Assembly: GCF_032444005.1 (NCBI RefSeq)
Contig: NC_091282.1
Location: 655,898,001-655,962,000, forward strand
Reading direction: 5' to 3'
Length of the DNA stretch: 64,000 nucleotides
From: Ranitomeya imitator
Lineage: Eukaryota
The notes under the pieces are model-generated. The model was not told where the DNA came from and searched no databases. It saw only the letters and a program-made list of their open reading frames with translations. Position 1 is the stretch's first letter, and each line of letters opens with the position of its first letter. The position numbers were made by a program, and so were the translations under genes. This document shows positions 1-64,000 of the stretch, piece after piece.

Positions 1-24
1 AACGTTTTTATTATTATTTGTAAC

Positions 25-3000
25 CAGGGCCGCCATCAGGGCATGACGGCCGTGACTGGCGTATGGGGCCCGGTGGGCAGAGGGGGCCCGCATCGGGCCC
101 TGTCTCATCTGCTCACCGGGACCCTACCGGCAGCCGCAGGCTAACCGGGCCCTTAGCGCTGACGCTGCAGCTGTTTAAAGCTATTGACGTGCGGGCGCGG
201 GCCCGCACGTCAATAGTTAACAGCCGCCAGCCAATCTGAGGCTGGCAGCTGACGTCAGCCGCAGCGTGCGTGCATGTCGCCGGCGTCTGACGTCATTATC
301 AGTTGCCGGCGAGTGCACGCTGCAGCTGCGTGGAGACTTCGCCCGCCGCAGGAGCATGGCCAGGTAAGAAGAACTTCTTTTTTTTTTTTTTTTCTTGAGA
401 GCGGCGATCCGGGGGGCCCAGGGAAGAACACTGGACACAGAGGCAAAAGCTGGACAGAGATGGGGCAGAGTGCTGGACAGAGATGGGGCAGAGTGCTGGA
501 CAGAGATGGGGCAGAGTGCTGGACAGAGATGAGGCAGAGTGCTGGACAGAGATGGGGCAGAGTGCTGGACAGAGATGGGACAGAGTGCTGGACAGAGATG
601 GAGCAGAGTGCTGGACACAGGGGAAAAGTGCTGGACAGAGATGGGGCAGAGTGCTGGACAGAGATGGGACAGAGTGCTGGACAGAGATGGGGCAGAGTGC
701 TGGACAGAGATGGGGCAGAGTGCTGGACACAGGGGCAAAGTGCTGGACAGAGATGGGGCAGAGTGCTGGACAGAGATGAGGCAGAGTGCTGGACAGAGAT
801 GGGGCAGAGTGCTGGACAGAGATGGGGCAGAGTGCTGGACAGAGATGGAGCAGAGTGCTGGACAGAGATGGGGCAGAGTGCTGGACAGAGATGGGACAGA
901 GTGCTGGACAGAGATGGGGCAGAGTGCTGGACACAGGGGAAAAGTGCTGGACAGAGATGGGGCAGAGTGCTGGACAGAGATGGGACAGAGTGCTGGACAG
1001 AGATGGGGCAGAGTGCTGGACAGAGATGGGGCAGAGTGCTGGACACAGGGGCAAAGTGCTGGACAGAGATGGGGCAGAGTGCTGGACAGAGATGGGGCAG
1101 AGTGCTGGACACAGGGGCAAAGTGCTGGACAGAGATGGGGCAGAGTGCTGGACAGAGATGGGGCAGAGTGCTGGACACAGGGGCAAAGTGCTGGACAGAG
1201 ATGGGGCAGAGTGCTGGACAGAGATGGGGCAGAGTGCTGGACAGAGATGGGGCAGAGTGCTGGACAGAGATGGGGCAGAGTGCTGGACAGAGATGGGGCA
1301 GAGTGCTGGACAGAGATGGGGCAGAGTGCTGGACAGAGATGGGGCAGAGTGCTGGACAGAGATGGGGCAGAGTGCTGGACACGGGAAAAGTGCTGGACAG
1401 AGATGGGGCAGAGTGCTGGACAGAGATGGGACAGAGTGCTGGACAGAGATGGGGCAGAGTGCTGGACAGAGATGGGGCAGAGTGCTGGACAGAGATGGGG
1501 CAGAGTGCTGGACAGAGATGGGACAGAGTGCTGGACAGAGATGGGGCAGAGTGCTGGACACAGGGGAAAAGTGCTGGACAGAGATGGGGCAGAGTGCTGG
1601 ACAGAGATGGGACAGAGTGCTGGACAGAGATGGGGCAGAGTGCTGGACAGAGATGGGGCAGAGTGCTGGACACAGGGGCAAAGTGCTGGACAGAGATGGG
1701 GCAGAGTGCTGGACAGAGATGGGGCAGAGTGCTGGACACAGGGGCAAAGTGCTGGACAGAGATGGGGCAGAGTGCTGGACAGAGATGGGGCAGAGTGCTG
1801 GACAGAGATGGGGCAGAGTGCTGGACAGAGATGGGGCAGAGTGCTGGACAGAGATGGGGCAGAGTGCTGGACAGAGATGGGGCAGAGTGCTGGACACAGG
1901 GGCAAAGTGCTGGACAGAGATGGGGCAGAGTGCTGGACAGAGATGGGGCAGAGTGCTGGACAGAGATGGGGCAGAGTGCTGGACAGAGATGGGGCAGAGT
2001 GCTGGACAGAGATGGGGCAGAGTGCTGGACAGAGATGGGGCAGAGTGCTGGACAGAGATGGGGCAGAGTGCTGGACAGAGATGGGGCAGAGTGCTGGACA
2101 GAGATGGGACAGAGTGCTGGACAGAGATGGGGCAGAGTGCTGGACACAGGGGAAAAGTGCTGGACAGAGATGGGGCAGAGTGCTGGACAGAGATGGGACA
2201 GAGTGCTGGACAGAGATGGGGCAGAGTGCTGGACAGAGATGGGGCAGAGTGCTGGACACAGGGGCAAAGTGCTGGACAGAGATGGGGCAGAGTGCTGGAC
2301 AGAGATGGGGCAGAGTGCTGGACACAGGGGCAAAGTGCTGGACAGAGATGGGGCAGAGTGCTGGACAGAGATGAGGCAGAGTGCTGGACAGAGATGGGGC
2401 AGAGTGCTGGACAGAGATGGGGCAGAGTGCTGGACAGAGATGGGGCAGAGTGCTGGACAGAGATGGGGCAGAGTGCTGGACAGAGATGGGACAGAGTGCT
2501 GGACAGAGATGGGGCAGAGTGCTGGACACAGGGGAAAAGTGCTGGACAGAGATGGGGCAGAGTGCTGGACAGAGATGGGACAGAGTGCTGGACAGAGATG
2601 GGGCAGAGTGCTGGACAGAGATGGGGCAGAGTGCTGGACACAGGGGCAAAGTGCTGGACAGAGATGGGGCAGAGTGCTGGACAGAGATGGGGCAGAGTGC
2701 TGGACACAGGGGCAAAGTGCTGGACAGAGATGGGGCAGAGTGCTGGACAGAGATGGGGCAGAGTGCTGGACAGAGATGGGGCAGAGTGCTGGACAGAGAT
2801 GGGGCAGAGTGCTGGACTTAGATGGGGCAGAGAGCTGGACAGAGATGGGGCAGAGTGCTGGACAGAGATGGGGCAGAGTGCTGGACAGAGATGGGGCAGA
2901 GTGCTGGACAGAGATGGGGCAGAGTGCTGGACAGAGATGGGGCAGAATGCTGGACAGAGATGGAGAGGGGTGCTGGACAGAGATGGGGCAGGATTGGACA

Positions 3001-4539
3001 AACATGGGGCAGAGTGCTGGACACAGATGGGGCAGGATTGGAAACAGATGGGGCAGGATTGGAAACAGATGGGGCAGAATGGAGACAGATGGGGCAGGAT
3101 TGGAAACAGATGGGGCAGGATTGGAAACAGATGGGGCAGAGTGCTGGACACAGATGGGGCAGGATTGGAAACAGATGGGGCAGGATTGGAAACAGATGGG
3201 GCAGAATGGAGACAGATGGGGCAGGATTGGAAACAGATGGGGCAGGATTGGAAACAGATGGGGCAGAGTGCTGGACACAGATGGGGCAGGATTGGAAACA
3301 GATGGGGCAGAATGGAGACAGATGGGGCAGGATTGGAGACAGATGGGGCAGGATGGATACGATGGAGACAGATGGGGCAGAATGGAGACAGATGGGGCAG
3401 GATTGGAAACAGATGGGGCAGGATGGATATGATGGAGACAGATGGGGCAGGATGGGGAGATTATATGGGGCAGAATGGATACTCATGAGGGCAGGATGGG
3501 AGAACATATGGCTGGAGCCTGGAATGAGACACACGGGGGCTAGGATGGCGAATATTACCATAGGGGCTAATTAAGGGATATTATTATTGCAGTGATGCAT
3601 TTATTTTATTTTTTGAGTATACTGTTTTAAATGGGGGGCGGTCCTCTTACTGTGTAGAGTGATACTATGTCGCCTTCTTCATGTGGTGTAATGTAGAAGT
3701 TGGGAAAATTAAGTAATGTGTTCTACAAGCGGAACTCGAGATAACTGTGTTATTTCCTGCAGAGACGAGTCCTGCCTGGATGAAGTGATGGCGGTCTGTG
3801 CTGGATGAAAGATGAAGGACTTCACCTAGAGACGTCACTGGTGAGTCAGTGTTACCTATACACTGACACTATACACTGTATACTATATACAGAGGTCCTG
3901 TGTACAATGTCACCAGTGATCACTGTATTACCTCTACACAGACACTGCATACTAATTACAGATCTCCTGTGTATAATGGCACTGATGGTGATAGTATTGT
4001 GGGTTTTTTTTTTATTACTGATCAGTATTGTAGTATTCAGTCATTGGTGGTATTATGTGGTCTGGTCATGATGTAGCGGTATTTGTTCCTTGTATTTTAT
4101 ATTATTCGATCACTGTGGTGGTAATATGTCATCTGGTCATAGTGTTGTGGTATTTGTTCCTTGTATGTAGTATTATAGGTCATTTTAAAAATTGAAAAAT
4201 AAATAAAAATATACCTAAATTGTATTGCATATTTTAACAAATATTTAATAGGTTACAGCAGAGTAGGGCCTGGCCAAAAGTGTCTACCGTGTTATGGTGG
4301 CGGCTTAAAAAATCTTTTGGCCAAAACAAAAGCTGCTGTTATATGTGTGATCTGGTGATGGGAACTGTCAATGTGTGATAGGTGAAAAGTGGAGATTTTC
4401 CAAGAGAGAGCGGTGGGACTGTGGACAGTTCGAGGGGTGGAGCCTGGAGGCGGGGCTGGGGTGGAGCCTGGGCGGAGTCTCAAGGGGGCCCCGAAAATTT
4501 TGCCAGTATGGGGCCCCAAAATTTCTAATGGCAGCCCTG
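25..4539. mobile_element. Non-autonomous hAT-type DNA transposon carrying a 3-kb minisatellite
   Basis: Imperfect 15-bp TIRs CAGGGCCGCCATCAG (25-39) / CTAATGGCAGCCCTG (4525-4539) and a perfect 8-bp TSD TTTGTAAC (17-24, 4540-4547). An 8-bp TSD with CAG termini is typical of hAT. No transposase visible. Confidence 0.8.
430..3480. repeat. Minisatellite, 23-bp unit GGACAGAGATGGGGCAGAGTGCT with 20-bp variant GGACACAGGGGCAAAGTGCT; shifts to GGAAACAGATGGGGCAGGATT-type units after ~2990
   Basis: Tandem units read directly. The unit has no stop codon in any frame, which explains the 600-1050 aa ORFs on both strands. Confidence 0.97.
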
Positions 4540-4547
4540 TTTGTAAC

Positions 4548-4911
4548 ATTAGATCTTTTTACTATTGATGCTGCATACGCAGCATCAATAGTAAAAAGTT
4601 GGTCACACAGGGTTAATAGCTGCGTAACCGGAGTGCGTTACACCGCGCTCCGGTAACGCTGGCATTAACCCTGTGTGAGGGCCGACTGGATGACTGGAGG
4701 GGAGTATGGAGCGGGCACTGATTGCGGGGAGGAAAGAGCGGCCATATTGCCGCCGGACTGTGGCCGTCGCTGATTGGTCGTGACAATGGTCGTGGGCGTT
4801 TTGCCACAACCAATCAGCGACTTGGATTCCATGACAGACAGAGGCCGCGACCAATGAATATCCGGGACAGACGGAAAGACGGAAGTGACCCTTAGACAAT
4901 TATATAGTAGA
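4548..4911 (-). mobile_element. 5' part of a non-autonomous Helitron-like element, same family as 53102-54151; interrupted by the hAT at 25-4539 and continuing past the window start
   Basis: Reverse complement matches 53102-53430 (CCCTTAGACAATTAT, CCAATCAGCGAC, GCAGCATCAATAGTAAAAA). On the minus strand it starts with TC directly after an A (4912). Confidence 0.6.
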
Positions 4912-4985
4912 TGATATTACCCTATGTACAAGAATATAAATACTATGATATTGCTCTATATGTTTTTTTGTTTTCCTAGGTTTGA

Positions 4986-5255
<270 letters not shown>

Positions 5256-7689
5256 TAAGGTTACTATGGCCCCTGTCAAAGGATAAAGAAAAAAAAATGT
5301 GATTGCGTCCCCAACAACATTCACTGGTGGCCTTCGAGAAATCAGCTTAGGGGTTGGGATGGGGATTCATGTTTTTTATTTCTCAAAGCCGAATTGTGTG
5401 GGATGTTTACATCAACTGTGAAGCTTTGTGACCAACAAGCACTTAAGTGGCACAAAGCTGACATAGATTTGCCAATACAAAAAAAAATGAAGCCTCGTTA
5501 ACGCACTTTTTGTGCAAGCCTACGCCGGAATGTTCAGTGACTGTCGTCGCTACTTTGTGAGTTCTGTGTTGATGTTGTAAGGTGAGCGTCGAAAAAATAA
5601 AAAAGAGCAGATTCATTTTTATGTAGATGTAAGGTTAGAAACGTTCTGGGCTTCAGTCTTATGCTTTGAATTGTACTTTAGAGGTATTCCAGGGGCTTTT
5701 TAAAATATTTTTTTTTAGTTTTGAAAAACTAAATCGAATTATAAAATGGAAATAGAACAGACAGTTATTGGACCAGAAATTGATCTATCGATATTAAAAA
5801 TGAAGACGATCCATAATTATGTTGACGTAAGGTTAGAAATGTTCTCTAATTTTTGAAAACACCAAAATGCCTCAAAAAATATTTCAAAAATTTTTGTAAA
5901 AAAACTATAGGATAAAAAAAAACTAAAACCGCTATTGGAACAGACACTGACCTAGAAATACTATGTTTACGAATTTGGAAGTTGTGGTGTTCTTATTCTT
6001 GACTATGCGAATGATTATCGGCACACCAAGTGCATCGAAATGCTAAACCAAAATCTCACCGCATATCTACAACAGCATCATCACCAATGCAAGACCAGCC
6101 AAAAACCTGGACACAGTTTTGGCAACACAATTCAAAGGGGTTGTTTCTCGAACCTTCCATGATCTTGTGACGGTGACTTTTTTCCAAAAAAGAAAAAAAT
6201 AGAGCATATTGTTAGATTCCAAGTTTGCCTTTTTTTTTTGACAAGTTGGGCATTTTTGAACAAATTTTTCTTCTATTATTTTTTTTTTAAAGAATCCTAC
6301 AAAAAAAACAAACCAAAAACGCTGTTATATGATGGTTACATTTACAATGTCTAATTTAGGGGACCAGTACCCTCAACTGACAGTTTTCAGTAAATATATG
6401 TCCTTCAAAATGCCAAATCAAAAGCATCTTTTCTTCAAACAATGCATTGTGCTGCTCCTCTTCTAACACTCCTAGAGATATATAAATAAATGAACAATTA
6501 GGTGATTCCTTTTTTCCCATTGTCCAAGGAGTGGGTTTCTACACTGTCTGACATTGATTGGCTATGTATCAGTTTGTGACCGGATGCGCTCCAGCGGAAT
6601 GGTGTGAAACTCGAAGGAAAACATGCGATTCCTATATAGACATCAGGAGAGCTGACTGTTCCTCTTTAAGCGCTGGGTGGAAATTTAAAGCGGGACCAGT
6701 CACTGCCAGGAATGATCCTTTTCGTGCCAAAGACGCAAGTTTGTCTGAGAAAAGAAAAAAAAAATGTCTACTGTTTCCATGGAAACTTGACATCCCGATT
6801 CAAAAGTGTTCTACCTTGTGATAACAGAGGAAGATAAGGCCTCGGGCGGCGCACTTCAGAATGTAATAGTATATACATGAAGGAAGATAAATACCAGCTC
6901 CCAAAAGTATCTGCTGAATCGTTCATGTGCTCCAGCATTATTTGTGTGTGTGTGCGCAACGTGAAGTATCCAATAAAAATGGAGATGCTTTTTCAGTGTC
7001 TTGGGGTCACTTTGGTTTACATACACTACTAGTCATAGATCCGTAAAAAGCCACCTACAGTCTGCTATGGGTCTGTACTGTACCTATAAAGTAGCATAAA
7101 TAGCAGCTAGTTCCAAGAGAGGGCACTGTATTATACAGTTTTATAGACCTCAGACTCCCTCCATTTACTATGAAAAGATACAAACTGACTAAAAAGGATC
7201 AGGAGTTTAGGACTAGGACTACTTATTATGGGGAGAAACTAGTAAAATGCAGCTGTTGATGGATCTTGCATTTTTATGAGAGCTCAACAGACTTACGCAT
7301 GGGATATTGAACAACACTAGTTATACAGGTGTAAGTAAAAGGAGCTGACCTGAGTTATACTAAGGTCCATCAACAGTGAACAGTTTACTTATAGATGGTT
7401 TACCTGTTACAAATTTGTGGTAATGTTTCCATTTTTCACAAACCACTTCTTTCACAGTCCCATGGTAGGTAAAACTTTTAGGACTCATTGAGTCTGAACA
7501 TCACAAAGTGTTGGCCAGGCTAGACAACACCACGCGTTGGACTGGAGCACCTTAGGCCCACCAGAGAAAATCATTATTGGGACCCACTATGTAGCTACAT
7601 AGAAATAGATACAAGACCACAAAGTGTGCAGTAAAACGCGCTAATATCAGGGAATACTATAAGGTAGTACACGTCTTAATTATGTAGCA

Positions 7690-8430
7690 GGGGTTGGGGT
7701 AGCCCCCTCATAGAATATAATGTAGCCCCCTCATAAAATATAATGCAGTCCCCTCTCATAGAATGTAATGCAGCACCCCACAAAATATAATGCAACCCCC
7801 TCAGGTATAACGCAGTCCCCACCATAGAATATAATGCAGCCCCCCTCATTTAGTATAATGCAGCCCACCACAGAATATAATGCAGCCCCCCCATAGCGTA
7901 TACTGTAGACCCCTCATAGGGCATAATGCTGCCCCCTCATCTAGCATGATGTAGCCCCCCCAGAATATAATGTAGTCCCCTAAGAGAATAATGCAGTCCA
8001 CCACAGAATCTAATGAAGCCCCCCATAAAGTATACTGTAGCCCCCTCATAGGGCATCATGCTGCCCCCCCTCATATGGTATTATGTAGCCCCCCCAGAAT
8101 ATAATGTAGTCCTGAGAGAATGCAGCCCCACTACAGAATATAATGGTGCCCCCATAGAGTATACTGTAGCCCCCTCATATAGTAATATGTAGCCCCCCCA
8201 GAATATAATTAGTCCCGAGAGAATAATAATCTTTATTTTTATATAGCGCTAACATATTCCACAGCGCTTTACAGTTTGCACAGATTATCATAATAATAAT
8301 GCAGCCCCCCCATAGAGTATACTGTAGCCCCCTCATATAGTATGATGCAGCCCCCCATAATATAATGTAGTCCTGAGAATAATGCAGCCCCCACAGAATA
8401 TAATGTAGCCCCCTCATAAAGTATAATGCA
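7690..8430. repeat. Degenerate short-unit tandem repeat (GCAGCCCCC...AGAATATAAT)
   Basis: Recurrent motif read directly; interrupted by an L2-type tail at ~8222-8290. Confidence 0.85.
8222..8290 (-). mobile_element. Short 3' tail of an L2-mobilised SINE/LINE
   Basis: Minus strand TGTAAAGCGCTGTGGAATATGTTAGCGCTATATAAAAATAAAGATTATTATT, nearly identical to the tails at 48181-48240 and 61945-62005. Confidence 0.75.
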
Positions 8431-8439
8431 GCCCCTCTC

Positions 8440-8930
8440 CACCCCATCATTATCCTCATCACTACCTCCATCATTGCCTTCTCCCCCCACCCCCATCACT
8501 GCCCATTCCACCACCTCCATCATTGCCTCCTCCCCCACCATCATTGCCCATTTCATCACCTCCATCATTGCTTCCCCCCACAATCATTGCCCATCACCTC
8601 CCTCATTGCCTCCCCCAACAACCATCATTGCCCATTATCTCCATCATTGCCCATTTAATCAACTCCATCATTGCCTCCCACCACCATCATTGCCCATCAC
8701 CTCCATCATTGCCTCCCCCAACCACCATCATTGCCCATCACCTCCATCATTGCTTCCTCCTACCACCATTGCTCATCACCTCCATCATTGCCCATCACTT
8801 CCATCATTGCGTCCCCCACCATCATTGCCCATCACTTCCATCATTGCCTCACCTCACCCTCATTGCCCATCACCTCCGTCATTGTGTCCCCCTCCATCAT
8901 TGCCCATCAGTTCCATCATTGCCCATCACT
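8440..8930. repeat. Low-complexity (CCATCATTGC)-based tandem repeat
   Basis: Repeated CTCCATCATTGCCCATCA units; source of the His/Pro-rich spurious ORFs. Confidence 0.9.
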
Positions 8931-9167
8931 TCGCAGCAGCAGCACATCCCGGCAGCCTCTTCCTCGCTGGCAGCTTTCTGTCTGATACAGCGCGCTGGAT
9001 GATGACATCATCCAGCTGGGCTGTCTCAAGCAGGATGCCGGGAGGTGAGCTGTGTGTCTGTGTATGTGTGCAGTGCTTTGTGCGTGTGTGTATGCGGTGC
9101 GGTGGTGGTGGGGCTTTACATGCAGGCAGTGATAGCTGCAGCCTGCGGCTAACGCTGCCCGCTATTA

Positions 9168-9711
9168 GGCTGCCGTCACACTAGCAGTATTTGGTCAGTA
9201 TTTTACATCAGTATTTGTAAGCCAAAACCAGGAGTGGATGATAAATGCAGAAGTGGTGCATATGTGCACACGTCAGGATTTTTTCCTGACAAAATCCTGA
9301 GAATTCTGCCAGAAATCCGCGTGCTTTTTTCGCGGAATTTGCGCGTTTTTTTGCGCGGATTTTTTGCGTTTTTTTTTTTCCGGAATGACCTTTTTGATAG
9401 CAAATCCGCAAAAAATCCGGAAAAAGATAGAGCATGTCCGGATTTTTTGCAGTATGCGTTTTTTTTGCGGAAAAAAACGCTAACATCTGCACAAAAAATG
9501 CGGAATGCATTCTAAAACATAGGATGCATAATGTTAGCGTTTTTTGACCGGATTTATAGCGTTTTTATAGCGAAATTCCGCAAAAAAAACGCTAAAAATC
9601 CTGACGTGTGCACATACCCCTATACTTTTCCTCTAATTGTTCCACTCCTGGTTTTGGCTTACAAATACTGATGTAAAATACTGACCAAATACTGCTAGTG
9701 TGACGGCAGCC
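9168..9711. mobile_element. PIF/Harbinger-type MITE with a second MITE nested at ~9261-9620
   Basis: Long TIRs beginning GGCTGCCGTCACACTAGCAGTATTTGG; 3-bp TSD TTA (9165-9167, 9712-9714). Inner arms TATGTGCACACGTCAGG / CCTGACGTGTGCACATA. Confidence 0.85.
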
Positions 9712-10276
9712 TTAAAGAGAAATGGTATTCACGCATCTCCACGCCCATAGGGGCGTGGAGAAGCATTAATATTCATTTTGCTTTAGCAGCAGGGACATGA
9801 TCCTGTCTCCAGCTGCTGCTACGCTGGCAAAGGGCAGGTCCCCTTGACTCACGGGTCCTATAGCCACTGGCTGGCAGGCATGAAACAACAAAAGAAAAAA
9901 TGGAGTTCTATACAAAATTATCACAATATAAGTACATTTTATTACATGAAAATTAACCATACATTGACAATCAATACAAAGGAAGCAAGGAGACCCTAGT
10001 ATAAAACATCCTAATCCCAGGCACGGAGATATGTAAAATCACCATGGTATTAGTAAAAAAGCACCAATGCTAGTACAAAAAAGTATGGTGCATCGCCGTG
10101 TGTAACTGGCTGACATTAACATATAATATGGAACACCATATAACAATGAATAGCGATCGTTTCCATATAAACAAGTGTCACCCATACAGGGAGGAAACAA
10201 AGCAATTAAAGTGCATACAAGGTGCAAAATATCTTACCCATGGTGTAAGTAACCGGCGCCTGGGACCCTGGATAGA

Positions 10277-10316
10277 CCCCCCTAACGCGCGTTTCGCGTA
10301 GCTTTCTCAAAGAGGG
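10277..10316 (-). ncRNA. Minimal type I hammerhead ribozyme-like motif (U3-A8 core variant), probably a Penelope-like element pLTR remnant
   Basis: Minus strand CCCUCU-UUGAGAA-A-GC-UAC-GC-GAAAC-GCGC-GUU-AGGGGG. Stem I pairs, the core has the U3/A8 covariation, helix III (ACGCGCGU) is palindromic, and the GUU triplet fits NUH. Helix II is weak. Confidence 0.55.
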
Positions 10317-11080
10317 ACTATCTACATGGATAGAATCCGATATTCATCTAAATTTCTAGGTGTTTCATGTGGGATCCATGTTATCTCTGTGAGTGTGTTT
10401 ATGCTGGCAGGTATGCCAGCAGTTGTCAGTGCCTGGGCCCACCGGAGAATCCTCCGGTTCTCCAGTGAGCCAGTCCGAACCTGACGCCACAAATTCTCAC
10501 TTTGTTAATTGGACACAGGGGGTCTTGATAGTCCAGCTCTCTTATTTCTAGCTAAGTGATTGAGAGGTCAATATATGTGTCCCTTGTCGAATCCTCTGAG
10601 GCTGGGCAATCAATCCCTAAGTCAAGAATGAGTCACTCTTCCAATCTTCAAAGCCAGGCTATCAAACCCAAAGCCAAGAATAAATCATCAGTCCAAACCT
10701 CTGGGGCCAGGCTATCGATTCCTAAGCCAAGAATGAGCTAGCAGTCCAATCCTCTGAGGCTGGGTTATTGTTTCCTAAGCCAATAATGAATCACCAGACC
10801 AACCCCCTGAGGCTGGGTTATCGATTAGTAAGCCAAGAATGAGTCATCAGTTCTAGCCTCTCAGGCAGGGTTAGGCTGGGTTCACATTGCTTATGGCAGT
10901 CCGTTAGGTGGACTGCGTCCCACCGTGGCATATTGTGGTGTAAGTAAAGAAGCTGCGGAGACACCATCACGTGTTTCTCGACGCAAGCAGTGAATAGCCA
11001 GGCCTTTCCCCGGGAAGGAACAACCACGGGAAGGGCAGCATCCTATGAAGGAAAGCCACCTATGCCAAGCATGGTATCCA

Positions 11081-11125
11081 TCCACAGACAGCTGTTTCGG
11101 GGTTTTTGCCCCTCATCAGTGTGGA
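11081..11125 (-). ncRNA. Type I hammerhead ribozyme, copy 1 (predicted cleavage after GUC, between 11087 and 11086)
   Basis: Minus strand UCCACA-CUGAUGA-GGGG-CAAAAA-CCCC-GAAAC-AGCU-GUC-UGUGGA: 6-bp stem I, full consensus core, 4-bp stem II with 6-nt loop, palindromic minimal helix III. Confidence 0.92.
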
Positions 11126-11430
11126 GTAGGAATCTGGCTATTAGGAGCAGTGCCTAGTAAAAAGGCTATAAAGGCACAGATGATTGGCCTCGGGGAGACC
11201 AAAACATCCAACACCGCGGAGACACCATCACGTGTTCCTCAACGCAGTGATTCCAGAACACTGCCCCCATCCCTTATGGGAAATATGCAGATGCATGTAA
11301 AGAAGCTGCGGAGACACCATCACGTGTTTCTCGACGCAAGCAGTGAATAGCCAGGCCTTTCCCCGGGAAGGAACCACGGGAAGGGCAGCATCCTATGAAG
11401 GAAAGCCACCTATGCCAAGCATGGTATCCA

Positions 11431-11475
11431 TCCACAGACAGCTGTTTCGGGGTTTTTGCCCCTCATCAGTGTGGA
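11431..11475 (-). ncRNA. Type I hammerhead ribozyme, copy 2 (predicted cleavage between 11437 and 11436)
   Basis: Identical 45-nt motif exactly 350 bp from copy 1. Confidence 0.92.
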
Positions 11476-12956
11476 GTAGGATTCTGGCTATTAGGAGCAG
11501 TGCCTAGTAAAAAGGCTATAAAGGCACAGATGATTGGCCTCGGGGAGACCAAAACATCCAACACCGCGGAGACACCATCACGTGTTTCTCAACGCAGTGA
11601 TTCCAGAACACTGCCCCCATCCCTTATGGGAAATATGCAGATGCATGTAAAGAAGCTGCGGAGACACCATCACGATGCTGCCCTTCCCGTGGTTGTTCCT
11701 TCCCGGGGAAAGGCCTGGCTATTCACTGCTTGCGTCGAGAAACACGTGATGGTGTCTCCGCAGCTTCTTTACATGCATCTGCATATTTCCCATAAGGGAT
11801 GGGGGCAGTGTTCTGGAATCACTGCGTTGAGAAACACGTGATGGTGTCTCCGCGGTGTTGGATGTTTTGGTCTCCCCGAGGCCAATCATCTGTGCCTTTA
11901 TATTGTGGTGTAACGCAGTCCGTTAATGCTGCCATTAACCCCCATTATCGAGCGCATCGCCAACGCATGCCATAATGGGCATGCGCTAGCGATGTGCCGT
12001 CATTCTGTGACGGACCCTTGGACACGTGCTGCAGCGTTTCCGGGTCCGTCACCGCTAGTGCAGATAGAGCATCTGCGCTAGTGCGATCGCATACCGTGAT
12101 CTTTTTCGGCACTTGCATTAACGCAGTCTGTTTAACGCATGCATTGAACGGACTGCAGTAACGCAATGTGAACCCAGCCTTATCGATACCTAAGCCATGA
12201 AGGAGTCACTGGTATAACCTTCTGAGGTCAGGTTATTGATCTCCAAGAGCAAGAATGAATCAGCAGTTCAAGCCTCCGATGTTGGTTTATCAATCCCTAA
12301 GCTAAGAATTAGTCACTTGTCTAACCCTCTGAGGCCGGACTATTAATCCACAAGGCAGGACTAAGTCAGTGGTCTAACCTTAAGAGGTTGGTTTATCGAC
12401 CCCAAGCCAAGAATTAGTTTTCAGCTCAACAACCCAAGATCAGGTTATTGATGGTGGAGCAAAGAATGAGTCACCGGTTCAACCAGCTGATGTTGAGCTA
12501 TTGATCGCCTAGATAAGAATAATTCCCCTAAAGTCCCACCTCTACAAACTGAGCATGGCTCAACAGTCAACCCAATGAGATTTAGAGCTGATGAAAGGAC
12601 CGCGGATGTGTGAACAGTGCCTTGCAAGTGTCCACCAAATGTGGTCTACCGAAAAGGCCAAGACCATTGTTCTTGTGCACTGTACGCTGGCAGTAAAGTC
12701 CCATTCCCATAAATTCAACTACTCACAAAAGTCAAGTTTCTGACCCAATGCGCCAAATGCTAGAGTTCAGATTTTAAATGGCCTAAAACAGTGGGAAAAG
12801 TCTTGAAAGGATTTGGTTCAAGTTAAAATAAAATTAAGACTTTTTTGTCAATAGCAAAAATTTTGATGAATCAAAATTAGCTAATAACTAAAAGGGGGGG
12901 GGGGAGGGAGAAAGAGGACGATGATGAACTTTACATCAACCATCTTCAGCATGATT

Positions 12957-13350
12957 TAAATGAATTGTCCACTACTCAGAAACCTAGTTCTCAATTATAA
13001 TTCCTCTTATAACAAACAACTCAGATGTCGTTACAGTGATGTCAGAACTAGCTCTCCCATTGCTCCTGTTTTTGTCATGCAAGCCCTGCAGCCAATTGGC
13101 ATTATTTTCATTCTCACTTTCTTTGGACACAACGGACATTCGGAAAAAGTCAAAGAGCAACAGCAGCTCTGACTTCTGTCCGTTTCATGTGAAGTGAGAA
13201 TGAACCGGCCTCTGAACGGCTGCAGTGCTCACTTGACATGAGCAACCGGAGAGTCAGTGCAGACGTCACTGGAAGGCTGCTGGAAAAGGATTTGAAGGGG
13301 GACTATAGCAATTGAGAAGGGGTTGTTCAAGTAGTGGCCAACCCCTTTAA
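12957..13350. mobile_element. Degenerate TTAA-flanked Kolobok/T2-type MITE
   Basis: Left TTAAATGAATTGTCCACTACT and right AGTAGTGGCCAACCCCTTTAA are imperfect inverted ends. Confidence 0.4.
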
Positions 13351-14963
13351 GTGCACCTTCCCATTTACTTTTTTCTCTTTATTTTTTTTTGATTGACAGC
13401 TCTGGCTTTATAAATCTAGAGAAGGGTGGAGATAAATAGAAATCGAGCAAATGGAAAGTGCACTCAAATATTTGGCCACACCAAGGGTGCTCCAAGCACC
13501 TGTACTTGATCTGAACAGTCCTTCTGTGTTGATACCACTCCCTTTAATGATTATTCCAGGCACACATCATTAGAATGTGGCAGTCACGTCCACCATCAAG
13601 CTGTCAGACCAGCGAAATCAAGTGACAATTTACATTCTGTCTCCATAGCAACGGCTGCTGAAAACGCATCTCGACAAGTGCATGAAATCAACAGCTTTGA
13701 CACAATTCTTCCTGAATTCTATCTCTTTATCACGGCAGACTCTTGAGGGATGGGTGACTATTGTACAGCACTTGGTGAGCCCATAAAGATGACTTTTGCA
13801 ATAACATTTGACATTTTAAATATTTAAAATGTACAAAAAAAATCCAGTGCACAGTTCCACATTTAACAAAAGTCTTTATAAGTCTGCTCAGATGTGCTTC
13901 AGCTAATCGATAAGGCGTGAGTGGACCCCACTTTTCCGATATTAACAGCCTATTCTAAGAAGTCACTCATATTTTTCTGCTGGACAAACCTTTTAAGCAC
14001 TGAAGAGTCACATGGGAAGTGGAGGATTCCAGCACTTGAAATGGGAGCAGGAGCATGGGCAGTGTTTTGATAGAGCCACCGCCAGACGCATCAGCAAAAA
14101 GGCAGAACTGGCCTGTAATTACACATCTAAACCTGTGGAACCGCCCACTTGACTCTTCCGGCCCAAATCAGTATTCTCTTTAGTATTGCACATGTGTACA
14201 ACGTCCAATCTTATAGGTATCCATTGGTGCAACACAAAATTACAGCTTAAAAGAATCAATTGTAGATCCGAAACACCCCCTTTCTACCCCTCTGACTCCA
14301 GAGAACAGGAATGAGCCTATGATTATTTTTCCAGGGGTTTTCCAGGGTAGACATTTATTTTTCTTTATCGCTTCATTGGGGGACACAGATAACCGTGGGT
14401 GTATGCTGCTGCTAGGAGGCTGACACTATGCAAAAAAGGAAAAGAACAATAGCCCCTCCCCGGCAGGCACGGAGCACCTCAGTTTGTGCTTAGTGTCCGT
14501 AGGAGGCGGACCTGGATCTCCCAGATCTGCAGCTAATCATTTTTTGCTTTCGCAGGTTTGTTGTGTTTTACTAATTATTTTGTTTTTCAGATTCAACTTC
14601 TAGGGAATCATGGTGTTAATTCACTCTGCCTTCCCATTATTAGCGGCTGAGCGAGCAGTGTGGTGTCACCCACATCGCAACACTCAGGCCTGCTGGCAGG
14701 ACATTTCTCCCCTGGGCCTTCATTGGTGCCTCAGGGTGAGTTTGGTGGCCGGACCTTGCCGAATTTCCTCCTCACCCCTCTCCTCGGAGAGGGCTGAGAG
14801 GGAGACGGTAGTCACCAGCGGTGACTTTCCCCCCCCCCCCTTTTTCCCTAAGGGGGTTGATGCCGTCTCCTGGAAGAGGGCTCTTCTCTCCAGCGTCCCT
14901 GCCTTCCCTTGGGCCCCTGGACGACCCTCATACGGCGCTGAAGATCAAGGTAATGAAGATATA

Positions 14964-16575
14964 CAGTTATATGAAAAAGTTTGGGCACCCCTAATCTTTT
15001 ATAAAAATTGTTTTTTTTGCAACAGCTATTTCAGTTTCATATATCTAATAACTGTTGGACACAGTCATGTTTCTGCCTTGAAATGAGGTTTATTGTACTA
15101 ACAGAAAATGTGCAATCTGCATTCAAACAAAATTTGACAGGTGCATAAGTATTGGCACCCCACCAGAAAAGGGACATTAATATTTAGTAGATCCTCCTTT
15201 TGCAAAAATAACAGCCTCTAGTCGCTTCCTGTAGCTTTTAATAAGTTCCTGGATGAAGGTATTTTTGACCATTCCTCTTTACAAAACAATTCCAGTTAAG
15301 TTTGATGGTCGCCGAGCATGGACAGCCCTCTTCAAATGATCCCACAGATGTTCAATGATATTCAGGTCTGGGGACTGGGGTGGCCATTCCAGAACAGTGT
15401 AATTGTTCCTCTGCATGAATGCTTGAGTAGATTTGGAGCGGTGTTTTGGATCATTGTCTTGCTGAAAGATCCATCCCCTGCGTAACTTCAACTTTGTCAC
15501 TGATTCATGAACATTATTGTCAAGAATCTGCTGATACTGAGAGGAATCCATGCGTCCCTCAACTTTAACAAGATTCCCGGTGCTGGCATTGGCCACACAG
15601 CCCCAAAGCATGATGGAACCTCCACCAAATTTTACTGTGGGTAGCAAGTGTTTTTCTTAGAATGCTGTGTTTTTGGCCGCCATGCATAACGCCTTTTTGT
15701 ATGACCAAACAACTCAATCTTGGTTTCATCAGTCCACAGGACCTTCTTCCAAAAATAAATTGGCTTCTCCAAATGTGCTTTTGCATGCCTCAGCCGACTC
15801 TGTTTGTGGCATGTTTGCTGAAATGGCTTCTTTCGCATCACTCTCCCGTACAGCTTCTCCTTGTTCAAAGTGCGTTGTATAGTTGACCGATGCACAGTGA
15901 CACCATCTGCAGCAAGTTGATGCTGCAGCTCTCTGGAGGTGGTCTGAGGATTGTCCTTGACTGATCTCACCATTCTTCTTCTCTGCTTTTCTGATGTTTT
16001 TCTTGGCCTGCCACTTCTGGCCTTAACAAGAACTGTACCTGTGTTCTTCCATTTCCTTACTATGTTCCTCACAGTGGAAATTGACAGGTTAAATCTCTGA
16101 GACAGCTTTTTGTATCCTTCCCCGAACAACTATGTTGAATAATCTTTGCTTTCAGATCATTAGACAGTTGTTTTGAGGAGCCTATGATGCCACTCTTCAG
16201 AGGAGATTCAAACAGGAGAACAACTTGCAAGTGGCCACTTTAAGTAGCTTTTCTCATGATTGCATACACCTGGCTATGAAGTTCACAGCTCAGTGAGGTT
16301 AGAAAACCAAAAAAAGTGCTTTAGTAAGTCAGTAAAAAGTAGGTAGGAGTATTTAAAACAAGAAAATGATAAGGATGTCCATACTTTTGCACCTGTCAAA
16401 TTTTGTTTGAATGCAGATTGCACATTTCATAAACCTCATTTCAAGGCTGAAACATTACTGTGTCCAACAGTTATTAGATATATGAAACTGAAATAGCTGT
16501 TGAAAAAAAAAATCAATTTTTATAAAACATTAAGCTTAAGATTAATAGGGGTGCCCAAACTTTTTCATATAACTG
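14964..16575 (-). mobile_element. Tc1-family DNA transposon (IR/DR-type long TIRs) with a disrupted transposase
   Basis: TIR CAGTTATATGAAAAAGTTTGGGCACCCCT; TA TSD (14962-14963, 16576-16577). ORF fragments contain GEGYKKLSQRF, LWTDETKIE, FQQDNDPKH and WPPQSPDLNIIEHLW. Confidence 0.95.
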
Positions 16576-17131
16576 TATCGGGGGGAAGGGGATTGTTGTT
16601 TGTATTACACGCTGGCTCCCTTCCCTCCTCTGGACTTGTCAGCGCTGCCCTGCCGTCTATTCCATGCGTTGTCCATTCAGTGCTGCGGCTCCCCTTTTTT
16701 ACTTTCACTTTCCCTCAGTTCGGGTCGGTCGGCCATGCCTCCTAATCGCCCGCGCTTTCTTGGCGCCCAGTGATATTTTAATACAGCTCACACGCCCCCT
16801 TCTGCCGCTAGGACCTATCAGGGGTTTCTCTCTTCCCGGTCATTGGCTGTGCGCTTAACCACTCCCCCCTTCCCCACGAGGCCTCTATTCCTCCTCCATC
16901 TTGGATTCTGCTTCCTATCCGGACGCTACTCCACTCGGGGGGCACAGATACCAGCTCAGCTGCAGCTCTTTCCTTCCTGTACGGTAGGCTTTCATCCATA
17001 CCCTAGAAACCCTCCCCTGCAGTATATCATACTCCGGAGGCAGCGCTGCAGTAGTTTAGACTTACACAGGCAGAGCTTTCCAACCCTTTTTATCTTGCTA
17101 TAAGCTCACAGCCTACATATGTCCAACTCTA

Positions 17132-18530
17132 TTGGGGCTTCTGTTTCCAAACCCACCATCATTCATTACGCTTGCTCACGCTGCAAGAAAAAGTGGTCAG
17201 CAGGTCAGTCGTCACCCTTCTGCCCAGCAGGAAGCTTCCGAATCTCAGGATGAGTGCACTCCCCCTCCCCCCAGAGTGGGCTGTTGCTATGTCTCAGTCT
17301 CTGACTTGACTAAAGTATCCCAATCTCTGATCCAGGCGCTTGAACAACTTCCGCATCTAGCTACAGCCACCAGTGCTCCAACAGTCTCTCATGGTGAGTC
17401 GCACGCACCTGTTATCGACCCTCAGAAGAACGCTCCGGCCGGCCATTCTAGAAAGAGGTCCCTGTCTGGCTCCTTTTCCAGCTCTCCGGGTCCCTCAGCA
17501 GTTCCCAAGCTGCTCACCTCTTCCCAATTCCCCTCTTTGGAGGAGGACCTTGGGTCGGACACAGATTCTCAGTCCGGTTCTGACTGACTCAGACCAGACG
17601 TCTGGCATACAGGCTATTGTGGATAGTCTCATCTTGGCTATCTCCCAAACGCTTAAGCTTAAACAGGACGAGGTTCCCTCACAGGATCCTTCTGTCTCCT
17701 TCAAACGGGTCAAGCGTCCTACTCGCTCCTTTTCCAATCACGAGGAATTTGAGTCTACCCTGTCTAAGCACTGGGAACATCCTGAGAAGCGCTTCCCAGG
17801 TAGAAAACACCTGGACGTATTATACCCGTTTAGTGCTGACCTTCTTGCCAAATGGGCAGAATCTCCCAAGGTGGACCCCCCGGATTCTCATCCAAGACGT
17901 TCCTGTCCTTACCTGACGGTGCGTCGCTTAAAGACGCTACGGACAGATTGAGACTCTAGCCAAATCAGCTTTCGAGGCATCAGGAGCTTCCCTCTGCCCC
18001 AGTTTCGCCTCCACCTGGGTGGCAAAGGCCATTTCCGCCTGGGCCAAGATTCTTTGACGAGGCATTTTGGCTTCCGCTTCCCCACAGGAACTGGCTGATT
18101 TGGCGGACCAGATTGGCCACGCGGGCAAATATGTTTTGGCTGCCTCCTTGGATGCAGCGGCCTGTTCCGCAAGGGCTAGTAGCAACATCATTGCTATACG
18201 CCGCATTATTTGGCTCAAAGCATGGAGCGCAGATACAACTTCTAAGAAGTGTCTCATCAACCTAGCCTTTCAGGGTTCCAGACTCTTTGGCTCTCACTTA
18301 GACCAGATAATTTCTGATGCCACGGGAGAAAAAAGTACTTCCCTCCCTCACTCTAGACCAAAACGTTTCTTCACTTTCGTCAATTTTGGACCTCTGACTC
18401 CTCTTCCCAGCAGGAGCAACCTTCCGCTTCAGGAGAGCGGAGGAGACCCTCTTACAAGCCTGCCCCCAGATGGAGAACTAAGAGCCAACCTTTCAAGTCC
18501 TCTGGCTCCCATTCCGATAGATTTCGTTCC
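17132..18530 (+). pseudogene. DIRS gag-like ORF1 remnant (split across frames)
   Basis: Fragments such as LYPFSADLLAKWAESPKVDPP and AASLDAAACSARASSNIIAIRRIIWLKAWSAD parallel the homologous text in the second DIRS (31134-31934). Confidence 0.7.
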
Positions 18531-18699
18531 AAGTGACGGATCGCCCCCACCTGGAATGACTTCCAGGGTGGGAGGCAGACTTCTTTCCTTCAAGGAAGCC
18601 TGGCTGTCTGTAGTGAGCGACACCTAGGTCAGAGAGGTAGTTGCCTCCGGTTACAAGATCGAATTTTCTTCTCTTCCAGAAAATCGTTTCTTCTTCTCT

Positions 18700-19750
18700 C
18701 GTCCACCTAAGCAACCGTCTCAACTGCCCGGGTTTCTTCAGGCCGTCTCTTCCCTGGTCACAGCTGGCGTAGTCGTTCCTGTCCCTTCAAACGAGCGTTT
18801 TTTGGGGTTCTACTCGAACCTCTTTGTAGTCCCCAAGAAGGACGGTTCCCTTCGCCCAATTCTGGATCTCAAGTTTTTGAACCACCATGTTCGACTCCGC
18901 CACTTCAGGATGAAGTCCTTGCAGTCTGTGATTGCCGCCATGGATCCCGGGGAGTTCCTGTGTTCGGTGGACATTCAGGATGAGTACCTTCATGTTTCTA
19001 TCTGCGTACAGCACCAGAGGAACCATTGGTTTGCTATCCAATTCAAGGCCCTCCCGTTCGGCCTGACGATATTCATCATCCCCTACCTGGACGATCTTTT
19101 GATCAGGGCTTCTTCTCATCGAGACGCTGCGCAAAGCCTCCAGATCTCTCTGGACACTGACTCGCCACGGGTGGATCATCAACCGGGACAAGCCCTCTCT
19201 GATTCCCTGCCAGCGTCTGTCCTTCCTGGGCATGGAATTCGACACGAACTTGGCTCGGGTCTTCCTCCCACTAGACAAGTTCTCCGGTCTCCGCAAGGCA
19301 GCCCGATCTCTCAAACACCCAGCTCCTCGCTCGCTTCTGCATGGCAGTCCTGGGAAAGATGGTTGCCTCCATGGAGGCCGTTTCCTTTGCCCAATTCCAC
19401 ACACGTCCCCTCTGTTTCTTCTCTCCACTTGGAACAGATCCATGACCGCACTGGACTGCCCCGTTCGTCTGCCTCGGCAGGTTCGGCAGTCACTGACCTG
19501 GTGGACCCTGTCTTCATCGCTCCTCAGAGGACTTTCCTTCCGTAATGGAAGAGGCAGCAAGGATACTTCATTGGGCGGAACGTCACGTTCTAGTCATTTC
19601 AGTGGTCCACATTCCGGGCGTCGAAAATTGGGCAGCTGACTTCCTCAGCTGCCAGGGCCTGGCGAGTGGTCTCTCCATCCCTCAGTATTCGACCAGATTA
19701 GTCTTCGTTGGGGCACCCCAGACATCGACCTCATGGCGTCTTGGATGAAC
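18700..19750 (+). pseudogene. DIRS reverse transcriptase / RNase H remnant
   Basis: FYSNLFVVPKKDGSLRPILDLKFLN, FKALPFGL, IPYLDDLLI, and RNase H-like HIPGVENWAADFLS; frameshifted. Confidence 0.9.
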
Positions 19751-19965
19751 CACAAGGTTCCTCAGTTTGTCGCCAGATCCCGGGACCCTCTGGCCATCAA
19801 CCACGACGCCCTGGTAATCCCAAGGTTGCAGTTTGTTTCCTTACCTGTTTCCCCCACTTCCCTTGATCCCAAGGGTAGTAAAAAAAGATAAAGTTAGAGG
19901 GGATTCCGGTCATACTCATAGCTCCAGACTGGCCAAGGTGCCCCTGGTACGCGGAGCTGGTCAAC

Positions 19966-21058
19966 ATGCTTGCGGATACCCCTTGGAGACTCCCAGACCG
20001 CTCAGATCTTCTCTCACAGGGCCCACTCTTCCACCAGAGTTCTCAGTCCCTGCTTTTAACGGCATTGGCTGTTGAGGCCACGGTTCTGAGGGAGTCTGGT
20101 TTTTCTCATCAGGTCATACAGACCATGATCAGAGCCAGGAAGCCAGCTTCTTCTCGCATTTACTACAGGTACTGGAAGGCTTTCTTCCGGTGGTGCGAGA
20201 CACACGACGTCTTTCCGATGACCTTTTCCCTTCCGGACTTTCTGGGCTTCCTGCAGTTGGGTCTCAACTCGGGTTTGTCCCTCAGTACCCTAAAGGGTCA
20301 AGTTTCCACCTTGTCCATTCTTTTCCAAAGGGACTTGGCTTCCGTCTCTCAAGTGAAGACTATTCTGCAAGGAGTTGCTCATCTTGCTCCTCCTTTTCGT
20401 CCTCCGCTGGAACCTTAAGACCTCAGTTTGGTTCTCAGTGCCCTTCAGACCGTTCCTTTTGAACCGCTTCAGGACGTCTTTTTCCTTTCTTTCCTGGAAG
20501 GTGGCCTTCCTCATTGCCATCACTTCAATTAGAAAAGTTTCTGAGTTGGCAGCATTATCCTGCTGCTCCCCCTTCCTGATTTTTCATCAGGACAAGGTTG
20601 TTCTAAGACCTGTCCCTGAATTTCTTCCCAAGGTGGTTTCCACTTTGCACATCAATGAGGATATCATTCTTCCTTCTTTTTGCCCTTCTCCTTTTCACCC
20701 CTTGGAGAAGTCTCTTCACAAGCTTGACGTTGTCAGGGCCGTTCGGATCTATCTTTCTAGAACTGCCCATTTTCGCAAATCCGACTCTGTCATTGCTGAG
20801 GGTCGCTGGAAAGACCTTCAAGCGTCCAAATCCACTATTTCTCGTTGGATTCGTTCTGCTATAACGGAATCCTACCGTGCTCGAGAGTCACAGCCCCCTC
20901 CTGGGGTACGGGCCCACTCCACCAAAGCTGTCGGTGCTTCCTGGGCTGTTCGTCACCAGGCCTCCATTTTGCAAGGCTGCCACCTGATCGTCTTTACATA
21001 CGTTCATGAGGTTCTACAGGGTTCATACCCAGACCTCGTCAGATGCAGGTTTTGGTAG
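19966..21058 (+). pseudogene. DIRS tyrosine recombinase remnant
   Basis: ARKPASSRIYYRYWKAF, LIAITSIRKVSELAAL, LDVVRAVRIYL, RAHSTKAVGASWA; frameshift near 20415. Confidence 0.9.
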
Positions 21059-21757
21059 GAAGGTACTGCAGGCAGCTGTCGCACACCGGCCAACCTGAGC
21101 CCTTTTCTCGCTTCCTTTCTACCCACCCTTTTCCGGGACTGCTTTTGGACGTCCCACGGTTATCTGTGTCCCCCAATGAAGTGATCAAGAAAGAGGGATT
21201 TTTGGTACTCACCGTAAAAAATCTTTCTTGGAGCCTTCATTGGGGTAACAGCACTCCCCCTGGTTATTTGTTCTTGGTACCGTATTTGGACCTACAAGTC
21301 CTGATTGGTACTCATGTGTCCTCAGTTATGGTTGTTTCTCCTACTGCTTTTTTCACCAACTGAGGTGCTCCGTGCCTGTCGGTGGGTGTATACTGCCGGG
21401 GAGGGGCTATTGTTCTTTTCCTTTTTTGCATAGTGTCAGCCTCCTAGCAGCAGCAGCATACACCCACGGTTATCTGTGTCCCCCAATGAAGGCTCCAAGA
21501 AAGATTTTACGGTGAGTAACAAAAATCCCTCTTTTTTGCAAAGTGTTCCCTTTATTATTCTAAAAAAAAAAAAAAAAATATATATCAATGCAAGTACTTA
21601 CGCCAAAGCTCCTGTTCCAACACCTATCAGCTTCCTTATTGCGACACACATGCCGATCATTTGGTCTCTGCTCAGAACACAACGTAGCCAGTGGCATTTT
21701 TTATTTAAAGACAGAACAATGAAGTAGGAAGGTCTGCTGATTTAATAGTCTCCTTAA

Positions 21758-21963
21758 GGCCAAGGTCACAATATCAGTATGTGGACAGTATTTTACATCA
21801 GTATTTGTTAGCCAAAATCAGGAGGCGAACAAAATCAGGAGGCGAACAATCAAAGCATAGTAGAAACATGTTGCCACCTGTGTATTTTTTAATCCACTCC
21901 TGGTTTTGGCTTACAAGTACTGACAGAAAATACTGACCGCATACTGATAGTTTGACTGTAGCC
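21758..21963. mobile_element. PIF/Harbinger-type MITE, related to the outer element at 9168-9711
   Basis: GGCCAAGGTCACAATATCAGTAT...ATACTGATAGTTTGACTGTAGCC; TAA TSD (21755-21757, 21964-21966). Confidence 0.7.
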
Positions 21964-22160
21964 TAAAAAGTAACAGACTTCAGAGTTCACAGGGTTTATA
22001 CCACCATTAGTTCAAATCGGTAATATGGAATCTGCTAAGAAATAAAAGATTACAGCAACAGTCTCACTTGGTGGCACAGTAAAGGCACAAACTTTAGAAA
22101 TAGGACTTTCCATTGACGTAGCGAAGGGAAACTTTTTTACTTTAAAATATAAAAAAGGCT

Positions 22161-22166
22161 TTTATT
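22161..22166 (-). terminator. Probable GABPB2 polyadenylation signal (AATAAA), implying a ~1.6-kb 3' UTR
   Basis: TTTATT on the plus strand about 1.57 kb downstream of the stop codon, followed on the minus strand by T-rich sequence. Confidence 0.45.
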
Positions 22167-23729
22167 GAAATATAAAATGTTTTACAAATTAGTAAAAAAA
22201 AAAAAAAAAAAAATATGTACACAATACAAGAAAATTATTTCACATTATTGACAAAATTGTTTGCGGAGCGGTAGAAAAGCAGTTCTGTAAAGAATTCTCT
22301 CCCGAATACGCCGATGCTTTATACAGGTCAGGAATGACATCATGTGACTGAACAGGGAGCAATCAATCCGATTCACTTGTTTCTAAGGTGCCACTTAGAA
22401 ACTCACAGAAGTTTTTATTCTCCATACAATGGAAAAAACAAAATGTTATAGTCCATGTGTCGCGATATATATTTTACACAGCGTATATTACACAATGCTC
22501 CATATAATTGTCTCCAGTCTCCAACGTATAAATAACTTTCATACAAACTATATCACATACAAGATTTTATTTAAAAGCGTGGCAATTTTTTTTTTTAATT
22601 TGGAGGATTTTGTGACTCTGCAGTTTTTTTTGTTTTTTTTATATATATATATGCCAAGGCATAAAATTTACCTTTAAAACTCCTTCAATATTATATTTCT
22701 CTCCCCCCCATCCCCCCAAGAAAGTAGATTGCGTGCATTAAAGCAGAGAATGAGGCGAGACATGGTGTTCTATAAAAAAAAAAAAAAAAAAAAAAAATTT
22801 GACCTCTCCATGAAGTCTGATTATTATTTTTTGCCCGAATTGAGAAATTATATATAAATATGTTAAAATATTACATATGAATAAATTAATTACAGACTAG
22901 GGGAAAAAATATATATGAAATAATTCCCAGTGAAGTATTATACAGGGAACCTCACATTTTCAGCCCCATACTGTTCATGCTGTGGTTTATGTTTTTTGGC
23001 ATCGGCCATCATGGAGTTAAAGAACGACCACAAATATAAGCGTTATATTCCAACATCGCGGCTTTTAATGATTATTAAGAGGGCTGGGAGTAATTGCCAT
23101 GGTAACAGCCTGCAGACAGGAGAAATTGTCACCGTGGCATAACCTATGCCGGGTCTGTTCTGTCTTTTGCATTCCGCCACAAATACGAAGCATCAATCTC
23201 TCGTCTCTGGAGTCCCAAGTGGGACTACACATGGATCCTTCTGGGATGCAAACCAATATGGAACGGAACACAGCTGAGCTCACAAGCACCATATTTTAGT
23301 TTCACTTTAAAACTACAAGTCCCAGCATGACCGATTACCAACGGCTGGGAAACCAGCATTTTGTGCAGTGATGGCTAGGTGATGTATATTGCAGGGAAGA
23401 AGGAGTAGAGGGGGATGCAGTGACAAGCGCTGCTGGAGAATATATAAATATAGATCAGTCTATATACAGTATATATGTACATTTACAGTGAGGCTCTGCC
23501 ACATCCACTGCGGACCACCATCAGGAGGCCAACGCATCCCAGAAGCAGAGCTGTGTCCACCTTCTGCCGTTCATGATACAGGATTGCATTAGTAGTGTGA
23601 CTAAGGGGCTATTCTCCGGCGGACCCTCGCACCTCACCAACCTAAGATTCACCCAACTCTTCTGGCCTTGGACCCCAGAAAACCAGCTGGAAAGTTTGCC
23701 AACCTGCTACGATGATAGCGGCAGCTTGA

Positions 23730-24023
23730 TCACATCACAACACTTTCCACGGGGATGTCGCAGTAATGTTCCACTGTCTCTATCTCAGTCATCTCTGTGC
23801 CCTGTAACTCCTCGGTGGAGATGATAATGGTGTCTCCGTCGCCCACCACCGTGAAGCTGTCCCCGTTGATGTGTTGTCGGGCCAGATTCTCCAGCCTCAC
23901 GCGGTACTCCTCCGCCTCCTGCTCCTTCTCCAGGAGCTGCTGCCGGAATTCCTGTGCCCTTACGTTCGCTTCGTGCAGCTGCTGCTGGAGAAGCTTCCTG
24001 GCGTCCTCGTCGTGATTGTTGTC
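23730..24023 (-). CDS. GABPB2: GABPB2 coding exon 8 (last): coiled-coil/leucine zipper and acidic tail
   Basis: DNNHDEDARKLLQQQLHEANVRAQEFRQQLLEKEQEAEEYRVRLE...VVM*; AG acceptor at 24024-24025; phase 0. Confidence 0.92.
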   Translation of the reverse strand, partial: DNNHDEDARKLLQQQLHEANVRAQEFRQQLLEKEQEAEEYRVRLENLARQHINGDSFTVVGDGDTIIISTEELQGTEMTEIETVEHYCDIPVESVVM

Positions 24024-24124
24024 CTGGATGGAAGACGAGATAAAGGAATTAACCGCTACCAAATTCTTCCTCTCCTACTCTCTCCTTTCCCCACTGGTTC
24101 GCCCCTGAGCATCAGTCTCCTCAC

Positions 24125-24237
24125 CATTTTCTTTGCTGTAGCATTCTCCACCATTTCTAAGCGAGGTTTTTTGGCTGGATGCAAGTCTTCCTCAGTAATC
24201 ACCTCCTCTATCACCTCTTCCTCCGGGATGGTGACAA
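24125..24237 (-). CDS. GABPB2: GABPB2 coding exon 7 (113 bp, includes the NLS-like HPAKKPRL)
   Basis: AG/GT boundaries; phase 1 in, phase 0 out. Confidence 0.85.
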
Positions 24238-24317
24238 CTGTAAACAAAATGGTAACAGTTACATGTGGCACCCGCCCTTCCTTCTCTCTGGCCGCTCTAT
24301 ACACTAGGTCTACTCAC

Positions 24318-24497
24318 CTTGCTCCCCATTTTGTATGGTCACTAGGAGCGGATGCTGGATGTGATCAGCAGTAAACCCCCCATGCAGGTTTCCAAGTCCT
24401 ACGCCATCCGTCACAATGGTGATCACCCTCTGGCCTCTGTTCTGCATAATCTGCCCCACGGAGGAGCCAGCAGAATCCACGAGCTCTGTGGTGGAGC
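24318..24497 (-). CDS. GABPB2: GABPB2 coding exon 6 (180 bp)
   Basis: GQRVITIVTDGV motif conserved in GABP-beta; CAG acceptor and GTGAGT donor; phase 1. Confidence 0.9.
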
Positions 24498-24576
24498 CTG
24501 GAAAACAATACTTTTATGAGTTAAAGTCTAGAAAAAAATAAATATAAGATCTAACTTGGGCGAGGGTAACACTCAC

Positions 24577-24687
24577 CAGCTGTAAAGTCTGAGCCAGATA
24601 TAGGGGCGGAGGCCTCTGCCAGTGCTGCTAGTGTGGCCAGCACAGAGTTGGGGTTGGTAATCTCTATGGTGCCTCCATTGCTGTTGA
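24577..24687 (-). CDS. GABPB2: GABPB2 coding exon 5 (111 bp)
   Basis: SVLATLAALAEASAP motif; CAG acceptor and GTGAGT donor. Confidence 0.9.
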
Positions 24688-24759
24688 CTGCAATAGAAAA
24701 AAACATTACAAAGGGACTGAACCATCAGAGAGTGCAGGACTATGCCCTTTACGTCGTAC

Positions 24760-24898
24760 CTGTAGTAGTGGTCAGGTTAGACGCAGACACCAGACTGGAC
24801 AGATCTCGGGGCGTCAGGATGATCTGCGGCGAGGAGACAGTGATGGCGTTGGTCCTGGACGGCTGAGTGTGGAAGTGTCCCTGTCCTTGCATAGTTTC
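24760..24898 (-). CDS. GABPB2: GABPB2 coding exon 4 (139 bp)
   Basis: ETMQGQ...DLSSLVSASNLTTTT; CAG acceptor and GTACGA donor; the frame joins the neighbouring exons. Confidence 0.8.
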
Positions 24899-25534
24899 CT
24901 GTGGTGAAAGAGGAGCGATCACGTGATTGAGCAAAGCTCGAAGGTTGAATACTCTTGACCACCGATATGCCTTTTATTGGCAGCTGTTCAGGGGCATTAG
25001 TCCGCAGAGTTAGTTTTTAACACTGCTGAAGAATTAAGAGTATAGCGCCGGGCGGCGTCAATTCCCACAGGTGTCACCTGTATAATGATAGCTGACACCC
25101 TGCAGTATCTGCCCCGAGATTATCGGGGGTGGATAATCCCCTTAAACACTGCTGTCAATTGTGAGAGCAGTAATTTTTTTTATTTTTTTATTTTTTAAAC
25201 ACACTGTGCAGAAATAAATGTAAGACCTATTCTTGTACTGCTGTTTATTTGTTCATTCTGAATGTTGGAACATGGCTTGGCTCACATTTATCCTGGACTC
25301 CCTGCTGAGCGCTTACAGCAGGGTTTCTGTGTAAACACCCCAAAACCGCGACTCACACAACAACCTGGACAGAGCCACTCACTTATGAGGCAGATGGAGT
25401 CACTTTGGACTGGTCTTTGTTCCGGCATCGTACCATCATGTTAGGCGCCTTTTTAGAGCGCAAGTGTGGGCGACCACAGATTTGTGCATGCCCAAAAAGA
25501 TGAATACCATCGGAGAAGATGCAAAACAGACTAA

Positions 25535-26232
25535 GGCTATGTGCGCAAGTTGCGGATTTGCTTGTGTAAATTTCTGCGAGGTCTCTGCCTCTCTTTGACT
25601 ATTCTCCCATCATCGGCTCATGCTGTCACTGTTATATGTGACAACAGACATAGCTGGATGGGAGTAGTAGTCTTATCAGACGACGCCTGGGTACACACAC
25701 ACACACACACTCTCTTCCTCCTTTTGACATTTCCTTTCTGCAGCGTTTTTGGCACGCAAACATGCAGCAAATCCGAAAAACCTTTTGGGGCTGTGCACAC
25801 GTCAGGATTTTCTCAGGATTTTCTCAGGATTTTCTCAGGATTTGTAGCCAAAACCAGGAGTGGGTGATAAATGCAGAAGTGGTGCATATGTTTCTATTAT
25901 ACTTTTCCTCTAATTGTTCCACTCCTGGTTTTGGCTACAAATCCTGATGAGAAAATCCTGAGAAAATCCTGAGAAAATCCTGAGAAAATCCTGACGTGTG
26001 CACAGCCCCTTTTACACCTGTGGTTTGGCTGTGTATTTGACTGACAACTCACGCTGCAGATCCGCAAAAAGAATTGACATGCTGTGGAAAATAAAACGCT
26101 GCGAATCAGGACAGAATTTTCCGCAGCATATGCTGACCAATTCTGGATTCCCATTTACATTGCCTTTGCGGATTTGGTGCAATTCTACACAGAAAAAAAA
26201 ACGCTGTGGATCCGCAACGTGTGCACATAGCC
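25535..26232. mobile_element. PIF/Harbinger-type MITE with a nested chimeric MITE at ~25787-26009
   Basis: GGCTATGTGCGCAAGTTGCGGAT / ATCCGCAACGTGTGCACATAGCC; TAA TSD (25532-25534, 26233-26235). Confidence 0.8.
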
Positions 26233-27310
26233 TAAAGTGTCTCCATCTGCCTCATTAAAAAGGTGGGTGTGTTCAGTTTGGGTTTTTTTGTGTATCGCAA
26301 TTTTGTGGGATTTACACAGCAACCCAGAGATAAGTGCAGAGTGTAGAATGCAAGAATGTAATCCCAGCCTTGAAAAGATTGAAAATTATTATTTTACAAT
26401 TCTGACCACTGTCCCTTTATGAGGTAATAACTCGAACGCTTCCATGGATCCCGGTGATCCTGACATTGTTTTCTCGTGACATTTTACTTCACGATAGTGG
26501 TAACATTTCTTTGATATGACTTGCGCTTGTGAAAACGTAAATTTGGCAAAAATTTCGCAATTTTCCAACTTTGAATTTTCATGCCCTTAAATCACAGAGA
26601 TATGTCACAAAATGCTTAATAAGTAACATTTCCCACATGTCTACTTTACATCAGCACAATTTTTGGAACCAAAATTTTTTTTGTTAGGAAGTTATAAGGG
26701 TCAAAAGTTGACCAGAGATTTCTCATTTTCACAACACTTTTTTTTTTTGAGGGGGACATCACATTTGAAGTTACTTTGAGGGGTCTATATGAGAAAATAC
26801 CCAAGTGTGACACCATTCTAAAAACTGCACCCCTTAAGGTAATCAAAACCACATTCAAGAAGTTTATTAACCCTTCAGGTGTTTCACAGGAATTTTTGGA
26901 ATGTTTATTTAAAAAATTAAATAAATAAATATGAACATTTGACTTTTTTTTTTCTTCTTCTTTCACAAATTTTTTTTTTACTTCAGATCCAACTTGTTTT
27001 ATTTTACCAAGGGAAACCGGAGAAATTGGTCCTCAAAAGATGTTGTGCAATTTGTCCTGAGTACGCCGATACCCCATATGTGGGGGTAAACCACTGTTTG
27101 GGCGCAAGGGAGAGCTCGGAAGGGAAGGAGCACGGTTTTACTTTTTCAACGCAGAATTGGCTGGAATTGAGACCGGATGCCATGTCGCGTTTGGAGAGCC
27201 CCTGATGTGCCTAAAGTGGAAACCCCCCAATTATAACTCCATCTCCATCCTAACACACCCCTAACACGCCCCTAGACCTAATCCCAACCTGCCCCTAACT
27301 ACATCCCTAA

Positions 27311-27777
27311 GGCTGCTTTCACAAATCAGTTTTTTTGCCATCAGTCACAATCCGTCGAATGTTGGAAAAAAACAAAACTGATGTGTTGCAGATTTTGAAA
27401 AACCGATGTGATGGATCTGTTTTTTGACTGATCCGACTAGCTGATCCAACTAACTGGATAAAAAAACAAAACAAAAAAAACCCTGAATCAGTCACCGGAT
27501 TCCATCATTTGACGGATCTGGCCCCATAGGGTTCCATTCTAGCAAACGATGGTTGGTGTTGGATCCGTCGCTGTCCGTTTTCTCCAGCCACCAGAAAACC
27601 CAATTTGATTCGGCAAAAAAAAAAAAAAATGGATGAAACGTGAGGCCATCCGTCGCTAATACAAGTCTATGAGAAAAATCTGTTGCGGAAGCAACTTTTG
27701 CCGGATAAGTTTTTGTTTTGTTTTTAAAATTCACCGGATTGTGACTGACGGCAAAAAACTGATGTGTGGAAGCAGCC
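27311..27777. mobile_element. PIF/Harbinger-type MITE
   Basis: GGCTGCTTTCACAAATCAGTTTTTTTGCC / GGCAAAAAACTGATGTGTGGAAGCAGCC; TAA TSD. Confidence 0.8.
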
Positions 27778-28075
27778 TAACCCTAATCCCAACACAAATG
27801 CATGTCGGGGCATCTGTGGTAAATAATAAATGTCATAGCAAAGAAATTTTACCACCATCATGAAGTATAATAGGTCATCGGAAAAAAAAAACTCGATCAG
27901 TGGGATCCATTGAATCATTCCAGAGTTATTACCACAAAAAGTGACACTGATAAGAACTAAAAAAGTTTGGCCTAGTCATTAAGGTCAAAATTGGCTCATT
28001 CACTAAAGGGTTAAACACATTTACTGGCACCAGTATCTGTAATGGAGAGCCGCACGAAAATGCAGACTGCCTCAC

Positions 28076-28270
28076 CTGTAAGGTAATCAGCAGCTCAGGG
28101 TAGTTTCGGTCGAGGGCGATATCAAACGGTGTTTTTCCAAACTTGCTCTGGAGGTTGACATCAGCCCCATTGTTGATGAGCAGCTCCACCACATCTTGGT
28201 GATTGTGCTCCGTCGCCCAGTGCAGCGCTGTCATCTCCAGCATGTCTTTGGCATTGATGTTGGCGCCGTT
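28076..28270 (-). CDS. GABPB2: GABPB2 coding exon 3 (195 bp, ankyrin repeats)
   Basis: [52 protein letters not shown]; AG/GT boundaries. Confidence 0.95.
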
Positions 28271-28355
28271 CTAAAAAAGGGGAACCACCACAATTAATAA
28301 CCAATTAGGAAGAGGAGATGGGTGAGCGGACTGCACCCGGTGGGTGTGGCCACAC

Positions 28356-28523
28356 CTTGATCAGTAAATCCACAATGAGAGTGTGTCCCTCGGCAGCCGC
28401 CATGTGCAGGGGAGTCCGGTCCACCTTGGTCCGGGCGTCTCGGCTGATCCCTGCCTGCAGGAGAACCTTTACCGTGGAGAAGTGTCCGCACTGAGCAGCG
28501 AGATGAAGAGGAGACGTCCCGAG
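28356..28523 (-). CDS. GABPB2: GABPB2 coding exon 2 (168 bp, ankyrin repeats)
   Basis: [56 protein letters not shown]; CAG/GT boundaries. Confidence 0.95.
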
Positions 28524-28732
28524 CTGGAAGACAAGTTACATCACCATCATATGTCAGTATCTCCGCTACGTGTAGCAACAGTTCTCAAGCGTACTGGAGA
28601 CAGTTACACATGTAGATCCATTAAAATTAGTGGTCTGCGCACGTGTCAGTGTGTTTCCACGGACATGTGTATCCATGGGCAAAAACACGTTGATATGTGC
28701 ATAATTTTTTTTTTACAGCAGCACAGGCCACA

Positions 28733-31700
28733 AAAACAGGATTTTTGGTTGCTTATCGTAAAATCTGTTTCTCGGAGCCTTCATTGGGGGACACAGGAAC
28801 CCATGGTGTATGCTGCTGCCACTAGGAGGCTGACACTATGTACAAAAAAAGTTAGCTCCTCCTCTGCATTGTACAGCCCACCGACTGGCATTATGAACTT
28901 CAGTTAGTGAGAAAGAAGAGAAAAACGATAAGATTGAGATAATCACAAACATGAGAACTGTAAACATGACAACAGTCATACAACCACATAAATTGAATAA
29001 CATGGGAGGGTGCTGTGTCCCCCAATGAAGGCTCCGAGAAACAGATTTTACGGTAAGCAACCAAAAATCCTGTTTTCTCTATCGCCTCTTTGGGGGACAC
29101 AGGAAACCATGGGACGTCCCAAAGCAGTCCCTGGCAGGGCTGTGGAGTCGGAGTTAGTTTTGGTTGGAGTCGGAGTCAGAGTCGGTAGAAATGTACCGAC
29201 TCCATGCTTAAAAATTTTTTTTTTTTTTTTTTAAATGTATTAATATTTCATAATTGAACTTTCATATGAATTTTTATAAATGTTACTCAAATATATATGT
29301 TCTATCAAACTATGAACAATAGTGATAAGCAGATAAGAACACAGCCAGTACATTTCAGCAGAATTTTTCATGTGCACTAAAAGAAATTGAGAAATTTGAC
29401 CGTTCATCAAAAATAACAGTGCAACAAGCGATTCCTCTGTATCCTGACATTGTCAGAGATGTTGCCCGAGTGGTTACTGCTTTGCCACCAACCCAAGTTA
29501 GTGTAGAGAGGTTGTTCTCTGCTCTCAAATAATTAGATCAGATTTGAGGGCATCCATGAAGGAGGATCTGACAGAGGCAATACTTTTTCTGAGGACAAAT
29601 TTATAGATTTCTTCTTATTAACTGCATAAGTGTTTATTGCATATTTACTTACAAGAGTTTAGAAAAGTTTATAAAAGTTATTTGCTATATTCTAATTGTA
29701 TTCTAATAAATATAGTTTTTGCTCTAAGTGGTCTGATCACTTATATGATGGTGAGAAACTGAATAAGCATGATGTTAATATTTGACAACAGTAAATTTAT
29801 TGTTACGAATTGGCCATTTATGAAGGAGCCGGAGTCGGAGCCGGAACCTGATAAAATCCAGGAGTCAGAGTTGCAACTGTGGCTTACCGACTCCACAGCC
29901 CTGGTCCCTGGGGTGGGAAAATCACTGCCACCTGCGAGATCCTTCTGCCAAGGCTGGCATCTCGCCACTGCGAGAGGATCGCGGGACCTTGGAACAACAC
30001 GAGGGACTTTCCTGTTCATTCAGGACGCCGTGAGGTCCTCTTCCGGAATCCCCATCGAGGAAAAATCTGATGGAAGACCTCCTGAAGCAAGGACCATTCC
30101 CCTGCCGCGAGGCCCTTGCGGCTGAGGAAGACGGCGGTCCAATTGTCCCCGCCGGGGGATCTGCACCACGGATATCACCAGGAGCGTTGCCTCTTCCCAA
30201 AGGAGGATCTTGGAAACCTTGGCCGAGAACTCAGAGTTCCCCCCTGGTGGTTGACATATGCTACTGCTGTGGCATGGTCTGTCTGGATTCGAATTGGCAG
30301 ACCCCTAAGAATCCTTACCCAGTGAAGAAGAGACAGAAAGATGGCCTGGAACTCGAGGACATTTATCGGCAGAGAGGTCTCCTGCGCCGACCCTGAACAG
30401 TCAGGTGACAAAGCCCCGCACCCCAGCCGAGCAGGCTGGCGTCCGCCGTCACCTCCTGAAAGAGAACTGGAAGAATCTGCCCTAGGATATGAGAGGCGAC
30501 GTCGGCCACCAGTTGAGGAACCGTTTGACCCGTGGAGAAAGCCGGATTGGACGATCCAGGGAGAAGACAGACCTGTCCCACTGCGATAGAACAGCCTGCT
30601 GAAGAGGTCTTGAGAGAAACGGGCGAAGGGAAATTGCTTCCAATGTTGCAACCATCCTCCCCTCCGATGGCCGATCGGAAAGGAGGGAAGCTGAGAACCA
30701 TGGAGCAAGCGAACTTCCCGACGAAGGAGGGATATCTTGTCTTCGGGAAGGCAGACTCTGGTCCGACGAGTGTCGAAGAGCATGCCCAGAAATACGAGGC
30801 GCTGAGAAGGAACAAGACAGGACTTCTTCCTGTTGACGAGCCACTCGAAACGGGCTAGAGTGTCGAGAACGGTGGATAGACTTTCGGAAGCCTGAGACAG
30901 AAGTTCCTGAGCCTCCATGGAAGCGATTACCGAATGAAAGGATTCCATCCTGAGGTGTCTCAGACGAACCGTCTTATTCAGCAATTTGAGATTCAGACTG
31001 GGACGAACCTTGTCGTCCTTTTTCGGTACCACAAAAAGATTCCAACAGAAGCCTGTGAACCGTTCCTTATCTGGGATGGGAACGATTACCACAGATTTGA
31101 GGAGGGAAGCAATGGCTGCAAAGAAACCCGGGACTAGAGCGGGGTCTCTTGGAGGTTGGGATTCGAAGAAACGATCCCGGGGCCTTGAAATGAATCTATT
31201 TTGTATCCAGAGGATACAGGTTCCGTGACCCATGCGTCCACAACTGAGGAGACCCAGACGTCCCTGAAGAAGAGGAGATTGCTGCCCAGCCTGGGAAAAA
31301 GGCTGGGGTCTAGTCGGGAGTCATGCCGAGGTGGATCTTCCAGTCCTAGACCTGGAGGATCTACCATGGGAGTAGTGGGAACGCCAGGAAGGAGTGGGTT
31401 TGAAAGATACCCTCTTCTCTTAACGTGCCTGTGGCCTCTGCTGTTGGGAAAAGGAATCTGATGCCACGAAACAACGAAGAAGGCCGAAAAGACCAAAGTT
31501 GCCGCTTTGGGGGAGGTCGGCGAGGTCTGGACTGGGGAAGGAGGGAACTGGTGCCCGGTTGGCGTCCTTAATAATTTGGTCCAGCATGGAACCGAAAGAC
31601 GTGAACCTTGAAAAGGCAGGCTGGTAAGGGACTTTGATGACAAATCCGCCTGCCAGGCCTTGAGCCAAGTGGTGCGAGGGCTGGCAACAACATTGCTGGA

Positions 31701-33204
31701 CACCTGAGCGGCACAAGACGCGGTGTCCAGGGAAGCGGAAACCAAATATTCCTCAGCGTGAGTAATCCGGATGGCAAGTTCCGCCAGCCGTTCTGGTGGA
31801 GCTCCCGCTTGAATGCCCCAACGGAGTTGTTTAGCCCATTCGGATACAGACTTCGAATGAGGAGCAAATACCTTGGAAGATAGTTTAAACCGTCTAAACG
31901 AAACCTGGTTCCATAGAGGAATCTTTGATGCCACAGGTCTGATTGATCGCTCCTATGAGGCTTTGAATCATATCCCTCATGCTGGCGATTTGGTTAGAAT
32001 CCGACTCCCAATTATCCTCCAAAGGCGCATCAGAGAAAGCCTCGCCTGACTCCGGGTAGGAGGACCAGGGGAAATTCGACCACAGAGAAGGACCGTGGAC
32101 TCAGACCGGCGTTCCTGTCTGGATCTTTGCGGCCTAAATTGGAAGTCTCGGACGGAGCTTCCAGCGACCCGCTGGCTACTACGGAAGTTTGCAGGGGCAA
32201 CTGATCGATCACGGACACAAGGGTCTGGGACACCCGTGTGAGATCCGCTACTGATCGAGACAGAGAGGAGGCCCAGCCTAGGGTGGGGACTTCGCTCTCA
32301 GGCGGAATGGCAGGAGAGTCCTGGGCGGTGGGCATAATGAGGTTGCTGCCGGCCTGACAGAGGAGCTTGCAGTTACAAGACAAAACACGCAAAGTGTTTC
32401 ACTAAGGCACAGGAAGTAGGGAAAAGATAGGAGGCCGGGAGCGACCTCCCTTTAGGATTAGACATGACGAACGGGCCCCTGAGAATGCCAGAAGGTTAGG
32501 GGACAGGGAGGCAGGGGAGAGTGTCAGTCTGCAGTGCAGAGCTACTCACAGCAGATGCTGCAGTTTCCAGATGGAAGGCTGCACGGCTTGGAAGATTCTC
32601 CTCAGGAATGATAGCCCTTAGGAGAACAGGCAGTCACACACTCTTGTCCGGAACTTGCTGCAGGCCTGGAGAAAAGCGTTCCCGGGACTGAAATGAGTAC
32701 ATGCAGCGGCACGGCGAGTGGTGGGCGGAATACTCACCTAAAAAAAATCCCACGCCGTCCTTAGTAAACCTCAATCCGGGGAAGATATCAGACGTCCAGG
32801 GAGCTGATGGACGTCCTCGTCTCTGCAACCTACAGGCTCTGGTGGGCGAGTGGGTGGGGGACGTTGCTAGGACAAGACTTCTAAGCATGCTTGTGTGCTA
32901 GGATCTTGGTCCTGCTGTGGGATCTATGAGGATACGGGGTGGCAGTACACACCGTACTCATAGTCCGTATTGTGGGATTACAGGTGTGACTGTTCACCCT
33001 GTATCCCTCCGGAAAATCTGAAAAGGAACGACGCACATTGAGTTAGACTACTGACACTAAGCTAAACTGAAGTTCATAATGCCAGTTGGTGGGGTGTACA
33101 CTGCAGAGGAGGAGCTAACTTTTTTGTGTGCATAGTGTCAGCCTCCTAGTGACAGCAGCATACACCATGGTTTCCCATGTCCCCCAATGAGGCGATAGAG
33201 AAAA
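28733..33204 (-). mobile_element. Second DIRS1-type retrotransposon (intronic), lacking the recombinase and interrupted by a hAT
   Basis: Terminal inverted repeats (~33062-33204, ~28733-28900) and ICR (~29012-29115). Minus-strand gag (31134-31934) and RT/RNase H (30175-31233: CWNLFVVPKKDDKVRPSLNLKLLN, IRIQTDHATAVAYVNHQGG). No YR text between ~29930 and the ICR. Confidence 0.9.
29135..29903 (+). mobile_element. Non-autonomous hAT deletion derivative retaining the transposase C-terminal dimerisation domain
   Basis: TIR CAGGGCTGTGGAGTCGG / CCGACTCCACAGCCCTG; 8-bp TSD GTCCCTGG (29127-29134, 29904-29911). About 29440-29610 translates as VTALPPTQVSVERLFSALK...EDLTEAILFLRTN. Confidence 0.9.
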
Positions 33205-34959
33205 GTCCTGCACACATGCATACTGATTACACACGGATAACATCCGTGTGCCGTATCAGTGTGACACATACTGGTGCCTGGGGAAAGTCATACATGCCGC
33301 ACTGTTCCCAGGAACTGAAGGCTTGTCACATCATTCTCACCTGGTCTCCCTGAGATCAGCACGACTAAGTGCCAAATAGTGGGAGTTGTGTTCAGCACCC
33401 ACTGTGTACATCGTGGACTAGAACATTCAAAAAACAAAGTTGTGTAGGCTTCCGCATAATTTTAATAACCAGCCGAGAGAAGGCTGAATGCAGGGGGCTG
33501 ATGTTAATCTGGGAAAGGGGGCCAATATCCCAAAAGGTTTCCAGGCTATTAAAAACTAAACTTTTAGTTTAACCTTTACTGGTTTGTTTATGGGGGGGGA
33601 CCCCAGAAAAAGACAAAACAACTTAGGATTCCCCTATCATTTCTAACTAGCAAACGCTAAGCAGACAGCTGTGGGGGTTATTTTATAGATGCCTCTCGAT
33701 TACTAACCCCTGGGCTTGATGTCAGTGGCCATAAAACAGCTGACATTAACCCCATTAACCCACTTGCCACCACACCAGGACAAGTGGGAAGAGCGAGGCC
33801 AAGCACATCTCATGGATGTCCCATTTCTGGGACGGCTGATGATGTTCTTAGCCTGAGAGGAGTCCCAATATCCCTTGCCCCTTCCCAGCCTATTAATATC
33901 AGTCCACAGCTGTCTGTTTAGCCTTTGCTGGTTACAAAGTAAGAACAAAGTAAAGGCTAAGCAAACAGCTGTGAGCCTTGGAACCTTTTGGGATATTTGC
34001 CCCTTTCCCAGATTATTATCAGCCCCCTGCGGTAGGCTTTTCCTCTGCTGGTTATGAAAAAAAAAATCACAAGGAAGCCCACACTTTTTTATTATTTATT
34101 TAACACACCATGTTCACAGCAGGTGTTGAATTCAACTCCCACCATTGTTGTGATCTCAGGGAGACAATGAGGAGAGCAGCCTTCAGCACCCGATGCCTAG
34201 GAACAGCGTGAACTGTACTGCTTTTCTCTGGTGACGGTGTGTGTCACACTTATGTCACACATATGTAATGTTACACACAGACATGGATAGCAATAATACT
34301 GTTTTTCAAGTACCAGAAACATCAGGATGTGTGATGGGGCCTCAGGTGTATCCATCCAGTACATGGGACAAATGTGGTAGTGACCGGTGAGGGGTGCATA
34401 GGAGCAAAGTTATCTGTCCTTAATACTAGAGAGAAGACTCAGTTCAGCTCCCTGTTAACCGCTTAAATGCTGCTGTCAATCTCTGACAATGATCGGACCG
34501 TTCTGTCACCATCACCCCCCCACCCCTTTCCTGTGACCATATCGCCAATGGATTGGCATGGTAGCCAAGGGCCTACTAAAAAAAAAAAAATCAAAATGTC
34601 CTATGTGCCCCCTAAATGGTATGATCAATAAGAAAGAAAAAAAAAAAAAAAAGCCCACACTGCTTTATAAAATTACACGTCTTACAAGATGGTGACAAAC
34701 ATTTTTTATAATTAAAATACAGACTGTAAATACCAATGTAATATAATAAAATCTATACACGCTGGGTGTTGCTGTAGTTATCCTGATATGGAAACTTACC
34801 AGGACATAATTACCGCATAATAAATGCCGTAACGCAAGAAGAAAACCCCAAAACAATGGTGCAATTGAGTGGGGTTTTTTTTCCCTCATCACGCCATCCC
34901 ACTTGGAATATTTTTCCCCCATTTTCCAGTACATTATAAGATAAAATGAAAGGATTAAA

Positions 34960-36131
34960 AGGGAACCTGTCACACTCCCCGGCATTTGTAACTAAAAGAG
35001 CCACCTTGTGCAGCACTAATGCTGCATTCTGACAATGCGGCTCTATTAGTTATTGGTGGAGTAATTTCAGAAATAATCCATTCTATAATTTGTCCCAAAT
35101 ACCTTGAATCAGTCCTGGAGGCAGGTCTTCCCCCCCCCCCCCCTGCTGCAAACGCAGCACCGCCGTTACTCATGTCCTCTTGGCGCCGGCTCCTCAGCGG
35201 TGTTTTCAAATGAGCCGGCGCCTGCGCTCTTTTCTCATGCCTTGGGGCATGCGCAGTGAGCGCTGCCCGTCCTCTGTCCTCATTTGCAGTCTGACTGGGC
35301 CTGTGCGGCCGCCCTGCCTGAGATCCCGCCCCGCAGTGTCTTCTGACTTATTCTCACTGCGGGCCTGGGATTCCTGGGCATGCGCAGTGCATATCTAATC
35401 GCATGCCACGTCGATTAGGGATCAGCTGACTCCGCACAGTCTGAAGAAGGCGGAGGGAGATGAGTGAGAGGCTGAGGCTATGTGCACACAATGCGGATTT
35501 GCTGCGGATCCACAGCGGAGTTTTCTGTGCAGAAACGCTGAAGATCCGCACTGTGATGTACAGTATAGTGTTATTCTATGGGGGGGGGGGGGGGGGAAGC
35601 TGTGCAGATGGTACAGAAAAATCAGTGCGGAATTGCTGCGGATTTCAAAGAAGTGCATGTCACTTCTTTTGTGCGGATCTGCAGCGTTTCTGCACCCCTC
35701 CATGTTAAAAATCCACAGTGGCAAATCCGCAGCAATTCCGCGGCTGCAGATTATGCCAGGAGATGCGGATTTTGTGCAGAAAATTCTGCACTTCTTTTCT
35801 TACGTGTGCACATAGCCTTAGATATGCACTGCGCATGCCCAGGAATCCAAGCCCCGCAGTAAGAATAAATCAAAAGACACTGCGGGGCGGGGGTCTCAGG
35901 CAGGGCGGACGCACAGGCGCAGACAGCTAGACTGCAAATGAGGACAGAGGACGGGCAGCACTCACTGCGCATGCCCAAGGCACGAGAAAAGAGCGCAGGT
36001 GCCGGCTCATTTGAAAACAGAAGTTATAGCACCAATAACTAAAAGAGCCGCCTTGTCGTCATAATGCAGCATTAGTTCTGCACAAGGTGGCTCTTTTAGT
36101 TACAAACGCCTGGGTGGGTGACAGGTTCCCT
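34960..36131. mobile_element. Kolobok/T2-type foldback MITE with a nested Harbinger-type MITE (35476-35817)
   Basis: AGGGAACCTGTCAC / GTGACAGGTTCCCT ends in TTAA sites; long internal inverted arms. Confidence 0.8.
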
Positions 36132-36424
36132 TTAATTCACAAGTACAATTCGTCCCGCAGGGTCGGTTTTACACAAAATAAGAACATGCCAGTCACAGCC
36201 AGAAACGCCACTTGGCTCCACACATGGTGTTTTTTGCAGCAGTTTTTCACAAAAGCAAAAACTGCTGTGTTTTATAGCAAAGCAAAGTGAATGAGGTCTC
36301 AAAAATAGTCTGCATTTTTTTTTTTAAACCTTGCGTTTTGTATTTAATCTGCAGAACGTCAATTCTTTCAGTCGTTTTGACCCAATTTAACGAGGAAAAA
36401 AAAAAATGCACCAAAAATGTCTTA

Positions 36425-37447
36425 CGGTATATACTCGAGTATAAGCCGAGATTTTCAGCCCAAATTTTTGGGCTGAAAGTGCCCCTCTTGGCTTATACTC
36501 GAGTCAAGGTGGGTGGCAGGGTCGGCGGGTGAGGGCGCTGAGACATACTTACCTGCGTCCAGCGATCCTGGCGCTCCCCGCCTGTCCCACGGTCTTCGGT
36601 GCTGCAGTTCTTCCCCTGTTCAGCGGTCACGTGGGACCGCTCATTAGAGAAATGAATAAGCGGCTCCACCTCCCATAGGGGTGGAGCCGCCTATTCATTT
36701 CTCTAATCAGCGGTGCCGGTGACCGCTGATAGAGGAAGAAGCTGCGGCACCGAAGACCAGCTGTACGGGGGAAGGAGCCGGATGCCAGGAGCAGGTAAGT
36801 ATCGCATATTCACCTGTCCACGTTCCAGCCACCGGGCGCCGCTCCATCTTCCCGGCGTCGCTCCGCTCTGACTGTTCAGGTCAGAGGGCGCGATGACGCA
36901 TATAGTGTGCGCGCCACCCTCTGCCTGATCAGTCAGAGCGGAGAGACGCCGGGACTGGACGCTGGTGAGCTGCAAGCAAGAAAGGTGAGTATGGCATTTT
37001 TTTTTTTTATTGCAGCAGCAGCAGCGGCACAGATATATGTGGAGCATCTATGGGGAAATATGAACGGTGAAGAGCACTATATGGCAGAGCTATGGGGCAA
37101 TAATGAACGGTGCAGAGCACTATATGGCACAGCTATGGGGAAATATGAACGGTGCAGAGCACTATATGGCACAGCTATGGGGAAATATGAACGGTGCAGA
37201 GCACTACATGGCACAGCTATGGGGAAATAATGAACGGTGCAGAGCACTATATGGCACAGCTATGGGGCAATATGAACGGTGCAGAGCACTATATGGCACA
37301 GCTATGGGGCAAGAATGATCTATTTTTATTTTTGAAATTCACCGGTAAATGCTGCATTTCCACCCTAGGCTTATACTCGAGTCAATAAGTTTTCCCAGTT
37401 TTTTGTGGCAAAATTAGGGGGGTCGGCTTATACTCGAGTATATACAG
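36425..37447. mobile_element. Non-autonomous pogo/Tc2-like DNA transposon containing a short minisatellite (~37060-37310)
   Basis: TIR CGGTATATACTCGAGTATAAGCCGA / TCGGCTTATACTCGAGTATATACAG; TA TSD. Confidence 0.75.
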
Positions 37448-38369
37448 TATTTTAGGTAGTGTTTGCCCTGCGAACATAAAGAAAAATGTTGCAAAAACGC
37501 CACATGTGAACAGCATATGTATACCCCTCCTCACATGTAAAGCGCCATGGAATAAATGGCGCTATAACAATAAATAATAATAATAGCCTTGAAATCATGT
37601 CTGGCTGCCTTAATGGAAGTACAGCCAGAAAGGAAAAAATGAACATATATCCTTTGCGCATTCATGCAGAGCGGCCCATCAGTCTAAGTGCAGGGTAGTT
37701 ATTACAGCGCGCTCAGTGTAGTGATGCGTGACCGCAGCGATGGCGATACAGAAATGCTAATCGGCAGCACGTCCTATGTAGACTGAAGCTACAGTGACAT
37801 GAAACAGTGTGTTAAAAAAAAAAAAAAAAAAAACACATTTGTGAATCTATTTTAGTGCTAGGCTGTAGCCAAGTTGAACCCGAGTTGCATGTTGCGTATG
37901 TCCAGCGACACAATATCCTACTTACCCCGGACGTTGTGCTGCCGAGAATAATGATCTTTATTCCAGCATAAACTATCTAGTTACCCAATGAAAGAGCGTT
38001 TTGCTCTTTTGGAAACCCATGAACGCTCATCCCCAATGCCGTTACACACATTACCTGCCAAGCAAACCCAGCACACGTCGCACCCATACAAGCCGCTCTT
38101 TACTCACCCTCACGGGTCCAGCGCATAGTCTCCACAAGCAGCTCCCAGTGTCTGCTACGGTCCATCACATCAACAGCGCTGCGGCCAATCAGCGGATCTA
38201 CCGATTAGCTGCCGAGCTGGAGACAGTACCAGAAAGTAGGAGCAGCGGTGGAGACTCGGCACTGGACAAAAAAAAAAAGTAAGTTATGGCTCTTGGAGGA
38301 AGGAAAAACAAAAGGAAAGGAATTGTCAGGATCTCTCACACCCACACGATACCCGGCCGGGTGACGTAC

Positions 38370-38474
38370 CCAGTCTGTGGTGAACGGCGCCCCATTCTGC
38401 ATCAGCTGTCGGACCTCGTCATCTTCTCCGCTGCGAGCTGCCTCCAGTAACCGCTTCCCCAGGTCCAGCGCCAT
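38370..38474 (-). CDS. GABPB2: GABPB2 first coding exon (105 bp)
   Basis: [35 protein letters not shown]. The eight exons total 1305 nt = 434 aa + stop. Beta-2 rather than beta-1 is assigned from synteny with MLLT11. Confidence 0.93.
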
Positions 38475-38966
38475 CTGCAACATACACACAATCAAAGGGA
38501 ATTGCCACACATGCGATTGTCTGAGGGAAGACATGACGCAGGAGGGGGTCCGGAGGCCTAATATGAAATGAGGGGCTAATGGGGACTTTAATCAGCCTTA
38601 TATGAGGAAAATGTCACATTTATCACGAGTTTCTGCTACGGAAATCCAGCCACAACAAATATGGTCGCCTCAGAGGACACCGGCACAGCGCCAGGGACCG
38701 CTGACTGGAAATAAGATGAGGACTACCTCACAAATACATAAAATACTTGTTATATCTCTCCCCAAGAGGGCTGAGCGACACCTCAGCAGATTGGGGAAAT
38801 ACGCAGGTGGCTGAGGGATCAATTATCAGGAGCTGTGGAGATAATGTGTGGGGTGGTAATGGAAGCTGCGACTTGTAGTGCCCCTACAGCCTCCCCTCTT
38901 AATCGCACACAGGACGACCACATGGACATCGACGGACTATATCGACCGATTTCCAGGAGCACTCAC

Positions 38967-39260
38967 CGTCGCGGCCGGTCAGTGCTCACAGCCAGCTTGC
39001 CAAACCTATTCCTTCCTCCGTCCGCCCTCTTCGGTGATAATCCGTCACGTTACTGTAAGTATTTCATCTATTTCAAAAGTTTGGGTGCCAACAAAATGGC
39101 GGCGACACCAGCGGAGGAATACAGGGCGGAAGTAAGGAGCACAGCGTCACGCTGCCGCGGATGAATTCGGTTGTGGACTTGGACCTAGTGCACTCCCCTA
39201 TAAGACGGGACTTAAAAAAAATGTGCTGAACTGCGGCTGCGCAGAACAAAAGGCGCGAAG
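38967..39260 (-). promoter_or_regulatory. Probable GABPB2 non-coding first exon and CpG-rich promoter
   Basis: Minus-strand donor G|GTGAGT at 38967/38966; CpG-rich; YY1-like AAAATGGCGGC (39093-39103) and ETS/GABP-like CGGAAGT (39127-39133). TSS not determinable. Confidence 0.6.
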
Positions 39261-40015
39261 AACGTCACCTCTCTCAGCAAATTCAGCACTATACTGCCAG
39301 ATTTGTTGTTTTTGGCAGTCATGTTCTTCACAGTCTTATTTTTATAGCCAAATTGGTCATAATATGAGGCACTTTGTTATGGGGAGATGAACGCCTAAAA
39401 AAATGTAGCAATGGGGCAGTTGTACTGGATGTGGACACTTCTCTGAGAAGAAATGCGCCTCAAAATCATTATAAAACAAATTAGGTCGAAAGTGACAGTA
39501 AAATGATGCGATTATTACAGCGCCATTTTTGCCCCCAAATGCTATAGTGGAGGCAAAATTCTGCTTCAATGCATAGATTTTAGTTACTAAAATGAGCGTC
39601 TCTTAGATGTTACTCCTCAAAGAGCTGTTTATTAGAAATACACCGGTGTGATTTCTGGTTTATCAATTATTTCCTCTGAGTCGATGAAAAATCCTTTAAT
39701 TTGACATGTTTGAGACTCATAAATTGCCAAATAATCCAATTTTACAGATTATGAGACACCGTTACATTACTGTTCACATCAGTTTCCTTTCCCCAAACCA
39801 CATTGCAGTGCCGAATCTGTCACAACTTCGCTCATCGGACACCATTTATTTATATCGGGTCCTTATCAGCATGCACCATTTTGACTGGAAAAATGCCTCA
39901 TATTTCATACTACGCTCTTCTTCCTGTCAAATGTGAGAGAATCTGCAGTCAGATCTGAATAAAGCAAGAAATCACGACAGTGCCACCATCTTAGTGCCAC
40001 GATTTGGCAGACTTA

Positions 40016-40420
40016 GGCTATGTGCACACGTTGTGGATTAGGCTTAGGAATTTCTGGTGCGGATTCTGTCTCTCCTGGCAGAAAACGCACCTGCGGATTT
40101 GTTGCGTTTTTTTGTGAGGTTCCGCAGCGTTTTTTGTGCGCTTTTGTTGCGGTTTTTTTGCGGATTTGCTGCATTTTTTACTCCTGCGGTTTTCTATAAT
40201 GGAATGGGTACAAAAACACTGCAGATTCGCAAAAAAGAAGTGACATGCTACTTCTTTTAAATCGCAGCGTTTCCGCAGCGGATTTTCCGCAAGGTGTGCA
40301 CAGCATTTTTTTTTCTCATTGATTTACATTGTGCTGTAAATCAATTGCGGATCTGCAGCGTTTCTGCACCTCAAAAAACACTGCGGATCCGCAGAGAATC
40401 CGCAACGTGTGCACACACCC
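40016..40420. mobile_element. PIF/Harbinger-type MITE (GGCTATGTGCACAC family)
   Basis: Inverted ends and TTA TSD (40013-40015, 40421-40423). Confidence 0.78.
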
Positions 40421-41458
40421 TTATTAATCCCTTAACAAAGGCCAACAGTGATTAAGGGGAATAAGAGACCAGCGATCAAAGTGAAAAATATTCATGTCCC
40501 ACAGTGGGACCAAGCAAAAATAGGTTAAATAAAATGTGTAAAAAAAAAAAAAAACAGACAAAAACAAGGGCAAAATTCCGAAAAGTTGTCTCACCACTAA
40601 AACCACAGCTTTTCTGTAAAAAAAAAAAAAGGCCCACATAATTGGTATCCAGAATAACCTGATCTATAAAAGTGTCACGTTATTAATTCTGTGCAGTAAA
40701 AAAATACCAAATATTGCTTTTTTGTCATACTGACACAAAAAAAGTTACCGTAATTAAAAGCAATAAAAAATACATATGTAAAAAAAATATGGTATCATTG
40801 AAAATGAGAAATCGGCCCTCAAAAACAATCCTGCATATGGCTCTTTTGTGGAAAAACATGAAAATGTTCTAGCACTCTGAATATGGCGATGCAAAAACAG
40901 ATTCATTTTTGTAAAATATTCTTTTTAGTGTGTAATAGTAGCAAAGCATAAAAAAAACTACCGTATATAAATCTGGTATCGCTATAATTGTACTGACCTG
41001 AAGAATACATGGGTCTTCTTGTTTTTTTCCGCACTGTACTAGACGGAAAAAATATATATATACTGCTCAAAACAATAAAGGGAACATTTAAACAACAGAA
41101 TATAACTCCAAGTAAATTAAACTTCTGTGAAATCAAACTGTCCACTTAGGAAGTAACACTGTTTGACAATCAATTTCACATGCTGTTATGCAAATGGAAT
41201 AGACAATAGATGGAAATTATTGGCAATTAGCAAGACATAATAAAGGAGTGGTTCTGCAGGTGGGGAACACAGACCACATCTCAGTACCAATGCTTTCTGG
41301 CTGATGTTTTGGTCACTTTTGAATGTTGGTTGTGCTTTCACACTCGTGGTAGCATGAGACGGACTCTACAGCCCACACAAGCAGCTCAGGTAGTGCAGCT
41401 CATCCAGGATGGCACATCAATGCGAGCTGTGGCAAGAAGGTTTGCTGTGTCTGTCAGC

Positions 41459-42258
41459 ATAATATTATTCAAAGTGGACACAGGAGTAAAGCCAGGTATT
41501 ACATATAAAGGAATAACCAATGTATGAATAGTCCACCCATAAACAAATATCAATAGCAAACCCGGCCACCACCTGTGTCAAAGTAGTATAGTGAGACCAC
41601 TAAAAGAACAGAGAAAACATGCACCGAACATGAATCAAGCCAGAATAGAAGAAAGATGACGGAATATTTCAATATATCACCTTTATTATTGTATAGTAAC
41701 AGACAGTAACCAATAAAATATTAGGATAAAATAGCTATGTATATGTATAATTTTTTTTTATGTGCACATATCAAGGAGATACCCCAGTATACCTACAATT
41801 TTATTTACTGGGGTATCCAGTTTATATATACAAAATATTTTTGACCTGCCTAGTGCAAATTGGAAACTGCACTATATATATATCTCCTTGATATGTGCAC
41901 ATAAAAAACATATGGTATAATTATACATATACATAGCTATTTTATCCTAATATTTTATTGGTTACTGTCTGTTACTATACAATACTAAGGGCTTGTTTTC
42001 ACTTGCGAGGAACACGTCCGTGTCTCGCATGTGGAAACGAAGCTCTGGCACCGGCACTGGAGCAGAGCGTGCGGCCGCATAGCAACACATGCAGCCGTAC
42101 GCTCCGCTCCGGAGTGCCGGCACCAGAGCTTCTTTTCCACATGCGAGACACGGACGTGTTTCTCGCAAATGGAAACAAGCCCTAAAAGTGATATATTAAA
42201 ATATTCCCTGTCATCTTTCTTCTATTCTGGCTTGATTCATGTTCGGTGCATGTTTTCT
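41459..42258 (-). mobile_element. Unclassified AT-rich retro-insertion with a 14-bp TSD and an inverted terminal segment
   Basis: TSD CTGTGTCTGTCAGC (41445-41458, 42259-42272). About 41610-41781 is repeated inverted at 41881-42260, itself split by a MITE. Confidence 0.7.
41989..42182. mobile_element. PIF/Harbinger-type MITE
   Basis: GGGCTTGTTTTCACTTGCGAG / CTCGCAAATGGAAACAAGCCC; TAA TSD. Confidence 0.82.
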
Positions 42259-45200
42259 CTGTGTCTGTCAGCGTAGTGTCCAGAGGCTGGAGGCGCTACC
42301 AGGAGACAGGCCAGTACACCAGGAGACGTGGAGGTGGCCACAGGAGGGCAACAACCCAGCATCAGGACCGCTACCTCAGTCTTTGTGCAAGGAGGAGCAC
42401 TGCCAGAGCCCTGCAAAATGACCTCCAGCAGGCCATAAATGTGCATGTGTCTGCACAAATGGTTAGAAACCAACTTCATGAGGATGGTCTGAGTGCCCGA
42501 CGTCCACAGATGGGGGTTATGCCCACAGCCCAACACCGTGCAGGACACTTGGCATTTGCCACAGAAGACCAGAATTGGCAAATTCACCACTGGCGCCCTG
42601 TGCTCTTCACAGATGAAAGCAGGTTCACACTGAGCGCATGTGACAGACATGACAGAGGCTGGAGATGCCGTGAAGAGCGATCTGCTGCCTGCAACATCCT
42701 TCAGCATGACCGATTTGGTAGTGGGTCAGTAATGGTGTGGGGGGCATTTCTGTGGTGGGCCGCACAACCCTCCATGTGCTCACCAGAGCTAGCCTGACTG
42801 CCATTAGGTACCGAAATGAGATCCTCAAACCCCTTGTGAGACCATATGCTGGTATGGTTGGCCCTGGGTTCCTCCTAATGCAGGACAATGCCAGACCTCA
42901 TGTGGCTGGAGTGTGTCAGCAGTTCCTGCAAGATGAAGGCATTGAAGCTATGGACTGGCCCGTCCGTTCCTCAGACCTGAATCCGATTGAACACATCTGG
43001 GACATCATGTCTCGCACCATCCACCAACGTCACGTTGCACCACAGACTGTCCAGGAGTTGGCGGATGCTTTGGTCCAGGTCTGGGAGAAAATTCCTCAGG
43101 AGACCATCCACTGCCTCATCAGGAGCATGCCCAGGTGTTGTGGGGAGGTCATACAGGCACGTGGAGGCCACACGCACTACTGAGCATCATTTCCTTGTCT
43201 TGAGGCATTTCCACTGAAGTTGGATCAGCCTGTAACTTCATTTTCCACTTTGATTTTGAGCATCATTCCAACTCAAGACGTCCGTGGGATATTAGTTGTG
43301 ATTTACATTGATAATTTTTAGGTTTTATTGTTTTCAACATATTCCACTATGTGGAATATTTCATTCAGTGATATCTAGAATGTGGGATTTTAGTGTTCCC
43401 TCTATTTTTTTTTGAGCAGTGTATATAAAAACAAAAACTGAATTGCTGGTTTTTGCTCATTCTGCATCTGCAAAATCTGCATAAAAGTGATCAAAAAATG
43501 TTATGTACCTCATAATGATACCTATAAAAACTTTAACTTGTCCAGCAAAAAAAAGCCCTCATCGGGCTGTGGTGGCCAAAAAATAAAAAAGTTACAGCTC
43601 TCAGAATACAGCAAATAAAAAACTTTTTCTTTTTTTTTTCTTTCTTTCACAAAAAGCCTTTGCAATTCTCCAGAAAAAAAGGCATAAAGTGGATGCTACA
43701 GAATGAGGCCAAAATAGTCGCTGCAGCTGTAAATTAATTAATTGAGATGTAATTTCTAAAATGGGGTCACTTTGCGATGTTTTCCTGCTGTTCTGGCATC
43801 CTCAGAGCTCCACAAATGTCATCTGCAAAACTATTCCAGGAAAATCTGCTCCGAAAGCCAAATAGTGTTTCTTCCTGCTCAGCCCTGACGTGTGGCCTAA
43901 CAGTAGTTTCAAAACAGCAGAAAAAAGGTAGCGATGTTTACCTGCCCAGGCCTCCAAACAAATGCACTATAAGGATGCAGTGAACCCATGTAGTTAAGAT
44001 GGCGGCAACACAGGTGCAAAAATACAAATGAGACAACCACTCCCGGCCTACCAATCCATGGAGGGGGTGGCTGCTTGGTATACTAATGCACAATAGAGGC
44101 TTGTATGCAGCGCTGTTCACATACGGGTGATGCACAGCATCCAGGTTAACAGCCTTTTAGTGACACCCATACTACTTGATCAGGCGAGCTGCCCAGTGCT
44201 ATCCAAATGCATCCCATGTGAACAGATACCACCGTTTACAAGACCAAATGGGCCCAGCTGCACCCTGAAAAATAAAGTGCAGAAAATAGATATAAAAATA
44301 ATATGTGAGGTATTAGTTGCTATTTTGGCCAAGATATGCAAGCTCGCTACCCGCTTCAAAGGTCCTCACACTTGCGAGTCCTAACACTAAACAGCAAAAC
44401 CAAAAATAGAGGACTTAAAAATCCTCCAAAAACTCAAAAACAGCAGAAAAAAACAGCAGAAAAAAAGCAGTCGTTTCCATCGACATATGCGGCATCATCG
44501 CTGTCAGAAGAAATTACACTACAAATTGTGCGGTCCAGTTTCATTTATTAACTTTTGTTTAGCTGAAAAATCTGCAGCAAATAAAAAAAAAAACATTTTT
44601 ACCACTAAATTTCCACTGCCCAATATTATAAAAATCAGTGAGGCACCTGTGGGTTCAAAATACTCACTACACCCCTAGATGAATCCATAAGCAGTGTAGT
44701 TTCTGAGATGGGGTCACTTGTGGGAATTTCTGCTTTTTTCAGCACTTCAGGGGCTCAGCAAATGCAATATGGTGTCAAAAATTTTGTTCAAAAATTTAAT
44801 TCAAACCCTACGATGTGCCCAAACATTACTTTTTCACCACATAAGGGATGTCACTGGATTTTAGAGAAATTGCATAACAAATTATAGGGTATTTTTTCTT
44901 CTATTATCCCTTATATACATTATAAATTTGATGCTAACAGAGGATTTTTCTGGAAAAATGTAATATTTAGTTTCCGCATTTAAATGTTATAAAGTTCTGT
45001 GAACCACCCATGGGTTAAAAAAGCTGAACTCACTCCTAGATGAATTCCTTCATGGTTCTAGTTTACAAAATAGGGTCATTCATTGGGGGCTTCAGTTCCT
45101 TTTGGTATTTCAGGAGCTCTGCAAATGCGTCATGTCGTCTGCAATCTATTACAGCCAAATCTACACAACAAATATCGCTTCTTCCCTTTCCGATCCCGAC

Positions 45201-45393
45201 CGTTTGCCCAAACAGCAGTTTTTTTTCATCACATATGGTATATTTTCATGTTCGAAAATAAATTGCATAATACATTATAGGGTCTATTTTTTCCTGTTAC
45301 TTCTTGTGAAAAAGAAAATAATTGCAGTTAAAGCAATATTTTAGTAGAAAAAAGGTAATTTTTCCTTGTTCTTTTCATCCCGCTTTGCCTTAA

Positions 45394-45937
45394 AGGGAAC
45401 CTGTCACCTCGTTTTGCCGCTATAAGATGCGGCCACTGCCTTTCAGGGCTTATGAACAGCATTCTGTAATGCTGTAGATAAGCCCCCGGTCTGACCTGAA
45501 AGATAAGAAAAATAAGTTTTATTATACTCACCTGGGGGCGGTCTGGTCCGATGGGTGTCTCAGATGTGGGGTCCGGCGCCTCCCATCTTCATACGATGTC
45601 GTCATCCTGCTTGCTTCGTGCCGCGGTCCTGCGCAGGCATACTGATCTGCCTTGTTGCAGGCAGAGTAAAGTACTGCAGTGCGCAGGCCTCTCTGACCTT
45701 TCCCGGTGGCACGAAGCAAGCAGGATGACGACATCGCATGAAGATGGGAGGCGTTGGACCCCTGACCTGGGACACCCATTGGACTTCACCGCCCCCCGGG
45801 TGAGTATAATAAAACTTTTTTTTCTTCTCTTTCAGGCCGGACCGGGGGCTTATCTACAGCATTACAGAATGCTGTAGGTAAACCCTGAAAGGCAGTGGCC
45901 GCATCTCATAGCGGCAAACCGAGGTGACAGGTTCCCT
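45394..45937. mobile_element. Kolobok/T2-type foldback MITE
   Basis: TTAA TSD; AGGGAACCTGTCACCTCG / CGAGGTGACAGGTTCCCT; near-perfect long palindrome. Confidence 0.85.
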
Positions 45938-48180
45938 TTAATTTTTATGAAGCACCTGAAGGGTTTACAAATTTCCTAACAGCACTTTAGAATAATTTGA
46001 GGTGTGTAGGTTTTATAACGGTATCACTCCTAGGATTTTCTGTTCACTGCATGGTAAAAATTACCCAAAAACATAATTCTCCGGGTCAGTGTGGCTACGG
46101 TGACACCAAACTTTATTATAATATAGTGGTTTACTTAACAATGAAGTCACTGGAAAATGTGTTCAAATCAAGGAACATTTCACTAGTGCCTTAGACACGT
46201 CTCGTACATACTTTGGTCTCTTCTGTGGTAACATACGGATGTGAAACCTTGACAATATAAAATTGAGGCAAAAGAAGAACCTATGCCTTCAAAATGTGGT
46301 GCTGGAGAAGGATGTTATCAATACCATGGATGGCAAAAAAACAAACATCAATTATGGAACAAATCAAGCTAAATACCGTATCTTGCGGATTATAAGACGC
46401 ACCCGAAATTTTGAGGAGAAAAATAGGAAAAAAATTTTTTTTTAATAAAATGGTGGTGATTCTTATACACCATGTGTCTTATTGCTTTCTGGGGTGGTGG
46501 CTGCTGTGAAGCGGGGTCCCAGGGTCGCTGCTGGAGGAGGCAAGAGTGGAGAGTTGCTGCAGGCCGCAGGCTAGGATGAGGGGGTGTTCACATGTGCACT
46601 GCTGCCGGTGTTAGGTGGTGTGGGGGCTCTGCCGACATTTTGTGAAAGCCCAGAGCCCCCACACTTACATGGTTTACTATGCGGTGGACTCCGGTAAAAT
46701 GGCTGCCGGGGCTGCGCATGCGCAGATGGAAATCTTGGCACCAAGATCTTGGGGGATTTGTAAAAATAAAAGGATTCTGAACTTTGTAAAGAAAAAAATA
46801 GTTTGAGATATCCGTTTCCCTCACTTTTCATTTTTCCACCGATGGAGCTGCGTGACAGATTGTTTTTTTGTTAGTAAGCTGTAATTTTTATTACTACTAT
46901 TTTGTGGTGCTTACAACATTTTGATCACTTTTTGTCCATTTTTTTTGGTTCCAATGACTGAAACGGCAAGTTTAATGTTTTCTTTACGTCATTTATCTTA
47001 TGGTTTAAACCATTTTATATTTTCATAAATCAGACTTTTACAGCAAAATGCCTTAGAAAAGCTGCACTGCTGATACCTGACCTCCATTACCAATCAACGA
47101 TGATCTGTACAGTTACGTCTGACAGTCGATGTTCCCGGACTAGCTGGATGTGGCGGGGAGATTAAGGAAGCTACTTTACCTATTGCAATTCATGATCATT
47201 TGGCATCTCTGGGATGAGATCCGTGTGCGGCTTTGTTTCTGTTTGAACTTGTATTGTACGTAGGATTCTCTGGTTTCAAGAAAAGATTTAGTTTTTGTTT
47301 ATATTTCTTAGGTCACGGGAAGGCATGAAATATTTTATCTGCTGGCACATGAATGGATGACATAGCCAAGATCAGTAGCAATTTAGAAAGTATTTGGTCT
47401 AAATGTCTTTTAAAAAATCACCGATAAATCCTTGAGTCATCTTCTCATTGTGTTGAAACATCTGTTTAGTTGTTTTGTCACACGACAAGTCCCAGGTAAG
47501 TTGTACAAATGTCATTATGTGGATCTAGCTGCCTCCAAAAATAGTTGTGCAATTTTGCAGAAATGAACACACCCAAACTGCAGATATGCTGTTCGTGGCA
47601 TTGGCGATTTGATTACTGCGGCCCAAAATCTAAGATTTCTTTAATTGTTGCAGTGTTTGCATAAGGGTTGCATTAAATCGTAGATCGTATCGAGATTCTT
47701 TGGACAATGAGTAGATGCACATGACAACATCTTCATCCTTGTACTATAAAATATCCAAGGTTTATTTACTTGAATTATGTGTACCTAAGTAAATACCGTC
47801 ATTTGCCTGATTATTGAGATCTTTCAGATGTATTATTTTACAAGTACACTTAAATGTAGAATTTTTAGGGTTGGATATAGCAATTCCGGTAAATGCATAT
47901 AGTGTAGAAGTAAAGCTACATAGGCACCAGTCCTATTAAATCTACATAACTCGTCCTCTCATATAAAATAATTAGCCAAATGCAGCAAAAATTGTTGTAG
48001 CTTTACAATAGAAGTCACTGAAATAGTGTATGGAGAACAATGAAAAGCGGCACTCACCACTAGCTGCAATTTTAACAGTCCTTTAATCAAGCATACATGT
48101 CGGTGGAGCGGTTCACAGGGGATGTCAAGATCTCCTTAGCCCCTGCCTACTGCTCCTTCAGACATGAATGCTGGATTAAA

Positions 48181-48374
48181 TAAAATAAATCTTTATTTTT
48201 ATATAGCGCTAACATATTCCGCAGCGCTTTACAGTTTGCACACATTATTATCGCTGTCCCCGATGGGGCTCACAGTCTAGATTCCCTATCAGTATGTCTT
48301 TGGAATGTGGGAGGAAACCGGAGTACCCGGAGGAAACCCACGCAAACACGGAGAGAACATACAAACTCTTTGCA
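48181..48374 (-). mobile_element. 5'-truncated V-SINE-like element with an L2-type 3' tail
   Basis: Minus strand GTTTGTATGTTCTCTCCGTG..GCGTGGGTTTCCTCCGGGTACTCCGGTTTCCTCCCAC resembles the V-domain; tail TGTAAAGCGC..GCGCTATATAAAAATAAA; 7-bp TSD GATTAAA (48174-48180, 48375-48381). Confidence 0.75.
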
Positions 48375-49844
48375 GATTAAAGGACTATTAAAATTGCAGC
48401 CAATGCAGAGTGCCACTTTTCTTTGTTCTTCTCCATACCCTATTATAGTGGAAAATGTATTTTATGCTGCAGTTACTTCTTTCTCCAGCAGATGGACAGT
48501 GAGCACCCTGACGTTCAGTAAGGATTCATGTGGAAGATTCCAGAATATATGAGGTACATGCATGTTAGACAACTGTGAAAGTATTATTAATTGAAAGAGT
48601 TTTTTTATGGGTAGATAGTATGTTTGTTTATGGTGGCGTCTTTCACTTGACGTGGCGACCTCGAAGCGCACACAGACTACAAAAACATCAATAATTATAC
48701 AAAAGTGCAAGTCACAACTGAAATATTTTATTTGGCTCAGTGCAAATTTTGACATTTTGTCACATTTTAACTCACTTAAGAGCCCCATGGTCTTTTGCTC
48801 TGTGAAATGTCTTGTGGAACCTGGCTACAACATAAAGTGAATACTGTCTTATAACATTCATAGTCCTTCTGAAGCATGATGGAAAAAGCTTAAAGTCTGT
48901 TACTGTGACCCCATGATAACACTTCTTGCCTTATCTGTTATAAATAAATACTATGACAATCCAAATCACCATCCAAGTCTCTGTAAAGATCTAATCATTA
49001 CTTAAGATTGGGACAGAAGGATTGGTAGAAAGCCACTTCCATCCCTTGCATTTTATATGTGGAAGATGGTGGCTGAATTTAAGGATGGAGCATGGTTTTT
49101 GGGATTTTTTTTATTTTTCAATGTTGCTAGACAATATCGATCCTCTACAATTTATTGAAAGGCCAACGTTACATTATAATTTAACTAAAAGGACGATTGT
49201 CAATTACACAGTTGAGAAGGAAAAATCATTCTGAATGGTTGTTGTTTTCTGCCTATTATGTACACATTATTCAGTGGTTCATTTTAGATTAAATTATCAA
49301 TTTTTTTTTTAACATTCTTTCAAATATTATGACTGGAGCTCAGCCCTAACAGATTGGGACTGAACAGCCAATCAAATATTTTTAAGCCTCTGCAGAAATA
49401 ACATCCACACATCCATTAGTGGTAATCACATTCTACAAACCAGCAAAAGTTCTTGGATTTTTTTTGTGAACAACGAGGCAATACAAAACCATTTCACGTA
49501 ACTTCTCAGAGTCGGCATCTACATTAGGGAGAGCAGATAATTTGCCTTTGGTGGGATGGACTCAGATTATCTGAGAAGATCATCCCCTTTGCTAAGGAAT
49601 TGGCTTTAGTTTGGTTTCTGTAATTCAGCATCACATCTGTGAGCTCAATCAATCTTTTCAAAACCGTAAGTGCCTGATATGTAACAAAAATAAATAAATA
49701 CCAGCAAATAAAAAAAAACACATTCAATGAGAAACCACCAGGGTTGTGATATAAATAAATAATTATTCAAGCTCTACGATTGATTGGTGGTTGAAAAGCA
49801 GGTAGACTACAGCAAGGCCTTCGGGGTTTTAAGATATTTTTTCT

Positions 49845-50066
49845 TTATATCAAGTCAAAGTCCAAGGTATCAATGCTGGCAATGGGTTCTCGCCAGAAGT
49901 TGAAGGCAGTGTACTCAAGCAGGGTGTCTTCCTCTATGGATCCAGCTTTGGAAGTCTTGGTCGTTGCTTCTAAGCCAAGGCACTCCAGTTCAGAGAGATC
50001 CAATTCTGGGATGGGAAGTTTCCAGAACAGAAAGGAATCATATTGGCTGCTTAGTGTGTCCCGCAT
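49845..50066 (-). CDS. MLLT11: MLLT11/AF1q protein, 73 aa
   Basis: MRDTLSSQYDSFLFWKLPIPELDLSELECLGL...LLEYTAFNFWREPIASI matches AF1q. AG acceptor 6 nt upstream of the ATG (50073-50074). Same strand as, and upstream of, GABPB2. Confidence 0.95.
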   Translation of the reverse strand: MRDTLSSQYDSFLFWKLPIPELDLSELECLGLEATTKTSKAGSIEEDTLLEYTAFNFWREPIASIDTLDFDLI

Positions 50067-50099
50067 TATTAGCTACAAATGAAAAACAAATAAAAAACA

Positions 50100-50650
50100 T
50101 AAATTGTCACCTAAATGAAGAAGACATCACTTAGAAAGTAAAAGAGAATACAACATAATATAGAATACGAAGGTGATGACAAAATATCATGTAGAAAATG
50201 AAAGATGTGACATACACCTAAAAAAATGTGACATACAATATCATGTAGAAATTGAAGATTAACGGAAAAACATTAATTAGAAAGCAAACTAAGGAGAAGG
50301 CAAAGTAAAAATAAAAAAAGAATGTATAAAAATGTATAGAAAATGAAGAAGACTTAATATCAAGTACAAAATGAAGAAGATATCAACTGGAAAAGGATGG
50401 ATAAGAAATCATATCAAATAGTAAACAAATGAAAATACATGAACTAGACAGCAAACTAAAGAGAAGACATGAAATAGAAAACAAAGAAAAATGTATAATA
50501 TCACTTAGAAAATGAAGAGACTTCATATCATGTCGAAAACAAAGGAGAAACTATCACATGGAAAATGAAGGAGAAGATATCACGTAGAAAATGAATAAGA
50601 CTTAATGTCATGTTGACAGTGAAGTAGACATAATAACGTGGAAAAATGAA
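50100..50650. repeat. Purine-rich degenerate repeat (TAGAAAATGAAGAAGAC-like) in the MLLT11 intron
   Basis: Recurrent AGAAAATGAAG motifs with a strong strand bias. Confidence 0.6.
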
Positions 50651-53101
50651 GGTGAGTATACACTATAGATTTTGTATGGCCCATAAGGATGCCTTAACCC
50701 ATTTTCAACCAGAAAACATCTTTTTGTGACACTAATTTGCCTGACAGTGACCACCAATGGCAGATATGTTTTGAAAAGTTGATCTACTGTCTTGGACTTT
50801 CTCAGAAGGATCATTCATGGTGAACTACAAATCTACATCTTGTGAGTGGAAACTGAGAAGGGATCATTTGTGGCAGTGATTGGCCAGTGATTTGTTGTTT
50901 TAACTTACGGCCTAAGACGACAATCGTCACAAACCATAAACGACAAGCATGTCAGTCTGAGGTCACTAATGTATGCACTTAAGGAGAAGAGATATGGAAG
51001 CAATAGCTTTGGACTTGGGATTCTGCCCTGAGAAGGTCCCCTTTCTCCTCACCATCAGCGCTTCTGGGAGCCCATTAATGAGATGAGATGTACCTGTTTT
51101 TTTTTCCTTGAGGTCCTTTTCTCTAGTCTCCTAAATCCAGCCACCGCCCTGCACACAGCTCCCTCTATTATGTATTCACCATGACTGAAATAGCACCGCA
51201 CATTCTGCAGTGTGCCCGCCACACCCATGACAGTAGCAAACCATCACCCAGCTATTAATAAAGACAACTAATTTTACAGTCCCCTCCAGATCGCATCAAA
51301 GATTGGACACAATATGATGAATGCATCCGCCTAAGTGTCCAGTACTAAATACAATAATCAGCTTTTATTACATATTGTGGCACTGGATCATTCATTTACA
51401 TTCCGCCCACACACTACATCAAGGATATCGGGAATTCTCCAATGTTTGTGCCTACCCCACACAAAGGCAATCCCCTTCTCTGATTTCAATCCTATCCTTC
51501 GTCAAGAAAAAAAAAATTGTAGATAATGCAAGCGCCTTCTAAATTATTAATAAATTTACAGCAAAATTACGAGAATGTAGTAATAGTTATCATGTGCAGT
51601 CAGTGGAATGATGTGTCCATGGATGGATACAATACTTCAGCAGGAGATGGATTGTTATATATTAGATATAAATCAGAAAGACGTATATGCAATAAATATA
51701 CATTCTGTGTTATATTAGATAGAATTGCATCATTCGCCTGGTAGTGATCTGGTTGCCTTATTAAACTCAGCTTTTCCTTCCATTTGGCAGTGCTTCCAGA
51801 TAAATAGATTATAATGAAATAAGTAGATAAATGGATACACTGCATGGGATTAGGATGATGGTGGTGTTCGTACTTACGATATAGGTAATGAAGATGGGGA
51901 TGCTGCAAAGGTGCTGGCGGCAGGCAGGGTATTGTCAGGGCTCCTCCTGGATACAGGGAGGTTGTAAGGCAATCTTGTGTGTGGCTTTGTCTGTATGTGA
52001 GACAGCAACTCCTCCTACCTAACACCTCTATCCTCTCACAGCAGAGGATTCTGGGCCAATGATTCAGCCAAATTCTGCTGGATGCTCATTACTTTAAATG
52101 ACAACTCCCAGCAGGGACTGGATATTCTAGTGTGTTCCCTGGAAGGAGCCAGAAAAGAAGGGACATCATCCCCCTCCCAAGGACAGACACTAAATAACAC
52201 TGAGGAGAGATGTTATAAATGGCTGAGATGACTGTAGCATCAACTAGTCTAAGAATTATAATCTGTCCCTCAAAGGGTTAAATGAAATGTAGTAAAAGTT
52301 GTTATAAATCATTTATACCATACGGTCCATAAAGTGGAAGAGATTTTCTGAAATCTCATAAATTTTTTCACCATAGATTTCACTTTTTGCAATCTAAACC
52401 AAATAATGTGTCTCTCATGCATCTGGAGTTGAACTGTGTGTTCTATGGTCAGCATCTCTTAGTGCTGAGGCACAGCAGATACACCTTTTCTTTGGTTGTA
52501 TTAATTCTGTTATCTGTGTTTCTGTTGGTTTTGGGTAACAGATGTTTTTCATTTACTCTGTCTGCCCTATCACCTTTCAGGTGCAACTTTATATACCTTT
52601 CCCTGCTGGTATTTCCTGCTGGTGATAGTCTTTGTTGGATTCATTTACTTTGCTGTAGTTTCTGTTGGTTGCAGATGTTTTGTGTGTGATTCCTTTATTG
52701 CTTAGGGAATTGCTACTCTTGCGATTCTGGGAGCTGCTAAGGGTTTTCAGGGTAACCTGCGCTGTCGAATGGGGGCACCATTGCATTATTTTATGGTGCC
52801 AAACTTCATAGTCAGGCATGGACATACCAGGATAAGAGAAGGGCTTTTTCCTCATCTGAACATTGATCTGTCAGGTTCAGGTATTTGTTATTCTGGGTTG
52901 TATGCTACCTGTGTGAATGTGCTTTGGCAGCCCTATGCTGTGCCCTTGAATTAGTAACTTTCCCGACTGTGCTCCCTGCACAAAATATAACCATCACATT
53001 ATCATTTTTATGTACATGGCCGTCATACAGGGCACGCCAATAAAATATTAGCGCCACACTGTCCCACTTATGAACTACAACTGCCACACTGTTCAGCCTT
53101 A

Positions 53102-54151
53102 TCTATATACCGTACATAATTGTCTAAGGGGTACTTCCGTCTGTCCTTCTGTCATGGTTATTCGTTCGCTGATTGGTCTCGGCAGCTGCCTGTCATGGCT
53201 GCTGCGACCAATCAGCGACGGCCACAGTCCAATTAGTCCCTCCCCTACTCCCCTGCACTCACTGCCCGGCGCCCGCTCCGTAATCCCCACCGCTCACACA
53301 GGGTTAATGGCAGCGGTAACGGCCCGCGGTGTAATGCGCTCCGTTACCGCTGCTATTAACCCTGTGTGTCCCCAACTATTTACTATTGATGCTGCCTATG
53401 CAGCATCAATAGTAAAAATAGGTCATGTTAAAAATAATAAAAAACAAAAAACCGGCTATACTCACCCTCCGCCGCCTTTCTCGCTCCTCGCCACCCTCCC
53501 GGGACCGCTCCATTGCAAGCGGCAGCTTCCGCTCCCGTCCCAGGGCTGGTGTGCGGCAAGGACCTGCCGTGACGTCACGGTCATGTGACCGTGACGTCAT
53601 CATAGGTCCTGCTCACACCAGCCCTGGGACTGCAAGCTGCCGCTTGCAATGGAGCGATCCCAGGAACGTGGCGAGGAGCGGCAAAGGCGGCGGATGGTAA
53701 GTATAGCAGGACTTCCAACGGGCTATAGGTGAGTATATGTTTATTTATTTTTTTTAAGTCTCTATACTACGTGGCTCTGTGCTGGGCAATATACTATGTG
53801 ACTGGGCAATATACTACGTGGCTCTGCTATATACTATGTGGCTGGCCAATATACTACGTGACTGGGCAATATACCGTACTACGTGGCTGGGCAATATACC
53901 ACGTGGCTGGGCAATACGTGACTGGGCAATATACTACGTGGCTGGGCAATATACTACGTGACTGGGCAATATACTACGTGACTGGCCAATATACTATGTC
54001 ACTGGGCAATATAATACGTCGCTGGGCAATATACTACGTGACTGGGCAATATACTGCGTGACTGGGCAATATGCAACGTCGCTGGGCAATATACTACGTG
54101 GACATGCATATTCTAGAATACCCGATGCGTTAGAATCAGGCCACCATCTAG
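53102..54151 (+). mobile_element. Non-autonomous Helitron-like element with an internal 22-24-bp repeat (~53760-54100)
   Basis: Starts TC and ends CTAG, inserted between A (53101) and T (54152) with no TSD. Subterminal imperfect hairpin CCCGAT..ATCAGG just before CTAG. Confidence 0.75.
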
Positions 54152-54605
54152 TTAGCTATAACCACCACACTGTATGCACCTTATTAGATATCACCGCCAC
54201 ACTGTCCTTCCTTATTAGACATAACCACCACACTGTTTGCCCTTAGTAGATATAACTGCAACACTGCCTGACCTTATTAAGTATAACCACCTAACTGTCC
54301 GCCCTTATTAGATATAACTGCTACACTATCTGCCCTTATTAGATATAACTGCCACACTGTCCGCCCTTATTAGATATAACTGCCCCACTGTCCCCCTTAT
54401 GAATTACAACTGCCACACTGTTCGGCCTTACTAGTTATAACTGCTACACTGTCCCTTTTATGAACTACAACTGCCACACTGTTCGGCCTTACTAGTTATA
54501 ACTGCTACACTGTCCCTTTTATGAACTACAACTGCCACACTGTTCGACCTTATTGACTATTACTGCCACACTGTCTGCCCTTATTAGATATAACTGCCAC
54601 ACTGT
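54152..54605. repeat. ~31-bp minisatellite (CCCTTATTAGATATAACTGCCACACTGTCCG), continuous with ~53050-53101
   Basis: Units on both sides of the Helitron. Confidence 0.85.
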
Positions 54606-55504
54606 TCATCTAACTTCAGCGTCTCCCCCTTTATGCTGCCCCCTTTCCATACTGGGCCCCCTTTTCACATTGCATACTTTTCCACACACTGCGCCCTCAA
54701 ATTGTCCCCTCATTCTGCCCCCTCTCTATAATGTGCCTGCTTACACTGCGCATCTGTGGACTGTATTGTATTGATCCTGTTTATATGTGATCACTGTCTA
54801 AACTTGTCATCTTGCTGCGATGATGAGTGGTGATAAAATTGTGGCTTACTGCAGACTTTAGGACGAGTGCAGGTAGAAAATGACGGCTGGTCCATAACAC
54901 TACAAGTTGCATTTTACAAAATGCAATGCAGTTCAGTGTAGTTTTATGGCATAGATCTATAAGTCCTGATTAGTATGATCCCCATGATTTATTGATAAAT
55001 TCTATATCTACAGTGAGAACTGACCGGCAGAGTAGTGATATTTTTATTTAGCCCTGAGAATTTTTCCAGCTATGCCAAGACAAAACAAGGCCCAAGAAAA
55101 GCAAATAATGCCTTGTTTTCCTTCATGTCCAGAAATAGCCCAGCAGAGAACAATGCCTTCCCTTCCTATGGAACTACCTAAAGCCTTGGATAACAAATAT
55201 CCATTTCCCAGAATTCACCCCGGCCACTCTAGTTAATGGAGGCAGTATATGTAGTTCCTGTTCTGAGGAGGTAAATGTACCTTATCAGGGGTTGATCAGT
55301 CAGGAGCGAATTCACAAAATATGCACGCTATTCCAAACAAGTCATTTTTCAACATGTGCCAATGTGCATTCATATGAAGGGGACATTTAAAAGGCACTGT
55401 TGTATTTTGCTATACCTAGTTAGTGACAATCAATATTGCTAAAATCCAATGTACAGATGCTGAAATCATGATATCCTACTTTCGAAAGGCAGGTTTCTCC
55501 TTAA

Positions 55505-55770
55505 AGGGAACCTGTCACCCCCAAAATCGAAGATGAGCTAAGCCCACCATCATCAGGGGCTTATCTACAGCATTCTGTTACCGCTATGGTCCGGGTCCAA
55601 TGGGCGTCGCGGTCCGGGTCCTCCCATCTTCATAGGATGACATCCTCTTCTTGCCTTCATGCTGCGGCTCTGGCGCAGGCGTACTTTGTCTGCCCTGTTG
55701 AGGGCAGGGCATTACAGAATGCTGTAGATAAGCCCCTGATGACGGTGATTTTGGGGGTGACAGGATCTCT
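55505..55770. mobile_element. Internally deleted Kolobok/T2-type MITE related to 45394-45937
   Basis: TTAA TSD; AGGGAACCTGTCACCCCC / GGGGGTGACAGGATCTCT; shares GGGGCTTATCTACAGCATT. Confidence 0.78.
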
Positions 55771-57699
55771 TTAAAAATGTGATATATATGTCGGACCCTA
55801 CAAGAGATGATTGATTACCTGCTAATTATTTTCCAAAATGTTGTGATCTGAGACTACAGTTTAGCTGCACTTTCTACTGGGACTCCGAGGTAGTCTGAGA
55901 CACACCTTCTGTCTCATTGGTTCAGGGTGTCAATTTTTACTTAAATTATATAAATCTCATGAAATAAGGACATTAAAAGTAAGCTCAAAGTTGGAATAAA
56001 AACTCATTGTACATTTTAGGCTGTTATTTGGGTTATGGTCACATGACTGTGAGGCAGAAAGTAATCTCATAATTCAAGGGTCAAACATTGCGCCTTGCTA
56101 GCGACTTTTACTGAGGATTGGGAAAAGTCTGGAATTTACAATTGTTTTTCTATCAACTTTCTTAATAAAAGTCCGGTCTGTCATTATGGTTTTTTAGTTA
56201 CACCCTGAACATTTTACTTTCCTCCGATTCTGAGCAAATGGTTTCTAATGCATTCTCCAGACCTGAGGTAACCGGAGAGTGATGCTGTGTTGGGTTCCCT
56301 TGAAGTCAACACGTTAGGACTTGTATGAAGTACGATTCATAGTGTGACTCACCCAGGACGGGCTCTGCACTTTTCAGGCCTCAAGAAGGTGGAAGGCGCG
56401 TGGGATTAAAATGTAGAGATCAGAATGAGGAGATGGAATGATATACCAAGAAGGAAATGTAACTGTATTTATGGAATCGCCCAAGTGTCGAGTGGACATC
56501 AGTGGTTTCCTCTCATACAACTTAGTTAATATAATTTTTTTCCAACTCTAATTCATACTCTATGCAAGCTGCAAACCCACTAGACCATGCCCAAATAGAT
56601 GCCATTCCACAGTGATGACTAAGTAGAGCTCCAGGCTCTTGTTATCATCAGGGTATCACCATGTAGACTTTGCCTCAATAGATGCCCTCTACTTGTGATT
56701 ACTAGGTCCATATCTATGCCTTTGTAAGCATCCTGCTAGTCACCTTGTATACCATGAGAATGCCGTTGGTATACTTTTAGGTATATACTTTATTTATTTT
56801 TTTACCTGTGCGGGAGGGTAAAAGTAAGGGTGCTTTCAGGACGAAAGAGCGTGGTAACAGCGATATTGTATCCATATTTCATCCTATAATCTTTAAATTG
56901 TCCATTGTCCTTCTGTGTTATGTCATCCTAGATAAGTAACCACTATTGTGTGAGTCTCTTCTTCTCCCTCCACCCTGGGGAAGTAAGTTTCTCAGCATTG
57001 GGAAAGAGTTTGACGCTTGTAGCCACCTCCCTCCCCCTCTTTCTTCGCCTTGCACTTTCCATCTCGTCCACTGCGAGTGCTCTGTGAGATTCTGAACAAA
57101 CACAGTGGAGAGCAGAAGCATTTCCTTATTCTCACACAGGAACCACACCTCACTGGAGACCTCAACTTCACAGAAACTTTACACCAGCTGCCCAGAAGAC
57201 CAGAAAAGCCAACCTGTGACTTAGAGTTTGGCAGGGTCACCGACACCAGGTAATAATGGGTTCTGCGGGTCCCCACACTAGCTGAATCTCTTTACAATTC
57301 TCTATCCAACACATGATCTTTAATCTTAAAACAGTCTTCATCTAAACATGTATCTGCAAACTTTATATAATTCTGTAAAATATTGCTGCATTTTTTTTCT
57401 TTTTGTGTTGAAATCAAAAGTAGGATTATGTTATTTCTGGAGTTGCTCCAGTGCTGTGTGGAAATTTCCTTTGAGATGAAAAGATTCATAGATTACGGAA
57501 TAATGTAGGTTGCTCCTGGGAAAACAAATTACGGAGGTTAACCCCTTGACTACGGATGAGGTTTCATTCTGCTTGGGTCAGTTGCGGCCTTGATCGTGGA
57601 TGTTCAGCTTAGTTATTTGCCTCTACTCTTTAGGATGGCTCCATGTTACTACCAAAGTCTTGCTCTCTGTACATTGTGATATGATTGACATTCTTTTGG

Positions 57700-57950
57700 G
57701 TCGTGATCATGCCGGCTTAGTTCTTTGGCTTGTCTACTATAATCGTAAAGCTCGAGCTGCTTCAATGGTGGAACAACACAAACCATTTTGAACCAACTTT
57801 TAAGCTTTAGACATCAAGGTGAAGCCCCGATCACACAACTCCTGTGATATTTTGTTCAATCCTTTGATAATATTCTCGGATATATCAAGAACTTTTTTCT
57901 GCCCTAAGTGAAGATCAATACAATAGACTTTTTTTATGTACTACACAGGA
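57700..57950 (-). pseudogene. Possible decayed L1/Tx1-type ORF1 fragment
   Basis: Minus-strand translation with stops IREYYQRIEQISQELCDRGFTLMSKA*KLVQNGLCCSTIEAARA loosely resembles LINE-1 ORF1 C-termini; weak. Confidence 0.25.
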
Positions 57951-58477
57951 AATTATTATTGACCTGCTTGCTAAATGTTTCAGCCATAGTGATTACCATT
58001 GGTCAATATGTAATGAATTTAAGATAATCTTGTGGTGCAACCGGAAGTCTACCTTAACCATGAATTCGAACCCTTGTGTAGCAGTTACCAATAATTGTAC
58101 TGGTTGGGCCTGTGGTCCTCCAGACCCTTTGAGATCCTGTCTCCATCTCTCTCCCATTCTCATTACGAATTATAAAGCACAGTGTTTCCATATGTGATTT
58201 ACTAGGTCAGCAAGGAATTAAAAATTCTAATATGGCCCATGGGGAAGGCCCAGACCTTCAATGCTCTGCATCTTTCAGGAGCACTTGAAATACTTCAGGA
58301 CAACCTAAACAACAGGAAGGAATCCTATTTTTATTTTACTTCCAAAAAAGATGAAAATGGTAGAGACATTGTTTAAAAAAAGAGTTGAGCCTTGAAGCTT
58401 TGCAACATGATGATGGTTGGATAGTCCACAATCCTGGTGTGTAGTGATCTCTATGTTGGAGGGAAAGTGACAACTAA

Positions 58478-58897
58478 GGCTACTTTCACACTAGCATTTC
58501 TGCAATCCGTCACAATGCGTCGTTTTGCAGAAAAAACGCATCCTGCAAAAGTGCTTGCAGGATGCGTTTTTTTCCCCATAGACTTGTATTGACGACGCAT
58601 TTGCGACGGATTGCCACACGTCGCATCCGTCGAGCGACGGATGCGTCGTGCTTTGGCGGACCGTCGGGAGAAAAAACGCTACATGTAACGTTTTTTGCTC
58701 CTGACGGACCGCTTTTTCCGACCGCGCATGCGCGGCCGGAACTCCGCCCCCACCTCCCCGCACCTTACAATGGGGCAGTGGATGCGCCGGAGAAATGCAT
58801 CCGCTGCCTTCATTGTGCAATGCGTTAAACACTAGCGTCGGAATCTCTCCCCGACGCATTGCGACGGGGAGATTCCGACGCTAGTGTGAAAGAAGCC
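58478..58897. mobile_element. PIF/Harbinger-type MITE
   Basis: GGCTACTTTCACACTAGC / GCTAGTGTGAAAGAAGCC; TAA TSD. Confidence 0.82.
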
Positions 58898-61074
58898 TAA
58901 TTGTAAGAGGTTATTGGTCTTTATTTTACACTCTCCCCTTCCTTAACTCTTTATATAAGGTGAGTTATATAACCTGAGTATAGGCTCTTGTAAGCCAGTC
59001 ATGATGGAGGGTTCTAGGTGTGTCCATTATCCATGACTCAGGATAAAAGGGAAAGGGACACTGTGCAGCATGAACAAGGTATATCATGTTTTATCAGGCA
59101 GGTAAGTGAAATGACGCCGCGATGAAGGTCAAGTTTCAAGCCATGAGAATTGCAGTCTATAGGGGAAAATTAAATGGGTGCTCCGGGATTAAGTAAATGG
59201 GGCAAACAATAGCTGATAACACGAGTTGCTGTGATTTCCTAAAATACTGAGTGTTACATTTGTTTGTCCCCACTATCCATTCTATGCATGCAAACAAAAA
59301 TTTCCCAACCCACACCTCCTGAGCGTGACAAAGTGGCTCATTTTAATCCATTTTTTAAGATGTTAGGGATGTCATTTTTCCCATATCTGCTATGTCCAGG
59401 GGTACCCATTTAATATGATTTCATACAATCATGTATTGAAACAAAAAACATAAGCTCTGTTTGCCTAGAGCCCATGAGGTTTAGATGGGGGTGGGGTTTG
59501 GCCATGGACAGTGCAACTATATTTTAACCCCTGTGACATATTCCAGGATATATTAGTAGTACAAAACTAATTCTATATTTAATCTGTCTACAAAATTTAC
59601 CTTGTACATAGTGACAGTGTTATAATAGTTATATTCTTGTACATAAGGGCAGTATTATAGTAGTTATATTCCTGTCCATAAAGAGCGGTAATATAGTAGT
59701 AATATTCTTGTCCATAGGGACAGTATTATAGTAGTTATAGTCTTGTACATAAGGGCAGTATTATAGTAGTTATATTCTTGTACATAGGTGGCAGTATTAT
59801 AGTAGTTATATTCATGTACATGGGGCAGTATAATAGTAGTTATATTATTGTACACAGAGAGCAGCATTATAGTAGTTATATTCTTGTACATAGGTGGCAG
59901 AATTATAGTAGTTATAATTTTGTACATGGGGCAGTATTATAGTGTTTATATTGTACATAGGGAGCAGTATTACAGTAGTTATATTCATGTACACGGGGCA
60001 GTATTACAGTAGTTACATTCTTGTACATAGGGGCAGTATTATAGTAGTTATATTCTTGTAGATAGTAGCAGTATTATCATAGATATATTCTTGTACATAA
60101 GGGCAGTATTATAGTAGTTATATTCTTGTACATAAGAGGCAGTATTACAGTAGTTATATTCTTGTACATAGGGGCAGTATTATAGTAGTTATATTCCTGT
60201 CCATGGAGAGCAGTAATATAGTAGTTATATTCATGTACATGGGGCAGTATTATAGTAGTTATATTCTTGTACATAGGAGCAGTATTATAGTAGCTATATT
60301 CTTGTACATAGAGGGCAGTATTATAGTAGTTATATTCTTGTACATAGGAGCAGTATTATAGTAGTTAAATTCTTGTACATAGAGGACAGTATTATAGCAG
60401 TTATATTTTTGTACATAGGAGCAGTATTATAGTAGTTATATTCTTGTCCATAGGAGTAGTATTATATTTATAGTAGTTATATTCTTGTACATAGGAGCAG
60501 TATTATAGTTGTTATATTCTTGTACATAGAGGGCCATATTATAGTAGTTATATTTTTGTACATGGGGTAGTATTATAGTAGTTATATTCGTGTACATAGG
60601 AGCAAAATTATAGCAGTTATATTCATGTACATAGGAGCAGTATTATAGTAGTTATATTCTTTTACATAGGGACAGTATTATAGTAGTTATATTCTTGTAC
60701 ATAGGGGCAGTGTTATAGTAGTTATATTCTTGTACATAGGGGCAGTGTTATAGTAAGTATATTCTTGTACATAGGGGCAGTATTATAGTAGTTATATTCT
60801 TGTGCATAGGAGCTGTACTATAGTAGTGATATTCTTGTACATAGGAGCAGTATTATAGTAGTTATATTCTTGTACATAGGAGCAGTATTATAGTAGTTAT
60901 ATTCTTGTTCATAGGAGCAGTATTATAGTAGTTATATTCTTGACCATAGGAGTAGTATTATAGTAGTTACATTCTTGTACATAGGAGCAGTATTATAGTT
61001 TTTATATTCTTGTACATAGAGGGCAGTATTATAGTAATTATATTTTTGTACATTGGGCAGTATTATAGTAGTTA

Positions 61075-62819
61075 CAGTTATATGAAAAAGTTTGGGCACC
61101 ACTATTAATCTTAAGCTTAATGTTTTATAAAAATTGTTTTTTTTTGCAACAGCTATTTCAGTTTCATATATCTAATAACTGTTGGACACAGTAATGTTTC
61201 TGCCTTGAAATGAGGTTTATTGTACTAACAGAAAATGTGCAATCTGCATTCAAACAAAATTTGACAGGTGCATAAGTATGGGCACCCTTATCATTTTCTT
61301 GTTTTAAATACTCCTACCTACTTTTTACTGACTTACTAAAGCACTTTTTTTGGTTTTCTAACCTCATTGAGCTTTGACCTTCATAGCCAGGTGTATGCAA
61401 TCATGAGAAAATCTACTTAAAGTGGCCACTTGCAAGTTGTTCTCCTGTTTGAATCTCCTCTGAAGAGTGGCATCATGGGCTCCTCAAAACAGCTGTCTAA
61501 TGATCTGAAAACAAAGATTATTCAACATAGTTGTTCAGGGGAAGGATACAAAAAGCTGTCTCAGAGATTTAACCTGTCAATTTCCACTGTGAGGAACATA
61601 GTAAGGAAATGGAAGAACACAGGCACAGTTCTTGTTAAGGCCAGAAGTGGCAGGCCAAGAAAAACATCAGAAAGGCAGAGAAGAAGAATGGTGAGATCAG
61701 TCAAGGACAATCCTCAGACCACCTCCAGAGAGCTGCAGCATCAACTTGCTGCAGATGGTGTCACTGTGCATCGGTCAACTATACAACGCACTTTGCACAA
61801 GGAGAAGCTGTATGGGAGAATGATGCGAAAGAAGTCCTTTCTGCAAGCACGCCACAAACAGAGTCGGCTGAGGTATGCAAAAGCACATTTGGAGAAGCCA
61901 ATTTCTTTTTGGAAGAAGGTCCTGTGGACTGATGAACCCAAGATAATATAATAATAATAATTTTTATTTATATAGCGCCAACATATTCCGCAGCGCTTTA
62001 CAAATTATAGAGGGGACTTGTACAGACAATAGACATTACAGATTGAGTTGTTTGGTCATACAAAAAGGCGTTATGCATGGCGGCCAAAAAACACAGCATT
62101 CCAAGAAAAACACTTGCTACCCACAGTAAAATTTGGTGGAGGTTCCATCATGCTTTGGGGCTGTGTGGCCAATGCCAGCATCGGGAATCTTGTTAAAGTT
62201 GAGGGACGCATGGATTCCTCTCAGTATCAGCAGACTCTTGGCAATAATGTTCATGAATCAGTGACAAAGTGGAAGTTACGCAGGGGATGGATCTTTCAGC
62301 AAGACAATGATCCAAAACACCGCTCCAAATCTACTTAGGCATTCATGCAGAGGAACAATTACACTGTTCTGGAATGGCCATCCCAGTCCCCAGACCTGAA
62401 TATCATTGAACATCTGTGGGATCATTTGAAGAGGGCTGTCCATGCTCGGCGACCATCAAACTTAACTGAACTGGAATTGTTTTGTAAAGAGGAATGGTCA
62501 AAAATACCTTCATCCAGGATCCAGGAACTCATTAAAAGCTACAGGAAGCGACCAGAGGCTGTTATTTTTGCAAAAGAAGGATCTACTAAATATTAATGTC
62601 GCTTTTCTGGTGGGGTGCCCATACTTATGCACCTGTCAAATTTTGTTTGAATGCAGATTGCACATTTTCTGTTAGTACAATAAACCTCATTTCAAGGCAG
62701 AAACACTACTGTGTCCAACAGTTATTAGATATATGAAACTGAAATAGCTGTTGCAAAAAAAAACAATTTTTATAAAACATTAAGCTTAATAGGGGTGCCC
62801 AAACTTTTTCATATAACTG
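61075..62819 (+). mobile_element. Tc1-family transposon, same family as 14964-16575; transposase disrupted
   Basis: Same TIRs and TA TSD. ORF from MGSSKQLSNDLK is broken by a 95-bp insert at WTDE and by a TAG near 62336. Confidence 0.95.
61945..62039 (-). mobile_element. L2-type 3' tail fragment inserted into the Tc1 catalytic region
   Basis: TGTAAAGCGCTGCGGAATATGTTGGCGCTATATAAATAAAAATTATTATT on the minus strand; AGAT duplicated (61941-61944, 62040-62043). Confidence 0.8.
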
Positions 62820-64000
62820 TATATTCGTGGACATAGAGGGCAGTATTATAGTAGTGATATTCTTGTACATAGGAGCAGTATTATAGTAGTTATATTTTTG
62901 TACAATGGGGAAGTATTATAGTAGTTATATTCTTGTCCATAGGGGCAGTATTATAGTAGTTATATTCTTGTACATATAGGGAAGTATTATAGTAGTTATA
63001 TTCTTGTACATAGGAGCAGTATTATAGTTTTTGTAGTCTTGTTCATAGGAGCAGTATCATAATAGTTATATTCTTGTACATAGGGACAGTATTATAGTAG
63101 TTATAGTTTTGAACATTGGGGCAGTATTATAGTAGTTATATTCATGTACATAGGAGCAGTATTATAGTAGTTATATTCTTGTACATAGAGGACAGTATTA
63201 TAGTAGTGATATCCTTGTACATAGGGACAATATTATAGTAGTTATATTCTTGTACATAGTGGAAGTATTATAGTAGGTATATTCTTGTACATAGGAGCAG
63301 TATTATAGTAGTTATATTCTTGTACATAGGAGCAGTATTATAGTAATTATATTCTTGTACATAGTGGAAGTATTATAGTAGTTATATTCTTGTACATAGG
63401 AGCAGTATTATAGTAGTTACATTCTTGTACATAGGGGCAGTGTTATAGTAGTTATGTTTTTGTACATAGGGGCGGTATTATCATTTAGTGTATTCTTGTA
63501 CATAGAGGGCAGTATTATAGTAGTTATATTTTTGTACATAGGAACAGTATTATAGTAGTTATATTCTTGTACTTAGGGGCAGTATTATAGGAGTTATATT
63601 CTTGTACGTAGGGGCAGTATAATAGTAATTATATTTTTGTATATAGGGGCAGTGTTATAGTAGTTATACTCTTCTATATAAGGGACAATATGTTTGTTCA
63701 GTAAGATCCAATAGAAACATGAAAAATTGTCTAATTTGTGAGTTTTCAATAAGGAGAAAAGCAGAAGCTGCAGGGAGACTCCTCTGCCAGCAGTTTATCT
63801 TCTCTATAAGCAAAGGGATTGGAGGTTGGCATTACAAATGCAACTGCCAGGTCCTTCTTTACCTTTTAGTATGGTAAATAGTCTTAACAAGTGAAATCTT
63901 TTTTTGATCCAAAAATGTTGTCAGCATAGTTGTCACATCCCTTCTCTTCTCCTGTAATATGATTAGCATGACACTCTGAATACAAAGGGGGTTGGTGTCC

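What the first reader, a model, noticed from the sequence alone, without database searches (positions are those of the whole stretch)
10944..11899. Tandem hammerhead-ribozyme retroelement (retrozyme) with a 350-nt monomer
Seen: a 350-353-bp unit in tandem, each full copy carrying on the minus strand UCCACA-CUGAUGA-GGGG-CAAAAA-CCCC-GAAAC-AGCU-GUC-UGUGGA, a consensus-perfect type I hammerhead. The two GUC sites are exactly 350 nt apart. Established: tandem type I hammerheads spaced 150-400 nt define non-LTR retrozymes (newt satellite 2, schistosome Sm-alpha), whose multimeric transcripts self-cleave to monomers that can circularise. The 6-bp stem I, 4-bp stem II and CAAAAA loop resemble the Schistosoma ribozyme (CAAAUA loop). 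Inference: this is a protein-free, self-processing circular-RNA retroelement family in a frog. The class is known; I cannot tell from sequence alone whether this family is described.
Basis: partly seen in the sequence, partly recalled or inferred. Interest (0 to 1): 0.92.

Follow-up and report, generated by a model that had tools for sequence, protein, structure and literature searches.

The report
Hammerhead-ribozyme retrozyme insertion in a frog
This is a young, non-coding, 956-bp mobile-element insertion built from 350-bp repeats that each carry a textbook self-cutting hammerhead RNA motif; the class (animal "retrozymes") is already described, also in amphibians, so it is a good example of a known kind, not a discovery.

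Summary
Window 10944-11899 holds 2.1 tandem 350/353-bp units. Two identical, complete type I hammerheads lie on the minus strand, with cleavage sites exactly 350 nt apart. A strict descriptor found 0 such motifs in 300 shuffles.

The interpretation (non-LTR retrozyme) is supported.
- The insert is bounded by a perfect 14-bp target-site duplication.
- It has no coding capacity.
- It sits inside a 338-bp MITE, and other copies of that MITE lack it.
- Summed contig depth in one DNA run suggests roughly 10^4-10^5 units per genome.

The insert also ends in an inverted, 5'-truncated 226-bp copy placed head-to-head with the tandem part. A partial tandem plus an inverted 5'-truncated copy plus a long TSD is the published insertion signature of Penelope-like elements (PLEs), the proposed mobilisers of animal retrozymes.

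The middle unit differs from its neighbours at three sites. Depth suggests other genomic copies share these variants. This favours a heteromeric multimer RNA template over rolling-circle copying of one monomer circle.

Self-cleavage, circular RNA and transcription are not shown. The RNA-run contigs could be DNA carry-over, and Rfam thresholds are not met (HH9, 24.3 vs 52 bits).

The class is known (Cervera and de la Peña 2020; Li et al. 2026). This scan already holds 151 hammerhead notes on this genome.

The parts
10930..10943 (.). Left copy of the 14-bp target-site duplication (ATATTGTGGTGTAA)
   Evidence: Perfect direct repeat of 11900-11913, exactly abutting the element (family D8).
10944..11086 (-). 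Partial unit 0. It covers S1-140, where S is the hammerhead-sense monomer and S1 is the first base after the cut. This is the 353-type unit (it has the extra GTT). It forms the 3' end of the tandem part and abuts the left TSD.
   Evidence: BLAST of the monomer against the window; alignment of the pieces.
11081..11125 (-). Hammerhead ribozyme 1 (type I). The predicted cut is between 11087 (C17) and 11086.
   Evidence: Sequence; pattern match; strict descriptor with 0/300 shuffles; Rfam HH9 at 24.3 bits, E=0.0024, below the gathering score of 52.
11087..11436 (-). The one complete 350-nt monomer (unit 1), bounded by both predicted cleavage sites. It differs from the neighbouring pieces by lacking GTT at S62, by G at S200 and by U at S305.
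   Evidence: The fold of this monomer closes helix I, with MFE -134.7 kcal/mol and z = -3.84 against shuffles.
11431..11475 (-). Hammerhead ribozyme 2, identical in its 45 nt to ribozyme 1. The predicted cut is between 11437 and 11436.
11437..11674 (-). Partial unit 2 (S113-350). This is the 5'-truncated end of the tandem part.
11674..11899 (+). Inverted, 5'-truncated copy (S45-270, sense on the plus strand), placed head-to-head with the tandem part. It carries no hammerhead. Its 3' end abuts the right TSD, with 3 nt (ATA) shared between element and target.
   Evidence: Inverted repeats I1 (211 nt, 99%) and I2 (158 nt, 100%); BLAST; alignment.
11900..11913 (.). Right copy of the 14-bp target-site duplication
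   Evidence: family D8.
11517..11902 (.). Perfect 158-bp inverted arms (11517-11674 and 11745-11902) with a 70-nt spacer. A transcript through both arms would form a long hairpin.
   Evidence: pair I2.
10873..12180 (.). Host of the insertion: a MITE-like element, 338 bp without the insert, with perfect 18-bp terminal inverted repeats and flanked by TTA. It lies inside a degenerate 53-bp satellite.
   Evidence: Pair I9 and families D1/D2/D4; TRF. Contigs of other copies run from about 10916-10925 straight to about 11907-11912 without the retrozyme.

Best explanation
This is a young insertion of a non-autonomous, non-coding retroelement of the animal non-LTR retrozyme class.

What the sequence shows:
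- 2.1 tandem units of 350/353 bp with a canonical type I hammerhead at each unit junction on the minus strand.
- An inverted 5'-truncated copy abutting the 5' end of the tandem part.
- A 14-bp target-site duplication around the whole insert.
- A very large family of near-identical units elsewhere in the genome.

Inferred mechanism:
1. Minus-strand-sense multimeric RNA of the family was reverse-transcribed directly at a staggered chromosomal cut.
2. Both 3'-OH ends of the cut served as primers. In both the tandem part and the inverted part, the RNA-sense 3' end faces a TSD copy and the 5' ends meet in the middle.
3. This is what the reverse transcriptase/GIY-YIG endonuclease of a Penelope-like element does in vitro (it nicks and extends both strands). 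It is also the published anatomy of PLE insertions. A PLE is therefore the most likely mobiliser.
4. The template spanned two hammerhead sites and carried different variants in adjacent units. It was therefore more likely an uncleaved or partly cleaved heteromeric multimer (or a dimeric circle) than a single monomer circle copied round and round.

If the locus is transcribed from the minus strand, the two hammerheads should release one 350-nt RNA (11436 down to 11087). Helix III is only 2 bp with a palindromic AGCU loop. The ribozymes are therefore expected to cut mainly as a double hammerhead formed by two units. By analogy with axolotl retrozymes, a host tRNA ligase would then circularise the monomer.
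For: Hammerhead:
- All conserved core positions are present, with a 6-bp helix I, a 4-bp helix II, and a 2-bp helix III capped by a palindromic tetraloop.
- This is the published definition of the canonical metazoan type I hammerhead (PMC4209133).
- Helix III as a hairpin costs +2.4 kcal/mol. The 8-bp intermolecular ACAGCUGU duplex gives -12.5 kcal/mol.

Insertion:
- A perfect 14-bp TSD.
- Paralogous MITE copies without the insert.
- No ORF with a Pfam match.

Family size:
- In DNA run X22 the unique flank has depth 9.5. The units have summed depth 3x10^5 to 1.25x10^6.
- 383-nt contigs equal 353 + 30, a closed k-mer cycle.

PLE signature:
- Partial tandem plus an adjacent inverted 5'-truncated copy matches the description in PMC8557442.
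- PLE protein cleaves and extends both strands and prefers ATT (PMC11167929). The TSD begins ATATT.
- Neither outer end has a poly(A) tail.
- Contigs from other copies end at the same sense-strand positions as this insert's two outer ends: S137 and S148 near S140, and S269 and S273 near S270 (loose ends at 11766, 11777, 11168 and 11903). This fits fixed 3' ends, though only four boundary places were seen.

Heteromeric template:
- The only three differences among the four pieces all lie in unit 1.
- Both unit 1's states (no GTT, S200 G) and unit 2's state at S305 (A) have depths of about 170 to 7,000. That is far above the single-copy 9.5, so other copies appear to share them.

Literature: PMC7229834 and 10.64898/2026.07.22.740005 describe the class, its dimer-dependent ribozymes in amphibians and its link to PLEs.
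Against: - No Rfam family reaches its curated score. The best is HH9 at 24.3 bits against 52.
- Cleavage was not tested. 8 of 9 Xenopus retrozyme dimers did not cleave in vitro.
- Transcription is not shown. In the RNA runs the retrozyme-to-MITE depth ratio (about 1-3) is no higher than in DNA (about 4-6). With this copy number, a trace of DNA would give the same contigs.
- All runs were contigs without strand or read ends, so circles cannot be told from tandem DNA.
- No PLE gene is in the window. The unit could not be compared with any PLE pseudo-LTR.
- The 30-40-bp PLE 'tail' was not recognised.
- GC is 52%, not below 50% as described for the class.
- Summed contig depth is only a rough proxy for copy number. 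The variant-sharing argument rests on it.
- The pre-insertion allele of this exact site was not observed.
Confidence: 0.8

Rival explanations
1. It is the same retrozyme, but mobilised by a LINE (L1-like twin priming) rather than by a Penelope-like element.
For: A 14-bp TSD and a 5' inversion are also the classic marks of L1 twin priming (my own knowledge, not tested here). No PLE gene lies in the window.
Against: Neither outer end has a poly(A) or A-rich tail. The partial-tandem organisation is typical of PLEs. PLE protein has been shown to prime on both strands. Retrozymes co-occur with PLEs, and their units group with PLE pseudo-LTRs in frogs.
Confidence: 0.1
2. It is not a separate non-autonomous family. 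It is a heavily 5'-truncated insertion of an autonomous PLE of which only pseudo-LTR sequence was copied.
For: PLE insertions are mostly 5'-truncated and carry hammerheads in their pseudo-LTRs. Homology to a pseudo-LTR could not be tested.
Against: - The period is 350/353 bp with nothing between successive hammerheads. A tandem PLE has a period of several kb.
- The unit closes on itself as a 353+30 contig cycle.
- The unit is present at roughly 10^4-10^5 copies.
- PLE hammerheads are described as minimal variants lacking helix III and the loop contacts. This one is canonical.
Confidence: 0.06
3. It is a piece of satellite DNA moved or copied at the DNA level (capture of an array fragment or extrachromosomal circle at a break, with fold-back). 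No RNA intermediate was involved.
For: The family is satellite-like in abundance. Adjacent units differ, as they would in a genomic array. An inverted duplication can arise by fold-back repair.
Against: - A perfect 14-bp TSD at the exact borders of the homology points to a staggered endonuclease cut.
- Both outer ends are sense-strand 3' ends, at positions where other copies also end.
- The inverted piece starts at S45, not where the tandem part stops (S113). It is therefore not a simple snap-back.
Confidence: 0.04

Closest known systems
Axolotl non-LTR retrozymes (Rtz_353 with HHR_Amex2; Cervera and de la Peña 2020, PMC7229834)
   Same: - Amphibian host and a non-coding tandem unit of about 350 nt (353 nt in the major variant here).
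- A type I hammerhead with a 2-bp AC/GU helix III capped by a palindromic tetraloop.
- Expected to cut as a dimer.
- Of the order of 10^5 copies.
   Different: - Helix I, helix II and loop 2 have different sequences. The axolotl construct reads CTGATGA-TGCC-CACTA-GGCT-GAAAC-ACGT-GTA.
- Helix II here is four clean G-C pairs, without the U-U mismatch.
- By eye the rest of the unit shows no likeness. No alignment was run.
- RNA circles were demonstrated there, not here.
Xenopus non-LTR retrozyme families (Li, Clavereau and Pollet 2026, bioRxiv 10.64898/2026.07.22.740005)
   Same: Frog retrozymes in tandem dimers or multimers. Amphibian consensus length averages 316 bp. They are proposed non-autonomous derivatives of PLE pseudo-LTRs.
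   Different: - This genome has a sequence piece longer than 584 Mb, which in my knowledge is more than any Xenopus chromosome. It is therefore probably another anuran.
- The published primers do not match the element.
- That paper argues from phylogeny and co-occurrence. In the text I read, it does not describe the insertion anatomy (TSD plus inverted 5' copy) seen here.
Penelope-like element insertions (Craig et al. 2021, PMC8557442; Frangieh et al. 2024, PMC11167929)
   Same: Partial tandem, an adjacent inverted 5'-truncated copy, a long TSD in AT-rich target sequence, a hammerhead in the repeat, and evidence of priming from both target strands.
   Different: There is no RT/GIY-YIG ORF. The unit is 350 bp, not several kb. 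The hammerhead is canonical, not the minimal PLE type. No 'tail' was recognised.
Rfam Hammerhead_HH9 (RF02275), the conserved intronic hammerhead of amniotes
   Same: Type I topology, a 6-bp helix I preceded by UAC, a 4-bp helix II and an identical CAAAAA loop 2 (alignment).
   Different: It scores 24.3 bits against a gathering score of 52. Helix III is much shorter. It is a high-copy repeat, not a single conserved intronic site.
Newt satellite 2 and Schistosoma Sm-alpha hammerhead repeats
   Same: [quoted passage not shown]
   Different: No sequences of these were compared here. The likeness rests on published descriptions only.

Membership tests
Canonical metazoan type I hammerhead ribozyme | Conserved catalytic core: C3 U4 G5 A6 N7 G8 A9, G12 A13 A14, an A15.1-U16.1 pair, and H17 at the cleavage site | tested here: met
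   Both copies read CUGAUGA ... GAA A..U C. The strict descriptor gave 0/300 shuffles.
Canonical metazoan type I hammerhead ribozyme | Open helix I of about 6 bp, closed helix II of about 4 bp, and helix III of 1-2 bp capped by a 2-4-nt palindromic loop (PMC4209133) | tested here: met
   Helix I is UCCACA/UGUGGA. Helix II is GGGG/CCCC. Helix III is AC/GU with loop AGCU, and ACAGCUGU is a perfect palindrome.
Canonical metazoan type I hammerhead ribozyme | Loop 1 / loop 2 nucleotides that make the tertiary contact | tested here: inconclusive
   Loop 2 (CAAAAA) and the UAC bulge before helix I match the HH9 consensus. A 3-4-bp distal extension of helix I exists. No three-dimensional or covariation test was done.
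Canonical metazoan type I hammerhead ribozyme | Rfam curated gathering score for a hammerhead family | tested here: not met
   No hit at gathering thresholds. The best hit in the clan is HH9 at 24.3 bits against 52, E=0.0024 on 1.2 kb.
Canonical metazoan type I hammerhead ribozyme | Self-cleavage 3' of C17 | not testable with these tools
   This needs in vitro transcription. Published frog dimers mostly failed, with 1 of 9 active.
Animal non-LTR retrozyme | Tandem repeats of about 170-400 nt with a type I hammerhead in every repeat junction | tested here: met
   2.1 copies of 350/353 bp. Both junctions carry the ribozyme.
Animal non-LTR retrozyme | No protein-coding capacity and no LTR | tested here: met
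   The longest in-unit ORF is 101 aa on the antisense strand, with no Pfam match. PBS and PPT motifs were not searched for separately.
Animal non-LTR retrozyme | Target-site duplication longer than the 4 bp of plant LTR retrozymes | tested here: met
   A perfect 14-bp TSD.
Animal non-LTR retrozyme | Repeated, dispersed family in the genome | tested here: met
   Depth is about 3x10^5 to 1.25x10^6 against 9.5 for the unique flank in X22. Contigs with other flanks were seen. Depth is only a rough proxy. There is no second copy in this window.
Animal non-LTR retrozyme | Expressed as linear and circular monomer RNA | tested here: inconclusive
   RNA-labelled runs hold the unit at depth 600-4600. 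One 119-nt contig crosses the cleavage site. However, the runs are contigs, the strand is unknown, and DNA carry-over would suffice.
Animal non-LTR retrozyme | Low GC (<50%), a descriptive trait in PMC7229834 | tested here: not met
   The unit's GC is 52%. This trait is descriptive, not defining.
Penelope-like element (as mobiliser, not as member) | Insertion as a partial tandem with an adjacent inverted 5'-truncated copy | tested here: met
   against the description in PMC8557442.
Penelope-like element (as mobiliser, not as member) | ORF with a telomerase-like RT and a GIY-YIG endonuclease | tested here: not met
   None is in the element. None was found among the eight ORFs elsewhere in the window that were scanned against Pfam; the window's other ORFs of 130 aa or more were not scanned. 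The element is therefore non-autonomous.
Penelope-like element (as mobiliser, not as member) | Similarity of the unit to the pseudo-LTR of an autonomous PLE of the same genome | not testable with these tools
   No access to the rest of the genome or to Repbase/Dfam.

The most novel reading that the evidence does not exclude
This single insertion may record how animal retrozymes are actually copied. Target-primed reverse transcription would start from both strands of a 14-bp staggered cut, on a heteromeric multimer RNA that still spans intact hammerhead sites. It would start at two preferred internal sites (about S140 and S270). That would be direct anatomical evidence that retrozymes use Penelope-like machinery. 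It would also show that the monomer circle is not the (only) template, contrary to the rolling-circle model. In addition, the resulting perfect 158-bp hairpin would make each such insertion a built-in double-stranded RNA source.
Probability: 0.3. Interest if true: 0.45.

Novelty: new member of a known kind. Interest (0 to 1): 0.3.

Why it matters
The class has been known since newt satellite 2 (1987). It was defined as retrozymes in 2020 and surveyed in frogs in 2026, so the element itself is ordinary.

The locus is useful because it is an unusually clean specimen. It is young, has a perfect TSD and two intact ribozymes, and combines tandem, inverted and TSD features. That anatomy ties retrozymes to Penelope-like integration by structure, not only by co-occurrence or phylogeny. 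The unit variants also bear on whether circles or uncleaved multimers are the template.

It is also a practical annotation point. With 151 hammerhead notes in 242 scanned windows and an estimated 10^4-10^5 units of this family, these elements should be masked as a repeat class in this genome, not re-reported window by window.

Tried and rejected
- **Rfam.** Gathering thresholds gave nothing on the whole window. In E-value mode only a sub-threshold HH9 hit appeared, and for only one of the two copies. Clan competition hides the Hammerhead_1 score.
- **Literature by sequence.** Full-text search for the ribozyme sequence and the MITE terminal repeat found 0 papers.
- **Published primers.** The Xenopus retrozyme primers (Li et al., supplementary table 7) do not match the element. 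The best was 15 of 23 letters.
- **Earlier findings.** The search of earlier findings by sequence was blank.
- **PLE gene in the window.** Eight of the window's other ORFs of 130 aa or more were scanned against Pfam; none showed RT or GIY-YIG.
- **Double hammerhead by folding.** Unconstrained folding and cofolding do not produce the canonical core or the double hammerhead. Only explicit evaluation of helix III shows the dimer advantage. MFE folding is a poor judge of hammerhead cores.
- **RNA evidence.** I first read the high depth in RNA-labelled runs as expression. I withdrew that after the DNA run showed the copy number.
- **Conservation across species.** The unit is held at 99.7% identity in runs labelled with four other organisms. 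I considered this as conservation and set it aside. Depth there is only 18-57. The retrozyme-to-MITE ratio is the same as in organism A. No unique flank is present. Trace carry-over or low-pass data from close relatives explains it as well.
- **Constraint on the ribozyme.** Common variants (10% or more of depth) hit the 45-nt ribozyme once, in loop 2. They hit the rest of the unit at a similar density. No extra constraint can be claimed.
- **Junction microhomology.** 3 nt (ATA) are shared at the right junction. At the left junction the target's GTAA and the element's GTAA stand side by side without overlap. Nothing firm follows from this.
- **Homology to axolotl Ax353.** Only an eye comparison of the printed construct was made. 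An alignment would have required typing a long sequence, so it was left out.
- **Species.** It could not be identified, because organism names are coded.
Full report
**1. The observation**

Reading the minus strand of 10700-12200 shows the reported motif twice, letter for letter. Tandem Repeats Finder gives 10944-11674 as a period-350 array of 2.1 copies with 98% matches. The repeat finder gives spacings of 350 and 353.

A loose pattern search finds only the two sites 11087-11119 and 11437-11469 in the 64-kb window. My own strict descriptor required a 6-bp helix I, CUGANGA, a 4-bp helix II, GAA, an A15.1-U16.1 pair and H17. It finds the same two sites (11081-11125 and 11431-11475) and none in 300 dinucleotide shuffles, even with one helix I mismatch allowed.

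The two cleavage-site cytidines are at 11087 and 11437, so they are 350 nt apart.

Rfam does not endorse it at curated thresholds. There are no gathering-level hits in the window. In E-value mode the best hit is Hammerhead_HH9 at 24.3 bits against a gathering score of 52 (E=0.0024 on 1.2 kb). That alignment shows the same UAC / 6-bp helix I / 4-bp helix II / CAAAAA loop layout. The score is lost on the very short helix III and the outer helix I.

**2. Anatomy**

I call the hammerhead-sense monomer S, with S1 the first base after the cut. S is the reverse complement of 11087-11436. BLAST of the unit against the window and an alignment of the pieces give the following.

- On the minus strand, 11674 down to 10944 reads S113-350, then S1-350, then S1-140.
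- On the plus strand, 11674 up to about 11902 reads S45-270.

The insert is therefore a 2.08-unit tandem whose 5' end abuts, head-to-head, an inverted 5'-truncated copy. The inverted arms are 158 nt at 100% and 211 nt at 99%.

The whole insert is flanked by a perfect 14-bp direct repeat, ATATTGTGGTGTAA, at 10930-10943 and 11900-11913. Neither outer end has an A-tail.

Each unit also contains two copies of a 31-nt hairpin-forming repeat with a CACGTG centre, 92 nt apart.

There is no meaningful ORF. The longest within a unit is 101 aa on the antisense strand and has no Pfam match.

The 350-nt monomer folds with helix I closing the molecule. The MFE is -134.7 kcal/mol, with z = -3.84 against shuffles. 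This fits the "highly self-paired" circles described for the class.

**3. Surroundings**

The insert lies in a 338-bp MITE-like element with perfect 18-bp terminal inverted repeats (10873-10890 and 12163-12180) and flanked by TTA. That element interrupts a degenerate 53-bp satellite at a single TTA. The nesting is satellite, then MITE, then retrozyme.

Contigs from other MITE copies run from about 10916-10925 to about 11907-11912 without the retrozyme. The retrozyme is therefore an insertion, not part of the MITE. The exact pre-insertion allele of this copy was not seen.

**4. Family size and variants**

In a DNA run of the same organism (X22), the unique flank 10700-10850 has contig depth 9.5. 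The units have summed depths of 3x10^5 to 1.25x10^6. The MITE has about 6x10^4 to 1.8x10^5. The tool warns that this is not a copy number. As an order of magnitude it suggests 10^4-10^5 units.

The scan's own notes point the same way, though they are unchecked. There are 151 notes mentioning hammerheads in 242 windows of this genome, several with "14-bp TSD" and "5' inversion" or inverted ends.

Contigs of 383 nt (353 + 30) in two runs are closed k-mer cycles of a 353-nt unit. This means tandem or circular copies of the major variant.

The only differences among the four pieces of this insert are three, and all lie in unit 1:
- loss of GTT at S62;
- G at S200;
- U, where unit 2 has A, at S305.

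The depths at the minority states are roughly 7,000 (no GTT), 900 (S200 G) and 170 (S305 A, carried by unit 2). All are well above the single-copy 9.5. Other copies therefore appear to share these variants, so they are unlikely to be private mutations. If so, one cDNA copied units of different type in succession.

The one common variant inside the ribozyme is loop 2 CAAAAA to CAAAUA. It accounts for about a third of the depth at 11104.

**5. How it most likely works**

*Shown:* the structure described above.

*Inferred, integration.*
- In both the tandem part and the inverted part, the RNA-sense 3' end faces a TSD copy and the truncated 5' ends meet in the middle.
- That is what results if both 3'-OH ends of a 14-bp staggered cut prime reverse transcription of sense RNA.
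- The purified protein of a Penelope-like element does exactly this in vitro. It cleaves and extends both strands, prefers ATT, and initiates internally on the RNA (PMC11167929).
- The genomic hallmark of PLE insertions is a partial tandem with an adjacent inverted 5'-truncated copy (PMC8557442).
- Contigs of other family copies stop at S137, S148, S269 and S273, with differing flanks. These are close to this insert's outer ends at S140 and S270. That fits preferred 3' ends with variable 5' truncation, but only four boundary places were seen.
- A simple snap-back is unlikely, because the inverted piece begins at S45 whereas the tandem part stops at S113.

*Inferred, template.* It crossed two hammerhead sites and carried mixed unit types. 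An uncleaved or partly cleaved multimer, or a dimeric circle, therefore fits better than rolling-circle copying of a monomer circle, which is the model proposed for the class. Frangieh et al. likewise found unprocessed RNA to be the dominant substrate for their PLE.

*Inferred by analogy, RNA processing.*
- Minus-strand transcripts would be cut at both ribozymes and release the 350-nt unit 1.
- Helix III is unstable as a hairpin (+2.4 kcal/mol). Its palindrome gives a -12.5 kcal/mol duplex between two units.
- Double-hammerhead cleavage is therefore expected, as shown for axolotl retrozymes, which RtcB ligase then circularises (PMC7229834).
- None of this was tested here. Only 1 of 9 Xenopus dimers cleaved in vitro.

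**6. Transcription**

RNA-labelled runs hold the unit at depth 600-4600, against 0-6 for the unique flank. One perfect 119-nt contig crosses the cleavage site.

However, the retrozyme-to-MITE ratio in those runs (about 1-3) does not exceed the ratio in DNA (about 4-6). The data are strandless contigs. At this copy number a trace of DNA would be enough. Expression is therefore undecided.

The near-identical unit in runs labelled with other organisms has low depth, the same retrozyme-to-MITE ratio and no unique flank. I do not count it as conservation.

**7. Comparison and novelty**

The hammerhead meets the published definition of the canonical metazoan type I motif. The element meets the sequence-level definition of a non-LTR retrozyme, except for a GC of 52%.

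The closest characterised relatives in architecture are the axolotl Rtz_353/HHR_Amex2 elements. They share the 2-bp AC/GU helix III with a palindromic tetraloop, and the major unit here has the same 353-nt length. The helix and loop sequences differ, and by eye the body shows no likeness.

Frog retrozymes were catalogued in 2026 (57 Xenopus families). This genome has a sequence piece longer than 584 Mb, so by my knowledge of Xenopus chromosome sizes it is probably another anuran. I could not check whether this family is in Repbase or Dfam.

The two main retrozyme papers, in the text I could read, do not mention inverted copies. The PLE-type insertion anatomy and the mixed-unit observation are therefore small additions, not a new kind of element.

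**Verdict.** It is a new member of a known kind, of modest interest.

Noticed in passing
window 10873-10929 and 11914-12180: A 338-bp MITE-like element with perfect 18-bp terminal inverted repeats and flanked by TTA (my own association, untested: PIF/Harbinger-type elements duplicate TTA). It is present at about 10^4 copies by depth. The first 10 nt of its terminal repeat (AGGCTGGGTT) also occur in the surrounding 53-bp satellite unit.
   Followed up: partly
window 10586-10873 and 12181-12386: A degenerate 53-bp satellite (units 62-79% alike) split by the MITE. Its k-mers are single-copy in the DNA run (depth 9.5), so this array is locus-specific.
   Followed up: partly
window about 217-3574: A long short-period tandem array. 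BLAST seeds recur every 23/46 bp, and ORFs of 800-1050 aa are open in several frames on both strands.
   Followed up: no
window 18067-18627 (+): A 186-aa ORF with a borderline Pfam match to LAP2alpha (PF11560, 25.7 bits against a cut-off of 25, E=9e-6).
   Followed up: no
window 11216-11246, 11308-11338 (and the same in the other units): Each retrozyme unit carries two copies of a 31-nt hairpin-forming repeat centred on CACGTG, 92 nt apart. One observed 3' terminus (S140) lies 11 nt downstream of the first copy. Its function is unknown. It could be a protein-binding or promoter element.
   Followed up: partly
window 11517-11902: The head-to-head arrangement creates a perfect 158-bp inverted repeat with a 70-nt spacer. 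Any transcript through it would be a long hairpin and a possible small-RNA source.
   Followed up: no
window 9325-9377: A small 12/23-bp tandem repeat rich in TTTGCGCG.
   Followed up: no
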